From: Candidatus Parcubacteria bacterium
Lineage (GTDB): Bacteria > Patescibacteriota > Minisyncoccia > UBA6257 > 2-01-FULL-56-20
Direction of reading: 5' to 3'
NCBI GenBank assembly: GCA_027450205.1
Contig: DAIDJL010000002.1
Coordinates: 7,870-71,869 of the forward strand
Length of the DNA stretch: 64,000 nt
Shown: positions 1-64,000 of the stretch, piece after piece
Position numbering within the stretch: position 1 is the stretch's first letter
Layout: every line of letters starts with the position of its first letter
The notes under the pieces: generated by a model
The model's database searches: none
What the model saw: the letters and a program-made list of their open reading frames with translations, nothing else
What the model was told of the DNA's origin: nothing
Made by a program: the position numbers and the translations under genes

Positions 1-1898
1 CTCCGGATCCCCGCAGCGACCGCCTCTTCCTTTGCGATCGTAAAATGCCCGATCTCGCCGGTGTGCGAAACGTGAGGACCGCCGCAGAACTCTATGGAGA
101 ACGCCTTATCGAACTGCGGATTTTCCAACGTCGCATCCTTCGGACCGATGGAGTATACCGACACCCGCGCCGGATACTTCTGTCCGAACTCGTGCTCGGC
201 GCCAAGCTTCTCCGCATCCTCAAGCGCCATCTCGCTGCGGATCACCGGCAGATCCTCCGCGATCTTCTCGTTCACGATCTTTTCGACGGACGCCTTTTGT
301 TCATCGGTCAGTTTCGCATCATGCAGATAATCAAGGCGCAGCCGCTCGCTTGTGATATTGCTCCCCCGCTGTTTGACCGTCGGCCCGAGCACCTGCTGAA
401 GTGCACGCAATAAGAGATGGTGTGCAGTATGCAAACGCACTGTCTTCTCCGATGTGTCCGCGAGACCGCCCTTGAACGTGCCGGCGGATGCGGTGCGGGA
501 AAGGTCGCGATGTTTTGTAAACTCGCGCTCGAATTCTTCTTTGTTCACCCGAATGCCTTTTTCCGTTGCAATCTCCTGCGTAAGCTCCCACGGGAATCCA
601 TAGCTTTGATAGAGATCAAACGCGTCCTTGCCGGTGATCATCCCCGCGCCTTTGCGCTTTTCGAACTCACGAAGCCCCTCGGCCACCGCTGCCATGAATT
701 TCCCGAACTCCTCATTGATCGCCATTGCGACCTTCTCTTCGTCTTCCGCAAGATTCTCATAGCTATCTTTATAAAACCCGGCCACCACCTTGACCATGGA
801 ATCCACCCATCCCTCCTTTGGCTTCACCGATAATGAAAATAACGCCGTCCTCCGAAGTAAACGACGCAGCACATATCCCTGTCCTTTATTAGATGGCAGA
901 ACACCGTCACCGACAAGGAATATTGCCGCACGAATGTGGTCCAAAATAATACGCGTCTTCCGCACGCCTTCCTCCGTCTCCATGATCGCGGGGTCGACTG
1001 CCAAAACATTCGCCATCGCATCAAATATGTCTATATGAAACACATCCGGATCGCCGATCGATGCGGCGGTGATGCGCTCCAACCCTCCGCCGAAATCCAC
1101 GTTCTGCTGGGAAAGCTTTTCGAACTGACCGTCCTCGCGCCTTTTGTATTCCATGAACACGCTATTGCCGATCTCCAAAAAACGGCCGCAATCGCAATTC
1201 GGATGGCAATGCGCGCCGAACGTTGCGTCGTGCCGGGGGCGGCCCGATCCATCATTTTCGCCGAAGTCATAGAACACTTCCGAATCCGGGCCGCCCGGTT
1301 CGCCCGCCGGCATTTTGGACGGCACACCTGCACGCGACCACCAGTTCTTTTTTACGTCGTATGAAAATATCCGGCCGCCCTGCATGCCGACGGCGCTTCC
1401 GTTCTCTTCCGAGCCGAGCGCGACGTACTTCGCGTCAATGTCCTTCGAATGGAAAAGATCCGTCCAGATGCGCACCGATTCATCGTCAGCGGGAATTTCC
1501 ATCTCCGAATCCCCCGCAAACACCGTCACATACAGATTCATCGGATCAAGTCCGACGCCGTCCTTCTTATCGGTGAGAAACTCAAAGAACCATGGAAGCT
1601 GCTCCTTTTTGAAATAATCGCCGAGCGACCAGTTGCCAAGCATCTCGAAGAACGTGGTGTGACGGTTGTCGCCCACCTCGTCAATATCGTCCGCGCGGAA
1701 ACTTTTTTGCGAGTCCGTAAGCCGGCGGCCTTCCGGATGCGGCTGGCCAAGCAGATACGGCACGAGTGGCTGCATGCCCGAGCTCGTAAAAAGCGTCGTC
1801 GGATCGTTCTCCGGCACGAGCGACGCCGAAGGGATCACGTTATGCCCCCGCGCGGCGAAAAATTTCAGATAGCGGGAACGAACTTCTGATAATGTCAT
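1..1898 (-). CDS. alaS: Alanyl-tRNA synthetase, N-terminal ~630 aa. The C-terminus lies beyond the window start. Not in the ORF track because it has no in-window stop.
   Basis: Manual minus-strand translation from the ATG at 1898 gives MTLSEVRSRYLKFFAARGHNVIPSASLVPENDPTTLFTSSGMQPL..., a class II AlaRS catalytic core. The frame stays open to position 1 (checked at 981-1100: QQNVDFGGGLERITAAS). Confidence 0.8.
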   Translation of the reverse strand, partial: MTLSEVRSRYLKFFAARGHNVIPSASLVPENDPTTLFTSSGMQPLVPYLLGQPHPEGRRLTDSQKSFRADDIDEVGDNRHTTFFEMLGNWSLGDYFKKEQLPWFFEFLTDKKDGVGLDPMNLYVTVFAGDSEMEIPADDESVRIWTDLFHSKDIDAKYVALGSEENGSAVGMQGGRIFSYDVKKNWWSRAGVPSKMPAGEPGGPDSEVFYDFGENDGSGRPRHDATFGAHCHPNCDCGRFLEIGNSVFMEYKRREDGQFEKLSQQNVDFGGGLERITAASIGDPDVFHIDIFDAMANVLAVDPAIMETEEGVRKTRIILDHIRAAIFLVGDGVLPSNKGQGYVLRRLLRRTALFSLSVKPKEGWVDSMVKVVAGFYKDSYENLAEDEEKVAMAINEEFGKFMAAVAEGLREFEKRKGAGMITGKDAFDLYQSYGFPWELTQEIATEKGIRVNKEEFEREFTKHRDLSRTASAGTFKGGLADTSEKTVRLHTAHHLLLRALQQVLGPTVKQRGSNITSERLRLDYLHDAKLTDEQKASVEKIVNEKIAEDLPVIRSEMALEDAEKLGAEHEFGQKYPARVSVYSIGPKDATLENPQFDKAFSIEFCGGPHVSHTGEIGHFTIAKEEAVAAGIR

Positions 1899-1940
1899 AA
1901 ATCCTATGGTAAACGAAAAATGCCGGTATTTCCAGCGTTC

Positions 1941-3239
1941 CTACAAGCTGTCGAATCCTTCCAGCGCAGCAGCTTTCCCGTGCTCGCGGATCTTCTCGAG
2001 CGCCTTCGCCTCGATCTGACGGATGCGCTCGCGCGTGACGCCGAACGCCTTGCCCACTTCTTCAAGTGTGTGACTTATACCGTCATCCAAACCAAAACGC
2101 ATCTTGAGGATCTGCTGCTCGCGCTCGGTAAGATCGATCATAATCTCTTTGATAAGGTCCCTGAGCATCGCGCGCGCGGTCAGCTGTGACGGCGTCGCGT
2201 TGCGCTCGTCGGGAATGAAATCGGACAGCGTGGAATCCTCCTCATCGCCGATCGGCGTTTCAATGGAGAGCACTTCCTGCGAGATCTTTTGGATGTGGCG
2301 CACTTTTTCCACGTCAATGCCCATTTCCGCAGCGATCTCCTCCGCGAGCGGATCGCGGCCCAGCTCCTGGATGAGCTGGCGGCGCACCTGCGTGTACTTT
2401 GAAATGGTCTCTACCATGTGCACCGGGATGCGCACGGTGCGCGACTGATCGGCAAGCGCGCGGGTGATCGCCTGGCGGATCCACCACGTGGCATACGTGC
2501 TGAACTTGAAGCCGCGGCGGTAGTCGAATTTTTCGACAGCGCGGGACAGACCGATATTCCCTTCCTGGATGAGATCGAGAATGCTCAAGTGCGGCGTGCG
2601 ATTGACGTATCGCTTCGCGATGGAAACTACCAAACGCAAATTCGCCTTCATTAAACGCTGACGCGCTTCTTCGTCGCCTTTCTCGGAGCGCTTCGCGAGT
2701 TCGCGCTCTTCGTCCTTCGATAAAAGCGGCGTCTTCCCGATCTCTTTTAAGTACATTTGCACCGCGTCCGGCACGTCGCCCTCGAACGCCATAGAGTCGT
2801 CGATCGTGTCGCTCTTTTCGTCCTTTGAAAAATCGATCAGCGCGCTCGTCTCGATCACTTTGATGCCCGCCTTTTCCAAGCGGTCATAGATCTCGTCAAG
2901 CAGATCGACATTGTCTTCGATCTTGGGGAAATAATAGAGGATCTCGTTGTCGGTCACAAAACCGCGCGGGCGGCCGCGCTCGATGAGCTCGTTGATCTCC
3001 GACGCATTGACCTTGATGGCCTTATCCAGCTTGGAAAGCGGCTTGCCCTTGCCCTTTTTTGCCGCCGGAGATTTTTTAACAAACTTCGACGCCAGACGTT
3101 TTACGCTGGCTTTGTTCGTCTTCTTTACCAATGCCTTTCCGGGCTTCTTTTTTAAAGCTTTCTTTGTTTTCTTCGCCATGTGGCTTTTTTTATCCGCTTT
3201 TTTTGCCGGCTTCCGAACGCCCTTCTTTTTTGAAGGCAT
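1941..3239 (-). CDS. rpoD: RNA polymerase sigma-70 factor RpoD, with a Lys/Ala-rich N-terminal tail.
   Basis: Regions 2, 3 and 4 are recognisable ([14 protein letters not shown]; [15 protein letters not shown]...TLEEVG). The gene follows dnaG as in the MMS operon. Confidence 0.9.
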
Positions 3240-3345
3240 GAGATATATACGATATCATCCTCTATTTCTTACGATTTTGCAAGGGATGCCTTGGTCTCTG
3301 CCTGCACTCTTTGAAACACCGGCGAAGACGGATTCAAAATAATTC

Positions 3346-5130
3346 TTACGCTTCCCCTCCGGGAAGCTTGCTCAACTCAGCAAGCGCGGCTTCGAGCTCG
3401 GACTGATTGCCACGCGCTTCGGCGTTGCGTACCGCGAGCGAGAGGATCTTGCGCCGCTCTTTATAATATTCCCTCGCAAGGCCGTCTTTTATTACCGCGA
3501 TGTCCTTGTCGGAAAGTTCGCTCGCGGCGGTCGGATCGCGAAGCACAATAAGGTTCACGATAGCGTCGAGTGTGGCGTCGTCACTCCTGCGCTCGCCGCG
3601 CTTTAATAGAGCGAAGATCTCTTTTTGCGCGGGAGTAAAGAATGCGACACAGTCCTCTATGAATGCGAAGTCATTGCGCGCGAGCGCGATGGCGAAGAGG
3701 TCCTCTGCTATAAGCTCCTGGCGCGAAACCTGGCGTTTGGGAGCCTGCTCGTCCTGTCCGGCCATATTGTTCGTGGTGGAGGGAGTTGGCGCTGCGTATT
3801 GTGTGGCCGCCGACTTCTCTCCCTCGTCCTTGAGCGTCGCTTCATCAACCCCCGTGCGCTTGGCAAGTTCCTTCATCCAGAAATCCCGTTCCACCGGACT
3901 CGCGATATTCCGCAGCTTTAATAACACCGTACGCAATTTACCGAGACCCTCGCGCGTCGTGAATGCGGCGGGGTCAGACGACGTTGCGCCCGGCGCGAGC
4001 GGCGGCAGATATTTTTCAAAATAGAAAACCGGCGCCGTCACCGCCGCGGCCACTGTCGTGCGTACATTCTCCGGATCCGCTTTCGCCGCATCCGCCGCAT
4101 CCTTGAAACCACGATACGTCGCCACCTTCACCGAAAAATCATTCGCTTCAGCGAGGTCGATCGCGCGCTCGGCGGCGTCGGAGCCGGCAATGTCCGAGTC
4201 AAAACATAAAATGACCTCGTCCGCCAGGCGCCGCACGGAACGCAGGTGGTCGGCGGTGAGCGCGGTACCCGATGACGCGATCACATTGCGCACGCCGCTC
4301 TGGTAGCTCATCAAAAAATCCATCTGGCCCTCCACGAGCACGGCGGTCTTCACCTCGCGGATCGCGTCCCTGCTCTTCCAAAACCCGTAGAGCAGGCGCG
4401 ACTTCTGGAAGATCGGCGTCTCCGGACTGTTCACGTATTTTGCGGTCACGTACGCAGCCTTCGGATCGTTCGACGTATCGAACTGCGGAAGAATGCGGCC
4501 AGTGAAGCCGACCACCTTGCCAAGATGGTTGTGGATCGGGAACATGACGCGGCCGCGGAACCGGTCGAGCATCATCCCCCGCTCCGTCTTTATGGACAGG
4601 CCGGCCTGCAGGAGGTCCTGTGGCGCGGCGCCACCGTTCAAAAGATGCATTGAAAGATCCTCCGGTTCGTTCGCCGCCCAGCCAAGCTCGAACTCCTCTA
4701 TGGTGGCCGGCGTAAGCCCGCGCTCCGCCAGATATTGCTTGACGATCGGCGCCGCCGAGAGCGCCTTCACGTAAAAATTTTTTGCCGAAGCGTTCAGATC
4801 GTAAAGCAATCCGGTATAGCGGTATTCGGCGGGATTCTCGTGCCGCAGTTCGACTCCCGCTTTTTCCGCGAGCATGCGCAAAGCCTCGCCGAATTCCATA
4901 TTCTCGTACTTCATCACAAAACCGAAAATGTCGCCGTCCGCGCCGCAGCCGAAACAGTGGAACCGCTGGCGCTCGGGCGAAATGCTGAACGACGGCGATT
5001 TCTCATGGTGGAACGGACAGAGCGCTTTGAAATTCTTGCCCGCGGGCGTGAGCGTCAGATACCCGCGGAGAAAGTCCACGATATCAAGCTTGCTCTTTAT
5101 AAGTTCGGCGGTGGATGATGGCATGGTCAC
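3346..5130 (-). CDS. dnaG: DNA primase
   Basis: Zinc finger CPFHHEKSPSF...CFGCGADGD and a TOPRIM region (VLVEGQMDFL...CFDSD). Confidence 0.9.
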   Translation of the reverse strand: MTMPSSTAELIKSKLDIVDFLRGYLTLTPAGKNFKALCPFHHEKSPSFSISPERQRFHCFGCGADGDIFGFVMKYENMEFGEALRMLAEKAGVELRHENPAEYRYTGLLYDLNASAKNFYVKALSAAPIVKQYLAERGLTPATIEEFELGWAANEPEDLSMHLLNGGAAPQDLLQAGLSIKTERGMMLDRFRGRVMFPIHNHLGKVVGFTGRILPQFDTSNDPKAAYVTAKYVNSPETPIFQKSRLLYGFWKSRDAIREVKTAVLVEGQMDFLMSYQSGVRNVIASSGTALTADHLRSVRRLADEVILCFDSDIAGSDAAERAIDLAEANDFSVKVATYRGFKDAADAAKADPENVRTTVAAAVTAPVFYFEKYLPPLAPGATSSDPAAFTTREGLGKLRTVLLKLRNIASPVERDFWMKELAKRTGVDEATLKDEGEKSAATQYAAPTPSTTNNMAGQDEQAPKRQVSRQELIAEDLFAIALARNDFAFIEDCVAFFTPAQKEIFALLKRGERRSDDATLDAIVNLIVLRDPTAASELSDKDIAVIKDGLAREYYKERRKILSLAVRNAEARGNQSELEAALAELSKLPGGEA

Positions 5131-5158
5131 GCGATGATCGTTGTCTGAATCTTACGCC

Positions 5159-5204
5159 AAAAAAAATGGCGCCGCAATCGGACCGCGAGGCGCATTTTTT
5201 ATTT
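5159..5204. terminator. Imperfect hairpin flanked by an A-run and a T-run; a bidirectional terminator candidate downstream of the CAP-domain gene.
   Basis: Sequence aaaaaaaatggcgccgcaatcggaccgcgaggcgcattttttattt. Confidence 0.35.
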
Positions 5205-5208
5205 ATTA

Positions 5209-6324
5209 TTATATGACCGTCGCGTGCAGAAACCCGATGTTCTGGTTCAACACAATGCACAGTCCCGCCACTACGATCACAACCAGCCCGCCCAGGATAA
5301 GCCGCGGATATTGCACGCGGATATTGATGAACGTATTGAGCGCGATTGCGATCAGGAAAAGAACCATTAAGAAAAGATAAAAACCGTTCGCCAGCGCTTT
5401 CGGATTTGAGAGAAGCTGCTGGACGACATTGCTCTGCGCGACCGGGGCGGGCGATGCCTGCACGGGAGTCGCCGTCGCGGGAACCGGCGTCGGCTGGTCT
5501 GTCTGGGCGCTCGCGCCCCTTACCGCGACAAAGCTTTGCTCCGAGCTTGTGGTCTGTGAGTCCTGCATCGCAACCACCGTCGGCACGGCCGCGATCGGAG
5601 CGGGTTTTTTTATTTTTACCGGCGCAATGGCAGCGATCTTTGCCGGTGCCGGCGGCGGCGCCGCTGAGGGAGCCGTCGCGGCATTCGCGGTATTTACGAA
5701 CGCGACCGGAGCAATGGCGGGAGCCGGAGTACCGAACTCCTCCACCACATACGTGGCAGGCTGGCCGTTATAAATCCCCTGCGCGGTGGCAATGCCGATC
5801 TGCGTATAATTGGTATCCAAAATATTCGCGCGGTGCTCCGGGGAATTCATCCATGCGTTCGTTACGTCCTGCGAATCGGAAAAATTCACGGCAAGATTCT
5901 CTCCTGCGTAATCAAAATTGTATCCGACCTGCTCGAACCAGTACCATGGCGTGAGTCCCTGGGGGCTTGTGTGTGCGAAATACCCCTTCGTCGCCATATC
6001 ATTCGCTTTCTCCTGCGCCGCCGCCTGAAGCAACGGGCTCACCTGGAGATCGGGCAGGCCGTCCGCTACGCGGTTCTGATTGGTTTCATCCACAAGCGCG
6101 TTCGCTTCCACAATACCGAACAATTTTGACTGCGGAATGATGTACTTCGCGCCGAAGACGAATACCGACTCGGCAACAAGCGCGACCATGCATACGAATG
6201 CGATCGTCCGTGCCCGCAAAATATGCGGTTTATGGTCGTTCCCCTCGTGCGGAATGAAATAATTCTTGGCCGCCCGCTTGACCCTTTTCATGATATATAT
6301 TATATCATATTTCCCCAATAACAC
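5209..6324 (-). CDS. CAP/SCP (PR-1/YkwD-like) domain protein with N- and C-terminal TM segments and an Ala/Pro-rich linker.
   Basis: CAP motifs GYFAHTSPQG, GENLA and HRANIL. The true start may be the internal MKRVKRAAK. Confidence 0.6.
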   Translation of the reverse strand: MLLGKYDIIYIMKRVKRAAKNYFIPHEGNDHKPHILRARTIAFVCMVALVAESVFVFGAKYIIPQSKLFGIVEANALVDETNQNRVADGLPDLQVSPLLQAAAQEKANDMATKGYFAHTSPQGLTPWYWFEQVGYNFDYAGENLAVNFSDSQDVTNAWMNSPEHRANILDTNYTQIGIATAQGIYNGQPATYVVEEFGTPAPAIAPVAFVNTANAATAPSAAPPPAPAKIAAIAPVKIKKPAPIAAVPTVVAMQDSQTTSSEQSFVAVRGASAQTDQPTPVPATATPVQASPAPVAQSNVVQQLLSNPKALANGFYLFLMVLFLIAIALNTFINIRVQYPRLILGGLVVIVVAGLCIVLNQNIGFLHATVI

Positions 6325-6349
6325 AATACCCCCGTTTTACGGGGGTATT
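6325..6349. terminator. Perfect 10-bp stem hairpin (aatacccccg / cgggggtatt) downstream of the giant surface gene.
   Basis: Inverted repeat read directly from the sequence. Confidence 0.5.
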
Positions 6350-6380
6350 GTGCCGCCATGAGCGGTCCTATCCGGGACGA

Positions 6381-9300
6381 TTACTCGCCCGTGTCCACCT
6401 TCAATGCCGGAACCGGCAGATTGAGCGGAGGGCACATGATGAGATTGATCCACCGCTGCGTCGTTTGATAGACGTAACTCGTTGGAGTGAATTGCGTCGG
6501 GAGCCCCAATGGGAGCCACGGCGCAAGCACTTCAGTGTGGTATTTCACCTGGAATTGGTTCACCGCCGCGATCGTCTGATCGCCGTAATAACCTGTGATC
6601 GGCAAGTGCAGTCCAAGATTCTGGTTAAGGAATATTTGGAGCTTCTTTACCTGTGCCGGATCGTTCAGGTCTTTGCGGATCGGGTGGATGTAAGAAGTGA
6701 GATACAGTCCGCAGCTTGCGCCGAGAACCTGGCCCGTACTCGTGCTTGCGCCGAGAACCTGGCCCCCACCACCTCCTCCGCCGCCGCCGCCACCACCGCC
6801 GCCGCCGACATTAATGGTCACGCTCGAGGAATTGTTTCCGGAAAGCGGATCAACTACGGTCGGCGATTCGTGCACCGTAGCGGTGTTTGTGATCGCTGTC
6901 CCGTTCGCCGCGGTAACTGTTGCGGTGATCGTGAGCGTGGCACTCGTGCCATTGTTCATCGTACCGATCGTCCAGATCCCCGTCGAGCTCGCGTAGGAGC
7001 CTTCCGACGAAGTTGCTGAAACGAAGGTGACGCCCGAGGGCAGAGTGTCATCCGCCACCACGCCGAACGATGCTGACGGGCCGGCTGCGGTCACGGTCAA
7101 TGTGTAATGGATGGTGCTGCCCGATGCCGGGTTCGCGTTGTCCACCGTTTTCACAATGCCGATCTCCGCGCTCGGCGTATTACCGCCGCCGCCACCCCCG
7201 CCGCCGCAATTGCTGGTACAAGGTGCGGCCTGGACATTGAGCGTCACCGACGAACTGTTGTTCGCGGGATTCGGATCAATGACCGATGCGAGCGTCGAGG
7301 AAACGGTCGCGGTATTCGTGATCACGGTACCCGCCGGAGCGGAAACCTCTGCCGCGATGGTCAACGTTGCCGTTGCGTTCGGAGCAAGGGCGCCGATCGT
7401 CCATACGCCGGTACCGAGATTATAGCTCGTGCTTGCGGTCGTCGTCGCCGCGATCGTTGCCAGTCCCGCCGGCATCTGATCGAGCGCGCTGATCATGGAA
7501 TCCGTCGCGGGGCCGTTATTGGTCACAACAATGGTGAAGTTCACATTGCTGCCCGTCACCGGGTTCGCATTGTCCACCGTTTTTACGATGGCCAGATCTG
7601 CCTGGTTCGATGACGAAGCATTGCCGACCACGGTCGTTGCTTGCGCAATATTATTCGCCGTGTTCGTATCCGTCAGAGTCGATGACTCGCCGATGGTCGC
7701 CTGGTTCGTGATCGTGGTGCCGGCAGTGCCTGTCGCATTCACGGTCGCGGCGATCTGCAGGGTTGCAGTCGCGTTCGGCGCAAGGGTGCCGATCGTCCAG
7801 GTTCCCGTCGTGCTGTCATACGTCGTACTGGCCGATGTGGTCGCATTCACGAACGTAAGTCCGGAAGGCAACGTGTCGGTTGCAACGACGCCGGTCGAAG
7901 GCTGAGGGCCGAACGCCTTCGCAGTGATCGTGTAATGGAGCATATCGCCCGGAAGGGTTGACGTTGCATCCACGGTCTTCGTGATGGCGATGTCGGCATC
8001 ATTGCCGCCGCCTCCGCCGCCCTGCACCGTGATCGGAACAGTCGAGGAATTATTCCCTGGGTTGTTATCGATCGTGCTGGTGGATTCGGAAACGGTGCCG
8101 GTGTTATAGATGGTGGTCCCGGCCGTGCCGGAATTCACCGTCGCTGCGATTTTCAAGGTTGCGGTCGAGCTTGCGCTCATGTCGCCGATCGTCCAGATCC
8201 CCGTCGAGCTCGCATAGGAGCCTTCCGACGAAGTTGCTGAAACGAAGGTGACGCCCGAGGGCAAGGTATCGCTCGCCACGACGCCGGTCGAGGTCGCGGG
8301 GCCGAGTGCGGCAACCGTCAACGTGTAATTGACCGTATCACCGACGCTCGGATTCGCGTTATCAACCGTTTTCGTAATGGAGATGTCCGCCGAAGGAACC
8401 GTGGTGGTCGCCGTCGGCACGTTCCACGCCACGCAATAATATGTGCCGCCCGCCGCCGGCGAGACAACCCGATCATAATTGTCGTAGTTGAGCACGTCGG
8501 TATGGCAGAACATTTCAGCGCTCGTGGTGCTGTTCACCGCATGTCCCGGATAGAAACTGAAAGGGATATATCCGGATTGCAGATCCTCGCGCACCCAGAA
8601 ATTCGAGGTGCTGGTCGGATTCGCGATCTGGACGGTCGCCTGTCCGTTGCTATTGGTCGGGCCGAAGGTATTCCATCCGGTGGAGGTCGGCGCGCTGCCG
8701 ATAAAATCGCCTCCAACGTTCGGGTCGGCCACGGACGAATTGCCCCACTGGAACTGCCATCCTGACGCCACGTGGCATTCGGGATGCGCCGCAATGAAGT
8801 TCGCCGCCGTGCTTGAGGTGATGACCGCTCCCGTGCCGGAAAGGTACGGAAGGTCGGACACGCTCGGACAAACGATCTTTGTCGCAACGATGGTCGCCGA
8901 CGGTGTCGATGTCGGCACGGTCTGCACGAAGATCGAGACGCTCGAACTGTTGTTCGCGAGGTTTGGATCGGTCGTGCTGGCGGATTCGCCGACGGTCGCG
9001 GTGTTCGTGATGGTGGTCCCGGCCGTGCCGGAGTTCACCGTCGCTGCGATTTTCAAGGTCGCGGTCGAGCTTGCGCTCATGTCGCCGATCGTCCAGATCC
9101 CCGTCGAGCTCGCGTAGGAGCCTTCCGACGAAGTTGCTGAAACGAAGGTGACGCCCGAGGGCAAGGTATCGCTCGCCACGACGCCGGTCGAGGTCGCGGG
9201 GCCGAGTGCGACAACCGCGACGGTGTAATGCACGGTCGCGCCTTCGGTCGTCGACGTCACGTCAGCGGTCTTGCTGATCGAGAGGTCGGCGGACTGAGGC

Positions 9301-10166
9301 GTGGAGCTTCCGACGATGATCGTCGCGTCGCCCGAGACTGCGGAGCTTTGTGTGCACGAACTTCCGGGATAGTTGATCGTCGGAGTATTCGTGATCGTCT
9401 GCCCCGCCGCGCCCGCACCCACCATCGCGGTGAGCGTAAGCGACTCGCCCGAGAGCGCGCCGTTTACCGTGCCGAGATCCCAGATCCCCGTCGAGCTCGA
9501 ATACGTTCCGATCGAAGGATGCGCGGAAACGAATGTCAGTCCTGCGCCAAGCTGGTCGGTCACGGTAATGTCCGTCGGCGCGGTGGCGCTGAACGAACCG
9601 TTGTTCAACGTATAGGTGATCGTATCGCCCACTTTCGGAGCCGCGTTATCCACGCTATCCGTCAATGAGCCCGATACAGTGCACGAACCGCCCGTCCCGC
9701 CGGTATACGTCGCCGTCACCGTGCAGGTGTTCGCATCTCCGTTTGCGACCGTAGCGGAGCAACCGGATGAATACGAAACGGAATAGTTCGCGGGGGCAGA
9801 GGTCACTTTGACCTGGTATTGCTCCGGATCAAGATTGACCAATGTTCCCGACGCCGACCCGTTGAAGACATACGTGTCACCGTAGTAGGTGCCACTGCTC
9901 TCATCGGTAAGGGTCAGCTGGAAGTTCGAAGGGGTCGCGGTCCCGCCGCCGGTATTCACGACGTTCACAATGGTGGTAACACTGGAACACCATGAGCCGG
10001 GGCTGCAAAACCACGCATGCGCGCTGGGGACCATTGATCCGCCGGCAAGCATGTTCCCTCCGAAAAGGATCGCACCCGCAAGAAGAAGACCGAGAGCCAC
10101 CGTTGAAACAGCGCTCTTTGGCCCCTTTTTTGCGGAGCTGAGAAACTTTCGAATGAAATAATCCAT
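6381..10166 (-). CDS. Giant secreted surface protein: signal peptide, about 8 DUF11 ('conserved repeat domain') units, poly-Gly linkers and a C-terminal PG_binding_1-like domain.
   Basis: Repeated ~100-aa units (DxSITKTVD...TLPSGVTFVSATSSEGSYASSTGIWTIG...TATLKIAATVN...TITNTATV). Tracts of G16, G10 and G7. C-terminal ITGYYGDQTIAAVNQFQ matches the peptidoglycan-binding motif. Confidence 0.8.
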   Translation of the reverse strand: MDYFIRKFLSSAKKGPKSAVSTVALGLLLAGAILFGGNMLAGGSMVPSAHAWFCSPGSWCSSVTTIVNVVNTGGGTATPSNFQLTLTDESSGTYYGDTYVFNGSASGTLVNLDPEQYQVKVTSAPANYSVSYSSGCSATVANGDANTCTVTATYTGGTGGSCTVSGSLTDSVDNAAPKVGDTITYTLNNGSFSATAPTDITVTDQLGAGLTFVSAHPSIGTYSSSTGIWDLGTVNGALSGESLTLTAMVGAGAAGQTITNTPTINYPGSSCTQSSAVSGDATIIVGSSTPQSADLSISKTADVTSTTEGATVHYTVAVVALGPATSTGVVASDTLPSGVTFVSATSSEGSYASSTGIWTIGDMSASSTATLKIAATVNSGTAGTTITNTATVGESASTTDPNLANNSSSVSIFVQTVPTSTPSATIVATKIVCPSVSDLPYLSGTGAVITSSTAANFIAAHPECHVASGWQFQWGNSSVADPNVGGDFIGSAPTSTGWNTFGPTNSNGQATVQIANPTSTSNFWVREDLQSGYIPFSFYPGHAVNSTTSAEMFCHTDVLNYDNYDRVVSPAAGGTYYCVAWNVPTATTTVPSADISITKTVDNANPSVGDTVNYTLTVAALGPATSTGVVASDTLPSGVTFVSATSSEGSYASSTGIWTIGDMSASSTATLKIAATVNSGTAGTTIYNTGTVSESTSTIDNNPGNNSSTVPITVQGGGGGGNDADIAITKTVDATSTLPGDMLHYTITAKAFGPQPSTGVVATDTLPSGLTFVNATTSASTTYDSTTGTWTIGTLAPNATATLQIAATVNATGTAGTTITNQATIGESSTLTDTNTANNIAQATTVVGNASSSNQADLAIVKTVDNANPVTGSNVNFTIVVTNNGPATDSMISALDQMPAGLATIAATTTASTSYNLGTGVWTIGALAPNATATLTIAAEVSAPAGTVITNTATVSSTLASVIDPNPANNSSSVTLNVQAAPCTSNCGGGGGGGGNTPSAEIGIVKTVDNANPASGSTIHYTLTVTAAGPSASFGVVADDTLPSGVTFVSATSSEGSYASSTGIWTIGTMNNGTSATLTITATVTAANGTAITNTATVHESPTVVDPLSGNNSSSVTINVGGGGGGGGGGGGGGGQVLGASTSTGQVLGASCGLYLTSYIHPIRKDLNDPAQVKKLQIFLNQNLGLHLPITGYYGDQTIAAVNQFQVKYHTEVLAPWLPLGLPTQFTPTSYVYQTTQRWINLIMCPPLNLPVPALKVDTGE

Positions 10167-10319
10167 TCTTTTTTAATATTTATTTTTAAGACCTTTGATG
10201 TATATAAAATTATCAAAGGGCCCAAAAATGTATTTGTGAAGGTGCGATTTTGAACAAACTAACTGCACTGGTTATACAATAAAGACATCAAATATGCAAC
10301 ACGCATGCGGATAAAAACA

Positions 10320-10349
10320 TTGACATTTAATATAAGAATATGCTATATA
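10320..10349 (+). promoter_or_regulatory. Sigma-70-like promoter (TTGACA, 18 nt spacer, TATATA) in an AT-rich gap, upstream of the 10440 gene.
   Basis: Hexamers and spacing read from the sequence. Confidence 0.4.
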
Positions 10350-10357
10350 ACAAGCAC

Positions 10358-10386
10358 CTCGCAGGGGATCAAAAAATCCCCGCGAG
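10358..10386 (+). promoter_or_regulatory. 5'-terminal stem-loop in the leader of the 10440 gene (ctcgcagggga-N8-tccccgcgag).
   Basis: 10/11-bp inverted repeat immediately after the predicted -10. No U-tract follows. Confidence 0.3.
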
Positions 10387-10439
10387 AGCAACCGACAGCA
10401 TCCTTGAAAACAGAAAACTACGGAGTATGAGGTGTTGAG

Positions 10440-11372
10440 ATGAAATCGAAGGTCGCAGGATTCTTCGCGCTCCCCTTCTTGGCGATGGCCCTTTCGGCCT
10501 TTGCCAACGCCCAGGACGGCATCATCAACCAGCCTGCGGTCACGCCGCAGGAGTTCCAGGGAGCGAAAGCTCAACTGGAACAGCAGGCGCAACGGCTCGA
10601 CGGCGTACAACACGACATTGACCGCCTGAGGTCGGATGTTCGCGGCAATACCATTGCTGTGAAAAAACAGATGGAGGGAATGGTCACCACACAAACGCAA
10701 CAAGGCGCCGCCATCAAAAGCAACGCCACGGCGCTTCAGCGGCAGAGCGAGAGCACCGAAAAGGCCCAAAAAGGTCTTCAGGCGCAAATCACCGCGCTGG
10801 TCGTGCGGACCAAAGGCCAATCGATCGTACTGACTGCCGTCTGCATCAGCGGCCTGCTCATTGCCATCGGCGTGGTTTTCTTCGTCCGACGGACGATGAG
10901 CCGCCACGACAGACACGTTACCGAGGCGATGGAAGAGCAGCAGGAGAAAATAAATAAGGAACTGGAACAGACACGAAAGCTGGTGGAAGAGCAACGACAG
11001 CTCATGGAGATCGAATTTCCAAATCCATCGGTCGAAGTGATGGCATCGGTGTGCGCAAAATTGCGGGAAAAAAATCCAAAAAACAACACTGTTCTCATCA
11101 CGACCGTGCTCAACCCGTCGCCAAAGAACGGACTTCCGCATTCCATAACCATCAAAGGGATAAAGGCGGTCTTTCGTCCCGGCCCGCTCGAGGGCCAGAA
11201 ACCGGCGATGTACCTTCCCGGGTCAACCAACCCGATACCCGTAAGCGAGCTCAAAAAAAACGCTGAACGTTTCGCTTACGATCACGGACTGGTGGTTACT
11301 GATGAGCTGGCGACCGAGAAGGTCGTGTCCATGCTCAACAAAATAAACCAGCGGGCAGCAACCCAATCCTGA
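10440..11372 (+). CDS. Hypothetical secreted/membrane coiled-coil protein: signal peptide, Q-rich coiled coil, one central TM segment.
   Basis: RBS ggagtatgaggtg precedes the ATG. Signal peptide MKSKVAGFFALPFLAMALSAFANA; TM segment IVLTAVCISGLLIAIGVVFFV. Confidence 0.6.
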   Translation: MKSKVAGFFALPFLAMALSAFANAQDGIINQPAVTPQEFQGAKAQLEQQAQRLDGVQHDIDRLRSDVRGNTIAVKKQMEGMVTTQTQQGAAIKSNATALQRQSESTEKAQKGLQAQITALVVRTKGQSIVLTAVCISGLLIAIGVVFFVRRTMSRHDRHVTEAMEEQQEKINKELEQTRKLVEEQRQLMEIEFPNPSVEVMASVCAKLREKNPKNNTVLITTVLNPSPKNGLPHSITIKGIKAVFRPGPLEGQKPAMYLPGSTNPIPVSELKKNAERFAYDHGLVVTDELATEKVVSMLNKINQRAATQS

Positions 11373-11407
11373 CGATATCCGAATCTTCCCTGAAACAGAT
11401 CGACCCA

Positions 11408-11542
11408 ATGCGAACCGCGTCCTCATTCACCGAGGCAGGGCTGCGCAACGGCAAGATTGTTTTACGGAATGCGACAGGCATCCATTGAGAGAAACCGTTC
11501 ATGCAAACCGCGTCCTCATTCACCGAGGCAGGTCTGCGCAAT
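11408..11542. repeat. Two copies of a ~42-bp direct repeat (core aaccgcgtcctcattcaccgaggcagg) with a 93-bp period, in the leader of the 11611 gene.
   Basis: 11413-11448 against 11506-11541; the 27-nt core is identical, with about 3 mismatches over 42 nt. Confidence 0.6.
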
Positions 11543-11610
11543 GCGGCAAAAGGCTCAATGACATGTGCTGTTGTGGGATGTCCGGGCGATTGAACGGAAG
11601 AGAGGAAGCA

Positions 11611-12693
11611 ATGAAGCGATCTAGGCTCTTATCAACGCTCATCCTGCTTCTCGCGGGACATTGCTTCGCATCCGGAGCAACGTTCCAAGAAAAGCATGAG
11701 TGCCTCCCCTTCGGTTTGCGGGATTCAATCTGCAGACTGGCGTGGGGAGACACGGTATCGGAAGACGTCGCTGCCGTGTACGGCAGTTGGCGAGGCCACA
11801 AGGCCGAATTCGTCAAGGCGAACCCGACGCTTGCCAGCCACCTCGACAAGGTGCGGGCAGGACAGCCGGTTGTCTTTCCGAACGTAACCCTGAACTCTCG
11901 CACCGCCGCACCCGTCCCCGCGATCGCGGAGACGAATCCCGCACGGGAACCGCAGATCCAGCCGGAAGAAATTGCAACAACGACCATCCGGCTTTCCGGC
12001 ACTCCCGTTCCGGCACCGGGAGCGGCAGTGGTAGCGGAAACGGCACTTCCATCACCGCCCGCCTTGTTACCAACAAATGACAAGTCGGCAACGGAAAAAA
12101 CAAAACATCTTACCGGCTATCAAGTGGTGCTTCCCCATTCCCGTGTGTATCGGGTTGATGGAGCACCGTTGATTCCCATCGGATTGAATTTGCCGACGCA
12201 AATCGGCATCTTCAGCAATGCCGATGACCCCGCAAACGGCATCGAGCCGGCGCGGATCATCAATACCACCGCACGGGTGGTAGTAAGAAAGAATAAAGAG
12301 GCCGTGCTCACCGTTCTCCTCCCACAGAACCTTCCTACCCAGACCTACGTCGTCCGGGTGAGCGGAATCGGTGGGATCGGCGGGAAGGAATTCACCTCCC
12401 GCGCCGAGCCATTCTACGGACACCTTCCACACCAACATCACCTTTTCGGGACGCTCCTTACGGGCGGCTCGTTTGTCGGAAGCGGCTTCATGTTGTCCGG
12501 ACTGCTCGGAAATCCCGTAAACGGATTTGCCGCGGCGGCCGGATTATGGGGCACGCGGTGGACCATCCACCACGTCAGAATGGCAGTGCTAAGGCGAGCC
12601 GAAGCCAAATATCAAGCTCGCGTCAATAAAGACAGGAGACTGCTCTTAGCGGAGCAGCAAACAACACAAAAGGAGCAGAAAAATGCGGAGTAA
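11611..12693 (+). CDS. Hypothetical secreted protein with an N-terminal LysM-like segment, a Pro-rich region and a C-terminal hydrophobic segment.
   Basis: Start taken at MKRSRLLSTLILLLAGHCFASGA (signal peptide). LysM-like stretch WGDTVSEDVAAVYGS...VRAGQPVVFP. The ORF-track start at 11485 lies inside the repeat region. Confidence 0.5.
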   Translation: MKRSRLLSTLILLLAGHCFASGATFQEKHECLPFGLRDSICRLAWGDTVSEDVAAVYGSWRGHKAEFVKANPTLASHLDKVRAGQPVVFPNVTLNSRTAAPVPAIAETNPAREPQIQPEEIATTTIRLSGTPVPAPGAAVVAETALPSPPALLPTNDKSATEKTKHLTGYQVVLPHSRVYRVDGAPLIPIGLNLPTQIGIFSNADDPANGIEPARIINTTARVVVRKNKEAVLTVLLPQNLPTQTYVVRVSGIGGIGGKEFTSRAEPFYGHLPHQHHLFGTLLTGGSFVGSGFMLSGLLGNPVNGFAAAAGLWGTRWTIHHVRMAVLRRAEAKYQARVNKDRRLLLAEQQTTQKEQKNAE

Positions 12694-13636
12694 AAAAGTC
12701 CTCACCATTGTTCTCGTCTTCATGCTTGCGCCACTATTCGCAGCAGCGCAGGCATCACCAAAGGATTGTACAAAGACCATTACGGTTCCGTGCGCGCCGG
12801 CAGTTCGCCACGCACACCATCGCCGAGTGCCCCAGCCTGCTGCTGTCGCACCAAAGCAGGAAGTTCAGGTAACGGTCGTACCCGTTCCCGTGCCGGCATC
12901 GCCAGTACGCGACGAGTATATGGATCACATCCTTGGCCAGATCGCCTACACGAACGCCATCTCGGTCGCGAACAATACCGAGGCGGCGAAGGCCAACGCG
13001 TTGGCATACCAACTGGATGCGCAAACCGCACAAGCGGAGGTTGCGATCGATCAGCAGGCCCAGGACACGAACCAGTTTCGCGCCCAGATCGAGCGTGACC
13101 TTGCCAATGCGAACATCGATCTCATCGGCACCCAGCGTTCGGTCATGAAGTGGGGCGTAGCGGAAGGTTTCTTCCACGATGCAACCATGATGGCCGGCAT
13201 GATCTGGCAGCCGGGTGAGAACTTTGCGATCCAAAACGGGAGCGCGAGCACCGCGGCTCCCACCACGAACATCACCGGCCCGACCGTCACCTCCACTTCG
13301 GGGGTGAGCGGATCAGGCAATTCGGCGAACTCCATCTCCACCTCCGTAAGCACCAAGGCAAACGGAGGCAGCGTTGTCGGATCGGGCAACAGCAAGGCGA
13401 CGGCGAACCCGGTTTCGATCGCCGGCTCAAAATCAACCGCCAACCCGATCATCAGCAGCTCGTCCGGAGCGAGTGCTTCGGCCGGCGCATCGGCCCGCCA
13501 AAACCAGGACCAGGGACAAAGCCAAAGCCAGTCCCAGGGCCAGCAGCAAACCGCCAACCCCAGCCAATCGCAATCGCAAACGGGCGCGCCGCCGGTCAGC
13601 GGCAATCCCAAGCAATGCAAGAAGCCCGGGCAGTAG
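12683..13636 (+). CDS. Hypothetical secreted protein: coiled coil, Ser/Gly low-complexity region and a (QS)n/Q-rich tail.
   Basis: Signal peptide MRSKKVLTIVLVFMLAPLFAAAQA; QSQSQSQGQQQ tract. Confidence 0.5.
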   Translation: MRSKKVLTIVLVFMLAPLFAAAQASPKDCTKTITVPCAPAVRHAHHRRVPQPAAVAPKQEVQVTVVPVPVPASPVRDEYMDHILGQIAYTNAISVANNTEAAKANALAYQLDAQTAQAEVAIDQQAQDTNQFRAQIERDLANANIDLIGTQRSVMKWGVAEGFFHDATMMAGMIWQPGENFAIQNGSASTAAPTTNITGPTVTSTSGVSGSGNSANSISTSVSTKANGGSVVGSGNSKATANPVSIAGSKSTANPIISSSSGASASAGASARQNQDQGQSQSQSQGQQQTANPSQSQSQTGAPPVSGNPKQCKKPGQ

Positions 13637-13665
13637 CACCTTTCAGCAGATCTTTCCGAACAACC

Positions 13666-13706
13666 GAGGCTCAATCCGCCAACCAGCGATTGAGCCTCAT
13701 TTTTTT
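13666..13706 (+). terminator. Intrinsic terminator (gaggctcaatc...gattgagcctc followed by a T7 run).
   Basis: 11-bp perfect stem and a U-tract directly after the 12683 gene. Confidence 0.55.
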
Positions 13707-15588
13707 ATTTTATATCGCTCTCATCCGCCGTCTTCAGGGCAAAACTGAAAGTGCTTCCCTTCCCCTCTTCCGACACGACGCCGATCGTACCGCTCATCTT
13801 CTCTATCATTTCCTTCACAATGAACAAGCCGAGGCCGGTGCCGGTGATATTCTTCGTTTTATCGGTCTGGACGCGGTAGAACTTTTCAAATAATTTTTGC
13901 TGCGCCTCGGCGGACATGCCGATGCCGGTGTCCGCGATATGAGTGATGAGCGTCGGCACGCCCTTTCCATCAGCGCCAAGTTCGTGCGTAATCGTGATCG
14001 TTCCCGCACCACCCATGTATTTGATGGCATTGCCCACAAGATTCACCATCACTTCTTTTACACGGTCGGCATCGGCAAGGATCCGTGGAAGCGTTGCGCC
14101 GCCCGGCAACTGCGGATCATACGACATGGCGATGCCCTTTTCTTCCGCAAGCGACCTCAATTCATCGAGTGTGGAGGTGATCGTCGGCGCGATATCCGTC
14201 GGCGCCACTTTGATGGTGAGCCGTCCCGCCTGCGAGCGGGCCACCTCAAGCAGATCATTCACCAGCTGGATGAGCCGCTGGTTCGACGCGATCACTTTCT
14301 CTATAAACGTACGCGTGGCATCCGGGATCTGTCCCGTCGTGCCGTCCAGTATCAGTTGCAGATATCCCTTCATCGCGGCGACGGGCGTACGCAGTTCGTG
14401 CGCGGCGATAAAGACAAATTCGTCCTTCAATTGTTCAAGCTGCTTCAGGCCCATCACCATATCGTTGAATGAATCACCAAGCTCTTCCAGTTCGTCACCG
14501 GTCGTGATATTCACGCCCTCGGTGAACTTTCCCTGTGCGACGCGTTCGGTGCCCTCTTCCAACATGTCGATCGGGCGCACGATGATAAGCGCGAGTACGA
14601 ATGAAAGCAGTACGACGAGCCCGAACACGACGAGCAGCATGACCGCATCGCGCAGGAGCAGGGCGTTGATCACCGCATCGGCCTCGGACGTCGGCCACTC
14701 CGCAACGAGACCCCAATATTGTCCGCCCGCCGGAACCGCCTTGCCGGCCGCGACGACCGGTACGCCGAACATATTCTTATACCGCGCCTGATCGGCGGCA
14801 CTCGTCGCGTCGGTTCCGCCGATCACTTTTTGCACGATCGGCAAGTTCGCCGCGGCAGCGCTGCCGATGACCGTGTTGCCGAAATTCCCGCCGCCCGCCA
14901 GACTCCCGCCGCCGGTCATGATCGCACCGTTCTGGTCAACCAGATACACATAGCCCGTATTGCCGATCGTGGCGGACGCGACGATCTTTTGCAGATCGCC
15001 GAGCGTGGCGGTGCCGACGATGGCGCCGATCACCTGACCCCGCTCATCCGTGACGGGTGAAGCGAAATCGATCGTTGGAACGAGCGGCGCTCCGGAATAC
15101 GTGACCGGCCCAAGGTAGTTACTCCCCTGTTTTGCCGCAAGAAATCCGGGCGAGGTGCTCACATCGGCGAGCGATGATGATGCGACACCCGCAAGGTGCG
15201 CGCGATCCGCGGCGGCGGTTTCCTGCCCCGCCAAATTTACGTATGCCTCCGACTGCAGATATGGCACCGCCGCGAGCGTCTGACCCAGCACGTACTGCTG
15301 GGCGGGAACGGACGACGTCGCGAAAATATTCCCGCCATACGGGATCTCCACGGTCGCATGGGCGAGAACATCGTTCATCATGAACGATTGCACCTGATTT
15401 GCGGTCTGCGTAAGCACCGCCGCCTCCACCTTTGCCACATCATCGCGATGCGAGCTTATAACGACGTAATACGTAAGTGCCGCCGCCGCAACGAGCGGCA
15501 CGATGCCGATGAGCGCCATGAAAAGGAATATCTTATTGCGCAGCTTGCCTTTAAACTTTGCATTCGTTGGCATTGCCATTACATTCAT
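13705..15588 (-). CDS. Sensor histidine kinase (TM, extracytoplasmic sensor, HAMP, HisKA, HATPase_c). No adjacent response regulator.
   Basis: H-box FIAAHELRTPVAAMKGY; G-box GTGLGLFIVKEMIEKMSGTI. Confidence 0.8.
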   Translation of the reverse strand: MNVMAMPTNAKFKGKLRNKIFLFMALIGIVPLVAAAALTYYVVISSHRDDVAKVEAAVLTQTANQVQSFMMNDVLAHATVEIPYGGNIFATSSVPAQQYVLGQTLAAVPYLQSEAYVNLAGQETAAADRAHLAGVASSSLADVSTSPGFLAAKQGSNYLGPVTYSGAPLVPTIDFASPVTDERGQVIGAIVGTATLGDLQKIVASATIGNTGYVYLVDQNGAIMTGGGSLAGGGNFGNTVIGSAAAANLPIVQKVIGGTDATSAADQARYKNMFGVPVVAAGKAVPAGGQYWGLVAEWPTSEADAVINALLLRDAVMLLVVFGLVVLLSFVLALIIVRPIDMLEEGTERVAQGKFTEGVNITTGDELEELGDSFNDMVMGLKQLEQLKDEFVFIAAHELRTPVAAMKGYLQLILDGTTGQIPDATRTFIEKVIASNQRLIQLVNDLLEVARSQAGRLTIKVAPTDIAPTITSTLDELRSLAEEKGIAMSYDPQLPGGATLPRILADADRVKEVMVNLVGNAIKYMGGAGTITITHELGADGKGVPTLITHIADTGIGMSAEAQQKLFEKFYRVQTDKTKNITGTGLGLFIVKEMIEKMSGTIGVVSEEGKGSTFSFALKTADESDIK

Positions 15589-15661
15589 TGTAATACACTT
15601 TGCAAAACACGGCGCCGTCGTGTATCGTTTTTAGGTTCGCCGCCGGCGATCGCCGGCGCAC

Positions 15662-15732
15662 GCGGGATTAGTATAGTGGTAGTACGCGACCTTCCCAAGG
15701 TTGAGGCGCCAGTCCGATTCTGGTATCCCGCT
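15662..15732 (+). tRNA. tRNA-Gly(CCC), 71 nt, no encoded CCA.
   Basis: Hand-folded. Acceptor gcgggat/atcccgc; D-arm GTAT-AGTGGTA-GTAC; anticodon stem CGACC/GGTTG with loop TTCCCAA; T-arm GCCAG-TCCGATT-CTGGT. Confidence 0.7.
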
Positions 15733-15785
15733 CAACAGCCATCGCAGCGCGGGCACGATGCTAAAAACACGGCAGGGCCGGGGCT

Positions 15786-16073
15786 CTAGTCAGTGGACGT
15801 CGTGTTCGGTCCCGCAGGCACGATGATGATCATCTGCTCACCCGGCTTCTTATAGTTGAAGCGTGCGCGGAGCTCCTTTTCTAAATTGGCCGGATTGGAA
15901 AGGTATTGTGCCTCATCCTGCAGCGACACTTCTTGAGCCTGAGCCTTCGCAAGGTTCGCTTGCACATCCGCCAGCTGGCTGCCCAATTGCCACTCCTGGC
16001 GCACGAACGAGAACGCCTGCGCCCCGATGACGATAAGGAAGAGTGAAAGCACGACGATGGCGGCGATCTTCAT
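15786..16073 (-). CDS. FtsB/DivIC-like septum formation initiator (TM plus coiled coil).
   Basis: TM segment, coiled coil and C-terminal ELRARFNYKKPGEQ. Confidence 0.55.
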   Translation of the reverse strand: MKIAAIVVLSLFLIVIGAQAFSFVRQEWQLGSQLADVQANLAKAQAQEVSLQDEAQYLSNPANLEKELRARFNYKKPGEQMIIIVPAGPNTTSTD

Positions 16074-16124
16074 GATTGTAATATATATAAGTATGAAATA
16101 TTGTCGGGCAGATGATATGCTCTT

Positions 16125-16811
16125 CTATAAAACACAGCTTCCGCCGCCATAATACAATTCTATCGAACCGCTTGCGTTCACGATCACGCTTGAAGCGGCG
16201 GCGTAGTCCGTCCCTACGAAATTCGTTGACGTCGTTTGCCCCGATCCGCCGATCCAGCTGGTTTGGGCGAATACATTATCGGCGTTCCGCGTAATATAAG
16301 AATAAAAATCCATCGGCTGGGTGCTGGAGGCGCCGGTTCCCGCCACCACCACCGTAACCAGCTTCGTGGACGGGTCGTAATAATTCCCGGAAGCGGTAGA
16401 AGTTGCATTGCCGTTGGCATCGCGGTAGACGTCGGAGAGATAGAAGTAACGGTCATAGGTGAAGCAGGCTTGCTGCGTAGAAGAGCCTGCCCCGCCGCAC
16501 GTCGAAACCGCTTCGCCGGTGGTACTTGTGCCCACCGCCACAAAGGGTGACGTCGCAGTGTCCAAATAATATCGGTTCGCCGTGCCGGTTGCGAGTGCAA
16601 GCACGCCATTCCAGCTCCCCTGCGCCCATGCCTGCACGTTATTCGACAGTTCCTGGCCAAGCTGCGCCTGTTCCTGAATATTGCCCGCCTGCGAATTTAT
16701 CCTTAATGCCGGCACGATGACCGTCGCCGCGCCGATCACAAAAACCGCGCCGACGGCAATGCCAAGCAGGAGTTCCATGAGGGATTGGCCGGTGCGGATA
16801 TGATGATGCAT
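16125..16811 (-). CDS. Pseudopilin / minor pilin-like protein with a degenerate prepilin N-terminus.
   Basis: G-QSLME-LLLGIAV, with Glu at +5 and a hydrophobic helix. Confidence 0.5.
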   Translation of the reverse strand: MHHHIRTGQSLMELLLGIAVGAVFVIGAATVIVPALRINSQAGNIQEQAQLGQELSNNVQAWAQGSWNGVLALATGTANRYYLDTATSPFVAVGTSTTGEAVSTCGGAGSSTQQACFTYDRYFYLSDVYRDANGNATSTASGNYYDPSTKLVTVVVAGTGASSTQPMDFYSYITRNADNVFAQTSWIGGSGQTTSTNFVGTDYAAASSVIVNASGSIELYYGGGSCVL

Positions 16812-16889
16812 TACATAAAGTATAGCAGATGGATCAAGGCGCCGCGGGCAGAGCGATAAAAGATTTTGCGCGCAGGACGGATGATACCG

Positions 16890-17351
16890 CTAATAGCTCA
16901 CCGCGCCGGTGGAAGCGACGTAAATAGTGGAGGAAAACGCGCTGTTCTCGTTCGGCATATAAAGGCCGATACTCGTAGACACGGCAGCGCCGGAGATCTG
17001 CGAAAATGTCACATCAAGCGTGGCGCCCGGCGCAAGCATGGATGTCTGGTATGCCACCGTAGGCGGCAGACTATATTGGCTGACGGTACCCGTCGCATAG
17101 CTCCCTTTGAAAAGCGCATAGAACGGCGCAGGCGAGGTGGTGTTCGCAAAATGTACGCCCCAGGACAATCCGTCTTCCTGCGCCATGGAATCGCTCTGCG
17201 CCTGCCGCAATGTTGTGGCGATCTGCTGCGCTGCCGTCGTAAGATCGATGTCCGCGCGCCGTTGGGAAATATTCAAGATCGCCACCACCCCGACAATGAC
17301 GGAAATCGCGATGACGATCAAAAGTTCGACAAGCGTGAATCCTCTCTTCAT
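16890..17351 (-). CDS. Type IV pilin / pseudopilin
   Basis: MKRG-FTLVELLIVIAI class III signal. Confidence 0.7.
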   Translation of the reverse strand: MKRGFTLVELLIVIAISVIVGVVAILNISQRRADIDLTTAAQQIATTLRQAQSDSMAQEDGLSWGVHFANTTSPAPFYALFKGSYATGTVSQYSLPPTVAYQTSMLAPGATLDVTFSQISGAAVSTSIGLYMPNENSAFSSTIYVASTGAVSY

Positions 17352-18559
17352 TAAAATTGCGTGGTCAATTGGTAGATCGGAACGATGATGGAAAGCGCGA
17401 TGATGCCGACCATGCCGCCCATGACGAGCAGCATCGCCGGCTCAAGGAGCGAAACGAGCGCCTTGATGTTCTCCGTGATGTTCGCATCATAAAAATCCGC
17501 GAGGGTCGCGAGCACTTCATCAAGATGGCCCGCCTTCTCCGAAATCGCGACCAGGCTCGATACCATGTGCGGGAACACGGTTTCGCGGCGGAATGCCTCG
17601 CCGATCGTCATGCCTTTTGCCAGCCCGTCATTCGCAATATGAAGGAGTGCGGTGCGATAATCGTCGACGCCGACGGTGTCGGCGGCGATCGTCACCGTCT
17701 GCGTGATCGGCAGCCCGGCGCGCATGAGCGAGCTCATCGTCGACGCCATGCGCTGCACCGCGAGATCGCGGTAGATGGAACGGATAAAAGGAAGGTTCGC
17801 GAGTGTGCGGCCGAACGCCCGCCTGCCGATGTCGGTCTTTTTGACGAACCACACGGTTCCAGCAATGAGGATGAGCAGGATGAAAATAATGGTAAAAATA
17901 TTCGAACCGATAAAGAGGCCGACCGTGAACACGATCTCGGAGAACCACGGCGGATTGATGCCGCTCTGATGGAATACGCCGGCCACCTTGGGAAGCGCGA
18001 ATGTCACGAGAAAGATCAAAATTCCGCTCGCGACGCACAACAGTACGATCGGGTAGATGAATGCGGAGCGGACCTTGCTGCGAAGCGCGGCCTCTTTTTC
18101 CAGCGTGACGCTCAGCTCGTTGAATGTCTTCTCCAATCCTCCGGACTCCTCCGCCGCACGCACGAGGTTGATGAACGTCGGAGAAAAATCGCGCGGGTGG
18201 CGGGCGAACGATTCGTAGAACGGATTGCCCTTGCTCAGGTCGTCGCGCACTTCAATGAGAAGATTGTTCACTGCAGGCTTGTCAAAATCCTCGATGAGGA
18301 TATTGATCGCGGAGAGCAGGTCGGTACCCACGCGGAGCATGAGTGCCAAATATTTAGTAAGGAAGACCTTGTCCTGCGTATTGATGCCGCCGAAAAACCT
18401 GCGCATCACGCCGATATCCTTTTTTTTGACCGGCTTTACCGACACCGGGCTCAGTTGTTTGGCGCCAAGCGAGCGAAGGACGTCATTCAAGGCATCCGCT
18501 TCCATATCCCCCTCCGTCATCTTCCCCCCCGCGTCCGCAGCAACGTAATGGAATAGCAT
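17351..18559 (-). CDS. pilC: Type IV pilus / T2SS platform protein PilC/GspF
   Basis: Two GspF domains with the expected TM topology. Confidence 0.85.
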   Translation of the reverse strand: MLFHYVAADAGGKMTEGDMEADALNDVLRSLGAKQLSPVSVKPVKKKDIGVMRRFFGGINTQDKVFLTKYLALMLRVGTDLLSAINILIEDFDKPAVNNLLIEVRDDLSKGNPFYESFARHPRDFSPTFINLVRAAEESGGLEKTFNELSVTLEKEAALRSKVRSAFIYPIVLLCVASGILIFLVTFALPKVAGVFHQSGINPPWFSEIVFTVGLFIGSNIFTIIFILLILIAGTVWFVKKTDIGRRAFGRTLANLPFIRSIYRDLAVQRMASTMSSLMRAGLPITQTVTIAADTVGVDDYRTALLHIANDGLAKGMTIGEAFRRETVFPHMVSSLVAISEKAGHLDEVLATLADFYDANITENIKALVSLLEPAMLLVMGGMVGIIALSIIVPIYQLTTQF

Positions 18560-18586
18560 GTATAAATAATACCACAGCCCGCGCGC

Positions 18587-20302
18587 CTATTCGCGGATGA
18601 CGCGCAACACCTCTTCCAGCGTCGTCAGCGCCACCTCAACCTTCTGCAGCCCGTCCTCGAACATCGTCTTCATGCCCGCTTCGCGCGCATGGGCACGGAC
18701 AGCTGCCAGATCAAAATGCGGATTAATGATGAGCTCTTTCATTTTTTGATCCACCTCGAACGCCTCGTAGATGCCGAGCCGGCCGCGGTACCCTGTCATG
18801 CCGCACGCCGTGCACCCCTTTCCGCGGAAGAGCGTCTTTGGAATGCGCACCTTTCCTTTGTCCAGCCCGTTCTCTTTAAGCTGGGTCTCGAGCGTCGCAA
18901 TGACCGCCGGGTCGGCGTCGTACGAATACGTGCACACCTGGCAGATCTTCCGCACAAGGCGCTGCGCGAGCACAAGGTTCAGCACCGAGCTCACGAGGAA
19001 CGGCGGGATCTTCATATCGAAAAAGCGCGGGATCGCGGTCGGCGCATCGTTCGTGTGGAGCGAAGACAACAGTAAGTGGCCGGTGAGCGCCGCCTGCACG
19101 GCGATGTCCGCGGTCTCGTCATCGCGGATCTCGCCGACCATGATGATGTTCGGGTCCTGCCGCAGGAGCGCGCGGAGACCCGACGCAAAGGTAACGCCGG
19201 CCTGCGGATTCACCTGCGTCTGGTTGACATACTTCATATTGTATTCGATCGGATCCTCCACGGTCGTCACGTTGACCTCCGGGCGGTTGAGCATGTTCAT
19301 CAGCGCATAAAGCGTGGTCGTCTTACCGGAACCGGTCGGGCCGCATGAGATGACCATGCCATAGGATTTTTTAAGATTGTCACCCACGATCTTTGCCGTA
19401 TCGGGCAGCATGCCGAGCTCTTCGAGCGAAAGCGGCTTCTGGGACGACTCCAATAAACGCATTTCCACCTTTTCCCCATAGAACGTCGGTATCGTGGAAA
19501 CGCGGACGTCGATGTTTTGGACCCCCACCTGATACCGGAAGCGTCCGTCCTGAGGCGCAAAGTGTTCATCGATCTTCAACCCCGCCAACAGTTTGATGCG
19601 CGCAACGATGCCGGGATGCACCGCCTTCGTGATATCCATAATCTGGTACAAAATACCGTCGATGCGATAGCGGATGAACGTGGATTCCTCCAATATTTCA
19701 ATATGAATATCCGAAGCGCGCGAAGCGAGCGCGTAGGAAAGAATATTGTTCACGATGCCGACGATCGGCAGGTCCACCGCCGCCGCCGCCGCATTCTCCG
19801 ACCGGCTGGTGAGCGACGCGCGGACGTCATCCTCGATGATTTTTTTAAAATCCTGGCCAAGCTCATAGCCGTACACGGAAAATCCGCGGTTAAGGTCTTC
19901 CGGTGACGCGAGGAACGCTTTGATATTGGCGTTCAATCGCTGGGAAAGGAATTCCCGCGTTTCAAGGTCGGAAGGGTTGAGCATCGCGACGTCATACGTG
20001 CCGTCTTCTTCCCTGCCAAAGATCATCACCTGCCGCTGACGCGCGACGTCTTCCGTAAGAAGCTTCACTGCATTGTTATCTATCTTTTGCACGCTAAAAT
20101 CCGCGCGCGGCACGCCGAGCGCGTTCGCGATAAGATCGCTCAAATAATCGCGTTCCACGATCTTTTCGGATATCAAAATATCGATCACGCTCTGACTTTT
20201 GCGCTCGGCTTCCTGATAGAACTCGTCGTACCGTTCGGGAGCAATAAGATTTTGCCCCACCAGCAGCGCCTTCAATTGATCCGAAGCAATAGGAAGTCTC
20301 AT
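18587..20302 (-). CDS. pilB: Type IV pilus assembly ATPase PilB/GspE
   Basis: Walker A GPTGSGKTT, His box and a tetracysteine motif (CQVC...CTAC). Confidence 0.9.
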   Translation of the reverse strand: MRLPIASDQLKALLVGQNLIAPERYDEFYQEAERKSQSVIDILISEKIVERDYLSDLIANALGVPRADFSVQKIDNNAVKLLTEDVARQRQVMIFGREEDGTYDVAMLNPSDLETREFLSQRLNANIKAFLASPEDLNRGFSVYGYELGQDFKKIIEDDVRASLTSRSENAAAAAVDLPIVGIVNNILSYALASRASDIHIEILEESTFIRYRIDGILYQIMDITKAVHPGIVARIKLLAGLKIDEHFAPQDGRFRYQVGVQNIDVRVSTIPTFYGEKVEMRLLESSQKPLSLEELGMLPDTAKIVGDNLKKSYGMVISCGPTGSGKTTTLYALMNMLNRPEVNVTTVEDPIEYNMKYVNQTQVNPQAGVTFASGLRALLRQDPNIIMVGEIRDDETADIAVQAALTGHLLLSSLHTNDAPTAIPRFFDMKIPPFLVSSVLNLVLAQRLVRKICQVCTYSYDADPAVIATLETQLKENGLDKGKVRIPKTLFRGKGCTACGMTGYRGRLGIYEAFEVDQKMKELIINPHFDLAAVRAHAREAGMKTMFEDGLQKVEVALTTLEEVLRVIRE

Positions 20303-20351
20303 AATGGTCGTTATGCCTTATAGGTAATGATAGCAGAGCGATGGCCAAAAT

Positions 20352-20381
20352 AAAAAGCGCCGGCAAAATCCGGCGCTTTTT
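20352..20381. terminator. Bidirectional hairpin terminator (aaaaagcgccgg...ccggcgcttttt) downstream of the major pilin gene.
   Basis: Perfect stem flanked by an A-run and a T-run. Confidence 0.55.
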
Positions 20382-20405
20382 ATGGACAGAACGCGACCGC
20401 TCTTT

Positions 20406-21038
20406 TTAGAGGGCGTTCAGGCTTGTCCCTGCTTCGTACGTGCTCGTACTGTTTCCGCCATCGCTGGTCTCAACGTCGGCAGAACCTCCGGTGGTGTACT
20501 TGGAACTCTCCATCTTTGTGGCAAGCTTGAAGACCGTCGATGATGCGGCATACATGTACATATTCTGGCCGCTATTCACCGGATCAACCGGCAAGCTGCT
20601 TAAAGGAGCTCCCGAGCTCACCGCATTGAAGTCAATCGGAATCCATCCGGTGCCATTGACTGCACGCGACGTATTGATAGCGACCGCCCCTTCGCCTCCG
20701 GCAAAACCCCACCACGTGGGTCCAGCGGTGTTGTAATTGGTCATTGTAGTGGATGCTCCGGAATTCGCAGTAAAGAGATCAAAAGATCCATCTCCTGTTC
20801 CTCCCTGGCCCGTAGCTCCATACATAGGAGTCGAGGTTGATACGTCCGTCGCATAGAGCGACAAAGCGCTCTTTAGCGTGGCGAAGTCGGAAAGACGGTT
20901 TGAATCCCGCGCCTGGCGCAAAAGTTCCGCCGGATTCAACGTCAAAACGACCACGACCGCCAACACCGCGATGATCGCGATAACCACGAGCAACTCAATA
21001 AGGGTGAAGCCTTTTCGGTTTTTTCTATTTTTTATCAT
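20406..21038 (-). CDS. Type IV major pilin (PilA-like)
   Basis: MIKNRKNRKG-FTLIELLVVIAI. It has its own terminator. Confidence 0.75.
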   Translation of the reverse strand: MIKNRKNRKGFTLIELLVVIAIIAVLAVVVVLTLNPAELLRQARDSNRLSDFATLKSALSLYATDVSTSTPMYGATGQGGTGDGSFDLFTANSGASTTMTNYNTAGPTWWGFAGGEGAVAINTSRAVNGTGWIPIDFNAVSSGAPLSSLPVDPVNSGQNMYMYAASSTVFKLATKMESSKYTTGGSADVETSDGGNSTSTYEAGTSLNAL

Positions 21039-21127
21039 TTCTATATTTTTACTCTATTAAATAGACTCTAGAGAACTTCGACCTTTCCATCTATTCCCTT
21101 AATGATATCATATCGTACTCGCGGAAC

Positions 21128-21889
21128 CTATCCTGTGGATAACGGCAAAAATCCATCGGGAAGCGGAGCTTCAAATGCGAACCGGCTTCCGCCTATGCCG
21201 TCCGAAAACTCGAGCGCCGCCGCGTGAAGCATCATACGCGGCGCGGCGCGGTGGCGGGAGATTTCAATGGCGCGGGAAGTTTTTGTTCCATATAGCGCAT
21301 CCCCCACGATCGGATGCCCGATGCTCGCAAGATGCACGCGGATCTGATGCGTCCGTCCGGTTTTCGGATTCACTTTCAACAAAGAAAATCCATTCCCTCT
21401 ATCATCGCTAAAGGTTTTTTCCACGGAATATTCCGTCACCGCCGGTTTTGCCATCTTGGATGAATGAATGCTCCGCTTGAGCGACCCGGCTCTGATGCCG
21501 ATCGGGGCATCGATCACGCCCTTTTTATTTTTTGGCACACCGGACACGAGCGCATAATACGTTTTCCTCATGCGGTGTTCCTGGAATAATTTTTTGAGCC
21601 GATCGAATGACGCCTGCGTCTTTGCGACGGCCATCACGCCCGACGTCGCCTTATCCAGCCGGTGCACGATGCCCGGCCGGAGCGCCGGGTCGTCGCCGAC
21701 GGTCTTTATTCCGGGATAGCGGCCGAGCAGCCAGTCGACGAGCGTCGGCTCTGCGGCGGGCGCTTCGTCCATGCGACGCACGGCGCCACGGCGCTTGCCG
21801 CTCACCCGTGCGGCATGCACCATCAGCCCCGCCGGCTTGTTGATGATCACGAAGTCATCGTTCTCAAAAATGATCTGCGGCTCGTTCAT
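21128..21889 (-). CDS. RluA-family pseudouridine synthase
   Basis: HRLDKATSGVMAVAKT catalytic-Asp motif. Confidence 0.8.
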   Translation of the reverse strand: MNEPQIIFENDDFVIINKPAGLMVHAARVSGKRRGAVRRMDEAPAAEPTLVDWLLGRYPGIKTVGDDPALRPGIVHRLDKATSGVMAVAKTQASFDRLKKLFQEHRMRKTYYALVSGVPKNKKGVIDAPIGIRAGSLKRSIHSSKMAKPAVTEYSVEKTFSDDRGNGFSLLKVNPKTGRTHQIRVHLASIGHPIVGDALYGTKTSRAIEISRHRAAPRMMLHAAALEFSDGIGGSRFAFEAPLPDGFLPLSTG

Positions 21890-21921
21890 GGTGCTTATAT
21901 TGGTATCTTATCACCTCGCAC

Positions 21922-21982
21922 AAAAAAAGCAGCCTTATCGCCGAACGGTCATCTGCCTGGAGGCGATAAGGCTGCTTTTTTT
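21922..21982. terminator. Long palindromic hairpin (aaaaaaagcagccttatcgcc ...loop... ggcgataaggctgcttttttt) between rluA and tRNA-Ile.
   Basis: About 20-bp perfect arms with a T7/A7 run on each side. Confidence 0.55.
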
Positions 21983-21983
21983 G

Positions 21984-22055
21984 TGCGCGTACTTGGAATC
22001 GAACCAAGGACCTTTTCATTATCAGTGAAATGCTCTACCACTGAGCTACACGCGC
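21984..22055 (-). tRNA. tRNA-Ile(GAT), no encoded CCA.
   Basis: Hand-folded reverse complement: gcgcgtgtagctcagtggtagagc...ctGATaa...ggttcgattcc...tacgcgca. Confidence 0.8.
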
Positions 22056-22072
22056 GCTTGCCGCCGAAGCGG

Positions 22073-22144
22073 TGCGCGATGGAGGGATCGGACCTCCGGC
22101 CTTCACAATGTCAATGTGACGCTCTACCACTGAGCTAATCGCGC
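22073..22144 (-). tRNA. tRNA-Val(GAC), no encoded CCA.
   Basis: Hand-folded reverse complement: gcgcgattagctcagtggtagagc...ttGACat...ggaggtccgatccctcc atcgcgca. Confidence 0.8.
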
Positions 22145-22216
22145 CGGACGGACCGCGCGGGCATGGTTCATCATACGGCCATGCGCGCGAATTTTCAAGG
22201 TGTGTCCCCGCCGCCG

Positions 22217-22558
22217 CTATCGCCTGGTAGTGGTGGCCGCCGCACCAGGCAATGCAGGCGTGGCGGAGGCAATCGATGCCGTCGTTGATGCGCCTTGCGC
22301 GAAAGCGGAAGTCGCAGTAGGCGCGGGCGCGGCGGCCGGAGAAGAAGTGCCGACAGCGATACCGCGCAGATCGAGCCGTGCCGCGCCCGTAAGGTTGAAG
22401 CTGTCCGATGGCTGTGCCGGCGTGAACGTAAACGCCCGATAGATCTCGGTATAAATGCCGTTGCTCGCCCACAGGTAGAACGAAAGGAGAACGACGAGCA
22501 GGATCAGCGCGAGCGCGGCGATGACAGTATCGGGATGTGAATAAAAAAACTTTTTCAT
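22217..22558 (-). CDS. Hypothetical membrane-anchored protein with an Ala/Thr/Pro-rich tail, next to the PilO-like gene (pilus assembly accessory?).
   Basis: Start taken at the internal MKKFFYSHPDTVIAALALILLVVLL, 1 nt after the upstream stop. Confidence 0.35.
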   Translation of the reverse strand: MKKFFYSHPDTVIAALALILLVVLLSFYLWASNGIYTEIYRAFTFTPAQPSDSFNLTGAARLDLRGIAVGTSSPAAAPAPTATSAFAQGASTTASIASATPALPGAAATTTRR

Positions 22559-22559
22559 A

Positions 22560-23093
22560 TCATTGGGAGAATACCGTTCCCTGCCCCTGGATGGAATAAT
22601 TCGTCCCGTCCCCGGTAACGTCGAACGTGTTGAAAGCAACGAGGAATCCCGACGACTTCGCGCTCACAAAATCAAAGAATGCGGCAAGATTGCTCAACGA
22701 CCCGGAAGCACTGAACGAAAAGATCGCGCTGCCCGGAGTGCTGCCCTGAGACGGAGTAACGGATCCCTGGAATTCGGCGGTGGCATTGACACCATAGTTT
22801 TTTCCCTGCGCGGTGAACCATTGCGCAAAAGCGACAAGGCCATACTGGCTTGGAACAAGCTGGCTTATCGCCGCCTCGTATTGTGCCGCCTGCGCAGCTT
22901 GCCCTTTAAGGCTCGCAAGATTTGCCACGGCTGCGTTCTGGCGGTTAAGCGCCGCGCGGGCGCTCACGATCGCATCGGCATTTGCGGAGAGGTCGCCGAT
23001 AAAGAAATACAACGCACCCCATGTGATGGCAATACTTGCCACGATGATGCCAAAACCGATCCATAAGCGTTTTGCAAACCGTTCATTCATCAT
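22560..23093 (-). CDS. PilO-like pilus assembly protein (N-terminal TM, coiled coil, C-terminal domain). Assignment is tentative.
   Basis: Topology and position in the pilus locus only. Confidence 0.4.
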   Translation of the reverse strand: MMNERFAKRLWIGFGIIVASIAITWGALYFFIGDLSANADAIVSARAALNRQNAAVANLASLKGQAAQAAQYEAAISQLVPSQYGLVAFAQWFTAQGKNYGVNATAEFQGSVTPSQGSTPGSAIFSFSASGSLSNLAAFFDFVSAKSSGFLVAFNTFDVTGDGTNYSIQGQGTVFSQ

Positions 23094-23185
23094 ACCCTCT
23101 TTATTATAGTAAAAATACGGAATTAAAACACTGTTAAACGGAATTTCGCGATTTTAAAGAAGTCTGCTAGTCTCAAAACCATTCC

Positions 23186-24232
23186 ATGAACGAAACGCTC
23201 TTTTATCACGCGGTTGCCGTCGCGGCGCATGGCAGCTATCGCTCAATAAAAAACTACCGCGGGAATGCGGGAACCTGGGAGGCCGCATACCACGCGCTTA
23301 AGGAAGCCGGCATACCAGCCCCCGATCCGCGCAAGGAATACGAACGCCTGTGGCAGCTGGACATACGCCTCGCAATGGCGACCGATCCGGAATACCCTGA
23401 TGCACTCCGCCATATTTCTCATCCGCCGTTCGGCATCTATCTCCGCGGCGCGGCGCTCGCAGCGGCGCGACCTGCGACCGCAAAAGAATCGACACTTGCC
23501 GTCGTCGGCACCCGCCGGGCGAGCGCGGAGGGGAAAACAGTCGCGCGGCGCTTTGCGCGCGAGCTTGCGGCATCGGGATTTATGATCGCAAGCGGCCTCG
23601 CGTTCGGCATCGACGCGGCGGCACACGAGGGAACGCTCGACGCCAGCGGAGCAACCGTCGCCATCCTCGCCGGCGGACTGGACAATGTCTATCCCCGCTC
23701 GCATAGCGCACTCGCGCGGCGGATCATCGAAAACGGCGGTACGCTCATTTCGGAATATCCGCCGGGCGAGCCGCCAGTTGAATACCGGTTCATCGAACGC
23801 AATCGGATCATAAGCGGCATTTCCCGCGGCGTGCTCATCGTGGAAGCCCCTGTATCGTCCGGCGCGCTCGCCACCGCGCGCTATGCCGCGGAACAAAACC
23901 GCGAAGTGTTCGTGGTCCCCGGCTCTACCACCACGGCAGGCTTTAAAGGTTCTCACGCACTTATCCGTCAAGGGGCAGAGCTCGTCACGTCACCCGACGA
24001 TATTTTGGACGCGTATGACATCGATAAAAAGAAAAATGCCGCCGCGCGAAGCGGCAAGGCGTCCCCCGAAGAAATCCTTATTCTAAAAGCCCTCGCGGAG
24101 ATCCGAACGCGTGCTGACGTTGACAAATTAGCGGCAATGACTAGACTGGAACCCCGCATGGTCAATCAAACCCTCAGCTTCCTTTTAATAAGAGGAATTA
24201 TCAAAGAATCGAATGGAGGGTATACAATATAG
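23186..24232 (+). CDS. dprA: DNA processing protein A (DprA/Smf)
   Basis: Rossmann-like core LAVVGTRRASAEG...GIDAAAHEG...YPRSH...VVPG plus a C-terminal wHTH. Confidence 0.8.
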   Translation: MNETLFYHAVAVAAHGSYRSIKNYRGNAGTWEAAYHALKEAGIPAPDPRKEYERLWQLDIRLAMATDPEYPDALRHISHPPFGIYLRGAALAAARPATAKESTLAVVGTRRASAEGKTVARRFARELAASGFMIASGLAFGIDAAAHEGTLDASGATVAILAGGLDNVYPRSHSALARRIIENGGTLISEYPPGEPPVEYRFIERNRIISGISRGVLIVEAPVSSGALATARYAAEQNREVFVVPGSTTTAGFKGSHALIRQGAELVTSPDDILDAYDIDKKKNAAARSGKASPEEILILKALAEIRTRADVDKLAAMTRLEPRMVNQTLSFLLIRGIIKESNGGYTI

Positions 24233-24257
24233 ATAATTTACTTTATATTATCCGCAC

Positions 24258-26564
<2,307 letters not shown>

Positions 26565-26572
26565 CAACGGTC

Positions 26573-28342
26573 ATGCACGCACGCGCTGCCGCCATCAAGG
26601 AACTCTATAAAAAAGAACCCGATAGCATGATCGGGAGAGCATATGCGTTCGCGGAGAAGGCGCATGCGGGACAGAAGCGGAAAAGCGGCGAACCATATTT
26701 CAATCACTCGATCGCGACGGGCGGAATACTGCGATCGTGGCACCTGGATGACGCCACCGTCGCCGCCGGCATCCTCCACGACACCGTAGAGGATACCGGC
26801 GTGCCGCTTGAAACGATAAAAAAAGAGTTCGGCGAAGAGGTGGCGTTCCTCGTGGACGGCGTCACCAAGCTCGGACACATCAAATATCGCGAAATACCCG
26901 CGCGGGACGGCAGTGCGGCGGCCAAGAAGGAGCCCATCCGGCAAAGCATGGAAGAAGCCCGGGCGGAGAATCTCCGGAAGATGGTGCTTGCGCTCAGCCA
27001 GGATCTGCGGGTGGTGTTCATCAAGCTCGCCGACCGGCTGCATAACATGCAAACACTCTCCGCGCTCCCCCCGGCAAAGCAAAAGCGCATCGCGCTTGAG
27101 ACCGACGAAATCTACGCATCGCTCGCATACCGCCTCGGCATGCATAATGTGAGCGGCGAACTGCAGGACCTCGCGTTCCCCTATCTCCATCCGCGCGAAT
27201 ACGAATGGCTGCTTTCGGCAACGAAAGAACGATATGCCGAGCGGGCAAAATATCTTGAAAAAATAAAACCTCAGATAAAAAAGATCCTGGAGGACCACGA
27301 CATTAAGCCGCTTGATATCGAGATCCGCGCGAAGCGCTACAGCAGCCTCTACAAAAAATTATTGAAGCGCGACATGGATATCGAGCGCGTACACGACCTG
27401 GTTGCGATGCGCATCATCGTAAAAACGCTCCCCGAATGCTACGCCGCGCTCGGCGTGATCCACGAAGCGTGGCCGCCGCTTCCGCGCCGCATCAAGGACT
27501 ATATCGCCATGCCCAAGCCGAATGCATATCGGAGCCTGCACACCACCGTCATCGGACCCGACGGAAAACGCGTCGAGATCCAGATCCGCACGAAAGAAAT
27601 GCATGACGAGAATGAATACGGAGTGGCCGCCCACTGGTTGTATAAGCAGAAACAGGAGGGAGCGGCCATATCGGGGAAAAAGCTCGCACAGGAGATCGCG
27701 TGGGTACAACAGCTCAAGAATTGGCAGGAACGCTTTACGGGAAACGCCGACGACCCCGAAGAGTTCATCCGCGCGATGAAGATCGATTTCTTCACCGACC
27801 GGATCTTCGCCGTCACGCCGCGCGGCGACGTGATAGACCTCCCTGCCGGCTCCACGCCGATCGATTTCGCATATCATGTCCATTCCGAGATCGGCAATTC
27901 CGCGACGGGCGCCAAGGTGAACGGCGTCATGAGCACGCTCGATCATCCGCTCAAATCCGGCGATGTCGTTGAAATTCTGGCGCAAAAGGGGAAGAAACCA
28001 TCCGAGGACTGGCTCCGCTTCGCAAAAACGACGATCGCGCGCGACCATATCCGCCTGGCGCTGCGAAAAAAGAACGTGTTCGCACGCATGCTCAGCCTGC
28101 CCTCGCACGCCGAATTGAAAATAACCGTCGAGGACCGCGTCGGCCTCATCAAAGATATCTCCGGATCGATCGCCGAAATGCATATCGGCATCATGAGCTT
28201 CCACACCGAACCGGCCGCCGGCAAACGGTTCCACATTACCAAAGTGGATATCCAATCGACGGATAAAAAGAAGATCGAAAAGCTCGTCGCAAAACTTCGG
28301 GATATAAAAGGAGTAAGGGACGTTGGCTATCGGCTGATCTGA
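26573..28342 (+). CDS. rel: Bifunctional (p)ppGpp synthetase/hydrolase (RelA/SpoT family)
   Basis: HD domain (HDTVEDT), synthetase domain, TGS and ACT. Start taken at MHARAAAIKELY. Confidence 0.85.
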   Translation: MHARAAAIKELYKKEPDSMIGRAYAFAEKAHAGQKRKSGEPYFNHSIATGGILRSWHLDDATVAAGILHDTVEDTGVPLETIKKEFGEEVAFLVDGVTKLGHIKYREIPARDGSAAAKKEPIRQSMEEARAENLRKMVLALSQDLRVVFIKLADRLHNMQTLSALPPAKQKRIALETDEIYASLAYRLGMHNVSGELQDLAFPYLHPREYEWLLSATKERYAERAKYLEKIKPQIKKILEDHDIKPLDIEIRAKRYSSLYKKLLKRDMDIERVHDLVAMRIIVKTLPECYAALGVIHEAWPPLPRRIKDYIAMPKPNAYRSLHTTVIGPDGKRVEIQIRTKEMHDENEYGVAAHWLYKQKQEGAAISGKKLAQEIAWVQQLKNWQERFTGNADDPEEFIRAMKIDFFTDRIFAVTPRGDVIDLPAGSTPIDFAYHVHSEIGNSATGAKVNGVMSTLDHPLKSGDVVEILAQKGKKPSEDWLRFAKTTIARDHIRLALRKKNVFARMLSLPSHAELKITVEDRVGLIKDISGSIAEMHIGIMSFHTEPAAGKRFHITKVDIQSTDKKKIEKLVAKLRDIKGVRDVGYRLI

Positions 28343-28361
28343 GCACCGCCCTTACGAAACT

Positions 28362-29471
28362 CTATCCCTGGTCTTTCCCTAATTTTCTTAAAATATCCTC
28401 CAGCTCCTCTTCTGAAAAGAAGGTGATCGTGATCTTGCCGTTATTCGCGTTCTTGCTGATCTCGACAGGCGCACCGAGTGCGCTGCTCAATTCATCCTGC
28501 ATCGCCTTTACCTCCGGAGCAAGGCGCACTTCCACGAGCGGCGGGCGGCCGCGGCGATGCGCCGCTGCACCGCCGGATGCGGTCGCCACGTGCTGGATGC
28601 GCTCCCGCACATCGCGCGTGGTCAATTTGTTCTGGACGATATCGTCAAGCAGCGCTTTCTGCATGGCAGGATCCTCGATCGCGATCAGCAGCCGCGCATT
28701 GCTCTCGGAAACCGCGCCCTCCTCCACCGCACGCTGGACGTACTCCGGCAGGTCGAGCAGGCGCACCGCGTTCGCCACCACCTCGCGGCTCTTGCCAAGC
28801 TTGGCTGCGATCTCGCGCTGGGTCATGCGGAACTCCTCCTGCAGGCGCTGGAACGCGCGCGCCATTTCGATCGGATTCAGATTCTCCCTTTGAATATTCT
28901 CTATGACGCCAAGCTCCAATTTTTCTCTCTCTAGATTTATATTGCGGACGATCGCGGGAACACGCGGAAGCCCAAGCAATTTTGCCGCCATGAATCTTCT
29001 CTCGCCCGCGATGATCTGATATTCCACTGCGATGCCGGTCGGCGTTTCCTTCTCCATCTTTGAGACCACGAGCGGCTGAAGGAACCCGAACTCGCGGATG
29101 GAACTCGCAAGCTCGTGGAGCGCCGCCTCGTCAAAATGCCGCCGCGGCTGATCCGGATTCGCGGTTATTTTTTCGATCTCAATGTGGTAAATGGATTCCT
29201 GGGGCGCAGACTCCTCGCGCTTCTGCGATTGCGGCTGAGGCTGGATTCTCTGCTCCTGTGGCTGCGGCCGTGATTGCGCAACAGGCTGAACGGGTTGGGA
29301 CAATGGCGGCACAACCGGCTGCGCCGGCGGAACGAAACCCGGATGCGATTGCTGCGGCTGGGATTGTGGTTGGGACGGTGACTGCGAAGGCTGCGCCGGC
29401 CTGTCACTGTTCGGCTCCTGGCCTTGGTTATTGCTTTTTGGTATCAACGATTCGAGTCCTTTGCCTAGCAT
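28362..29471 (-). CDS. parB: ParB partition protein with an N-terminal Q/P-rich extension of about 100 aa.
   Basis: ParB box, HTH and the conserved GERRxRA (QIIAGERRFMAA). The low-complexity N-terminus is atypical. Confidence 0.85.
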   Translation of the reverse strand: MLGKGLESLIPKSNNQGQEPNSDRPAQPSQSPSQPQSQPQQSHPGFVPPAQPVVPPLSQPVQPVAQSRPQPQEQRIQPQPQSQKREESAPQESIYHIEIEKITANPDQPRRHFDEAALHELASSIREFGFLQPLVVSKMEKETPTGIAVEYQIIAGERRFMAAKLLGLPRVPAIVRNINLEREKLELGVIENIQRENLNPIEMARAFQRLQEEFRMTQREIAAKLGKSREVVANAVRLLDLPEYVQRAVEEGAVSESNARLLIAIEDPAMQKALLDDIVQNKLTTRDVRERIQHVATASGGAAAHRRGRPPLVEVRLAPEVKAMQDELSSALGAPVEISKNANNGKITITFFSEEELEDILRKLGKDQG

Positions 29472-29486
29472 GGTGGTTATTAGCTC

Positions 29487-30308
29487 TTAAAGATTGAAGT
29501 TTCCAAAATTTTCGCTCGCGACCGGCGCAACCGCCTCGGCAAGCGCGACCTCCTGCGCCATCACTTCATTTGCCAACCGCTCGTATGCCTGAGCGCCCGG
29601 GGAGTCGGGGCGATATAAGATGATCGGCTTGGAAAAGCTCGGCGCCTCGGCGAGCGCTACCGCCCGCGGCACCTCCACATCAAACACATGGTGCGGAAAA
29701 TGTCGGCGAATGTTCTTTGAAACTTCGCGGCTCAGGTGTTCGCGCTTGTCGTACATCGTGATCACGGCGCCCGATATCTTGATCGGGTGCGCGAGATTGT
29801 CGCGGATCAGATTGACCGTCTCAAGCAATTGGCCGATACCCTCGAGCGAATAATATTCCGTCTGCACCGGGATCAGCACCTCGTCCGCGGCCACCATACC
29901 ATTCACGGTAAGCAGGCTGAGCGACGGCGGCAGGTCGATCAAAATATAATCATAACTGTGCCGCACGCGGTTCACGAATTTGCGTAAAAAATATTCGCGC
30001 TCGGGAACGTTCACAAGCTCCACGAGCGCACCCGCAAGGTGCGGCGCTGCCGGCACATAGTGGAAATTATAGATGACACTCGGCTTGATCACGGCCTCCG
30101 GCTCCATCTGCCCCAGGATGCCGTGATAGATGCTCCCTTCACCTGCCATCTGGTTATGCCCGAGCGCGGAGCTCGCGTTCGCCTGCGGATCGAAATCGAT
30201 CAGCAACACACGCTTCCCCGCCGCGGCCAGATAGGCGCCTAAATTTACGGCAGTGGTAGTTTTCCCGACTCCGCCTTTTTGATTACAGATAGCAATAACA
30301 CGCGCCAT
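29487..30308 (-). CDS. parA: ParA/Soj ATPase
   Basis: Deviant Walker A KGGVGKTT. Confidence 0.9.
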   Translation of the reverse strand: MARVIAICNQKGGVGKTTTAVNLGAYLAAAGKRVLLIDFDPQANASSALGHNQMAGEGSIYHGILGQMEPEAVIKPSVIYNFHYVPAAPHLAGALVELVNVPEREYFLRKFVNRVRHSYDYILIDLPPSLSLLTVNGMVAADEVLIPVQTEYYSLEGIGQLLETVNLIRDNLAHPIKISGAVITMYDKREHLSREVSKNIRRHFPHHVFDVEVPRAVALAEAPSFSKPIILYRPDSPGAQAYERLANEVMAQEVALAEAVAPVASENFGNFNL

Positions 30309-30377
30309 ATTACCTTGATTTTACCTTTATAAATGGCTAATATCAATTGTGCTAACAAGCGACAGTTGATGTTTTAT

Positions 30378-30463
30378 GCCCGGGTGGCGGAATGGCAGAC
30401 GCAATGGACTCAAAATCCATCGATCGCAAGGTCATGAGGGTTCGACTCCCTCCTCGGGCACCA
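30378..30463 (+). tRNA. tRNA-Leu(CAA), CCA encoded, long variable arm.
   Basis: Hand-folded. Acceptor gcccggg/ctcgggc; anticodon loop ctCAAaa; T-arm gaggg-ttcgact-ccctc. Confidence 0.85.
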
Positions 30464-30464
30464 T

Positions 30465-30499
30465 AAACAAAAGAAGCGTCTTGGACGCTTCTTTTGTTT
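30465..30499 (+). terminator. Perfect hairpin terminator (aaacaaaagaagcgtc-ttgg-acgcttcttttgttt).
   Basis: 16-bp stem plus a T-rich tail right after the tRNA. Confidence 0.6.
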
Positions 30500-30510
30500 G
30501 CTCGTTCTTA

Positions 30511-30628
30511 GAGGGAGTCGAACGCCGGAGCCAATTTTTTTAGCAGAAAAAATGGCGAGGCGGTGCCCAGACCAAATGCGAGCGACGGCGAGCATTTGAG
30601 TCGCGGGCGACTTCCTCCTCGGGCACCA
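30511..30628. repeat. tRNA-Leu(CAA) fragments: an inverted copy of the T-arm (gagggagtcgaac) and a direct 21/20-nt copy of the tRNA 3' end (cgacttcctcctcgggcacca).
   Basis: 30608-30628 matches tRNA positions 30443-30463 with 1 mismatch. 30511-30523 is the reverse complement of the T-arm. Confidence 0.7.
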
Positions 30629-30632
30629 CGCG

Positions 30633-30992
30633 TTACTTTCTCGTTCGCCTGCCAAAAACGAATTTTTGCGAAGCGCTCAACGGCTTATCTTTCCGATGGA
30701 TGCAGCCTGCCCAGCAGCAGGGACGGCGCATGCCCTCTTTCAGCTCCGAACATACCCGCTCAACATGTTCCCGCCGCGTCTCCGCTTGCTTGACCGAGGT
30801 GGTCCAGCAGATCCACTCGTTGCGCGCGAGCGGCGTAATATCCTCCCATTTTGCCAGAGCTTTGGGGTCGGACGTAAGCGCTTTTTTTAGGTCTGCCGGC
30901 AAGGCGTGGGCCACGCCGCCGGAAATTTTTTTTGCCATAACGATCGGAGTGACAATAAAGCGTTTTATATCTCCATTCTCCACGCGGCCCAC
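30633..30992 (-). CDS. YdeI/OmpD-associated family protein (DUF1801-like)
   Basis: WICWTTSVKQAETRREHVER motif. Overlaps the ilvE 3' end by about 28 nt. Confidence 0.5.
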   Translation of the reverse strand: MGRVENGDIKRFIVTPIVMAKKISGGVAHALPADLKKALTSDPKALAKWEDITPLARNEWICWTTSVKQAETRREHVERVCSELKEGMRRPCCWAGCIHRKDKPLSASQKFVFGRRTRK

Positions 30993-31936
30993 TTCCCCCC
31001 ATCGGTTCCCCGTTGCGTCGCCTCATATTTTTCGGCGATCATCTTTGTGATCGGGCCGGGCGCCGTTGTGCCGCCCGCACCGGACGCCATCGCCGCTGCA
31101 CTGCCGACGGCGCGCTTGTCCACCGAAACGATCGGCGTGATGCGCGCGGAACTGCCGGAGATGAATGCCTCGTCTGCAATATACAACTCCGTACGATCCA
31201 CCATACGCTCCTCCACCGGGATGCCCGCATCACGCGCGATCGTAATGACGCTCGCGCGGGTGATGCCTTCAAGAAGATCCGTGCTCACGCCCGGGGTGAT
31301 CAATACGCCGTTGCGCACAATGAAAATATTCGCGACCGTCGCCTCGGTGACGCGCCCCTGCGCATCAAGCACAATCGCGTCGTCATAACCATTCAAGATC
31401 GCCTCGTTCTTTATAAGCGAGTTATTGGCGTATCCGCCGTTCACCTTTGCGCGCGACGGGATCACATTGTCGATCCCGTGCGTCCAACTGGACACGCACA
31501 CATTCACGCCCGCACGCGGGAGGATCTGCCCCATCGGATAGACGTATGCGGAAAGCGACTGCGGAAGGTCGTGGATCTTCGTCCCCGCAATGAGCGCGTC
31601 CACGAACACCGTCACACGCACGAGCACATCTTCGCCCTCTATATTATTCCGTGCGACGAGCTCGCGCATCGTCGCTTCGAACTTCTCGTACGGCCACGCG
31701 GCGGCGAATCGATTAAAATCCATGATTGCCGACGAGTTCACCAACCGCTTGTAATGATCTTTTAATCTAAATGCATATCGCTTCTTCTCGGCTTCGTTCC
31801 AGTTGACGCTAAAGACAGTATAGACACTTAGGCCATACAGCACGGGCGAACTCGCGATGCTTACATTTGCATCCTTGAACGGCACGAACGAATCGCGGAA
31901 AAAGGCTTGACCAGTAATGTAATTAAAAGAGGGCAT
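30965..31936 (-). CDS. ilvE: Branched-chain amino acid aminotransferase (class IV)
   Basis: Fold-type IV PLP enzyme motifs. Confidence 0.85.
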   Translation of the reverse strand: MPSFNYITGQAFFRDSFVPFKDANVSIASSPVLYGLSVYTVFSVNWNEAEKKRYAFRLKDHYKRLVNSSAIMDFNRFAAAWPYEKFEATMRELVARNNIEGEDVLVRVTVFVDALIAGTKIHDLPQSLSAYVYPMGQILPRAGVNVCVSSWTHGIDNVIPSRAKVNGGYANNSLIKNEAILNGYDDAIVLDAQGRVTEATVANIFIVRNGVLITPGVSTDLLEGITRASVITIARDAGIPVEERMVDRTELYIADEAFISGSSARITPIVSVDKRAVGSAAAMASGAGGTTAPGPITKMIAEKYEATQRGTDGGKWAAWRMEI

Positions 31937-32041
31937 CGTGATGATTTGATTGTAAAACGATTAAATTTATTTTACAAAGCGCTATATAATATTGACTGTT
32001 CGGTCCTTTATGGATTATAACGTCAATTGGGGGGGTGGATT

Positions 32042-32476
32042 ATGAGATCTTTAACACTAAGGGGTCGGGCGGTGGCTATCTTGATCCTTCTCTTTGGCGG
32101 GATAGCCATGACAATCGCGATTATTGGCGTCGATCGTGCCAGATGGCGTAATGATATGGCTCCGACAGTCGCCGCAATCGAGCACATAGAACACATCAAT
32201 GGCAGTAACGATTGGATGCAGATAAAACGGATTTGTCCGGGCATTTTTTCCGGAAATGGCTGGATCGACTGCGCGACGGGGTATTATTCGGGAAAACACT
32301 TCGTGGAAAATCGCACCGTTTTTTCCTTCATTGAGGTCCGGGTATATGATCCGCGCATCGATCACGGAGAAATGCCGGCTGCAAAAACGATCATTGAAAT
32401 CAATCCGCTGACCCAGAGAGCGGAATGCGTACGATACGAATATGCATATCCACGCAGGATAATTTTTCCTTGGTAG
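32042..32476 (+). CDS. Hypothetical small membrane-anchored protein. GC visibly lower than its surroundings.
   Basis: ATG preceded by gggggtgg; N-terminal TM. The ORF track gives a TTG-extended start at 32027. Confidence 0.4.
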   Translation: MRSLTLRGRAVAILILLFGGIAMTIAIIGVDRARWRNDMAPTVAAIEHIEHINGSNDWMQIKRICPGIFSGNGWIDCATGYYSGKHFVENRTVFSFIEVRVYDPRIDHGEMPAAKTIIEINPLTQRAECVRYEYAYPRRIIFPW

Positions 32477-32499
32477 GTCGCTTGGCCGATCAATGGTTT

Positions 32500-32530
32500 G
32501 TGCGCCTCCCCGCGAGGCGCACTTTTTTAT
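32500..32530 (+). terminator. Intrinsic terminator (gtgcgcctc-cccgc-gaggcgcac followed by a T-run).
   Basis: Perfect 9-bp stem plus a U-tract. Confidence 0.55.
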
Positions 32531-32537
32531 TTTACTC

Positions 32538-32623
32538 TGGTGCCCGGGGTGGGATTCGAACCCACAAACCCTTGCGGGTCAAGGATTTTAAGTCCTCTGC
32601 GTAAACCGTTCCGCCACCCGGGC
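32538..32623 (-). tRNA. tRNA-Leu(TAA), CCA encoded.
   Basis: Reverse complement: gcccgggtggcggaacgg...ctTAAaa...gtgggttcgaatcccaccccgggcacca. Confidence 0.85.
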
Positions 32624-32647
32624 AAATTATATTTCTCTCATGATTGA

Positions 32648-32718
32648 GGCCACGACGGGAATTGCACCCGTGCATCGCGGTTTTGCAGACCGCTGTGTTA
32701 CTGCTTCACCACGTGGCC
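32648..32718 (-). tRNA. tRNA-Cys(GCA), candidate, no encoded CCA.
   Basis: Reverse complement: ggccacgtggtgaagcagtaacacagcggtCTGCAAAaccgcgatgcacgggtgcaattcccgtcgtggcct. Acceptor and anticodon stems fold; D and T loops are atypical. Confidence 0.6.
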
Positions 32719-32721
32719 CTG

Positions 32722-33087
32722 CTATTCCTTCGACTCGCCATCGCCCTCCTCCCGAGCCTTAATAGTATCCTGCTCCAGCAATTTTTCAACCTTCGCAGCG
32801 TTCTCAAACCCATGGTCGATCTCAAAAAAGATCCTCGGCATCGGTTTGATATTTATTTTTTTGAGCAGGAGATGCTGGAGGTATCCTGCTTTTTTTGCGA
32901 GTTCGTCAATTACATTCTTCTCCTCCTTTGCCGGTAGCACGCTCACCTTTACCCGCGCACCTTCCAGCTTCTTATCCACCTCCACCTCGGTGATGGTCGC
33001 AAGCGCGGAAAGCTCCACTTCGCGAAGGATCATCTTCGAAAGCTCTTCCCGTATCAGTTTTCCCACCCGCTCGGAGCGGAAATTCAT
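32722..33087 (-). CDS. rbfA: Ribosome-binding factor A
   Basis: RbfA family; located downstream of infB as is usual. Confidence 0.8.
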   Translation of the reverse strand: MNFRSERVGKLIREELSKMILREVELSALATITEVEVDKKLEGARVKVSVLPAKEEKNVIDELAKKAGYLQHLLLKKINIKPMPRIFFEIDHGFENAAKVEKLLEQDTIKAREEGDGESKE

Positions 33088-34583
33088 TATTTCCTGATCA
33101 ATAATTTATCCCCCACCTGCACGAGCGTTTGCGAATCAATGAGCACGCCGATCTCCTTCCCCTTATCCGCCTGGAAGATCTCGCTCTTTTTTTCACGCAG
33201 TCCTAACACTTTTCCATTGCCCGCCGGCGTACTGCCAACGTGGCCGCGCACAATATCGAACGAAACTTTTCCGCGGAATGTGCCGTTGATGACGCGACCG
33301 CCAACCAGCTGCTTCTGTAATTTTTCCTGATTGAAGACCGCGAGCACCTCGAGTTCGCCCGCTCCCTCCGGTCCGCGCGCGCCGCTGAAATATTCCTCCA
33401 CCGCCGTAGAAAGATCATAGACGATCTCCGATGTGATGACCGTTACTGATTGCGCGTCCGCGAGCACCCTCGCCCCCTTCTCCACGCGATTCTTGAAACC
33501 GATGATCGTGGCCTTCGTTGCGATCGCGTGGCGGATATCGCCGTCCGTGACATCGCCCACGCCTTCTTCCACTATATTTATCTCTTTGCCGCCCTTCTGG
33601 TCAATGCCGCGCAAAACCACCGAGAGCGCTTCGAGCGACCCGGCATCGCCGGCCTTCAAGATAAGGTTGAGCGTGTTTGGCTTTGATTTTGCGATCTGGT
33701 TCACGGCTTTTGCCCCGGCGAGAGAGGCCACACCATCTTGTGCCGCCGCGCCCTGCGCTGCCGCCAATTCCCCCGCCGCAAACTCTTCGCCCACCTTTGG
33801 GATCTTTTCAAACCCGATGATGATCGCAGGCGCAGACGGTTCAAGCTCCGAAACCGTCTTTCCCAAAAAATCTTCCAGGATCTTTACCTTGCCTGACGCC
33901 GTCCGCGTCCGCACCGCATCGCCGCGCGAAAGCGTGCCGTTCTTTACGATCACCGTCGCCTCAATGCCGCGCTTGGGATCGCGCTTGGCCTCGAGCACAA
34001 ACCCGGTCGCCGGCGCGCTCGCATCGTATGTAAGGCCTTCAAGGTCCGCAGCGAGGAGGATCAGGTCCAAGAGGCCCGAAACGCCCTCTCCCGTTTTTGC
34101 CGAAACGGCGCAATAACTCACCTGTCCGCCGTAGCCTTCAAGGAGAACTCCGGCCGCCATCAGATCGTTGCGCGCCTTATCCAAATTTCCGCCGGTCTTA
34201 TCAACTTTATTGATCGCGACGATGAATGGCGTCTTCGCGTCAAGAATGATCTGGATCGCTTCCTTTGTTTGCGGTTTTACGCCCTCATCAGCGGCAACGA
34301 CGAGGATCGCGAGGTCGGCCACCTGTGCGCCGCGCGAACGCATTGCGGTGAACGCCTCGTGCCCGGGCGTATCGATGAACGTGATCTTGCGATCGGCATG
34401 CACGATCTCGTACGCGGCGGTTGCCTGCGTGATGCCGCCCGCTTCGCGCGCGGCGATGTTCGCCTTGCGGATATAATCGAGCAGTGTCGTCTTGCCATGG
34501 TCAACATGCCCCATCACGACGACGATCGGCGGGCGGGTTTTGACCTGGGCCTCTATAGCAATATTTTTAAGTGTTTCTTTTGG
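33087..34583 (-). CDS. infB: Translation initiation factor IF-2, short form (about 500 aa) lacking the long N-terminal region.
   Basis: G-domain [24 protein letters not shown]. Start taken at MPKETLKN. Confidence 0.85.
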
Positions 34584-34849
34584 CATAAATAGAATAAAGT
34601 AACCTTCCAAACTCCAACACATTATAGCAAAAAATGACCAATAATACAAGGAAGGTGGCATATTCAATACGATCATCATGCCAAGAAAATATAGTCAAAG
34701 GGCGCAACAAAAAGCGGGAAAGGTGATGCAAGAATATAAGCGCTGCGCAAAAGCGCCGCGGAAGAAGTAGTTGCGCGAGAGCCCTCAAATTTGATGTTTG
34801 ATAAATGCGATCCCCTTTGATATGCTTCTAATGCATTTTCAGTCTATGT

Positions 34850-34939
34850 GGAGGCGTGCCAGAGTGGCCGAATGGAGCTTCCTGCTAAGAAGTTGACCGG
34901 GAAACCGGTCCGAAGGTTCGAATCCTTCCGCCTCCGCCA
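34850..34939 (+). tRNA. tRNA-Ser(GCT), CCA encoded.
   Basis: ggaggcgtgccagagtggccgaatgg...ctGCTaa...long variable arm...ggttcgaatccttccgcctccgcca. Confidence 0.85.
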
Positions 34940-34941
34940 GC

Positions 34942-34971
34942 AAAATCGGATACCAAATGGTATCCGATTTT
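34942..34971 (+). terminator. Perfect hairpin (aaaatcggatacc-aaat-ggtatccgatttt) after tRNA-Ser.
   Basis: 13-bp stem flanked by T. Confidence 0.55.
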
Positions 34972-35091
34972 GGTACTGGGCGGGAGGATAAGAACCCTTT
35001 AGGGTTCGGGAATCGGCAGCGAGGAGAAAATGAGTCAGTTCCGCGGATTCATTTTCTGACGAGCGAACCGATTCGGCAGATTCTTATCCGC

Positions 35092-35110
35092 CCATCCTTC
35101 CGCCTCCGCC
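35092..35110. repeat. Direct copy of the tRNA-Ser(GCT) 3' end (atccttccgcctccgcc) 172 bp downstream of the tRNA. It marks the start of the proximal ~300-bp repeat.
   Basis: The 17-mer is identical to tRNA positions 34922-34938. Confidence 0.75.
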
Positions 35111-35156
35111 CGTTAGTGCATCGGTTCGAGAGACCTTGAACAAAAAGACCGCCGAG

Positions 35157-35675
35157 TTACGACGGTCTCCGATAATGCAGTAGTACGGTTCCCTTATCGT
35201 TCAATTTCTTGACGGCGGTAAGATGAAAATTCACCGTCGCCTCATTTTTACATTTAAAGATATCCAATCCCTCGCCAAACACAACCGGCTCGATTGTCAG
35301 GTACAAATCATCGATGAGATCATGCTCGAGGAAGTAACTGTATACCTGCGTCCCTCCCAGCAACGCGATAGCGCGGTAGGATTCAAGAATCACTCCGATA
35401 GACGATGGTCCGTCAGCGTTGTAGTAAAGCAGATTGCTGCCCCGCCGTTCAGTATCGTGTACGGTGCGCGTAAAGACGATACAGTTCCGTTTTGATAACG
35501 GCCCCGCTGCCGTTTTGTAAGTGTTATTGCCAATCACGACCGCATCGCTCTTGTCCAAGAGCGAACGGAGAAACGTCTTATCCTCTGGACTCGTCCAGTC
35601 GGTGAAGTGCCCGGAATGCCGGGCGATTTTACCGTCGATCGTCACGGCGACGATGGCGCTGATATTCGGTTTCAT
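35157..35675 (-). CDS. Dihydrofolate reductase family / RibD C-terminal-domain reductase
   Basis: AIVAVTIDGKIARHSGHFTDWTSPEDKTF...AVVIGNNTY pattern of the DHFR-like reductase fold. Its start overlaps the upstream stop (ATGA). Confidence 0.75.
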   Translation of the reverse strand: MKPNISAIVAVTIDGKIARHSGHFTDWTSPEDKTFLRSLLDKSDAVVIGNNTYKTAAGPLSKRNCIVFTRTVHDTERRGSNLLYYNADGPSSIGVILESYRAIALLGGTQVYSYFLEHDLIDDLYLTIEPVVFGEGLDIFKCKNEATVNFHLTAVKKLNDKGTVLLHYRRPS

Positions 35676-36391
35676 TTGAATGCCCTCCAGAGCGGTGCGT
35701 AGAGATCGTTTTTTGGAGCGACCACCGACATCCGATGCGTGTCTTTATTGGTGAAGGTTATAAACTTCGCGCCGCGCAGGATGAGAAGCGGCGTTTGTTC
35801 ATCTCCTTCGCCCATGAGCAGGACTGCCATCGTTGAAAGCCCGTCGACGATATTCTTCGTCGTATGCTTGAGCAAACGCCCGAAGATATCCGGCTCCCCG
35901 CGGTAATCATAGAGCGGCTCCATGCCGTAGAAACCGATGGAGATGCCGAGTGTGCCATGCCGCAACGGGATAATATGACTATCCGTCACCACGACCGCGA
36001 GCTTTTTCAGTTTATATTTCCTTTTCAAATAACTGCGGATTTCCTTTGCAAGCGCCGACGGGCGCCGCGGCCACAAAATATAGTACCCATTGGCATTACT
36101 CTCGTCAATTCCGGCGTTCGCGATGAGCGTGTGGTCTTTGATCGTGAGATAGAGATTCTTCCATGTCTTCAAGTGACTATGGGCGTATCGGTCGGCCTCC
36201 CGCTTGATAAGTCGTTCTTTTAATGCACCAGGTCGTATTTTCACGCATCGCCCCTGATGGATCGCGAGCACTTTCGAAGTGATAAAGATAACGTCACCCT
36301 CACGCAATTGCGGCAGCGATTTATCGAGAACGGAATAAATGTCGTCCTTCGGCGGCAGGATCGCACGCGTTTTTACTGGGATGAACTTCAT
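35672..36391 (-). CDS. CofE-like protein (F420-0:gamma-glutamyl ligase family)
   Basis: GDVIFITSKVLAIHQGR, LIANAGIDESNA and VVTDSH match CofE family signatures. Start taken at MKFIPVK. Confidence 0.75.
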   Translation of the reverse strand: MKFIPVKTRAILPPKDDIYSVLDKSLPQLREGDVIFITSKVLAIHQGRCVKIRPGALKERLIKREADRYAHSHLKTWKNLYLTIKDHTLIANAGIDESNANGYYILWPRRPSALAKEIRSYLKRKYKLKKLAVVVTDSHIIPLRHGTLGISIGFYGMEPLYDYRGEPDIFGRLLKHTTKNIVDGLSTMAVLLMGEGDEQTPLLILRGAKFITFTNKDTHRMSVVAPKNDLYAPLWRAFK

Positions 36392-36446
36392 CCCGTAAGG
36401 ATACAAAAAAGGCCGGAGATAATCCACTCTCCGGCCTTTGCCGATG

Positions 36447-37463
36447 TCACTGCATCGCCTTAAGGACCTTCAGATACATGTCCTCGACAATTTTTTGCTG
36501 CACCTTCCCGGTCTTCACGTAATGATCGAGTCCGGGCGCCGCGTTCACTTCGAGAATCCAGTAGATTGATGGCTTTCCCGTGATGTCGCCGTCCACCATG
36601 AGATCAACGCCGCAAATGCGCAGCCCCATATCCCTCGTAAGACAGACAGCAATCTTCTTAAACCCCGGGTGGATCGCGTCGGTAACGTCCACGGCGTCGC
36701 CGCCGGAGGACAGGTTCGCGTTGTCGAGAAGGTAAACCTTCTGACCTCGCGCGAGGACAGAACGCATGCTCAACCTTTGCCGCTTGAGATTGTATGCAAT
36801 CCGTTTATCCTCGGCCCTGATGATGGTATCGCGGCCGCTTACAGCGAATCCCTTCTGTTTTTCCGTGAGCAGCTGGCGGATCGTCGACCGACCGTCGCCG
36901 ATCACGTTCAGCGGAACCCGTTCATACGCCGAGATTACCTTCCTGTCGAGTACGACAATCCGATAATCTCTGCCATGAATGGGCGACTGCACGAGCGCCA
37001 CCCTGTCGCGGGCAAACACGAAGCGCATTGCTTGATAAAACTCTCGCTTGGTGTACGCCTTTGCCATGCCGACGCCTTGGCTGCCGCTGTTGGGCTTCAC
37101 GACAACCGGAAAGCCGATCTTCGCCGCATACCGATATGCAGCATCAATATTCCTCCGCGATCCTATAGCACGGCAATGCTCTCGCGAAAAAAATGTTTTG
37201 CCCGGCACCGTGGGATAGCCCATCCGCTTCATAAAGAACGCGGCATAGTCCTTGTCCTTCGCGATGTCGGAAGCGCCGACAGGATTGAGATCGAGCGTCG
37301 ATCCCCTAAAGTATCGCTTGCGACCATTTTTAAAAGCAATCTGGCCCACGACGCGCCATTCGGGCTCGATCAGGATGGTCGCCCCGAGCTTGGGAGCGAG
37401 TTTGCGAAATATCTGTCCCAGAAGCGGGCCGACCATTTTTTTCTTTTTCATACGGGTCGCCAT
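36447..37463 (-). CDS. ATP-grasp ligase, RimK/alpha-L-glutamate-ligase-like
   Basis: ATP-grasp motifs (FPVVVKP, YWILEVNAAPG). Confidence 0.75.
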   Translation of the reverse strand: MATRMKKKKMVGPLLGQIFRKLAPKLGATILIEPEWRVVGQIAFKNGRKRYFRGSTLDLNPVGASDIAKDKDYAAFFMKRMGYPTVPGKTFFSREHCRAIGSRRNIDAAYRYAAKIGFPVVVKPNSGSQGVGMAKAYTKREFYQAMRFVFARDRVALVQSPIHGRDYRIVVLDRKVISAYERVPLNVIGDGRSTIRQLLTEKQKGFAVSGRDTIIRAEDKRIAYNLKRQRLSMRSVLARGQKVYLLDNANLSSGGDAVDVTDAIHPGFKKIAVCLTRDMGLRICGVDLMVDGDITGKPSIYWILEVNAAPGLDHYVKTGKVQQKIVEDMYLKVLKAMQ

Positions 37464-37575
37464 TCCTTTCTATTCTATAACGAATGTTGTTTTACTGCTG
37501 GCCAAAATATAACACAGATTGATCAAATATGCAAATGATTTTGCAGCCCCTCCTCTATTGAGGTTCTAAAGTAGT

Positions 37576-37900
37576 CCATCCGCCTCCGCATTAGTTATTC
37601 ATCGATAAAATCAATACTTCTGGAGTATAGGGAAAGAGGACATCAAAAACTTATTCGTTCGAATCCAAATTTTTCTATTAAATATGGAAAAAAGCCGCCA
37701 AGTTATGACGGTCTCTGATAATGCAGCAGTGCGGTTCCCTTCTTGTTCGATTCTTCGATGGCGACAAACAAGGCGGCGGTCCGGTATGGTTCGAGAATCG
37801 CTGCGATGGGCGTTGGTCCGTCGGCGTTGTAATACGCCACGTTGTCGCTCCGAGGCTCCGCGTCTGACACGGAGCGGGCCGCGCGCGCTTCACATTAAGG
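37576..37900 (-). pseudogene. Distal ~300-bp direct repeat: a degenerate tRNA-Ser 3'-end copy (ccatccgcctccgc), then a spacer, then a truncated and internally deleted paralog of the DHFR-like gene 3' end.
   Basis: Minus-strand translation of 37704-37866 gives ...SDNVAYYNADGPTPIAAILEPYRTAA//LFVAIEESNKKGTALLHYQRPS*. The intact gene has GSNLLYYNADGPSSIGVILESYRAIA...TAVKKLNDKGTVLLHYRRPS*. Nucleotide identity is about 85% over ~75 nt at the 3' end. Confidence 0.65.
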
Positions 37901-37945
37901 TCAGATGTTGTAAAATTTTCATATAATCCAATCCTTTCTATATAT

Positions 37946-40393
37946 ATGATGCAATCCAACCAACCCGGAGCGCAGGGCGGCGATTTGAGCAAGCTCCCTC
38001 TGGCAGAAATCGAGCGGATACTGGCATCTTCCCCGAGCGGACTTTCGCAAGCGGAAGCGGAGCGGCGCCTCTCGGAATATGGCCCGAATGAGATCGAGGA
38101 GAAAAAAACAAATCTTTTTATAAAATTCTTTACCTATTTTTGGGGACCGATCCCGTGGATGATCGAAATAGCGGCGATCCTTTCCGCGACCGTACGTCAC
38201 TGGGCCGACTTTTCCATCATTGCGGTCCTTCTTGTTTCAAACGCAACTGTCGGATTTTGGGAAGAATACCAGGCAGGAAATGCGATCGCGGCGCTGAAAG
38301 CGAAACTTGCCGCAATAGCACGCGTTGAGAGAGATGGGCGTTGGGCTACGCTCGCAACGAGATCGATCGTCCCAGGCGATGTCATTCGCATCCGGCTTGG
38401 GGACATCGTTCCCGCAGATGGGCGCCTGCTTGGGAGCGGCGATTCGGTTGAAATCGATCAATCGGCGCTTACCGGCGAATCACTGCCCGTGGAACGAAAC
38501 GCCGGTGACGCAGTCTTCTCGGGGTCCATTATCCGCAGGGGCGAGGCTGACGCTCTTGTTTACGCTACGGGAAGCCGCACATTCTTCGGCAAAACGGCGG
38601 ATCTCGTGCAGAATGCGCGCACGGTTAGCCATTTCCAGCGGGCGGTGCTTAAAATAGGAAATTATCTCATCATCCTTGCGAGCGTGCTTGTTGCGCTCAT
38701 TGTCGTCGTGGCCGTCGCTCGCGGCAACACGCTTACCGACACCTTGGAGTTTGCGCTCATCTTGCTTATCGCGGCAATTCCCGTCGCCATGCCGACAGTG
38801 CTGTCGGTGACGATGGCGATTGGCGCACGCCTGCTTGCGAAGAAAGATGCGATCGTCACGCGGCTTTCTTCGGTCGAGGAATTGGCCGGTATGGATATGC
38901 TCTGCTCGGATAAGACGGGAACCCTTACTGAAAACAAATTAAAGCTGGGCAGTCCATTTACGGTGGGCAGTGCTACTCCGGAAGAACTCATCCTTTACGG
39001 GGCGCTTGCCTCGCGCGCAGAAGACCGGGATCCGATAGATCTCGCGGTGATCAATGGCGTAAGCGACCAGGCGGCACTTGCCGCATATCATATATTGAAA
39101 TTCCTGCCATTCGACGCAGTGCGGAAACGCACCGAGGCCGAAGTCCGCACGCCGGACGGAAAGATATTTTCCGTATCCATGGGTGCTCCGCAAACCATTC
39201 TTGGTATCTCAGATAATAAACAAGAAGTGTTCGACATGGCGGAACGAGCCGTGGAAGAATTTGCGGCGCGGGGATTTCGCTCGCTTGGAGTTGCTCGCGC
39301 GGAAAAAGGAAATGGATGGCTATTCGTGGGGATACTTCCCCTCTTTGATCCCCCTCGGCCGGAGGCGCAGGCAACCGTGAGAGACGCCCAAGCGATGGGC
39401 GTAAAGATCAAGATGATCACCGGAGACCATATCGCCATCGCGCGAGAGACCGCGCACGAACTTGGCTTGGGCGCCGATATCCTTGATGCAAGCGGTTTGG
39501 ACAATAACGGAAAGGAGCCGTCCGCCGCACAAGCAGATGCCATTGAAAAAGCGGATGGATTTGCCCAGGTATTTCCCGAACATAAATTTGAGATCATACG
39601 GGCGCTCCAGGAACGCGGCCACATTGTCGGGATGACGGGCGACGGCGTGAATGACGCGCCGGCCCTCAAGAAGGCCGATTGCGGCATCGCCGTTTTCGGC
39701 GCCACCGATGCGGCGCGCGCAGCCGCTGCGATGGTTCTCCTCACGCCGGGGTTGTCGGTGATCATCGAGGCCATCAAGGAGGGTCGGAGGATCTTCCAGC
39801 GGATGACGAGCTATTCCATTTATCGGATCACGGAGACCATCCGGGTGCTCCTTTTCATGACACTTGCGATCCTAGTGTTCAATTTCTATCCGGTAACCGC
39901 AATTATGATCGTGCTGCTTGCCATTTTGAACGACGGAGCGATACTTTCCATTGCTTACGACAATGCTTCCTTTGATCAGGCGCCGGAGGCTTGGCAGATG
40001 AAGAAAATATTGGGCGTTTCGACGACGCTCGGCGTCGCCGGCGTCGTGGCAACATTCACGCTTTTTTATCTTGCTGAGCAAATATTCCACATGGGCGCAG
40101 GACAAGTTCAAGCGCTTATGTACCTTAAATTGTCCGTTGCGGGCCACCTGACCATTTTTCTTACGCGTACGCGCAAGCGCTTCTGGTCAGACCGACCATC
40201 AAAAATACTGGTCATTGCGGTCTTCGGCACTCAAGCGATCGCAACCCTTATCGCCGTATATGGGATCTTTATGCCTCCGCTCGGATGGGGATGGGCAATC
40301 GTGGTCTGGGTATATGCACTCGCATGGTTTCTCATCAACGATCAGGTAAAACTGCTCGCGTATCGGATATTCGATCCCGTAGCGCGACCATAA
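37946..40393 (+). CDS. P-type ATPase, plasma-membrane H+-ATPase-like (P3A subtype)
   Basis: DKTGTLT, TGDHIAIA, GDGVNDAPALKKAD, 10 TM segments, and an N-terminus like P3A pumps. Confidence 0.85.
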   Translation: MMQSNQPGAQGGDLSKLPLAEIERILASSPSGLSQAEAERRLSEYGPNEIEEKKTNLFIKFFTYFWGPIPWMIEIAAILSATVRHWADFSIIAVLLVSNATVGFWEEYQAGNAIAALKAKLAAIARVERDGRWATLATRSIVPGDVIRIRLGDIVPADGRLLGSGDSVEIDQSALTGESLPVERNAGDAVFSGSIIRRGEADALVYATGSRTFFGKTADLVQNARTVSHFQRAVLKIGNYLIILASVLVALIVVVAVARGNTLTDTLEFALILLIAAIPVAMPTVLSVTMAIGARLLAKKDAIVTRLSSVEELAGMDMLCSDKTGTLTENKLKLGSPFTVGSATPEELILYGALASRAEDRDPIDLAVINGVSDQAALAAYHILKFLPFDAVRKRTEAEVRTPDGKIFSVSMGAPQTILGISDNKQEVFDMAERAVEEFAARGFRSLGVARAEKGNGWLFVGILPLFDPPRPEAQATVRDAQAMGVKIKMITGDHIAIARETAHELGLGADILDASGLDNNGKEPSAAQADAIEKADGFAQVFPEHKFEIIRALQERGHIVGMTGDGVNDAPALKKADCGIAVFGATDAARAAAAMVLLTPGLSVIIEAIKEGRRIFQRMTSYSIYRITETIRVLLFMTLAILVFNFYPVTAIMIVLLAILNDGAILSIAYDNASFDQAPEAWQMKKILGVSTTLGVAGVVATFTLFYLAEQIFHMGAGQVQALMYLKLSVAGHLTIFLTRTRKRFWSDRPSKILVIAVFGTQAIATLIAVYGIFMPPLGWGWAIVVWVYALAWFLINDQVKLLAYRIFDPVARP

Positions 40394-40441
40394 GCGGACA
40401 GCCGCGTGAATGGCTTTAAACCATTGCTTTCGCGTTTTTGT

Positions 40442-41074
40442 TCACTGCCCGGCTGTCGCCCCGATCTTCAATAATTCATTCAGCCGATCCCGGTCGAATC
40501 CCATGATGATCTCCGTGTCGCCGTCGTCAAAGAGCACCTCGGTCTGCGGCACGCCCGTCTGTCCGCTCTTCCGTACCATTGCCTCGGCAGCCTTGCGATC
40601 CTCGTCCACCATCACAAGATCGAACGCGATCTTGTGCTTCTCAAGATAATCCTTTTCCATCCTGCAATACGGACACGTGGCTGTTGAATAAAGCGTGATC
40701 TTCTCAAGTTTTGGATCGCCGACGCCCGCCGCCTCATTCACAAGCGTTCGCAGCACGCGATCCATCTCTTCTATCGTCGGCGCCAACTCGTCGAGATGCG
40801 CGCCGCCGGCGAGGATCTGAGGATTCGAAATGGCGATCATTGTCTTCCCTTCTTTCTCCTGTATAAGAGCACTGTCCGGCATAAGCCCTGCCAGCATATG
40901 GTCGGCTGCGGTGATCGCCTCAGTCCATGACTGCTTGAAGAAATAAATAATAGTGCCTTTTGAAACATCTTTTCTGGCAACCACCTCGATCCCCTCTTTT
41001 TTTAATCCGGCGGCGAACCGCTCCGCGACCTCAGCTACCGGCTTTTCCGTCTTTCGAACGTATGCAATGTTCAT
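40442..41074 (-). CDS. DUF302-like domain fused to a glutaredoxin (CPYC) domain
   Basis: C-terminal TCPYCRMEKDYLEKHKIAF...GVPQ glutaredoxin fold. Confidence 0.6.
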   Translation of the reverse strand: MNIAYVRKTEKPVAEVAERFAAGLKKEGIEVVARKDVSKGTIIYFFKQSWTEAITAADHMLAGLMPDSALIQEKEGKTMIAISNPQILAGGAHLDELAPTIEEMDRVLRTLVNEAAGVGDPKLEKITLYSTATCPYCRMEKDYLEKHKIAFDLVMVDEDRKAAEAMVRKSGQTGVPQTEVLFDDGDTEIIMGFDRDRLNELLKIGATAGQ

Positions 41075-41098
41075 AGTTTTATAAAATTTAGTTAATGA

Positions 41099-41347
41099 TC
41101 ATTTAACAAGTCTTACGACATCCCTCACGAACGCCCGTTTTCCGGGTCTGATGCGATAGTATTTCTCCCGGCCTTCCTTCCATTCCTCAATGATGCCATT
41201 GTCTCGCAATATGCCGAGATGATGCGACAGCAACGGCTTCTTCATCTCCAGGCATTCTCGGAGATCGCATCCGCGCGATGAGCTGCACCCGAGCAGTTTG
41301 CAAAGGATCGCGATCCGCCCTTCGTTGAATATCCATAGGTTTTTCAT
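41099..41347 (-). CDS. ArsR/SmtB-family metalloregulator
   Basis: LSHHLGILRDNGII recognition helix; Cys-rich CSSSRGCDLREC. Confidence 0.75.
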   Translation of the reverse strand: MKNLWIFNEGRIAILCKLLGCSSSRGCDLRECLEMKKPLLSHHLGILRDNGIIEEWKEGREKYYRIRPGKRAFVRDVVRLVK

Positions 41348-41358
41348 CGTTCCGTTTA

Positions 41359-41380
41359 TAGTTCAATATATATTGAACTA
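41359..41380. promoter_or_regulatory. Perfect 22-bp palindrome (tagttcaatatatattgaacta) 12 nt upstream of the arsR start; candidate ArsR operator.
   Basis: Exact dyad read from the sequence. Confidence 0.55.
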
Positions 41381-41418
41381 TATAGCCGAACCGACGGCGA
41401 TGTCAAGCGGGCGGGGCG

Positions 41419-41786
41419 CTAGGCCTCTCCGAAAAGATGGTAGTGATATACGATAAGGAGATAGATTCCGGCAAGCATGAAGAAACCCAGCATGCCCGCG
41501 CCGATCGCAAGCTTCGGCCCGATGCGCGGTGCAAGATAGGCCACAAGGACCATATACGGCACCCACGAAACGATGGTGCCCACGAGCACGAACCATGCGT
41601 GCGAACCCACCGCCTTCCCGCCGCTCGTCTGGCCGATGAAGATATATGCCACGAGCGTAAAAACGGGCATGAGCGTAGCGAACCCCGAAAGCAGGCGCGA
41701 ACCATTCTCTTCGAGCGCGACAATGAGTGTCGTAAAGATGCCGCCGGTCAAAAAATATACGAGATAGCTTTTCACCATTGGCCACA
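41419..41786 (-). CDS. Small integral membrane protein (4 TM segments; DoxX/GlpM-like)
   Basis: Hydropathy only. Start taken at MWPMVK, 8 nt after the PLD stop. Confidence 0.4.
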
Positions 41787-41794
41787 TATTCCTA

Positions 41795-42916
41795 TTATAG
41801 CAAAAACGGGGCCCCGCCACGCCAGTCGGCGGCAAATGTTTTCATGAGCCCCGCGATGATGCCCCGGTCTTCCGTAAGAAGGCCAAGCTCCCGATTCTCG
41901 TCAAGCGACCCCTTGGAAAAATTCTCCGAACCGACAAAAGCGCGGGCAAGCATGCTTCCGGCGTCCGCCACGACCATCTTGGCATGGATATAGAGCGGTG
42001 CATCATCCGCATCCGCATAGGTGCGCACGTGCGCACCCGCGGTCACAAGCTCGGCAAAATTCCATTTCCACTGCGACGAACCCGTCATCACCACATATAC
42101 CGCCACGCCACGCCTGGTGGCATCAATGAGCGCCTTCGTCACGTCCATATCCGCCATCTCCTCGTTATATATAGACAAGGACCTGGTTGCACTCCCGATC
42201 AGATCAAGGATCGCCGGTTCCGAGCCCGGGCTCCAAAGAAGGTCGTCGCCGGCATCGTTGGCATTGCCGCCGCGCAAAGCCATCGCCATGTCGGTCGAGC
42301 CGCTCCCCCGCCAGTCTTCTCCGAACGTATCTTCCATCGCGACAACATCACGCCGGTCGGCATCAACGATCCCGAAATCCCTGCCGGTCACGTAATACTT
42401 CGAAACCAGATTGAAGGTCATGATAAGCGCGCGTTCGCCATCAATAACAAGCGATTTTTCATGCGTCAAAGAAAAATATCCCGGCGAGTACCGCACGGGA
42501 ACGCCGTGGGCTTTCAAAAAATCGTATGCCGCCGTATACGCTGTCGGCGGCGACCCTTTATATCCGCCGTTCAAAATAACTCGCACCGCCACGCCGCGCG
42601 CATTATCCGCCGCAAGCGCTGCTTCCACCTGCGCATCATCGAGCTCGTACATCACGAGATCAAGCGATGCCTTCGCGCCGTTGATCATGGCGAGTACCGG
42701 CGCAATGCCATCGTCCGGTTCGGTGACGAGGGAAAGGCTGCCTACCGATGCGGCGTCTCTTTGATGTATATGAAATTTTTGGAAAAAAACGGGTATTCCG
42801 GCGCGAACGAAAATGGCCGCCACAATGAGGCACGATACAGCTGCGACGGCATACTTCCATTTCATCCCTGCATCGTACCATCCGCAGATTAAAGGAAGAT
42901 TAACCATAAACGCCAT
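41795..42916 (-). CDS. Phospholipase D-family protein (two HKD motifs), membrane-anchored
   Basis: HEKSLVIDGERALIMTFN and HAKMVVADAGSMLARAFVGSENFS. Confidence 0.8.
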   Translation of the reverse strand: MAFMVNLPLICGWYDAGMKWKYAVAAVSCLIVAAIFVRAGIPVFFQKFHIHQRDAASVGSLSLVTEPDDGIAPVLAMINGAKASLDLVMYELDDAQVEAALAADNARGVAVRVILNGGYKGSPPTAYTAAYDFLKAHGVPVRYSPGYFSLTHEKSLVIDGERALIMTFNLVSKYYVTGRDFGIVDADRRDVVAMEDTFGEDWRGSGSTDMAMALRGGNANDAGDDLLWSPGSEPAILDLIGSATRSLSIYNEEMADMDVTKALIDATRRGVAVYVVMTGSSQWKWNFAELVTAGAHVRTYADADDAPLYIHAKMVVADAGSMLARAFVGSENFSKGSLDENRELGLLTEDRGIIAGLMKTFAADWRGGAPFLL

Positions 42917-42982
42917 TGACTCCGCATCACGAGGTTGTTACTCTTCTTTTAGAATCATCACGTATGCCCCGGGGAGGAAAGA

Positions 42983-43192
42983 ATGCATATCTCGCATGAG
43001 TTCTACCTTGCATACCACCATTTTGACTTCCTGCTGGTGGACTATCCCGCCTTCCACGCGGGCATAGGAATAGTCGCGCTTACGGTTCTTGCGCTCGTGA
43101 TCCTCATTTTCCGCCGGCAAAAAAGAATGGAGGCTCGCCAAAAGAAAATGGAAAAATACCTTCTCCAGCTCATCGACTCAAAGGCCCTGTGA
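42983..43192 (+). CDS. Small hypothetical single-TM protein; uncertain.
   Basis: ORF with a TM segment, followed by the hairpin aggccctgtga-aat-tcacagggcct (43177-43203). Confidence 0.3.
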   Translation: MHISHEFYLAYHHFDFLLVDYPAFHAGIGIVALTVLALVILIFRRQKRMEARQKKMEKYLLQLIDSKAL

Positions 43193-43234
43193 AATCACAG
43201 GGCCTCGCCACTACCCAGCCAGACACTTAAACCA

Positions 43235-44236
43235 ATGATTGCTGACGACAAAACCGGCTTCTGGGCAACGCTCCCCCGCCCGATCATGGCACTTGCGCCG
43301 ATGGCGAACGTCACCGACGAGGCGTTCCGGCGCATGTTCGCGGAATGCGGCAAACCGGATGTCCTTTGGACAGAATTCGTCTCGGTAGAAGGGCTGCTTT
43401 CGCGCGGCCGCGAGAAGCTTTTGGCCGATCTGTGGTTCAGCACGGAAGAGCGCCCCATCGTGGCGCAGATCTTTGGTTCCAAGCCGGAACAGTTTGAGGC
43501 AATCGGACCACTCCTTAAAGAGCTCGGCTTTGATGGCATTGACATCAATATGGGCTGCCCCGACCGTGGCGTGGAAAGATCCGGCGCCGGCGCGGCGCTC
43601 ATCAAAGATCCGACGCGGGCAAAGGAGATCATCCGCGCGGCGAAGCGCGGCGCGGGCGGACTCCCCGTCTCCGTGAAAACCCGGCTCGGCTACCGCTCGA
43701 CCGAAGAAATGAATGGATGGATGACGGCGCTGTTCGAAGAAGAGCCCGCGGCGCTGGTTGTCCATCTTCGCACCCGTGCCGAGATGTCCGCCGTACCCGC
43801 CCACTGGGACATCGCCCCAAAAATAGTGGAGCTCCGGGGCAAAATTGCACCAAAAACCGTCGTTCTCGGCAATGGCGACGCCCGCTCACTTGAGGATGCC
43901 CGGCAAAAAACCAGGGAATCGGGCATGGATGGAGTGATGACAGGCTCCGGCGCCTTTGGTAACCCATGGTTCTTCTCCGGCCGGACGCCGGACATCAAGG
44001 AGCGGCTGGAACGCCTGGTCACCCATACCGAACTATTTGAAAAGCTTTACCGGAGCGACAATCCTAGAGCGATCGGCAAGGGTGGGCGGCTTAAGAACTT
44101 TGAGGTTATGAAAAAGCATTATAAGTCGTATACCACCGGATTCGACGGGTCCAAAGAACTTAGGATCCATCTTATGGAAGCAAAAAACGCCGCAGAGGTC
44201 CGTAAAATAGTCCGGGATTTCCTTAAAAAATCATAA
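43235..44236 (+). CDS. tRNA-dihydrouridine synthase (Dus family)
   Basis: TIM-barrel Dus motifs: LAPMANVTDEAFR, catalytic Cys region. Confidence 0.85.
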   Translation: MIADDKTGFWATLPRPIMALAPMANVTDEAFRRMFAECGKPDVLWTEFVSVEGLLSRGREKLLADLWFSTEERPIVAQIFGSKPEQFEAIGPLLKELGFDGIDINMGCPDRGVERSGAGAALIKDPTRAKEIIRAAKRGAGGLPVSVKTRLGYRSTEEMNGWMTALFEEEPAALVVHLRTRAEMSAVPAHWDIAPKIVELRGKIAPKTVVLGNGDARSLEDARQKTRESGMDGVMTGSGAFGNPWFFSGRTPDIKERLERLVTHTELFEKLYRSDNPRAIGKGGRLKNFEVMKKHYKSYTTGFDGSKELRIHLMEAKNAAEVRKIVRDFLKKS

Positions 44237-44290
44237 AATTTGAGGTTGCCAAGCCCGGGGTCATGCCTTCCGGCACCCCGGCCCGGCCGA

Positions 44291-44319
44291 TTGACTTCCT
44301 GGAGAGGGTCTGCTAGTAT
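44291..44319 (+). promoter_or_regulatory. Sigma-70-like promoter (TTGACT, 17 nt spacer, TAGTAT) upstream of the 3D-domain gene.
   Basis: Hexamers and spacing. Confidence 0.4.
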
Positions 44320-44333
44320 ATAGGCACAAGTAA

Positions 44334-44816
44334 ATGAGTACTAATATATACCCCGTGAGGGGCTTTTTTATTGGGAAATTGGGCAAATTCCTGAAGGTCG
44401 CGGTGGTCGTAGCGCTTTTTGCGTACCCGGCAACCATCCAGGCAGATACGGCCATCCCCCATTCGCAAAGCACCGCTTTCGTGGCTCCATCAGCCATTGT
44501 AGCGATCCCGGACGTAAAAACCGTCTGGGTAACGGCCTATACGAGCGACCCCGCCGAGACGTCAAACCACCCCCTCATCACCGCCTCGGGCGGGATGGTA
44601 CACGATGGAGAGGTAGCGGCAAATTTCCTTCCTTTCGGAACCAGGATCCAGATTCCGTCACTTTTTGGCAATAAGGTCTTCGTGGTAGAGGATCGGACCG
44701 CCGCGAGGTTCGGCGGCCGGGTGGACATATGGATGCCTACCGTCAGTCAAGCGGTCAACTTCGGCATTCAACACGCCAAAATCGTCATTCTCGACCAGAA
44801 TCTGGCGATACAGTAA
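44334..44816 (+). CDS. 3D-domain (MltA-like) secreted protein
   Basis: Signal peptide; 3D motif DGEVAANFLPFGTRIQIP...VEDRTAA...VDIWM. Confidence 0.7.
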   Translation: MSTNIYPVRGFFIGKLGKFLKVAVVVALFAYPATIQADTAIPHSQSTAFVAPSAIVAIPDVKTVWVTAYTSDPAETSNHPLITASGGMVHDGEVAANFLPFGTRIQIPSLFGNKVFVVEDRTAARFGGRVDIWMPTVSQAVNFGIQHAKIVILDQNLAIQ

Positions 44817-44825
44817 AATAACTGG

Positions 44826-45425
44826 GTGTCACGGCAACTCTTTCGGTTCCTTATTCAATACAAATACGCGATTCTCTTCCCTATCGCCACGCTCGAGGGA
44901 CCTATTATCACATTGGCGTCCGGATTCCTCGTCTCGCTTGGCATTTTAAGTTTCATACCCACCCTTTTGATAGTGTTCTCCGGAGACTTGATCTCTGATT
45001 CCTTTTATTATTCTATGGGAAAACGCGGGAGGAAATTCGTCGAACGCATAAAATTCCTCCACATTTCCGATGAGCGCCTTAAAAAGGTGGAAAAGCATTT
45101 CGAAAAGCATCCGGGTAAGACGTTCATCGTCAGCAAGGCTTCCTACGGCGTTGGGTCGCTTTTCCTTATGGCCGCCGGCGTATCAAAGATGAGCTATCAA
45201 AAATTCCTGGAGTATATCACGCCGCTAAATGCCATCCGCTCAACCATATTGCTCCTTGCCGGGTACTATTTGGGCACGGCGGTACGCTATTCCGGGACAT
45301 ATCTTGCCTATTATACCGCCGGCGTCGTTGTCCTTTTGCCGGTCGGATATTATATAATCAAGAAGCTCAGAGAATTTCATCTACTAGAAGGAAAGGAACC
45401 GGACGAAGAGCCGGAAATTCTATGA
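44826..45425 (+). CDS. DedA/SNARE-associated family membrane protein
   Basis: DedA signature with the G-rich re-entrant loop. Confidence 0.8.
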   Translation: MSRQLFRFLIQYKYAILFPIATLEGPIITLASGFLVSLGILSFIPTLLIVFSGDLISDSFYYSMGKRGRKFVERIKFLHISDERLKKVEKHFEKHPGKTFIVSKASYGVGSLFLMAAGVSKMSYQKFLEYITPLNAIRSTILLLAGYYLGTAVRYSGTYLAYYTAGVVVLLPVGYYIIKKLREFHLLEGKEPDEEPEIL

Positions 45426-45844
45426 AAAATATATTAAAAGGGTTCAAAGAGTTCGTTTTGCGCGGAAGCGTGGTGGATCTTGCCGTCGGCGTCATGATCG
45501 GCGCGGCATTCAATGGCGTCGTTACGGCACTCGTAAAGGACCTTATGACCCCGCTCATCGCGGCCATTTTTAAACAGCCCAATTTTTCCACGTTCTTCTT
45601 TACGGTTAACGGTAGTCAGTTCCTCTATGGCGATTTTATCAATAACCTGATTTCATTCCTGATCACGGCCGCAACGATCTATTTCTTTATCGTGATCCCC
45701 ATCAACAAACTGAGCGGCATACGCAAAGGCCCGCCGCCCGAGGCGACCACCAAGACGTGCCCCGAATGCCTAAGCAGCATCCCCGCCAAAGCGAACCGCT
45801 GCGCATATTGCACGAGCATACAGCCGACACGGGAAAAGAAGTAA
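45422..45844 (+). CDS. mscL: Large-conductance mechanosensitive channel MscL with a C-terminal CxxC...CxxC zinc-ribbon tail
   Basis: N-terminal FKEFVLRGSVVDLAVGVMIGAAF; C-terminal CPECLSSIPAKANRCAYC. Confidence 0.8.
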   Translation: MKNILKGFKEFVLRGSVVDLAVGVMIGAAFNGVVTALVKDLMTPLIAAIFKQPNFSTFFFTVNGSQFLYGDFINNLISFLITAATIYFFIVIPINKLSGIRKGPPPEATTKTCPECLSSIPAKANRCAYCTSIQPTREKK

Positions 45845-45900
45845 CGTTTAGCGGCTGGCGCACGTTACAAGGATGAGTCTGCATGAAATAATATAAGATC

Positions 45901-47697
45901 ATGGCACCATCCCGATCCGGCAAGTCAGGCCTTAGCCGTGATACTTTTTTCAGCGGCGCCGCGATCATCGCACGGCAGTTGCGCCCGTATAAAAAAATGC
46001 TCATCTGGCTGAGCATTTTTGGGCTGCTGAACGCAACCGCGCAAGCGTTCGTTCCGCTCATCTCCGGAAAGATCTTCGATGCGATCGTCAAAATCTCGCA
46101 GGATCCGGCGTCGGTGCTCATGCCGTTCATCATCCTTCTCGTCGTCTGGACGATTTTGCAGGTCGCGAGCAACGTGATCAGCTGGTGGACCAGCTTTCAA
46201 AACGACAAGCTAAGCACCATTCTCCATACCGAATATACCGCGGAGGGATTCGGCAGGCTGTTCGAGATGCCGCTCGCATTTCACACCCTTCAAAAACAGG
46301 GTGACGTGAACGACCGCATCCAACGCGCCGCCAACTGGCTGGACCAGATCGTGGGCAATGTATTGCTCTCGCTCCTGCCAAGCTTCCTAAGCATCGCAGT
46401 GGCGCTCGTCATCACCTTTATCGTCAATTGGCAGCTCACACTCGTGCTCGTGGCGGCCATCATTATTTATGCCGGCGTCCTTTGGAGTGCCGTTCCGCGC
46501 CTGTCGGGCCTCCAAAAACGCATGCACCGCGCATGGAACCGCGCGTACGGCGATTCGTATGACGCACTCGGCAACATCCGCGAGATCAAGCAGGCAGCAA
46601 CAGAAAAGCAGGAAAAAAAGAAAGTTCGCGTGAATTTCGTCAACCGCGCCGCACAGTTCTGGATCGATCTCAACACCGTCTTCGCCCGCCTGTCGTTCGC
46701 GCAAAAAATGCTCGTGTCGCTCACCCAGCTTTCCATTTTTGTCATCTCCATTTTCTTCGTGCGCAACGGCACGCTCACGCCGGGCGGGCTCGTAGCATTC
46801 AACGGATATGCGGCGATGATCCTCGGCCCGTTCGTCCTGCTCGGCCAGCAGTGGCAAACGATCCAAAACGGCCTCGTGGCGATCGTGCGCGCGGACAAAC
46901 TGCTCGCGATGCCGATCGAAACATACACACCGGACGGCGGCATATCCCTTGCAAAGCTCGCCGGCGACGTTGAGTTCCGCGCCGTGCGCTTTGCATATAA
47001 GAGCAACAATGAAACGCTCAAAGGCATCTCATTCCACGCGCGGGCAGGGCAGAAGATCGCTTTGGTCGGCGAGTCGGGCGTCGGCAAGACGACGATCATC
47101 GATCTGCTCTCCGGATTTTATTTCCCACAACGCGGAAAGATTTTCATCGACGGTATTGATATCAAAAAGATGAATCTGCGCGATTACCGTTCGCGCATCG
47201 GCACCGTGCCGCAGGAGCCGACGCTCTTCAACGACACGATCGAGGCAAACATCCGCTACGGCAATCCCGGCAAATCGTACGATGAGATGGTGGCAGCATG
47301 CCGCGATGCCTACGCGCAGGAATTCATCGAGGCGTTCCCCAAAAAATATAAAACGGTCGTCGGCTGGCGCGGGGTCAAGCTCTCCATCGGACAGAAGCAG
47401 CGCATCGCGCTCGCCCGTGCGTTCCTGCGCGCGCCGGATATCCTGGTCTTGGACGAGCCTACCTCCGCGCTTGACGCAAAATCCGAGCACCTTATCAAGG
47501 CATCATTCGAAAAGCTGATGCGCGGACGCACCACATTCATCATCGCGCACCGGCTCTCCACCGTCCGCGAGGTGGATCTGATCCTGGTTTTAAAGAACGG
47601 CGAGATCGCGGAGCAGGGCAGCCATGCTGAACTGATGAAGTTGCCCGGCGGCGTCTACCGCGAATTATACGAAATGCAGGCGGGGTTTGGCGGGTAA
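45901..47697 (+). CDS. ABC exporter, fused permease plus ATPase (MsbA-like)
   Basis: Six TM segments, Walker A GESGVGKTT, signature LSIGQKQR, Walker B ILVLDEPTSALD. Confidence 0.9.
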   Translation: MAPSRSGKSGLSRDTFFSGAAIIARQLRPYKKMLIWLSIFGLLNATAQAFVPLISGKIFDAIVKISQDPASVLMPFIILLVVWTILQVASNVISWWTSFQNDKLSTILHTEYTAEGFGRLFEMPLAFHTLQKQGDVNDRIQRAANWLDQIVGNVLLSLLPSFLSIAVALVITFIVNWQLTLVLVAAIIIYAGVLWSAVPRLSGLQKRMHRAWNRAYGDSYDALGNIREIKQAATEKQEKKKVRVNFVNRAAQFWIDLNTVFARLSFAQKMLVSLTQLSIFVISIFFVRNGTLTPGGLVAFNGYAAMILGPFVLLGQQWQTIQNGLVAIVRADKLLAMPIETYTPDGGISLAKLAGDVEFRAVRFAYKSNNETLKGISFHARAGQKIALVGESGVGKTTIIDLLSGFYFPQRGKIFIDGIDIKKMNLRDYRSRIGTVPQEPTLFNDTIEANIRYGNPGKSYDEMVAACRDAYAQEFIEAFPKKYKTVVGWRGVKLSIGQKQRIALARAFLRAPDILVLDEPTSALDAKSEHLIKASFEKLMRGRTTFIIAHRLSTVREVDLILVLKNGEIAEQGSHAELMKLPGGVYRELYEMQAGFGG

Positions 47698-47822
47698 GAA
47701 TAAAAAAAGGCCACCAGGATGCATAACAGGTGGCCAGCGGAGGATGAAGCCTCATCTCCGTGAGGCCCAAGATCATTATACATAAAATCGCCGCAGTGTA
47801 AATTCGGGCTTCCCCGCCCCGC

Positions 47823-48362
47823 TTACGAGGCTTTCTCCAGCCCTTTTCTGCTCTCCATTAAAAGCCAATGCACGAACCACGCACAGAGCAATCCGATCGC
47901 CGCACCGCCAGCGATATCCAGCGGCCAGTGCACGCCGACATAGATGCGCGCGACGCCCATGATCGTCGCAAGCGCAAAGAACCACCATCCCCACTTGCGA
48001 TTGGCATACCAGACCACGAACGCAAGAGCGAAGAACCATGCGGCATGCCCCGATGGGAACGACCACCCGCTTTCGGAAATGAGCGGTGTAAAACCATAGA
48101 AAACGAACGGCCGCGGATGATGATAAAAGAAATGGATGGCCTCGGTCACCAGTCCGCGCGCGAGGATGATCGCAAGCGCCCCTTCGGAAAAAAGATATAC
48201 CTTCCGCCGCCACCCATTTTGATAGTATACGAGCACAAGGAATGCGAGCACCAGAAGATACGGCAGATATTCCGCAAAAAATATCCCGAGCACATTCCAA
48301 AACGCATTACGATGTCCGGCGGCATAAATGAACTGGAAGGCCGCCTGATTGAAAGAAAACAT
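47823..48362 (-). CDS. PAP2-family phosphatase
   Basis: PSGHAAWFFALAF and GVHWPLD motifs. Confidence 0.8.
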   Translation of the reverse strand: MFSFNQAAFQFIYAAGHRNAFWNVLGIFFAEYLPYLLVLAFLVLVYYQNGWRRKVYLFSEGALAIILARGLVTEAIHFFYHHPRPFVFYGFTPLISESGWSFPSGHAAWFFALAFVVWYANRKWGWWFFALATIMGVARIYVGVHWPLDIAGGAAIGLLCAWFVHWLLMESRKGLEKAS

Positions 48363-48430
48363 ATCTGTTCATTATAACAGATAAGCAAGCCATATTCATG
48401 AGATGATCTCTTTTATATGTAATGTAATAA

Positions 48431-48519
48431 GTAGAAAAAGAACAGACCCTACCTTTTTTGACGGTCACGTTCCTACGTGGCATTTCCGTCAAAAAAGGTA
48501 GGGTCTGTTCTTTTTCTAC
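48431..48519. repeat. 34-bp perfect inverted repeat with a 21-nt loop (the loop is itself palindromic, cacgt..acgtg), overlapping the rpsR stop codon.
   Basis: 48431-48464 is the exact reverse complement of 48486-48519. Confidence 0.9.
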
Positions 48520-48731
48520 TTGCGGACGTACGGAAGCAGTGCCATGAACCTTGCCTGCTTGATCGCAGTAGAAAGCTTGCGCTGATGCTTCGCGCAGATA
48601 TGCGTGTGGCGCGGGTCGATGATCTTTGCCTGGCTCGAAACGAACCGGCGCAAAAGGTCGATCTCCTTGTAGTCGATGTTCTTTAAGTTCTGCGAGCAGA
48701 AAAAGCACTGCTGGGCTGTCGTGGGTGCCAT
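48516..48731 (-). CDS. rpsR: 30S ribosomal protein S18
   Basis: IDYKEIDLLRRFVS...AKHQRKLSTAIKQARFMALLPY matches the S18 consensus. Confidence 0.8.
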   Translation of the reverse strand: MAPTTAQQCFFCSQNLKNIDYKEIDLLRRFVSSQAKIIDPRHTHICAKHQRKLSTAIKQARFMALLPYVRK

Positions 48732-48747
48732 AATTATCGTGTGTTAT

Positions 48748-49320
48748 TTATACTTTTCTTACTTGGAGTGAATCAAGTTCTACCGCAGTATCCCGTCCGA
48801 AGATGGGCACCAAAACCTTGATACTGCCCTTCTCTTCGTTCACTTCGGAGATCTTGCCGTCGTATTCCTTGAACGGACCGTCGGTTATTTTTACCAGATC
48901 ACCCACCTTTAAGTCAAGGATCATCTTCTTGTCGCCCTCGCCGGTGCGCGCAAGGAGGAAGTCCACCTCATCCTTGGAAAGCGGCGTTGGTGTGGTGTTA
49001 TCCGGGCCGACAAAGCCCGTCACACGCGGCGTGTTACGCACTACATACCACGAATCCTCGGTAAGGATCATCTCCACGAGCACATAGCCCGGATAGATCT
49101 TTTCTTCAACCGTCGTGCGCTTGCCCGCCTTCACCTTTATTTTCTTCTCTTTCGGGACGAGAATGTTAAAAATTTTATCGCCCATCGCAAGGGATTCAAC
49201 GCGCTGCGTAAGATAACGCGAAACCGCTTCTTCATAGCCGGAATACGTCTGCACGGCGTACCACTGACGTACTGCCTGTTTTTCGTTTTGGGTTCCTGAG
49301 CTGGGATGGTTCAATGCCAT
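48748..49320 (-). CDS. nusG: Transcription antiterminator NusG
   Basis: NGN domain plus KOW (KVGDLVKITDGPFKEYDGKI). Confidence 0.9.
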   Translation of the reverse strand: MALNHPSSGTQNEKQAVRQWYAVQTYSGYEEAVSRYLTQRVESLAMGDKIFNILVPKEKKIKVKAGKRTTVEEKIYPGYVLVEMILTEDSWYVVRNTPRVTGFVGPDNTTPTPLSKDEVDFLLARTGEGDKKMILDLKVGDLVKITDGPFKEYDGKISEVNEEKGSIKVLVPIFGRDTAVELDSLQVRKV

Positions 49321-49337
49321 GAATCTACCTAATTATA

Positions 49338-49526
49338 TTACTGCAGAATAAAATTCTTTATCAAGAACGAGAAAAGATAATCGAACGCGCCCAAAAATAG
49401 CGCAAGGCCGACCGTGATGCCGATGACGATAAGGGTGAGGCGGGTCGCCTCCTGGCGCGTTGGCCAGTTGACGTGACGCAGTTCAGTGCGCGCCTCGCTG
49501 AAGAATTTTTTCATCCAAGAAAACAT
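49338..49526 (-). CDS. secE: Preprotein translocase SecE
   Basis: Small single-TM protein immediately upstream of nusG. Confidence 0.75.
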   Translation of the reverse strand: MFSWMKKFFSEARTELRHVNWPTRQEATRLTLIVIGITVGLALFLGAFDYLFSFLIKNFILQ

Positions 49527-49687
49527 GGCTGCATTATATTTTTGCCGATTTTTCTAATTAAAATACCGCTATACTCGCGGCGGGAGGTATGAAGAGTATA
49601 GCACGGAAAAGGCGCGGGCGTCAACCGGTATTGCCGATGGCATATGCCCGAACAAAATAGGAACACAGCCCGAGCCCGCCGGTGGGG

Positions 49688-51843
49688 CTACACATCCAGA
49701 TTCTGCACCGTCGCAGCGTGGGCCTGAATGAAGTTCTTACGCGGCTCCACGGCATCGCCCATCAACGTATCAAAAAGCTTGTCCGCCTTCTCGGCATCCT
49801 CCACTTTGACCTGTTTCATCAGGCGCACCTCGGGATTCATGGTGGTCTCCCAAAGCTGTTCAGCATTCATCTCGCCAAGGCCTTTATAGCGCTGGATGTT
49901 CGGCTGGCGCTTCCCGTCTCCCTGACCCTCGTTCACGCCTTCCGGCATTTCATTTTCTCCTTCAGCGGCATTTTCTTCCGTAGCAAGGTCCGCAAGCTCT
50001 GCGAGCGTCTCCGGTTTCTTTGCGTTTTTCGCAAGAACTCCGCCCTTGGCGGCCTTCGCACCCTTTGCCGGCAGCGTCGGCGCATTCTTTTGCAATTCGG
50101 CGATCACCTTATCTTTCTCGTCGTCGGAAAACGCGTACCGGACCGTTTTGCCAAGCTGGATGCGATAGAGCGGCGGTTGGGCAATGTACACATATCCGCC
50201 ATCCACCACATCGCGGAAGTAGCGATAGAAAAGCGTAAGGAGCAGCGTACGGATGTGCGCGCCGTCAACATCGGCATCCGTCATGATGATGATCTTATGA
50301 TAGCGAAGCTTGCTCATATCAAATTCCTCGCCGATAGCGGTACCGATCGCAATAACGAGCGAGCGCACCTCCGCATTCGCAAGCATCTTATCCAAACGCG
50401 CGCGCTCCACGTTCAGCGGCTTGCCGCGCAACGGCAAGATTGCCTGCGTGTGACGGTTACGGCCCTGCTTGGCGGTGCCGCCTGCCGAATCGCCCTCCAC
50501 GATGAACAGCTCGGATTCCGCCGCGATCTTGGAGGTGCAATCAGCAAGTTTGCCCGGAAGCGTAAGCCCTTCAAATGCGCCTTTGCGCAATACCGTCTCG
50601 CGTGCCGCCTTTGCCGCGAGCCGGGCCTTTGCCGTCAGGATCACCTTCTGGATGATCGCCTTTGCCTCCTGCGGATGCTTCTCCAAAAATTCCTTGAGCG
50701 CCTCGTTGATGACCGATTCCGTGATGGTGCGTGCCTCCGGATTGCCGAGTTTTGACTTCGTCTGGCCTTCGAATTGCGGATCGGTGAGCTTCACCGAAAC
50801 AATGGCAACCATTCCTTCGCGAACGTCATCGCTCGTAAGGTTTTCTTCCTTTTCCTTAAGCCACCCGTCGGCACGCGCGTAGTTGTTGAGCGACCGCGTG
50901 AGCGCCGAGCGAAAGCCGGTAAGATGCATGCCGCCTTCGGGCGTAAGAATGTTGTTCGCAAAACTCATTTCCACCACGCGCGTATCATCCACGTACAGGA
51001 ACGCCGCTTCCACATCGAGTTTCTCCACCTGCTTGTGAACGTAGAAAATATCCTCGTTCAGGCGATTTTTCTTCTGAGCGAGATATTTTACATACGACAG
51101 CACGCCGCCCTCGAAATAAAATCCGTAAAAGTACGGCACTGGCTGGCGACGATCGTAAAAATTGATGCGGACGCCTTTCGTTAAGTACGCCTGCTGGCGC
51201 AAGCGCTCAAGGATCACCTTGTCGTTGAACTCCATTTCGGAAAAGATCGTAGGATCCGGAGAAAAGGTCGTTTTGGTGCCGTGGCGCTTGGATGCACCGA
51301 TCTTTTTTACTTTGTATTCCGGAACACCGCGCTTGTATTCCTGCACGAACGTTCCGCCGTCGCGATCGACTTCCACTTTGACCCACGTGGAAAGTGCGTT
51401 CACGACCGACGCACCAACGCCGTGCAAACCGCTTGAAACCTTATACCCGTCGCCGCCGAATTTGCCGCCGGCGTGAAGCACGGTCATGACGGTTTCCAAA
51501 GTGGATTTCTTTGTCTGTGGATGAATGTCCACCGGAATGCCGCGGCCGTCGTCCTGGACGCTCACCTTGTTGTCCGGTAAAAGTTCCACCGTGATGGTGG
51601 TTGCGTAGCCCGCCATTACCTCGTCGATCGCATTATCCACGATCTCCCAGATCAAGTGATGCAGACCGGTGGTTCCCGTGGAACCGATGTACATGCCCGG
51701 CCGCTTGCGAACCGGTTCAAGGCCTTCGAGAACGGTGATGTCCTTCGCGCCGTACGTGGCGCTGCCTTTATTGCCGGTGCTGCCGGCCTTAACCTCGGCT
51801 TTTGACGCTTTTTTGACCTCTTTTTTCTCTTCTTTTTCAGCCA
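49688..51843 (-). CDS. gyrB: DNA gyrase subunit B
   Basis: GHKL ATPase, TOPRIM, PLRGK and EGDSAGG motifs. Start taken at MAEKEEKKE; the ORF track extends it to 52030. Confidence 0.9.
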
Positions 51844-51963
51844 TTTTTATTGGGTTTTTCGTTAAAAAATGCCTCGCGGGCGATACACGTATTTTAGCAT
51901 GATTTTGGCGAAAAATCCAAGCATGAAAAATACGGAGTAAGAAAGGATTTGTCGGAATAATGC

Positions 51964-53106
51964 TCAAAACTTTGTCGTTTGAGGGCTCCCCAACCCCGTC
52001 ACATAATCGTAGCGTTTGCGCGCGGAACAATAATATTTACAATTGCCATTCGTGCCGCTCGTGATATCGCGAAAGAATCTAAGCGCGTTCGCGGAAGCCT
52101 TGTCTATATACAATTTTGCGAGCGAGGCGGAGGCGCCGAGCGCTTTGATGGCCGCCCATTGCGGCGCGCCGGCGCTCGTGCCGCCGACGGTGTTCCAGGA
52201 ACCGCCCGCCCGGCTGCCGGTGCCGGTCGTAAGATATACGCCATATCCCGACGCCGGATCGGCGTCGTACGAAACGTCCGGGATCGCGCGCATGCCGCCC
52301 GCCCGGGCGATCTTATACGCCGACTGGTATACCGGCTCTTTTTCATACGCGCTCACGCCGCCGCCGCTCCCCGACCACGCGCCCTCGGAAATGAGCGCCC
52401 CCATTGATGAAAGTTTCAGCGTCGTGCCGCCCACGCCGATCACGTTTGGCGAGGACGCAGGCCAGCTCGCGCCCGCACCATCATCGCCGGACGACGCAAA
52501 GAACGCGGCGGCGGGATTCGCGCTACCAACAAAATGTGCATCGTATGAAAGCTCGTCGGAAAATTCCGCGCCACCCCAGCTCATGGATATTGCGATAACA
52601 TCCTTCCGCGACCGCGCGTAATCGATGGCGCTCAAAAGATTCGCACCACTCGGCGTTTTTGCCTCTACCAGCAATATTTTCGCATTTGGCGCGATGGCGT
52701 GCGCCCATTCTACGTCGAGCGCCATTTCCATGGCCCAGCCGCTGTTCGCCGCGATCGAACCCGACATTTTATGTTTTTCAAAACACTTGTTCGCGGTGGT
52801 ACAGGCAGGCAGAACATATTGCCTGTCAAATACCGCAAGATCGCTTTCAGCATACGGATCGTCGTATGCGTCAATGAGCGCGATCGTCCCCTTCCCGCCG
52901 GTGGCGGGAAGGTTATAGATCTTTTTTATCTCCGCCGGCGTCACGCCGGAAGGCGCCTTTTCGGCCGACCTGAATACGTGCACCGGCGGACGTCCTTGAA
53001 AATCCGAGAACCGATATGCCGCGTTGGCGGCACCACCGAGCGGGATAAGCGCGGAAGCGGCCGCGAGAAGCGCGACAAGCACCGCAGATGATTTTTTGTT
53101 GGTCAT
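51964..53106 (-). CDS. Secreted sedolisin (S53, kumamolisin-like) peptidase
   Basis: Signal peptide; ALDVEWAHAIAP (Glu/Asp region) and GGTSAGAPQWAAI (catalytic Ser). Confidence 0.7.
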   Translation of the reverse strand: MTNKKSSAVLVALLAAASALIPLGGAANAAYRFSDFQGRPPVHVFRSAEKAPSGVTPAEIKKIYNLPATGGKGTIALIDAYDDPYAESDLAVFDRQYVLPACTTANKCFEKHKMSGSIAANSGWAMEMALDVEWAHAIAPNAKILLVEAKTPSGANLLSAIDYARSRKDVIAISMSWGGAEFSDELSYDAHFVGSANPAAAFFASSGDDGAGASWPASSPNVIGVGGTTLKLSSMGALISEGAWSGSGGGVSAYEKEPVYQSAYKIARAGGMRAIPDVSYDADPASGYGVYLTTGTGSRAGGSWNTVGGTSAGAPQWAAIKALGASASLAKLYIDKASANALRFFRDITSGTNGNCKYYCSARKRYDYVTGLGSPQTTKF

Positions 53107-53205
53107 GCGCGGAGTTTACAACAAGGCGCATTAAAATCCTGTTAAATGAACGCGGGAAAAGGCGCGGTTTTGCGCTTATAAGGCCTGACCGCTTATACTT
53201 TACCC

Positions 53206-55044
53206 ATGGAAACCAACAATCTCGGAACGGAGCAGGTGCGGTGGGACCTCGGTGTTTTCTATTCCGGCGTGGACGATCCGCAGATCGATAAAGACCTCAC
53301 TGCGCTCGTGGCGCTCGAGAAAAAATTTTACGAAAATTATAAAGGAAGATTGGCGGAAAAGCTTGGCGGGGCGATAACCGATCTTGCGGAGATAAATATG
53401 CATGCGGAAAAGATATTCGTATATCTCTATTTGTTCCAGAGTATCGATGTTACGAACGGTCCCGTGAAGGCGAAGATGGCCGAAGCCGAACAGATCTCAA
53501 GCGAAGCAAGCGGCAACTATCTCACCTTTTTTGATATCGAACTGGTGGCGCTGGACGACGCGACGCTCGAAAAATTCTATGCGTCGGACGCGGTCGTCGC
53601 GAAGCACCGCCCATGGATCGAGCACGCGCGGGTCTTCAAACCCCATCTCTTAAGCGAACCGGTGGAAGGGGCGCTCGCAAAACGATCTCCGTTCGGCCCG
53701 GGCTCGTGGAGTGAATTCTTTGACGAAGTGGAAGCCGATCTTCGCTTGCCCATCCGCGGCGAGGAAAAAACACTTACCGAGCTTCTTGATGTCCTTACCA
53801 ATTCCAACATGCCGGAAGAGCGGGCGGAGGCGCTGAAAATCATTAACGCCGGACTGGGAGGATATTTTGCAAAGTATTCCGCGCAATCTTTGTATGTGAC
53901 CGCAGGAGCGATGGCCGTGGAACGGCGCGAGCGCGGGTATAAGAACCCGATGGATGCGCGGAATAAATCAAATCGCATCCCCGATGCGGTGGTGGATGCG
54001 CTGCACGAGGCCACCATTACTACCGCCGGCCCCCTCGCCCGACGCTACTATGCGTTAAAAGCGAAATTATTAGGGGTGGAGAAATTGCCATGGAGCGACC
54101 GGAATGCGCCGATGCCGTTCGTCGACAATACGACCATCCCTTTTGCCGAAGGGATAAAAACGGTCCTCGCGGCATACCAAAGCTTCAGCCCGACGCTCGC
54201 CGGATTCGTCAAGGATTTTAGCGCGACCAAACGGATAGATGCGCCAGTCACGAAGGGGCGCCGCGGCGGTGCTTACAATTATTCCATCGTACTTCCGGGA
54301 AACCATCCCACCTCGTTCGTCTTTCTTAACTATCTCGGCTCGAACAACGACGTGATGACGCTGGCACACGAACTCGGCCACGGCGTCCACGGTATGCTCG
54401 CGGGCGCAGCGCAAGGTCCGCTCATGGCGCAGGCGCCGATCGCGTATGCGGAAACGGCGTCGGTCTTCGGCGAAATGACCACTTTCAAATTTTTAAAGAA
54501 ACAGCTGGAAGAAAAGAACGACGTAAAGGCCCTGCTCGCGCTCATCACCGGAAAGATCGAGGGAAACATCAATTCCGTGGTCAGGCAGATCGGATTCTCG
54601 AACTTCGAACGGCGGCTGCACGGCATGGATGCAAGCTATAAAACATGGGCTGAGCCTAAAAAACTTTCAGCGGAGGAACTTGACGCGGTCTGGCTCCAAA
54701 CAATAAAAGAACTCTATGGCGCTGATGGCGAAGTATTCACCTATAAAGATACCGAGCACCTTTGGACATACGTATCGCACTTTCACCGCCCGTTCTATGT
54801 CTACGGCTACGCGTTCGGCGAACTGCTCACGCAAAGCCTCTACGCGCAGCAGTCCCGCTTCGGCGACCGATTCGAACCCCTTTATCTTGACCTCCTCCGC
54901 TCCGGCAGCACGAAAGACGTGGTTGAACTCCTCGCACCGTTCGAGCTCGATCCGACCAAAAAAGATTTCTGGGAGAACGGTATCAACGTCAGTCTTGCCG
55001 CAATGATAGAAGAGGCGGAGAAGCTCGCAGAGAAAAAAGTGTAG
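53206..55044 (+). CDS. pepF: Oligoendopeptidase F (M3B)
   Basis: HELGHGVH zinc motif. Confidence 0.85.
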   Translation: METNNLGTEQVRWDLGVFYSGVDDPQIDKDLTALVALEKKFYENYKGRLAEKLGGAITDLAEINMHAEKIFVYLYLFQSIDVTNGPVKAKMAEAEQISSEASGNYLTFFDIELVALDDATLEKFYASDAVVAKHRPWIEHARVFKPHLLSEPVEGALAKRSPFGPGSWSEFFDEVEADLRLPIRGEEKTLTELLDVLTNSNMPEERAEALKIINAGLGGYFAKYSAQSLYVTAGAMAVERRERGYKNPMDARNKSNRIPDAVVDALHEATITTAGPLARRYYALKAKLLGVEKLPWSDRNAPMPFVDNTTIPFAEGIKTVLAAYQSFSPTLAGFVKDFSATKRIDAPVTKGRRGGAYNYSIVLPGNHPTSFVFLNYLGSNNDVMTLAHELGHGVHGMLAGAAQGPLMAQAPIAYAETASVFGEMTTFKFLKKQLEEKNDVKALLALITGKIEGNINSVVRQIGFSNFERRLHGMDASYKTWAEPKKLSAEELDAVWLQTIKELYGADGEVFTYKDTEHLWTYVSHFHRPFYVYGYAFGELLTQSLYAQQSRFGDRFEPLYLDLLRSGSTKDVVELLAPFELDPTKKDFWENGINVSLAAMIEEAEKLAEKKV

Positions 55045-55063
55045 GAGGGCATATACTACCAAT

Positions 55064-55810
55064 ATGAAGCAAGTGCGCCTTATGATGGGCATGCCCATCG
55101 CCATTGAGATAGTGGATCCCAAAGCGACCGATGGCGTTTTTGACGAGGTATTCGATTACTTCACCCACATCGACGAGAAGTTCAGTACGTATAAGCCGAC
55201 GAGCGAGATAAGTGCGATCAACAACGGCACGCTCGCGCTCGTGGATGCGAGCGAAGAAATGCAGCTTGTCTTTGCGATGTGCGAGGAAACCAAGCAGCAG
55301 ACGAACGGCTATTTTGATATCAGGACACCGCGCGGAACGTATGACCCGTCGGGGCTCGTAAAGGGATGGGCGATCTGGAATGCGGCAAAGTTACTCGAGA
55401 AAAAAGGGTTTGAGAATTTTTATGTTGACGCCGGCGGCGACATCCAACCGCACGGGCACAACGCGGACGGCGGCAAATGGGCGGTCGGCATCAAGAACCC
55501 GTTCAACCAAAACGAGAATATAAAAGTGGTCTATGTGGGCAATGAGGGCGTCGCTACGTCGGGTACGTACATCCGCGGCAAACACATCTATAACCCGCGC
55601 GGGGGCAACCAGCCGGTGAGCGAGATCGTAAGCCTGACCGTGATCGGGCCGAACATCCACGATGCCGACCGCTTCGCCACTGCCGCGTTCGCGATGGGCG
55701 CGGACGGCATTCGCTTCATCGAACAACTCGCCGGCTACGAGGGATATATGATAGACAACGACAAGATCGCCACCATGACGACCGGATTCGGACGTTACAC
55801 AGCGGAATAG
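55064..55810 (+). CDS. apbE: ApbE-family FAD:protein FMN transferase (short form)
   Basis: ApbE N-terminal motif and GGD...G core. Confidence 0.7.
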   Translation: MKQVRLMMGMPIAIEIVDPKATDGVFDEVFDYFTHIDEKFSTYKPTSEISAINNGTLALVDASEEMQLVFAMCEETKQQTNGYFDIRTPRGTYDPSGLVKGWAIWNAAKLLEKKGFENFYVDAGGDIQPHGHNADGGKWAVGIKNPFNQNENIKVVYVGNEGVATSGTYIRGKHIYNPRGGNQPVSEIVSLTVIGPNIHDADRFATAAFAMGADGIRFIEQLAGYEGYMIDNDKIATMTTGFGRYTAE

Positions 55811-55828
55811 GCGTATCGTACGCGAAGT

Positions 55829-56368
55829 TCAAAACGGGCTCCTCCCCAGGATCCGCGTGACGCTCGCGGCCTCGCTCGCACGCATGATTGAATCTTCCGA
55901 CGCAGGGATGATCCAGTCGCCGAGAACTTCCAGAAACTCTTCCCGGCGCGGTTCCTGCCCCACTTTTTCCATGTGCAGTTTCGGATGGCTCTCCGACGTG
56001 TACTCATAATGCCCGCGCACTTCCCCGTCTTTGAATATCCGCAGGTGATATTGGTGCTCAAAACCCACCGGCTTACGGACGCTCACCACTTCGTCATCAT
56101 CCTTGAGTGCGATGAAGTGGTTCGCATACTGTTTTGTCCCGAGATATTTAAGGAGATCCTCCACGGAGCGACCGGGGGCGATGTGTCCCAGCAGATAGTT
56201 CTGCCGTCCTTCATGCTGAAGGATCCCTAAAGACAGCAAAAGATCCCTCCCGACGCCATGAATCGGGTAAATAGCCTTCCAAAGCACATATTTCGACCGG
56301 TTTCGGAATCCTTTCGGATACGGGAGCACGGACTCCGGAATGCTCCTCTGGAGAGCGATTTCGTCCAT
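55829..56368 (-). CDS. Hypothetical protein
   Basis: ORF only. Contains HQYH. Confidence 0.4.
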   Translation of the reverse strand: MDEIALQRSIPESVLPYPKGFRNRSKYVLWKAIYPIHGVGRDLLLSLGILQHEGRQNYLLGHIAPGRSVEDLLKYLGTKQYANHFIALKDDDEVVSVRKPVGFEHQYHLRIFKDGEVRGHYEYTSESHPKLHMEKVGQEPRREEFLEVLGDWIIPASEDSIMRASEAASVTRILGRSPF

Positions 56369-56497
56369 AAATTAGCGATAAATCATAAGGAAAACCTACC
56401 CGACCATTATACCATACCCCGCCGGGGCAGGTCTATGGCGGAAAATACGGAACAAAGTTGCGAACAAATACGCGGCGATGAACGCGTCTTCCGCTTT

Positions 56498-56656
56498 CTA
56501 AGCCCTGAACGCAAAATACATCAGCACGATGGTCAACGCATTCAGGACCACCAATATTACCGCTGTTTGCGAACGCGATGCCAACGGATTCCAAACAATA
56601 TAGACCGTGTAGATGATCGCGACGATCGCCGCCCCGATAAAGTTCCCTCGTATCAT
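56498..56656 (-). CDS. Possible 52-aa hydrophobic micro-protein (MIRGNFIGAAIVAIIYTVYIVWNPLASRSQTAVILVVLNALTIVLMYFAFRA); below the ORF-track size cutoff.
   Basis: Manual translation; two predicted TM helices. Confidence 0.25.
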   Translation of the reverse strand: MIRGNFIGAAIVAIIYTVYIVWNPLASRSQTAVILVVLNALTIVLMYFAFRA

Positions 56657-56818
56657 GTTTTATAATGGAGTGATCACACGCATCGGCCTTTCAAACGCCA
56701 TATGATCCATTATACTCCCCCTTCAGGAATCCGGACATTCTCTGCTCGGCGGGCAGTGGGGGACGAAGTTCGAACTGAATCAATAAATAACCAATTTAAA
56801 AAGGACTTTTAGGAAGTA

Positions 56819-56863
56819 TTGACAATATATACATATAGATGGTATTATATTGTAGTAAAGGAG
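56819..56863 (+). promoter_or_regulatory. Promoter (TTGACA, 17-19 nt spacer, TATTAT) plus an AAGGAGG RBS for the 56869 gene.
   Basis: Read from the sequence. Confidence 0.45.
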
Positions 56864-56868
56864 GTTTT

Positions 56869-57267
56869 ATGTTCCGATGGCTCTTTAACATTCGAAAAGC
56901 ATGGGCCCAGCTCAAAGCCGAGTGGAATACCCCTACGGTCAGCAGCAAAGATCCCGCCCTTTACTCAGAAATGAGGCCAGGCGAAACATTGGTTGAACTT
57001 GAGCCGGGACCTTTCGTCGAGCTCGTTCGTCGAAACAGGCCATCGACCATCTACTCTCAGTTTACACGAGAAGATGATTCTGCAAAATGCGGCTACGTAT
57101 GGTTTATGACGGACGACCACGTCAAAACAAGAACATGGGGAGAACACTACAACTGGGATAGCGCCGGGATTCTCCAAGAATTAGGCGACCTCTATCAGCA
57201 GAATCCACTTACCGAATTCTGCTTCGATAAAGAACATGCGACGCACACCTACTCATTAATGACTCTT

Positions 57268-57276
<9 letters not shown>
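56869..57276 (+). CDS. Hypothetical protein in a low-GC segment next to tRNA-Ser(GGA)
   Basis: Start at ATG (MFRWLFN) with a strong RBS; followed by a terminator. Confidence 0.45.
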
Positions 57277-57391
<115 letters not shown>

Positions 57392-57446
57392 AGTGCTTCG
57401 GTTCAGATAATAACAGGGCTGCGGAAAAATATCTACCCGTTCCCGG

Positions 57447-58142
57447 CTATCCGATGATCGTGCCGGCGAACTCCTTTCCGTTCAAGAGTGCGGCAAAATT
57501 GCGCAAATTGCGGCCATCGACGATGATGGCACGGACGCCCTCTCGTGCGCCGAGCGCGGCGCCGACGGGGTCGACGGGCGCGTGGAGGCCCGGCTTCCAC
57601 GTGGCGGGAATCAGTTTGCGATATTCGCGCCAGGTGAGCTTGTGGAACGGCACCGCATCGGCGTACTTGGCATGATCTTTGTTGTACACGTGCGCGGGTT
57701 TGCCGGCGATGACCGCTTCGTGTGCACCGAGGTCGGCGGCGAGGCGCATCGCCACGTAATCCGTTGACCATCCCGGCCGCCACCCGGACGCGATAGTGAG
57801 CGGCGCACGTAATTTTTTTATCTTGCCGCGGATATCGATAATGACCGGATCCGCAACGTCGCGGAAAATAGTGCGGAGCAGGTGCGCGTTGAGGCGGGTG
57901 GCATGGATGCCGAGCCAGTCCTTGTCTTCATCGTCGGTCACGCGGGATATTTTCTCCGCCGCTTCCTGAAAGTCGCGCGACAATCTCCCGCCGCCGATTA
58001 CCAGCACGAATTTAGTGCCGCGGCGCAAAAATGGCGTAAGGAATTTTTTAAAATCTTTTAAAAACTGGATATCGATCCCGTCGGGATGGACGATAGAACC
58101 GCCGAGAGCAATAACGACGGTTTTTGAGAATTTATATTTCAT
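57447..58142 (-). CDS. pyrH: Amino-acid-kinase-fold protein, most like UMP kinase (PyrH)
   Basis: VIALGGS...VLVIGGGRLSRDF resembles the UMPK GGGN-FRG motif. Start taken at MKYKFSK. Confidence 0.55.
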   Translation of the reverse strand: MKYKFSKTVVIALGGSIVHPDGIDIQFLKDFKKFLTPFLRRGTKFVLVIGGGRLSRDFQEAAEKISRVTDDEDKDWLGIHATRLNAHLLRTIFRDVADPVIIDIRGKIKKLRAPLTIASGWRPGWSTDYVAMRLAADLGAHEAVIAGKPAHVYNKDHAKYADAVPFHKLTWREYRKLIPATWKPGLHAPVDPVGAALGAREGVRAIIVDGRNLRNFAALLNGKEFAGTIIG

Positions 58143-58161
58143 AAAAATGGCGCACAGCGCA

Positions 58162-59076
58162 CTACCCCGATATCTGCTGTAGCGCCTTGATGCGGGCCTC
58201 GATCGGCGGATGGGTCGCGAACAGCGTGTGCCACCATGACGCACCTTTTCCTTTAAATGGCGTATCGAGCCACAGGTGCGCGGTGGAGTCCTTGGCGGTC
58301 TGCATCGGCGTCGTATCAAGCTGGATCTTCCGGAGCGCGGAGATGAGCCCTTCCGGATAGCGCGTGAGCAGCACGCCCGACGCGTCGGCGAGCGATTCGC
58401 GGCGGCGCGAGATGGCGAGCTGGATCAGCATCGTACCGATCGGAGCAAGAATGGAAAGCACGATCGCGGCAATGAAGAATATTTCCTGCGCCTCGCCGTT
58501 GTTGCCGCCACGCGAGCGGCCGCCGAACATCCCGCCGAAGAAAAGCGAGCGTAAAAAGATGTCCGCGATGAGCGAGATGATACCCGCGAGCACCGCGGCA
58601 ACGGTGGAGACAAGAATGTCGCGGTTGCCAACGTGCGAGAGCTCGTGTGCGATGACGCCCTGCAGCTCGTCCTTGTCCAGGCGCTGCAAAGCGCCCGCCG
58701 TCACCGCCACCGCCGCGTGCTGGGGGTCGCGCCCCGTAGCGAACGCATTGATCTGCAGCTCCGGCGTAATGTACAACTTGGGCATCGGAAGTCCGGCGGT
58801 GATCGCAAGATTCTCCACGATGTTCCACAGCATCGGGTTATCCGCCTTTTGGATCTCCTTCGCCCGCGCGAGCCCAAGCGCGATCGATGCCGATGAATAA
58901 TAGCTGATGAATGAATAGACGATGCTGAAAATGATCGCCCCGATCAGGAATGTCGGATCACCGTAATACATGGAGATCGCGTACCCGAGCGCACCGACCA
59001 CAAGAAAGAACACGACGAACAAAAGCCATGTTCTTCGAACATTCGAAGATTGAAGTGTATAGAGATTTGCTGCCAT
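58162..59076 (-). CDS. htpX: Zinc metalloprotease HtpX (M48)
   Basis: HELSHV motif plus TM segments. Confidence 0.85.
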   Translation of the reverse strand: MAANLYTLQSSNVRRTWLLFVVFFLVVGALGYAISMYYGDPTFLIGAIIFSIVYSFISYYSSASIALGLARAKEIQKADNPMLWNIVENLAITAGLPMPKLYITPELQINAFATGRDPQHAAVAVTAGALQRLDKDELQGVIAHELSHVGNRDILVSTVAAVLAGIISLIADIFLRSLFFGGMFGGRSRGGNNGEAQEIFFIAAIVLSILAPIGTMLIQLAISRRRESLADASGVLLTRYPEGLISALRKIQLDTTPMQTAKDSTAHLWLDTPFKGKGASWWHTLFATHPPIEARIKALQQISG

Positions 59077-59077
59077 T

Positions 59078-59632
59078 TTAGAACTTCACCGCGACCGGCT
59101 GCTTCTCCGCGTCTGTCAGGTCGTTGCCAAAAAAATCCATCTTGGTAAAACCCATCATGTTCGCGAACATGTTCGTCGGGAAGACCTGGAGCTTCGTGTT
59201 GAAGTCGCGGACCATGCCGTTGTAAAACCGGCGCGCGGCCTGGATCTTATCTTCTGTGTCGGTCAGCTCGTTCTGAAGCGAGAGGAAGTTTTGGTTCGCC
59301 TTGAGGTCCGGATAAGCTTCCGCGACGGCAAAGAGCGACTTGAGCGTCTGCGAGAGCTGGTTCTCGGCGGCGGCCTTCGCGTCGTTGCCGGTTGCCTGCA
59401 TCGCGCTCGCGCGCGCTTTGGTGACATCTTCGAACACCGTCTTCTCGTGCGCGGCATAGCCCTGCACGGTGGAGACCAGGTTTGGGATCAGGTCATAGCG
59501 CCGTTTGAGCTGAACATCAATATCGGAATAGGCCTCCTGCGTGCGATTGCGCGAAGTAACAAGCCCGTTATAAGCCAAAACAAGCCACAGAACAAGCACA
59601 ACAACTATCGCTATCAATATCCAAGTGATCAT
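59078..59632 (-). CDS. lemA: LemA family protein
   Basis: N-terminal TM; LemA signature. Confidence 0.8.
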   Translation of the reverse strand: MITWILIAIVVVLVLWLVLAYNGLVTSRNRTQEAYSDIDVQLKRRYDLIPNLVSTVQGYAAHEKTVFEDVTKARASAMQATGNDAKAAAENQLSQTLKSLFAVAEAYPDLKANQNFLSLQNELTDTEDKIQAARRFYNGMVRDFNTKLQVFPTNMFANMMGFTKMDFFGNDLTDAEKQPVAVKF

Positions 59633-60495
59633 AGGTGGATTATATCATGTATACGAGCCGGCGCAACGAACAGGTGCATGGCAAAAGAAAACCGCCCGGA
59701 TGGTAGCCTCGGGCGGTCGTTTTGGGTTTTCTGCGGGCGGGTTATCCGCAGATCAGGGAGAGCAGCGATGCGATGATCACTGCCACGCGGTACGAACAGA
59801 AATTCTTCATCTCGGCCTCGAGAAAAAGGTGGGATAGGTGCTTCCTTAACGGTAACATACCCTTCCCCGCTGTTCAACAAGGAAACGCGATTTTCCTCCA
59901 TGGAATCCTTTTCGGCTTCCAGGAGGAAGCTGATGATGTTTTCAGCGGGGACGAAGATAAACGTTCTCTTCTTCGAATCCTGTTTCACGGATCCCGCGAA
60001 CATCGCCACGATCTCACCGTGGTCGTTCAGCAGGGGCAATCCCGGGTCGTCAAGCGACAAAAAAACGTCGAACCGTAAATTGTAACTGCCGGTCCTTACG
60101 ATATACGGAAACGTCACCACCTTCTGCCCCGTAATCCGCGGGAAGAGATCTATGCATGCAAGATCGAATTCCTGCGAATAAGGGCCAAGAGGGCGGATGA
60201 TCCCACGGTAATGGCTTCCTGCGATCGCAACATCAATATCCTCCGCGTTCTTCACGGCATCGAACGTCGTGACCGCTCCGCAATCGCCTGCAGCAAACCC
60301 CGCCGCTTTCGTAATCCGCCCCGCCGTCGTGACGGTGATACGCTCCACCCCGGGTCCTGTCGCCGGATGAGCGTCCCCCTTGGATCCCTGGGCAACCGCG
60401 GAAACCGGCTGGGTGATCCCCGCAAGCCCCAAAATGGCGGCTGTCAGAAAAGCACGAATATTTCCCTTTTTCATTTTCACCTCCGGAGCGCCCAT
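59629..60495 (-). CDS. Hypothetical secreted protein with a signal peptide. Possibly a degenerate trypsin-like fold (GDCGA, HGEIVAMFAGS).
   Basis: ORF plus signal peptide. Start may be MKKGNIRAF at 60474. Confidence 0.45.
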   Translation of the reverse strand: MGAPEVKMKKGNIRAFLTAAILGLAGITQPVSAVAQGSKGDAHPATGPGVERITVTTAGRITKAAGFAAGDCGAVTTFDAVKNAEDIDVAIAGSHYRGIIRPLGPYSQEFDLACIDLFPRITGQKVVTFPYIVRTGSYNLRFDVFLSLDDPGLPLLNDHGEIVAMFAGSVKQDSKKRTFIFVPAENIISFLLEAEKDSMEENRVSLLNSGEGYVTVKEAPIPPFSRGRDEEFLFVPRGSDHRIAALPDLRITRPQKTQNDRPRLPSGRFSFAMHLFVAPARIHDIIHL

Positions 60496-60540
60496 AATGG
60501 CGCTTCATGCTGCCCGGATTATATCTCCCTCTCGGGGAAA

Positions 60541-62205
<1,665 letters not shown>

Positions 62206-62249
62206 TTATAATGTGAAATTTATTCGGCAATTTGGATATTGGCCTTTGG

Positions 62250-62543
62250 TTATTCCACTATCGCGAGTATATCGTCCTCATCGCCGACCAGATATTTCTT
62301 TCCTTCAAGTTCAAGTTCATCCGGGCCGTATTTTTTAAAAAGCACCACGTCGCCTATTTTTACCGACATCGCCTGGAGCTCGCCCTTGTCGTTTTTCTTA
62401 CCCGGGCCGACCGCCACGACTTTTGCCTTCACCGGCTTCTCTTTTTCGGCCGTTTCCGGCAGAACGATGCCGCCCGCGGTTACCTTTTCTTCTTCTATCG
62501 GCTCAAGGAACAAATGGTTCGATAATGGTTTAAAATTCATCAC
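62250..62543 (-). CDS. groS: Co-chaperonin GroES
   Basis: Unmistakable GroES sequence. Confidence 0.95.
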   Translation of the reverse strand: MMNFKPLSNHLFLEPIEEEKVTAGGIVLPETAEKEKPVKAKVVAVGPGKKNDKGELQAMSVKIGDVVLFKKYGPDELELEGKKYLVGDEDDILAIVE

Positions 62544-62576
62544 TTTTTTATTATTATTTACAATTTTTGAAATGAT

Positions 62577-62603
62577 TTAGCACTCGTGACTAGTGAGTGC
62601 CAA
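62577..62603. promoter_or_regulatory. CIRCE-like HrcA operator (TTAGCACTC-N9-GAGTGCCAA) upstream of groES
   Basis: One mismatch to the CIRCE consensus. Confidence 0.7.
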
Positions 62604-62706
62604 TAGGAATTATAAGGCAAAAAAACAGGGAGTCAAGAAGCGATGGGCCCAGGTCCGCAGGCCTTAGCAAGCTAACATGTGCAGGATTAAATCTCCGTTA
62701 AATGAA

Positions 62707-62731
62707 AACAGCCACGAAATGTGGCTGTTTT
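62707..62731. terminator. Bidirectional hairpin (aacagccac-gaaat-gtggctgtttt) downstream of trxB
   Basis: Stem plus a T-run. Confidence 0.5.
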
Positions 62732-62820
62732 CACGACAAGCGTAGATTTTGCCCGCAGTTCATGCGAACAGTGCCTTCACTAAGATAATATTCCGCGCGA
62801 AATAAATGTCAACTTTCTTT

Positions 62821-63750
62821 TTAACTTTTTTTAATCTTGTCGTAAATGTTCAGCGTCGCCTTTATCGCATCCCCCACGGAAATGTTGTTCTGATCATAGA
62901 GCACGTCGCTCACGTCGCCCGCCGCCCAGATGCCCGGGCATGAGGTCTGCTGCGTCTTGTGATCCACGACCACATGGCCGATGTCGTTCAGCTGGACAAG
63001 GTCCTTCACGAAATCGGAATTCGGCACGAGCCCGATCTCCACGAACACGCCGTCAAGCGGGAGATCTTTTGACTCCCCCGTCTTTACGTCCTTATATTTG
63101 ACGCCGGTCACGAACTGCGATCCTTCGCCACCATGGATCTCTTCAATGACCGAGTTCCATAAGATCTCCACCTGCGGATGGCTCTTTACCTTTTCCTGCG
63201 TGACCGGATCTCCGCGCAATACCTCCGAGCGGACGAAAAGATATATCTTTGAGGCGTACTGCAGCAGATCTTCAACGCCCTCAAGCGCGGAGTTGCCGCC
63301 ACCCACGACCGCCACCGTCTTGCCACCGAAGAGGGGCGCGTCGCACGTGGTGCAGAACACTACGCCCTTGCCGTCAAACTGGTCCTCGCCCGGAACGCCA
63401 AGCCGTTTGCGGCGCGAGCCGGAGGTAAGCAGGATATATTTCGTTTCCACCGTCTTTCCCTTTTTTGTCGTTACCAAAAATGTTCCGTCGTCGCGCTTTG
63501 CCACGCTTGTGACGAGGTCGTCATCCACGATGTCGATTCCCTGCTGGGCGCGAAGATGTTCCTCCAGCGATTTCGCGAGATCGTATCCGGAGATGGATTT
63601 CGTGCCGATCCAGTTTTCTATGCCGTTGGAAACCAAAGACTGCCCGCCGAAACCGTCGGTGATCAGTGCCGTTTTTATCTTTTTGCGCGCGGCGTAAACG
63701 CCGGCGGCAACGCCGCCCGGCCCCCCGCCGATGATGATAAGGTCGTACAT
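62821..63750 (-). CDS. trxB: Thioredoxin reductase
   Basis: GGGPGG FAD motif, CTTC redox pair, NAD(P) motif. Confidence 0.9.
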   Translation of the reverse strand: MYDLIIIGGGPGGVAAGVYAARKKIKTALITDGFGGQSLVSNGIENWIGTKSISGYDLAKSLEEHLRAQQGIDIVDDDLVTSVAKRDDGTFLVTTKKGKTVETKYILLTSGSRRKRLGVPGEDQFDGKGVVFCTTCDAPLFGGKTVAVVGGGNSALEGVEDLLQYASKIYLFVRSEVLRGDPVTQEKVKSHPQVEILWNSVIEEIHGGEGSQFVTGVKYKDVKTGESKDLPLDGVFVEIGLVPNSDFVKDLVQLNDIGHVVVDHKTQQTSCPGIWAAGDVSDVLYDQNNISVGDAIKATLNIYDKIKKS

Positions 63751-63786
63751 GAAATTTCGATTAAAACTTTTTTGGCGGGACGGGCG

Positions 63787-64000
63787 CTACGCCGCGGGAG
63801 CAGCCGCCTTTCCGAGCCCGAGCAACCCCTCTATCGTCCTCTGGTCAAATCCAATGATGATGTTGTTATCGATGTCGATGACGGGCACGCCCAGCTGATG
63901 CGACTTATTGACCATTTCCTCGCGCGCCTTCAGATCTGATGCGACATTATGGTCCTCGTACGCGACGTTGTTCTTTGCAAAGAACTCCTTTGCCATTTTG
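63787..64000 (-). CDS. Glutaredoxin/NrdH-like small redox protein, partial. The N-terminus with the presumed CxxC lies beyond the window end.
   Basis: C-terminal Grx fold motifs (GVPVIDIDNNIIIGFD). The ORF-track start is an internal Met. Confidence 0.4.
   Translation of the reverse strand, partial: KMAKEFFAKNNVAYEDHNVASDLKAREEMVNKSHQLGVPVIDIDNNIIIGFDQRTIEGLLGLGKAAAPAA

Follow-up and report, generated by a model that had tools for sequence, protein, structure and literature searches.

We propose a hot spot of site-specific integration in the 3′ flank of tRNA-Ser(GCT), at which CIME-like islets without an integrase accreted in tandem, a reading to which we give a probability of roughly 70% and which most reasonably fits the repeats in the window (the whole stretch of 64 kb analysed here) and the state of the same site in relatives. 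At least three inserts without a recombinase gene of their own lie beside this tRNA: a 172-base mini-element, an intact folate cassette (cassette A) and the wreck of an older cassette (cassette B) (Table 1). The tRNA-targeted integration islet that an earlier note had read from this DNA is supported, both by significant repeats and by the presence or absence of inserts in relatives. The mini-element is the more novel item of the region, the rest being an ordinary kind of genomic island.

Table 1. Features of the tRNA-Ser(GCT) flank and of the second mini-element (positions in the window; L numbers denote loci of relatives)
Feature	Position	Strand	Remarks
tRNA-Ser(GCT), putative integration target	34850-34939	+	ARAGORN; Rfam tRNA 50.9 bits
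172-nt mini-element insertion	34939-35110	+	Empty site in L100; flanked by 17-bp repeat; also contains a multi-hairpin core
Part: perfect 15-bp hairpin	34941-34972		
Part: imperfect inverted copy of tRNA 3′ end	34978-34997		
Part: direct repeat copy 2	35094-35110		
Short spacer	35111-35141	+	35111-35137 equals the flank following the tRNA in L100
Cassette A, intact	~35138-37590		DHFR-like, cofE-like folate ligase, ATP-grasp, own promoter; ends in tRNA-3′-end scar
DHFR-like reductase, intact	35157-35675	-	RibD_C/DHFR_1 (Pfam), 172 aa
cofE-like gamma-glutamate ligase	35672-36427	-	TIGR04132
Strong terminator-like hairpin	36408-36439	-	Between ATP-grasp and cofE-like genes
ATP-grasp ligase, RimK-like	36447-37463	-	Resembles cyanophycin-synthetase ATP-grasp region; 338 aa
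Promoter-like site of cassette A	37506-37535	-	Within cassette boundary; region conserved with L089, L087, L112
Right-end scar of cassette A (repeat copy 3)	37549-37590	+	Degenerate tRNA-Ser T-arm and acceptor, ends ...CTCCGCA
Long spacer of cassette B	37591-37702	+	Matches sequence directly after real tRNA-Ser in L112
Pseudo-DHFR, remnant of cassette B	37703-37878	-	Own terminator 37695-37711
P-type ATPase	37946-40393	+	Promoter-like site 37889-37916
Second mini-element	30464-30629	+	Directly after tRNA-Leu(CAA) (30378-30463)
Part: hairpin	30465-30499		
Part: inverted T-arm copy	30509-30524		
Part: conserved three-way-junction core			Between inverted and direct tRNA-Leu copies
Part: direct copy of tRNA-Leu 3′ end	30612-30629		

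The tRNA-Ser(GCT) gene itself is intact, the inserts begin at its 3′ end, and three consecutive units follow one another, each opening with a copy of the tRNA end. Copy 1 is the last 17 nt of the gene (34922-34938), the A at 34939 completing the encoded CCA. This 17-mer, ATCCTTCCGCCTCCGCC, recurs exactly at 35094-35110, as had been claimed, and finds an ungapped match of 14/17 at 37574-37590; allowing up to three mismatches, there are five matches in the window against 0.39 expected. The third copy had been described as carrying a 3-nt deletion, and while the copy is real the deletion is unnecessary, since TCCATCCGCCTCCGC matches 14/15 free of gaps. Furthermore, 37561-37589 (AGGTTCTAAAGTAGTCCATCCGCCTCCGC) aligns to the T-loop, T-stem and acceptor of tRNA-Ser(GCT) with a 5-nt insertion, at a score reached by 0/2000 shuffles and bettered in the window only by stretches overlapping tRNA-Ser(GCT), its second copy or tRNA-Ser(GGA). 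With this insertion and its mismatches the scar is well diverged from the tRNA, and it is either old or derived from the element.

Comparison with L100 shows that copies 1 and 2 bracket the separate 172-nt mini-element and not the gene set. L100 lacks the 172-nt insert and represents the empty site, in which the tRNA end joins CGTTAGTGCATCGGTTCGAGAGACCTT directly with 100% identity to window 35094-35137 over 44 nt; copy 2 is the displaced original end of tRNA-Ser(GCT). The register of the insert is ambiguous owing to the 17-bp repeat, 34922-35093 being an equivalent placement.

Cassette A holds all three genes of what had been called a three-gene operon. The DHFR-like reductase has 437 homologues, mostly in Patescibacteria, and its stop codon forms part of a terminator hairpin (~35142-35170) whose sequence is conserved across relatives. 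The best NCBIfam model for the cofE-like gene is 'putative folate metabolism gamma-glutamate ligase', with a score below the cut-off, and its true start is probably 36391, as its homologues are of 239 aa. The hairpin that parts the ATP-grasp gene from cofE-DHFR is retained in L086, which lacks the ATP-grasp gene. Two transcription units are therefore possible, leaving the single operon in doubt. At the right end, the scar is 92.9% identical to L112 3189-3230, and the homology of the window to L089 (88.3% over 2.45 kb) stops exactly at its last base, 37590, as does the homology to L112; a tRNA-end scar marks the far end of the cassette in L089 too. The left junction (35137/35138) lies inside a terminator-like hairpin of L100, away from the tRNA end, so that at least one junction looks like a deletion or illegitimate break and not like a clean att crossover.

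The close relatives compared share a Dus-PLD ... tRNA-Ser-IF2 frame, and the synteny tRNA-IF2-rbfA-tRNACys-tRNALeu is kept in L006, L008, L100, L101, L105, L108, L112 and L115. Within this frame the cassette comes and goes, and the arrangement is not one of fixed synteny, which the earlier note had named as evidence against an insertion. There is no cassette at tRNA-Ser in L108/109/110, L105/106, L100 or L115; L108/109/110 read PLD-ICMT-OmdA-tRNA, with ~1.1 kb from PLD to tRNA in L108. In L112, by comparison, there is a single cassette, in the order PLD, 202-aa gene, cassette, tRNA. It is bounded on one side by the genuine tRNA-Ser, whose ...CTCCGCA runs on into the long spacer, and on the other by the same degenerate right-end scar as in the window; attL falls within the tRNA, and both the Dus/PLD and the IF2 flanks are conserved. 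A 51-aa gene found directly after the tRNA in L105 lies just outside the right scar of the cassette in L089. The cassette adjoins tRNA-Ser(TGA) in L001, and a cofE-DHFR module of 1,840 bp is 99.7% identical between L086 and L087 while their flanks are unrelated.

In the remnant of cassette B the 3′ end of the DHFR-like gene recurs as two blocks, 35142-35217 against 37688-37763 (82% over 76 nt, E 6e-18) and 35361-35468 against 37769-37876 (68% over 108 nt, E 2e-13). By these E values, and for the tRNA-end copy by shuffling, the repeat is significant, which disposes of the objection that the similarity might be too weak. Between the blocks the pseudo-DHFR lacks 138 nt in frame (46 codons), and it is cut off at ~37878 beside the ATPase promoter; its earlier description as a truncated, internally deleted, in-frame pseudo-copy is correct, as are the peptides quoted for it. 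Up to the DHFR-terminator repeat the two spacers measure 31 nt and 97 nt. They had been called homologous, and this holds by way of L100 and L112, through which the short spacer is seen to be the long one (37591-37687) with an internal deletion, whereas direct comparison of the two gave no significant likeness beyond the terminator. The tRNA end and spacer of L112 align to the long spacer, which also matches the sequence after the tRNA-end copy in L089 (score 107, reached by 0/2000 shuffles). The P-type ATPase occupies the place where the rest of cassette B would be expected; it belongs to the 6.9 kb of variable DNA that separates the tRNA from the conserved PLD gene (41795-42916).

The two DHFR copies differ in ancestry. 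Over the same 213 columns the pseudo-DHFR is 77.9% identical to L089, 73.2% to L086 and 68.1% to the intact copy, which lies at a distance of 2.5 kb and is itself ~78% identical to L089, L086 and L096. A pseudo-copy nearer to L089 than to the intact gene of the window speaks against a local duplication, in which a stretch running from the tRNA end to the end of the operon would have been copied in place and the distal copy would have decayed. The units are indeed collinear (tRNA-end copy, spacer, DHFR terminator, DHFR 3′ end) and the window holds no recombinase, as such a duplication would lead one to expect, but the 112-nt spacer of the pseudo-copy is homologous to the spacers of L089 and L112 and not to the short spacer of the window. 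As the single-cassette L112 already has the distal tRNA-end scar, no duplication is needed to account for the scar. We consider this junction duplication, raised earlier as the alternative, very improbable. The direct repeat of ~300 bp reported before accordingly stands as a similarity of DHFR 3′ ends, and falls as a single duplicated att; its two parts are left ends of cassettes that were acquired independently.

Homologous recombination between strains could also have placed two alleles in tandem, by an unequal crossover through homology in the tRNA, the spacer or the DHFR terminator, with one allele decaying afterwards. Donors with homologous flanks exist, as L112 has the cassette at this tRNA and so, to judge from its flanks, does L089; no GC anomaly was found at the locus, and the left junction of cassette A off the tRNA end would suit such an exchange. 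It does not readily explain why the homology to both L089 and L112 breaks off at the last base of the scar, nor the occurrence of the cassette in unrelated flanks (L086/L087, L096, L001), and the precise joining of the newcomer's scar to an old attL-type spacer is the product expected of att x att recombination. An origin by such exchange is unlikely in our judgement, if less so than local duplication. Integron attC sites are recognised by their R″/R′ boxes (RYYYAAC ... GTTRRRY) and by an adjoining intI, attI and Pc. An integron cassette was rejected here, as GTTAGTG after copy 2 and ATTAGTT after copy 3 both fail to fit GTTRRRY, and neither an RYYYAAC partner nor a tyrosine recombinase was found in the window.

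In the model of tandem site-specific accretion, an L112-like ancestor would have had one integrated folate cassette at this tRNA. Its attL would have lain within the tRNA, and its layout would have been spacer, DHFR-like gene, cofE-like gene, ATP-grasp gene, promoter and, at the far end, a pseudo-T-arm scar (a degenerate tRNA-end copy). A second cassette, from another lineage of the same family, may then have recombined into the tRNA-proximal att, the crossover presumably falling in the T-loop or the acceptor, and pushed the resident outward; this would have joined the right-end scar of the newcomer (37549-37590) to the spacer of the old cassette (37591 onward). Being redundant, the older cassette would have been reduced to its spacer and two DHFR pieces, with the P-type ATPase segment abutting the break. 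The 172-nt mini-element would have inserted last, at the tRNA 3′ end, duplicating 17 bp, supplying the A of the encoded CCA and a hairpin after the tRNA, and moving the original end to 35094-35110.

The earlier statement that no integrase gene is present holds for the 64-kb window. The ORF survey turned up neither a serine nor a tyrosine recombinase, and the domains of the ORFs called in the region are of other kinds; when a large serine recombinase (LSR) from L008 and a tyrosine recombinase from L006 were used as tblastn queries against the window, no match was better than E = 0.9. In relatives, an LSR (Resolvase + Recombinase + Zn_ribbon_recom) abuts tRNA-Ser(GCT) in L101, where a second LSR is found within the variable DNA that follows tRNA-Leu(CAA); it is behind these two tRNAs that the window has its mini-elements. 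LSRs furthermore adjoin tRNA-Ser(GCT) and tRNA-Ser(TGA) in L008 and tRNA-Leu(TAA) in L011. By analogy with these sister genomes we infer a recombinase acting in trans, for which the LSRs against the same tRNA would be the best candidates. Since no long direct copy of the tRNA 3′ sequence was seen at the L101 LSR island near tRNA-Leu(CAA), LSRs are at most candidate makers of the 17-bp repeats.

The nearest precedent lies in the ssrA-specific genomic islands (ssrA-GIs) of Dehalococcoides, which stand in tandem and have a direct repeat of ~20 bp from the ssrA 3′ end at their borders and an insertion point inferred in the T-loop; their complete members carry an LSR on the reverse strand directly against attL, and members without an integration module are read as cis-mobilizable elements formed by accretion (McMurdie et al. 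2011; PMC3146451). The present locus likewise has tandem inserts downstream of one small-RNA gene with direct repeats of its 3′ end, and in L101 and L008 the LSR gene lies against the tRNA 3′ end on the opposite strand. It differs in that the target is tRNA-Ser (and tRNA-Leu) in a Patescibacteria genome and not ssrA, that the islets are far smaller (172 nt to ~2.5 kb) with no integration module in the window, and that the cargo is a folate-related gene set where theirs is reductive dehalogenases. Cis-mobilizable elements (CIMEs) of the ICESt1/ICESt3 family keep attL and attR without integrase or transfer genes, and accretion occurs when a newcomer integrates into the att of a resident, in tandem at the 3′ end of the target gene (PMC5704250). 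The islets described here also keep att-type ends, attL and attR, without recombination or transfer genes, in tandem at the same att at the 3′ end of the target gene. Of the usual marks of an island, an intact adjoining tRNA, a distal tRNA-end repeat and empty sites are all found, and a recombinase gene inside is lacking. In contrast to CIMEs, no conjugative partner is known here, and mobilisation in cis would be hypothetical. We know of no carriage of ICESt1/ICESt3-family ICEs by CPR genomes.

The window contains a second mini-element behind tRNA-Leu(CAA), with the inverted copies of the two elements at +42 and +46 nt and their direct copies at +156 and +149 nt. This second element belongs to a family defined by covariance models R1 and R2, in which P1 is formed by the inverted and direct copies of the tRNA T-arm, followed by a GCCGGAGC block, two hairpins and a tail that is the acceptor 3′ strand of the tRNA. 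Scores are 141 bits for window 30509-30629, 137 bits for L089 and 114 bits for L112/L113; the match of L011 is weak (18.7 bits), but fold and geometry are alike. In the family alignment 97.3% of cells are paired and 15/39 pairs have changed on both sides, a pairing equalled by 0/500 shuffles and compared with 40-47% in slid controls. The core, a covarying three-way junction between inverted and direct copies of whichever tRNA precedes it, sits behind Leu-CAA in the window and L112, with Ser-GCT arms in L089 and Ser-TGA in L011. One copy of each core was found in 64 kb and in ~1.2 Mb of loci searched. An Rfam search returned only tRNAs above threshold, with nothing credible at 30464-30640 or, for the 172-nt unit, at 34940-35140, and we found no description of such small tRNA-matched elements in the literature.

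The 172-nt unit shares the design and geometry of this family, with a homology that is not demonstrable from the sequences: model R2 with filters off gave no full-length match to 34978-35110, only fragments at E > 1, BLAST gave nothing, and no further copy of the unit was found in the window or in the relatives' loci. It is possible, if doubtful, that this unit is not mobile at all. [quoted passage not shown] The strong fold (z = -7.4 for 34940-35115 and z = -4.9 for 34975-35113), the three-segment layout A, A′, A, the single copy of each core in the window, and in the related family the compensatory changes and better folding on the tRNA-sense strand are all consistent with this. A clean insertion/empty-site polymorphism with a 17-bp duplication points to mobility instead, as do the homologous core behind different tRNAs, its arms matched to each, and its absence behind the same tRNAs in equally close relatives; two independent deletions, moreover, would not leave stumps of identical geometry. 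The small-RNA and mobile readings are not mutually exclusive.

In CTXphi, two inverted target-like sites fold in the single-stranded state into a stem that mimics the double-stranded target, and sit together at one end of the insert after integration (PMC3442271). The mini-elements resemble this in that their inverted and direct copies of the T-arm region both lie at the insert's distal end, ~80-90 nt from each other, and form by pairing a stem of 9-12 bp with the same duplex sequence as the tRNA gene. They differ from CTXphi, IMEX and integron attC in their target, a tRNA gene and not dif or attI, and in the size of the inserts, only 166-172 nt; they also have neither the attC R-box (GTTRRRY) nor an evident link to Xer or IntI, and a single-stranded stage is here something we purely infer. 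MITEs (miniature inverted-repeat transposable elements), for their part, encode their own terminal inverted repeats, make a short target-site duplication and occur many times in a genome. Like them, the mini-elements are small, non-coding and strongly folding, with a direct duplication of the target and presence/absence polymorphism. In contrast to MITEs, they show one copy per core in 64 kb, a duplication of 17-21 bp, site-specific insertion at the tRNA 3′ end, and a 'terminal inverted repeat' that is itself the tRNA (target) sequence and varies with the target.

We propose a revised model for the tRNA-Ser(GCT) locus, in which three integrase-less inserts are stacked behind the tRNA: a 172-nt mini-element, an intact folate cassette (DHFR-like, cofE-like and ATP-grasp genes) and the left end of an older cassette. 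The earlier note had seen direct repeats of about 300 bp bracketing one island; the repeats stand, the single island does not. The final 17 nt of the tRNA, ATCCTTCCGCCTCCGCC (copy 1), are found again without mismatch at 35094-35110 (copy 2), and 37574-37590 (copy 3) matches them ungapped at 14/17 positions; with up to three mismatches the window holds five matches to the 17-mer against 0.39 expected. Around copy 3, 37561-37589 aligns to the T-loop, T-stem and acceptor of the tRNA with one 5-nt insertion, at a score reached by 0/2000 shuffles. With an exact second copy and a significant third, the tRNA 3' end is indeed present three times, as the earlier note had it. The 3-nt deletion that it placed in the third copy is unneeded, as the match is ungapped and the similarity extends beyond what had been seen. 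A whole-window Rfam run at the gathering threshold missed tRNA-Ser(GCT) through its speed filter, which bears on the other Rfam negatives.

Coordinates of features in the window and states of related contigs
Feature	Locus	Coordinates	Strand	Remarks
tRNA-Ser(GCT)	window	34850-34939	+	Rfam tRNA 50.9 bits on sub-region
172-nt insert, part 1	window			A completing encoded CCA
172-nt insert, part 2	window	34941-34972		perfect 15-bp hairpin
172-nt insert, part 3	window	34978-34997		inverted imperfect copy of tRNA 3' end
172-nt insert, part 4	window			multi-hairpin core
172-nt insert, part 5	window			direct copy of tRNA 3' end
DHFR-like reductase	window	35157-35675	-
cofE-like ligase	window	35672-36427	-	best model TIGR04132 ('putative folate metabolism gamma-glutamate ligase'), score under cut-off
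Terminator-like hairpin	window	36408-36439	-	strong: 12-bp, GC-rich, T-run; between ATP-grasp gene and cofE
ATP-grasp ligase	window	36447-37463	-
Promoter-like site	window	37506-37535
tRNA-Leu(CAA) unit	window	30464-30629		166 nt
tRNA-Leu(CAA) unit, hairpin	window	30465-30499
tRNA-Leu(CAA) unit, inverted T-loop and T-stem copy	window	30509-30524		conserved three-way-junction core next
tRNA-Leu(CAA) unit, direct copy of tRNA-Leu 3' end	window	30612-30629
Variable stretch	window			6.9 kb
Variable stretch	L108/109/110			ICMT and OmdA only; PLD-to-tRNA ~1.1 kb
Variable stretch	L105			51-aa gene immediately after tRNA
Variable stretch	L100 and L115			other small genes
Variable stretch	L101			LSR against tRNA
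Variable stretch	L112			exactly one folate cassette
LSRs	L101			one abuts tRNA-Ser(GCT); second in variable stretch downstream of tRNA-Leu(CAA)
LSRs	L008			adjoin tRNA-Ser(GCT) and tRNA-Ser(TGA)
LSR	L011			adjoins tRNA-Leu(TAA)

The window is CPR/Patescibacteria DNA of Paceibacteria-like type, and its nearest database records are MAGs that carry the labels Minisyncoccia, Paceibacterota or Patescibacteria. Relatives were reached through ParA, 4.5 kb from tRNA-Ser(GCT), and contigs of genomes 90-95% identical in ParA were compared; a metagenome scan with IF2, dominated by the universal GTPase motif and with a best relative only 51% identical, yielded contigs L006, L008 and L011. Common to the ParA-identified relatives is a frame of ParA, tRNA-Leu(CAA), aminotransferase, tRNA-Leu(TAA), tRNA-Cys, rbfA, IF2, tRNA-Ser(GCT), a variable stretch, PLD and Dus. 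The contig L112 shows the plain integrated state of the folate cassette: its tRNA-Ser end, ...CCGCCTCCGCA, is followed by a spacer of ~110 nt, DHFR, cofE and the ATP-grasp gene, to the right of which stands GGAGGTTCTAAAGTAGTCCATCGCCCTCCGCA, where the T-arm and acceptor of the tRNA recur in degenerate form, with unrelated flank beyond. The copy 3 region of the window is 92.9% identical to this right-end scar, and homology between the window and the cassette-bearing contig L089 (88.3% over 2.45 kb) ends exactly at ...CTCCGCA (window 37590). A 51-aa gene that lies beyond the cassette's scar in L089 comes immediately after the tRNA in L105, which makes this pair a second empty-site comparison. The empty, single and stacked states in near relatives show tRNA 3' ends to be slots where small cargo sets swap in and out and decay. 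The check for an empty tRNA-Ser site in related genomes has, in finding these three states, supported and sharpened the earlier reading of a tRNA-targeted islet.

Beyond copy 3, 37591-37702 is a spacer of the L112/L089 type (score 107 against the L089 spacer, reached by 0/2000 shuffles), after which a 55-codon open frame (37703-37870), a pseudo-DHFR that has a terminator of its own, repeats the DHFR 3' end. This order identifies 37574-37878 as the attL side, nearest the tRNA, of a second cassette. The pseudo-DHFR matches the intact gene at 82% over 76 nt and 68% over 108 nt, and the 138 nt absent in frame between these stretches confirm the truncated, internally deleted in-frame copy described from the sequence alone. 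The same description had allowed for a junction duplication that made a nested repeat, and this is disfavoured: over its 213 columns the pseudo-DHFR shares 77.9% identity with L089, 73.2% with L086 and only 68.1% with the intact window gene, which is itself ~78% identical to each of L089, L086 and L096. As the pseudo-copy is nearer to L089 than to the intact gene, the two come from different branches of the cassette family, which argues for two acquisitions rather than local duplication. Under two acquisitions the newer cassette would have come in on the tRNA side, and the older would then have been cut down to a stump, the break now adjoining the promoter and gene of a P-type ATPase.

Direct comparison of the short spacer (35111-35141) with the long one gave no significant likeness. 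The short form also follows the tRNA in L100 and, because both ends of that form are shared with the long spacer of L112, the short spacer is an internally deleted version of the long. Junction 35137/35138 falls within a stretch that forms a terminator-like hairpin in L100, and the junctions here do not all look like clean att crossovers. The long spacer as the decayed 3' end of OmdA or other native flank was rejected as not significant, and GC profiling gave no foreign signature.

All three cassette genes lie on the minus strand, but their being a single unit, the 'three-gene operon' of the earlier note, is in doubt, as the hairpin at 36408-36439 sets the ATP-grasp gene apart. Given this hairpin and the absence or decay of the ATP-grasp gene in L086, L088 and L087, the operon may be a two-gene core with an optional third gene. 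L086 7080-8919 and L087 7080-8918 are a 1,840-bp module, 99.7% identical between otherwise unrelated flanks, made up of the cofE-like and DHFR-like genes and a 400-nt tail that carries a tRNA-like structure, a terminator and a second, incomplete copy of the 5' half of that structure; the tRNA-like structure (L086 8656-8722) matches mascRNA at E 0.0014 and is not called by ARAGORN. In L001 the folate cassette adjoins tRNA-Ser(TGA). An exact look-up of the DHFR-like protein of the window matched no record, while a contig at NCBI encodes an identical DHFR. DHFR-like proteins 69-76% identical to that of the window, solitary and without cofE or ATP-grasp genes, are found in L091-L095, contigs that look non-CPR (futalosine-pathway genes, PQQ proteins, Ser/Thr kinases), which suggests transfer of this gene across phyla.

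No serine or tyrosine recombinase was detectable within the 64-kb window, in agreement with the integrase gene having been called absent. Large serine recombinases (LSRs) with Resolvase, Recombinase and Zn_ribbon_recom domains adjoin tRNAs in three relatives, L101, L008 and L011, and the two LSR-associated tRNAs of L101 are the same two that carry mini-elements in the window. On this circumstantial evidence LSRs are the likely engine of cargo exchange at tRNA slots. At the far side of the L008 and L101 LSR islands there was no tRNA-end direct repeat of at least 11 nt, nor one of 17 nt with up to three mismatches, and a long repeat of the tRNA end is absent from the L101 island near tRNA-Leu(CAA). 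The LSR frames beside tRNA-Ser(GCT) (L008 41-1420, L101 362-2533) continue antisense through the tRNA gene with no stop codon, for which reason the recombinase gene may contain the att site in its 3' end, integration then altering the protein C-terminus. In the distant relative L006 a 334-aa ORF with LAGLIDADG-like motifs (6907-7911) lies between tRNA-Ser(GCT) and IF2, and a XerC/D-like tyrosine recombinase (3594-4502) lies 2.3 kb beyond the 3' side of the tRNA.

The closest described system is that of the Dehalococcoides ssrA islands, which are tandem, carry 20-bp ssrA 3'-end repeats at their borders and have an LSR against attL with insertion in the T-loop (PMC3146451). Integrase-less ssrA islands were interpreted as cis-mobilizable elements arising from accretion (PMC3146451), a concept reviewed in PMC5704250. 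The cassettes of the window fit this pattern, except that they have no integration module. As a genomic island the locus belongs to a familiar type, found here in a host group new to it. CPR/Patescibacteria are auxotrophic symbionts with tiny genomes, and little is known of how they exchange genes; tRNA-slot cassettes matter mainly for the annotation of MAGs and for how auxotrophic symbionts gain and lose cofactor metabolism.

Copies 1 and 2 bracket a separate insertion. In L100 the tRNA end, ...ATCCTTCCGCCTCCGCC, passes directly into CGTTAGTGCATCGGTTCGAGAGACCTT, a 44-nt stretch there being 100% identical to window 35094-35137, and because this tRNA end and flank match without the insert, the window equals the L100 arrangement with 172 nt and a 17-bp duplication added. 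Over the region that contains the tRNA, identity between the two is only ~80%; despite this, the 27 nt after the tRNA end (35111-35137, L100 3965-3991), which include the T-arm-like GGTTCGAGAGACC, are 100% identical, and this suggests recent exchange or constraint on the flank. The 172-nt insert folds strongly (z = -7.4, or -4.9 without the first hairpin), and no further copies were found in the window or the compared loci. Read as a third cassette spacer, the 155 nt that separate these copies show no significant match (745 and 58 of 2000 shuffles reach the scores), and that reading was rejected.

A whole-window inverted-repeat scan located the same design behind tRNA-Leu(CAA) (30378-30463), with the inverted copy starting at +46 nt (+42 in the Ser unit) and the direct copy at +149 (+156). 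Among the 56 tRNAs parsed in the window and the loci then compared, only these two have both copies, and neither unit has an Rfam match. An OmdA-family gene (30633-30992) follows immediately after the Leu unit, and in relatives such genes adjoin tRNA-Ser(GCT) (L108 4192-4422, L100 2695-3051, L115 2311-2619; also L109/110 and L116), so cargo appears to move between tRNA slots.

The core of the Leu unit has a homologue in L089, just left of the spacer of the folate cassette, with arms derived from tRNA-Ser(GCT); RNAalifold on the two gives 39 pairs, 8 with compensatory changes and 0 broken. A covariance model finds a match of 114 bits behind tRNA-Leu(CAA) in L112/L113 and, in the distant L011, a weak one of identical architecture that starts 43 nt past tRNA-Ser(TGA). 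The alignment of four sequences, which was fitted to the model and leans toward structure, has 97.3% of cells paired and 15/39 pairs changed on both sides; 0/500 shuffles match this pairing, and slid controls are 40-47% paired. Together these predictions and statistics support a conserved fold, stabler on the tRNA-sense strand (-57 vs -47 kcal/mol), in whose closing helix P1 the inverted tRNA copy pairs with the direct one. Because both arms carry CAC in L112 where the tRNA has CCC, the arms change in step with one another, not with the tRNA alone. With filters off, the model does not recognise the Ser-type unit of the window, which we file as the same design without demonstrated homology. Family members are absent at the same tRNAs in the equally close relatives L100, L101, L105-111 and L115-116, and scans of viral contigs with core patterns returned nothing, or only chance matches in GC-rich coding DNA.

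We tentatively suggest, with a probability of about 0.3, that the 166-172-nt units at tRNA-Ser(GCT) and tRNA-Leu(CAA) are undescribed miniature integrase-less mobile elements specific for tRNA 3' ends. The proposed layout would be a hairpin substituting for the terminator of the tRNA, a conserved three-way-junction core, and inverted and direct arms copying the T-arm and acceptor of the targeted tRNA. On single-strand folding the arms would restore the tRNA-gene duplex, and a recombinase provided in trans would thus find in the folded element a mimic of the element's target, much as with CTXphi attP or integron attC, though with tRNA genes as the target. In CTXphi, two inverted target-like sites fold, single-stranded, into a target-mimicking stem (PMC3442271). 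The attC sites of integrons are comparable. The likeness is by analogy only; the defining partners (Xer/dif, IntI, R-boxes) are missing at the mini-elements. Integron attC, a group II intron EBS-like guide, an IS200/IS605-type PATE, IS110 bridge RNA, a CAST homing spacer and tRNA-primed retro-insertion were each rejected for want of the defining partner gene or motif here, and serve as analogies only. Alternatively to target mimicry, the inverted arm could act as a target guide. We could not match these structured, tRNA-matched units to any described family, and their mechanism is putative; they could mark or prime sites where cargo (folate cassette, OmdA) shuffles between CPR tRNA loci. If they are mobile and work through a folded site that mimics the target or acts as a guide, they would represent a novel, very small class of site-specific element that could be reprogrammed by altering ~20 nt.

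Two further perfect inverted repeats in the window are far longer than ordinary terminators: one of 36 nt with a 21-nt loop at 48429-48521, and one of 26 nt with a 19-nt loop at 21917-21987, which shares a few bases with the 3' end of tRNA-Ile(GAT).

Follow-up and report, generated by a model that had tools for sequence, protein, structure and literature searches.

A probable folate salvage-and-retention locus in a Patescibacteria/CPR bacterium, with a possible folate-tail ligase of the ATP-grasp fold

The locus described here lies within a 64,000-nt stretch of contig DAIDJL010000002.1 (hereafter the window, whose numbering is used throughout) from a Candidatus Parcubacteria bacterium. A previous sequence-only reading had placed three head-to-tail genes on the minus strand, and the three open reading frames are indeed present in the ORF list at those positions, accompanied by candidate signals for transcription:

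36447..37463, minus strand: ATP-grasp ligase gene, 338 aa, with a possible true start at 37451 (ORF, Pfam, NCBIfam, PDB, motifs)
35672..36391, minus strand: gene for a predicted FolC2-type gamma-glutamyl ligase of the CofE/COG1478 fold, 239 aa (PF01996, TIGR04132, neighbourhoods)
35157..35675, minus strand: gene for a predicted Thermotoga maritima-type dihydrofolate reductase, 172 aa (ORF, PF01872 and PF00186, PDB 1cz3/1d1g)
37506..37535, minus strand: candidate sigma-70-like promoter ahead of the ATP-grasp gene, TTTGCA-18-TATATT plus a TG extension (consensus scan)
36408..36439, minus strand: terminator-like hairpin, 12-bp stem with 7 G-C pairs, followed by TTTTTTG (sequence and scan)
35142..35169, minus strand: short hairpin AGACCG...CGGTCT with a T-run, over the reductase stop codon (read from the sequence)

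The folds that had been assigned to the three proteins are all borne out by Pfam matches (PF08443/PF07478, PF01996, and PF01872 with PF00186, respectively). The proposal of a tightly coupled operon, in turn, fits the last two genes but not the ATP-grasp gene. The reductase start overlaps the stop codon of the FolC2-like gene (ATGA) and has a GGAGGG Shine-Dalgarno sequence 8 nt upstream; translational coupling of this pair is shown or at least strongly indicated. In contrast, a 55-nt gap containing the hairpin and T-run separates the ATP-grasp stop codon from the FolC2-like ATG. Since only about 17 nt lie between the T-run and this ATG, the hairpin is probably a leaky terminator or an attenuator, and it would probably give the two parts of the locus different expression levels. 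The same hairpin is found in the corresponding gap of four related loci (L081, L082, L084, and L088), and most other lineages sharing the gene order have hairpins of unrelated sequence there, such as the non-homologous ones of L098, L019, L020, and L037; none is seen in the gap of L005, L091, and L092. The promoter is a candidate, that is, a pattern match only. The hairpin at 35142..35169 is a probable end of the transcription unit and is homologous to the flagged terminator (37711..37695) of a reductase remnant lying upstream; the terminator scan passed over it, probably because of its 11-nt loop. RNA-family searches found neither a THF riboswitch nor any other known RNA element.

The middle ORF encodes 239 aa from its ATG, and although a 251-aa form begins at an upstream GTG (36427), alignments to profiles and to homologues begin at the ATG. 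Its product matches PF01996 (4.3e-39, 134.7 bits for a gathering score of 25), and its best NCBIfam model is that of FolC2, TIGR04132 (1e-69, 234.5 bits, trusted cutoff 350), which is ahead of the CofE models by about 100 bits. The latter are all below their own cutoffs (TIGR01916, 132.3 versus 180.65; NF009809, 129.1 versus 274; NF009810, 95 versus 304). With TIGR04132, a 'type B' paralogue scores 191 and the protein of locus L068 scores 217. The structure of Af-CofE (2g9i/2phn) aligns at 4e-19 with matching GIDESN, TDS, and MGEG motifs, and the GIDxSN, TDx, and MGEG motifs of the CofE-type metal/nucleotide site are invariant across the family alignment. To judge from these profiles, the protein is a divergent FolC2 relative scoring below the trusted cutoff, and it is predicted to be a folylpolyglutamate synthetase, possibly also a dihydrofolate synthetase.

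Gene neighbourhoods were collected for 76 related FolC2-centred loci, with the count of immediately downstream genes made on 80. A reductase of the T. maritima type (TmDHFR) directly follows the FolC2-like gene in about 27 of these 80, and the other neighbours include a Vut_1 transporter (17 of the 76 loci), Dcd (8), ThyA (5), and Tmk (4); DHFR_1 and 5-formyl-THF-cycloligase-like (5-FCL-like) genes are also found near FolC2-like/ATP-grasp loci. All conserved neighbours of the cofE-like gene are folate or thymidylate genes. Neither the F420 genes cofC/cofD/fbiC/cofGH nor methanopterin genes were found in the scanned ORFs of the window or in the recurrent neighbour clusters of 160 loci. In published work, FolC2 clusters with folate genes including 5-FCL, and CT611/FolC2, which replaces FolC in Chlamydia, rescues an E. 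coli strain mutated in folC (PMC1971073).

The reductase matches both the Pfam RibD_C profile (PF01872, 50.4 bits, gathering score 24.1) and PF00186 (36.6 bits, gathering score 25), the former match reflecting the shared fold. Scores with the RibD/RibG models are far below cutoff (TIGR00227, 37.4 versus 150; TIGR01508, 34 versus 186; TIGR00326, 18.7 versus 156), and no riboflavin genes were found in the neighbourhoods of either FolC2-centred or ATP-grasp-centred loci. The best PDB match is TmDHFR (1cz3/1d1g), at 1.5e-20 when the sequence is searched alone and 9e-34 when a family profile is used, followed by more than 50 other DHFR chains. The homology to TmDHFR is full-length, between proteins of similar size, but the relationship is a distant one. 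Compared with the TmDHFR sequence from this match and with what we take to be the reference E. coli DHFR sequence, the protein keeps the catalytic and binding residues equivalent to E. coli W22, D27, G43, T46, L54, R57, G95-G96, Y100, and T113; among 18 family members, D27, T46, G95-G96, Y100, and T113 are invariant and R57 is present in 16. The protein groups with bona fide DHFRs and is predicted to be a dihydrofolate reductase. CPR folA genes have been found to work in E. coli (PMC11974145).

The FolC2-like and DHFR genes very probably form a folate unit. The sequence-only reading had noted the absence of FolC and of a canonical FolA; that statement is not supported, as the two genes are predicted to encode a replacement for FolC of the FolC2 kind (PMC1971073) and a DHFR with homology to the characterised T. 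maritima enzyme. The pair would be the organism's equivalent of FolC and FolA, a kind of module that is already known, not a new pathway. The unit for reducing and glutamylating a cofactor that the sequence-only reading proposed is supported for a folate-type cofactor and not for the deazaflavin/F420 or methanopterin versions, given the FolC2 model's lead over CofE (234 versus 132 bits), the folate and thymidylate neighbours, and the lack of F420 genes in the neighbourhoods scanned. The FolC2-type ligase would replace the missing FolC of the Mur-ligase type by adding a gamma-glutamate tail to folates; folates bearing such a tail stay in the cell and serve enzymes well as substrates. The Thermotoga-type DHFR would reduce imported folate or dihydrofolate to tetrahydrofolate, as well as the dihydrofolate released by thymidylate synthase. 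Salvage is the likely mode, rather than synthesis, because the host is a CPR bacterium and the de novo genes folKP/folB have no copy nearby. We somewhat favour, as the explanation of the locus as a whole, a folate salvage-and-retention unit of a Patescibacteria/CPR (Minisyncoccota-type) bacterium.

The product of the first gene belongs to a tight family of about 334 aa across CPR bacteria, a length that fits the alternative ATG at 37451. Pfam matches are to RimK (PF08443, 51.1 bits, cutoff 21), Dala_Dala_lig_C (PF07478, 38.9 bits, cutoff 24), and CPSase_L_D2. It had been called RimK-like, a label that the more specific models do not bear out: those of the RimK/CofF/MptN family give 61 bits for RimK (TIGR00768, cutoff 143.4; NF007764, 35.3 versus 331; RimK structures only 2e-5) and 41 bits for MptN (NF040720, cutoff 350), and LysX gives 42.2 (cutoff 275.6). 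The best NCBIfam matches are the G-domain region of cyanophycin synthetase (2e-49) and the C-terminal module of GshAB (4e-45), all under cutoffs, and the best PDB matches are CphA2 (8fxh, 2.5e-29), CphA1, and GshAB (1e-26). The CphA1/CphA2 G domain and the GshAB module, which extend an alpha-carboxylate via an acyl-phosphate, are thus the closest sequence relatives, but the protein here is a stand-alone enzyme of 338 aa in a folate context, with neither the CphA N and M domains nor a GshA domain. It does not qualify as a cyanophycin synthetase, as only residues 55-327 align, with model positions 199-469 of 871 (168.6 bits versus 877), and CphA is about 900 aa long; public annotations nonetheless label the family 'cyanophycin synthetase' or 'D-Ala-D-Ala ligase-like'. 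In the family alignment (A3), K123, D166/R168, D287, E305, and N307 are invariant; these presumably correspond to the conserved Lys, the Asp-x-Arg, the Mg-binding Asp, and the Glu-x-Asn known from the fold, so that by its motif residues the family appears catalytically intact. The AlphaFold model (pLDDT 62) is too poor for use.

Thirty metagenome loci centred on the ATP-grasp gene had at least 3 kb on each side, and neighbours were counted within 4 genes. A CofE-family gene is present in 17 of these 30 loci, and at least one folate gene (CofE-family, 5-FCL-like, or DHFR) in 21 (70%), against roughly 3% expected by chance, a figure that is our own estimate (about 4 such genes in a genome of about 1000 genes) and not a measured control. 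The remaining 9 of 30 have no folate gene within this distance. Partner order and orientation are shuffled between loci, and the partners represent four different folate-related families and two divergent CofE subtypes, with gaps down to 3 nt before a 5-FCL-like gene and a start overlapping a CofE-family gene in L124. At 154 aa, the 5-FCL-like neighbour is a short protein, and its score of 49.9 bits is below the NCBIfam MTHFS cutoff of 84.9; some paralogues of 5-FCL act outside folate metabolism, in thiamin-related roles. In some loci, PurL/PurQ/PurE or NlpC/P60 genes take the place of folate genes, and P0263, a distant family member, has no folate neighbours. An alphaproteobacterial group related to the CPR family at 23% identity (hhalign 99.5%, E 1.8e-22) adjoins FolC2-like and DHFR-like genes in L068 and an F420_ligase gene in L161/162, and is flanked by F420_ligase and 5-FTHF_cyc-lig genes in L163/164, which amounts to an independent replication of the linkage. 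The suggestion that the ATP-grasp ligase is a partner of a CofE-type ligase is therefore upheld by conserved neighbourhoods in two phyla. Recurrence is one-sided, however, as only 5 of the 76 FolC2-centred loci have the ATP-grasp gene next door. This asymmetry is in keeping with an ATP-grasp enzyme that is accessory to FolC2 and dependent on it, and not the reverse; any role would be accessory, since most FolC2-like loci have no ATP-grasp gene nearby and Chlamydia FolC2, whose cluster presumably contains no ATP-grasp ligase, is assumed to function without such a partner. Gene context makes it likely that the ATP-grasp ligase is functionally linked to folate, a linkage for which we found no publication.

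What the enzyme would do is more tentative. ATP-grasp enzymes use an acyl-phosphate to couple a carboxylate with an amine, the carboxylates of folate are all in the glutamate tail, and the nearest characterised relatives, the cyanophycin synthetase G domain and the GshAB glutathione-synthetase module, lengthen peptides at their free C-terminal alpha-carboxylate. Taken together, these points suggest as the most likely role that the ligase may extend the folyl-(gamma-Glu)n product of FolC2 at its terminal alpha-carboxylate by one amino acid, L-glutamate in the simplest case, thereby capping or branching the tail as CofF does after CofE for F420. Such alpha-carboxylate capping, proposed by analogy with these relatives, is possible but short of an even chance, and the same degree of caution applies to the broader proposal of a new folate-modifying family that would add an alpha-linked amino acid to the polyglutamate tail, or otherwise remodel it, after FolC2. 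Old reports describe alpha-linked glutamates in the folates of E. coli, and to our knowledge the gene responsible has never been identified; if the proposal is true, this family could hint at the kind of enzyme behind them, and FolC2 with the ATP-grasp ligase would be the folate counterpart of CofE/CofF, conserved from CPR to some Alphaproteobacteria. Precedents for ATP-grasp glutamate ligases acting on C1-carrier cofactors are MptN and MyfA/MyfB (PMC8141765).

An unlikely competitor is that the ATP-grasp ligase is unrelated to folate and serves a cell-wall precursor, a cyanophycin-like or other poly-amino-acid product, or a modified protein C-terminus, so that its adjacency to FolC2/DHFR is incidental and the functional unit consists of the last two genes. 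The terminator-like hairpin before FolC2, the rarity of the ATP-grasp gene at FolC2-centred loci, the public annotations, the NlpC/P60 peptidase genes near the ATP-grasp gene in 7 loci, and the 9 well-flanked loci devoid of folate genes are all in keeping with it. Such an enzyme would nonetheless hardly be expected beside folate genes of four families, in shuffled arrangements, at 70% of well-flanked loci, nor to show the same partnership in a 23%-identical relative from another phylum; its cyanophycin version further conflicts with the missing N and M domains and the short length. Rather improbable as well is a different folate-related ligation, whether a DHFS-like addition of the first glutamate to salvaged (dihydro)pteroate, leaving FolC2 with elongation only, or elongation of the gamma-tail, or PurT-like formylation of tetrahydrofolate. 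It shares the folate context with the salvage-and-retention reading, and the formyl-folate version finds some support in the 5-FCL-like genes immediately downstream and the PurL/PurQ/PurE neighbours, formate-using ATP-grasp enzymes being known (PurT, PurP). However, the nearest sequences are peptide alpha-carboxylate extenders, no PurT/PurK model is among the protein's best 25 NCBIfam matches, folP/folK, which would supply dihydropteroate, occur in 0 of 160 neighbourhoods, and FolC2 alone complements an E. coli folC mutant (PMC1971073).

The two other alternatives move away from folate altogether. It is very improbable that the CofE-like and glutathione-synthetase-like ATP-grasp enzymes jointly produce a glutathione-like thiol or another small gamma-glutamyl peptide, with no cofactor modified: the matches to the GshAB module and a glutaredoxin-domain protein encoded 3 kb away (40442-41074) speak for it, but the DHFR, ThyA, and 5-FCL context would be left unexplained, and CofE-type enzymes add glutamate onto an acceptor carboxylate and do not activate a gamma-carboxylate toward cysteine (PMC10861534). 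Finally, tailoring of F420 or a methanopterin-type cofactor, on the model of CofE, CofF/MptN, and DmrA, is disfavoured to the point of being barely credible. The CofE fold, the formal CofE/CofF analogy, and the existence of DHFR-fold dihydromethanopterin reductases would fit; against this, every CofE equivalog model is under cutoff with FolC2 best, MptN scores far too low, the surrounding genes include ThyA, Dcd, Tmk, DHFR, and 5-FCL, neither the scanned window ORFs nor the clustered neighbourhoods contain cofC/cofD/fbiC/cofGH or methanopterin genes, and the reductase groups with genuine DHFRs.

The folate salvage-and-retention reading has its closest parallel in Chlamydia, where FolC2 (CT611, COG1478/TIGR04132) and folA likewise place a CofE-fold stand-in for FolC beside a DHFR and folate genes in a reduced genome. 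The present protein differs in scoring below the trusted cutoff, in its CPR host with folKP/folB not nearby, in a partner DHFR of the Thermotoga type, and in the attached ATP-grasp ligase. With the CofE plus CofF and MptN systems of methanogens, the locus would share the logic of a CofE-fold gamma-glutamyl ligase and an ATP-grasp ligase acting on the tail of a C1/redox cofactor, but the context here is folate and the ATP-grasp enzyme is of the CphA-G/GshAB-like branch. Current discussion of folate handling in CPR/Patescibacteria covers only folA, glyA, and folD (PMC11974145), and how auxotrophic CPR episymbionts retain salvaged folate has so far not been addressed in the literature; the locus suggests that they use the Chlamydia-type FolC2 solution, coupled to a Thermotoga-type DHFR. 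The neighbourhoods also nominate candidate folate transporters, of the Vut_1 family and an unannotated membrane protein, where none is known in these organisms. The uncharacterised ATP-grasp clade has folate enzymes as its only consistent genomic partners in two phyla. Should this ligase act on the folate tail, one of the best-studied cofactor pathways would gain a new enzymatic step; the enzyme is a concrete and easily cloned candidate for biochemistry.

The cassette is further bordered by repeats:

34850..34939, plus strand: tRNA-Ser(GCT), from whose 3' end the repeated motif derives (ARAGORN; Rfam 50.9 bits)
35094..35110, plus strand: tRNA-Ser 3' end repeated exactly over 17 nt, bounding the cassette downstream (repeat search)
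37574..37590, plus strand: tRNA-Ser 3' end repeated in degenerate form (14/17), bounding the cassette upstream (repeat search)
about 37688..37878, minus strand: decayed remnant of a second reductase, with its 3' part, an internal deletion of ~138 nt, and its own terminator (repeat D1, alignments, blastn)

The 17-nt motif has 5 matches within 3 mismatches, versus 0.39 expected, and L084 has a corresponding motif at both cassette boundaries. The description of a repeat-bracketed islet next to tRNA-Ser thus holds, since repeats are present at both edges, but its interpretation as a horizontal acquisition is not supported: the GC3 of the three genes (62-68%) is in line with that of the window's housekeeping genes, which span 61-75%, no integrase gene was found among the cassette neighbours in the window, and in relatives at 85-88% nucleotide identity the cassette likewise lies downstream of this PLD gene. 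Base composition gives no sign of a recent horizontal transfer. L081 and L084 share the cassette, but without an adjacent tRNA. The direct repeat D1 relates the reductase remnant to the 3' end of the intact reductase gene (76 nt at 82%), and the remnant is orthologous to the 3' end of the intact L084 reductase and its downstream spacer (84% and 79% by blastn).

The three minus-strand ORFs that a sequence-only reading had described as a tightly coupled operon and a candidate module for tailoring a pterin or deazaflavin cofactor are indeed present in the window, and their folds are confirmed by Pfam, with PF08443/PF07478 for the ATP-grasp ligase, PF01996 (4e-39) for the cofE-like ligase and PF01872 plus PF00186 for the reductase. 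The cassette and its immediate surroundings comprise the following features.

Features of the cassette region (window coordinates)
34922-34938: 3' end of tRNA-Ser(GCT), exact copy
34941-34972: perfect palindrome of 15+15 nt directly after the tRNA (CAAAATCGGATACCA/TGGTATCCGATTTTG)
35094-35110: repeat of the tRNA-Ser(GCT) 3' end, exact, 17 nt
35675..35157, minus strand: reductase gene, ORF of 172 aa
36391..35672, minus strand: cofE-like (predicted FolC2-type) gene, ORF of 239 aa
36439..36408: terminator-like hairpin between the ATP-grasp and cofE-like genes, 12-bp stem and T-run
37463..36447, minus strand: ATP-grasp gene, ORF of 338 aa
37574-37590: degenerate repeat of the tRNA-Ser(GCT) 3' end, 14/17
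~37688-37878, minus strand: remnant of a reductase 3' end (pseudogene of a second reductase of the Thermotoga maritima DHFR, or TmDHFR, type), internally deleted by ~138 nt and carrying a terminator of its own
37946-40393, plus strand: P-type cation ATPase, diverging from the cassette

In view of its 334-aa homologues, the true start of the ATP-grasp protein may be the ATG at 37451, while a 251-aa form of the cofE-like protein would use an upstream GTG start that is supported neither by profiles nor by homologues. The cofE-like stop and reductase start codons overlap (ATGA), with a GGAGGG ribosome-binding site 8 nt upstream, and tight coupling thus holds for this pair; it does not extend to the ATP-grasp gene, as the 55-nt gap that separates it from the cofE-like gene holds a strong terminator-like hairpin. 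The same hairpin exists in the closest relatives, and unrelated hairpins occupy the equivalent position at four related loci (L098, L019, L020, and L037), none being found there in L005, L091, and L092. In the window, the T-run and the cofE-like ATG are only ~17 nt apart, so transcription of the FolC2/reductase pair must either read through the hairpin or start at a promoter within the ATP-grasp gene; the hairpin would most plausibly act as an attenuator. A search for a THF riboswitch or other RNA element in the window and 10 related loci returned only tRNAs and noise. Of note, long ORFs lie antisense to real genes, such as 36669-37538 (+, 289 aa) opposite the ATP-grasp gene; they are probably frame artefacts of a 55% GC sequence rather than genes.

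The best NCBIfam model for the cofE-like protein is TIGR04132, "putative folate metabolism gamma-glutamate ligase" (1e-69), with a score of 234.5 bits that is under the model cutoff of 350; all CofE models trail this score by ~100 bits, and the protein falls under the cutoff of every one of these. Its GIDxSN, TDx, and MGEG motifs align with those of A. fulgidus CofE (4e-19) and are invariant across the family, which argues for an intact ligase of the CofE fold. In Chlamydia, the CofE homologue CT611 (FolC2, COG1478) replaces the missing FolC; it restores function in a folC mutant of E. coli, and its gene clusters with folate genes including that of 5-formyl-THF cycloligase (5-FCL) (PMC1971073). 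Some family members are named "dihydrofolate synthase / folylpolyglutamate synthase" in JGI annotations. Among 80 genomic loci encoding cofE-like relatives, ~27 have a co-directional TmDHFR-type reductase gene directly 3' of the FolC2-like gene; other recurrent neighbours are the Vut_1 "vitamin uptake transporter" (17 loci), dCTP deaminase (8), thymidylate synthase (5), and thymidylate kinase (4). These neighbourhoods form a folate/thymidylate context, and the cofE-like protein is predicted to be a FolC2-type enzyme. Within the 64-kb window itself, a window-wide search found no ThyA, Dcd, Tmk, Vut_1, or Mur-ligase-like neighbour. In 11 loci of the same set (L001-L080), the gene directly upstream of the FolC2-like gene (position -1, same strand) encodes an unannotated multi-pass membrane protein of ~224 aa (e.g., L040:9339-10013) with no Pfam match even at E 0.1; together with the Vut_1 (PF02592) transporter, it is a candidate folate/pterin importer of CPR bacteria.

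For the reductase, the best solved relative is the characterised T. maritima DHFR (1CZ3/1D1G), matched at 1.5e-20 with the single sequence and at 9e-34 with a profile of 18 family members; the next matches in the structure search are dozens of bona fide DHFRs, and pyrimidine reductases are marginal only. Equivalents of E. coli W22, D27, G43, T46, L54, R57, G95-G96, Y100, and T113 are conserved. The protein fails all RibD reductase equivalog models, and it is most likely a dihydrofolate reductase. CPR folA genes are able to complement an E. coli delta-folA mutant (PMC11974145). The earlier remark that neither FolC nor a canonical FolA is present is misleading, since the cofE-like and reductase genes would be their equivalents. 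The FolC2 and DHFR genes are new members of a familiar type of module, which annotation pipelines already recognise in part.

The ATP-grasp protein had been called RimK-like, a label that its scores contradict: it reaches 61 bits on the RimK family model (cutoff 143) and 41 on MptN (cutoff 350), and membership of the RimK, CofF, or MptN families was rejected because it is under every cutoff and nearer to CphA-G/GshAB. Its nearest matches are the cyanophycin synthetase G domain (NCBIfam 2e-49; CphA2, PDB 8FXH, 2.5e-29; CphA1) and the glutathione-synthetase module of GshAB (NCBIfam 4e-45; PDB 3LN7, 1e-26). NCBI names relatives cyanophycin synthetase, which does not apply as the G domain alone is present; in contrast to cyanophycin synthetases and GshAB, the window protein is a stand-alone enzyme of 338 aa devoid of their other domains. 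The family is tight (~334 aa, >65% identity over at least 120 clusters), with invariant catalytic motifs. An AlphaFold2 model built from a 14-sequence alignment (mean pLDDT 62, pTM 0.50) does not have the quality needed to analyse pockets or to search by fold. One 4.7-kb contig carries two copies of the gene (L127:1343-2335 and 3910-4545), whose products are 66% and 65% identical to the one in the window.

Seen from the FolC2 side, the association with this ATP-grasp is weak, its gene adjoining the FolC2-like gene in just 5 of 76 FolC2-centred loci. It is strong from the ATP-grasp side: among the 30 loci used for counts, which have a minimum of 3 kb of flanking sequence on each side, out of 80 ATP-grasp-centred metagenome loci, 17 have a CofE-family gene at most four genes away and 21 have at least one of a CofE-family, 5-FCL-like, DHFR_1, or TmDHFR-type gene. 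These folate partners vary in side and strand relative to the ATP-grasp gene, sometimes with 3-nt gaps or overlapping codons, and include two divergent CofE subtypes, the window's own and a "type B" (35-42% identity) for which TIGR04132 is again the best-scoring model. A linkage so shuffled yet persistent points to selection, and argues against mere inherited synteny. An independent test outside CPR comes from L068, an alphaproteobacterial metagenome-assembled genome in which a distant ATP-grasp gene lies beside an overlapping FolC2-like/DHFR-like pair. The small family of its product shares 23% full-length identity with the CPR family (hhalign 99.5%, E 1.8e-22). Genes of this small family adjoin an F420_ligase-family gene in L161/162, and are flanked by an F420_ligase-family gene and a 5-FTHF cyclo-ligase gene in L163/164, while P0263, a more distant member, has no F420_ligase-family or 5-FCL neighbours. 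What is new is that the link between an uncharacterised ATP-grasp clade and FolC2-like, 5-FCL-like, and DHFR genes is conserved across phyla. The clade is thereby a specific candidate, open to testing, for an unrecognised step in the metabolism of the folate tail; literature searches found no publication on ATP-grasp and folate in Patescibacteria or on COG1478 in CPR.

In L163, the F420_ligase ORF is short (129 aa) and possibly truncated, and a phage-type integrase gene (L163:7069-8223) lies ~1 kb from the F420_ligase/ATP-grasp/5-FCL cluster of this alphaproteobacterial locus. In another group (L122, L128, L132, L138, L145, L155, L159, and L160), the ATP-grasp gene is found beside purL/purQ/purE, often with a canonical DHFR_1 two to three genes off; these neighbourhoods link it with folate-dependent purine synthesis instead of FolC2. 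Seven loci (L108, L109, L112, L120, L123, L139, and L085) encode a cytoplasmic-looking NlpC/P60 cysteine peptidase of ~167 aa, two to three genes from the ATP-grasp, which recurs by the pair formed with the "type B" CofE-like gene. Because some NlpC/P60 enzymes cleave gamma-glutamyl bonds, this peptidase could be a tail-trimming hydrolase.

The FolC2-type ligase and the DHFR very likely act together in the reduction and polyglutamylation of salvaged folate and in recycling the dihydrofolate that ThyA produces, with the ATP-grasp as a putative accessory folate-related ligase. ATP-grasp enzymes join a carboxylate to an amine, and the sole carboxylates of folate are those of its glutamate tail; relatives of the CphA G domain/GshAB type extend the free C-terminal alpha-carboxylate of a peptide. 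By analogy, the ATP-grasp may act on the FolC2 product, as a folate counterpart of CofF acting after CofE, which fits the observation that the ATP-grasp mostly has a CofE-family neighbour and FolC2 mostly has no ATP-grasp neighbour. MptN and MyfA/MyfB are precedents on other C1 cofactors (PMC8141765). Alternatively, the ATP-grasp could add the first glutamate to pteroate, elongate the tail through gamma linkages, activate formate, or use a non-folate substrate. An F420 or methanopterin pathway was rejected on model scores and on the gene context in the related loci. Overall, the sequence-only description largely stands, and its interpretation does so in part.

The repeats at 35094-35110 and 37574-37590 bracket the cassette and are real, but recent horizontal acquisition of this islet next to tRNA-Ser is not supported: GC and GC3 are not deviant (GC3 of the three genes is 62-68%, inside the housekeeping range of 61-75%), there is no integrase, and the cassette is common to relatives, L081 and L084 (85-88% nt identity) carrying it downstream of the same PLD gene with no adjacent tRNA. 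The L084 cassette is also bounded by motifs similar to the tRNA-Ser repeats. The remnant and a ~100-nt spacer are orthologous to the 3' end of the intact L084 reductase gene and its downstream spacer, and are nearer to these than to the window's own intact copy, indicating that the cassette was long ago duplicated in tandem or recombined; repeats and remnant thus record past duplication or recombination at this site. In direct orientation, the tRNA-Ser 3' end occurs three times, degenerate (14/17) in one case and exact in the other two, an arrangement that resembles nested att sites, yet without an integrase.

The closest relatives of all three cassette proteins are from Patescibacteria/CPR metagenome-assembled genomes, labelled Minisyncoccia, Paceibacterota, Parcubacteria, Doudnabacteria, Magasanikbacteria, and others. 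Window functions are those of an ordinary chromosome (ParA/ParB, IF-2, RbfA, GyrB, Dus, MscL, P-type ATPase, branched-chain aminotransferase), with no integrase or F420 genes among the ORFs scanned. The class IV aminotransferase at 30965-31936 is a branched-chain aminotransferase rather than PabC. Lastly, the P-type cation ATPase gene is adjoined by a minus-strand segment (40442-41347) encoding an 82-aa ArsR-family regulator followed by a 210-aa protein with a C-terminal glutaredoxin domain.
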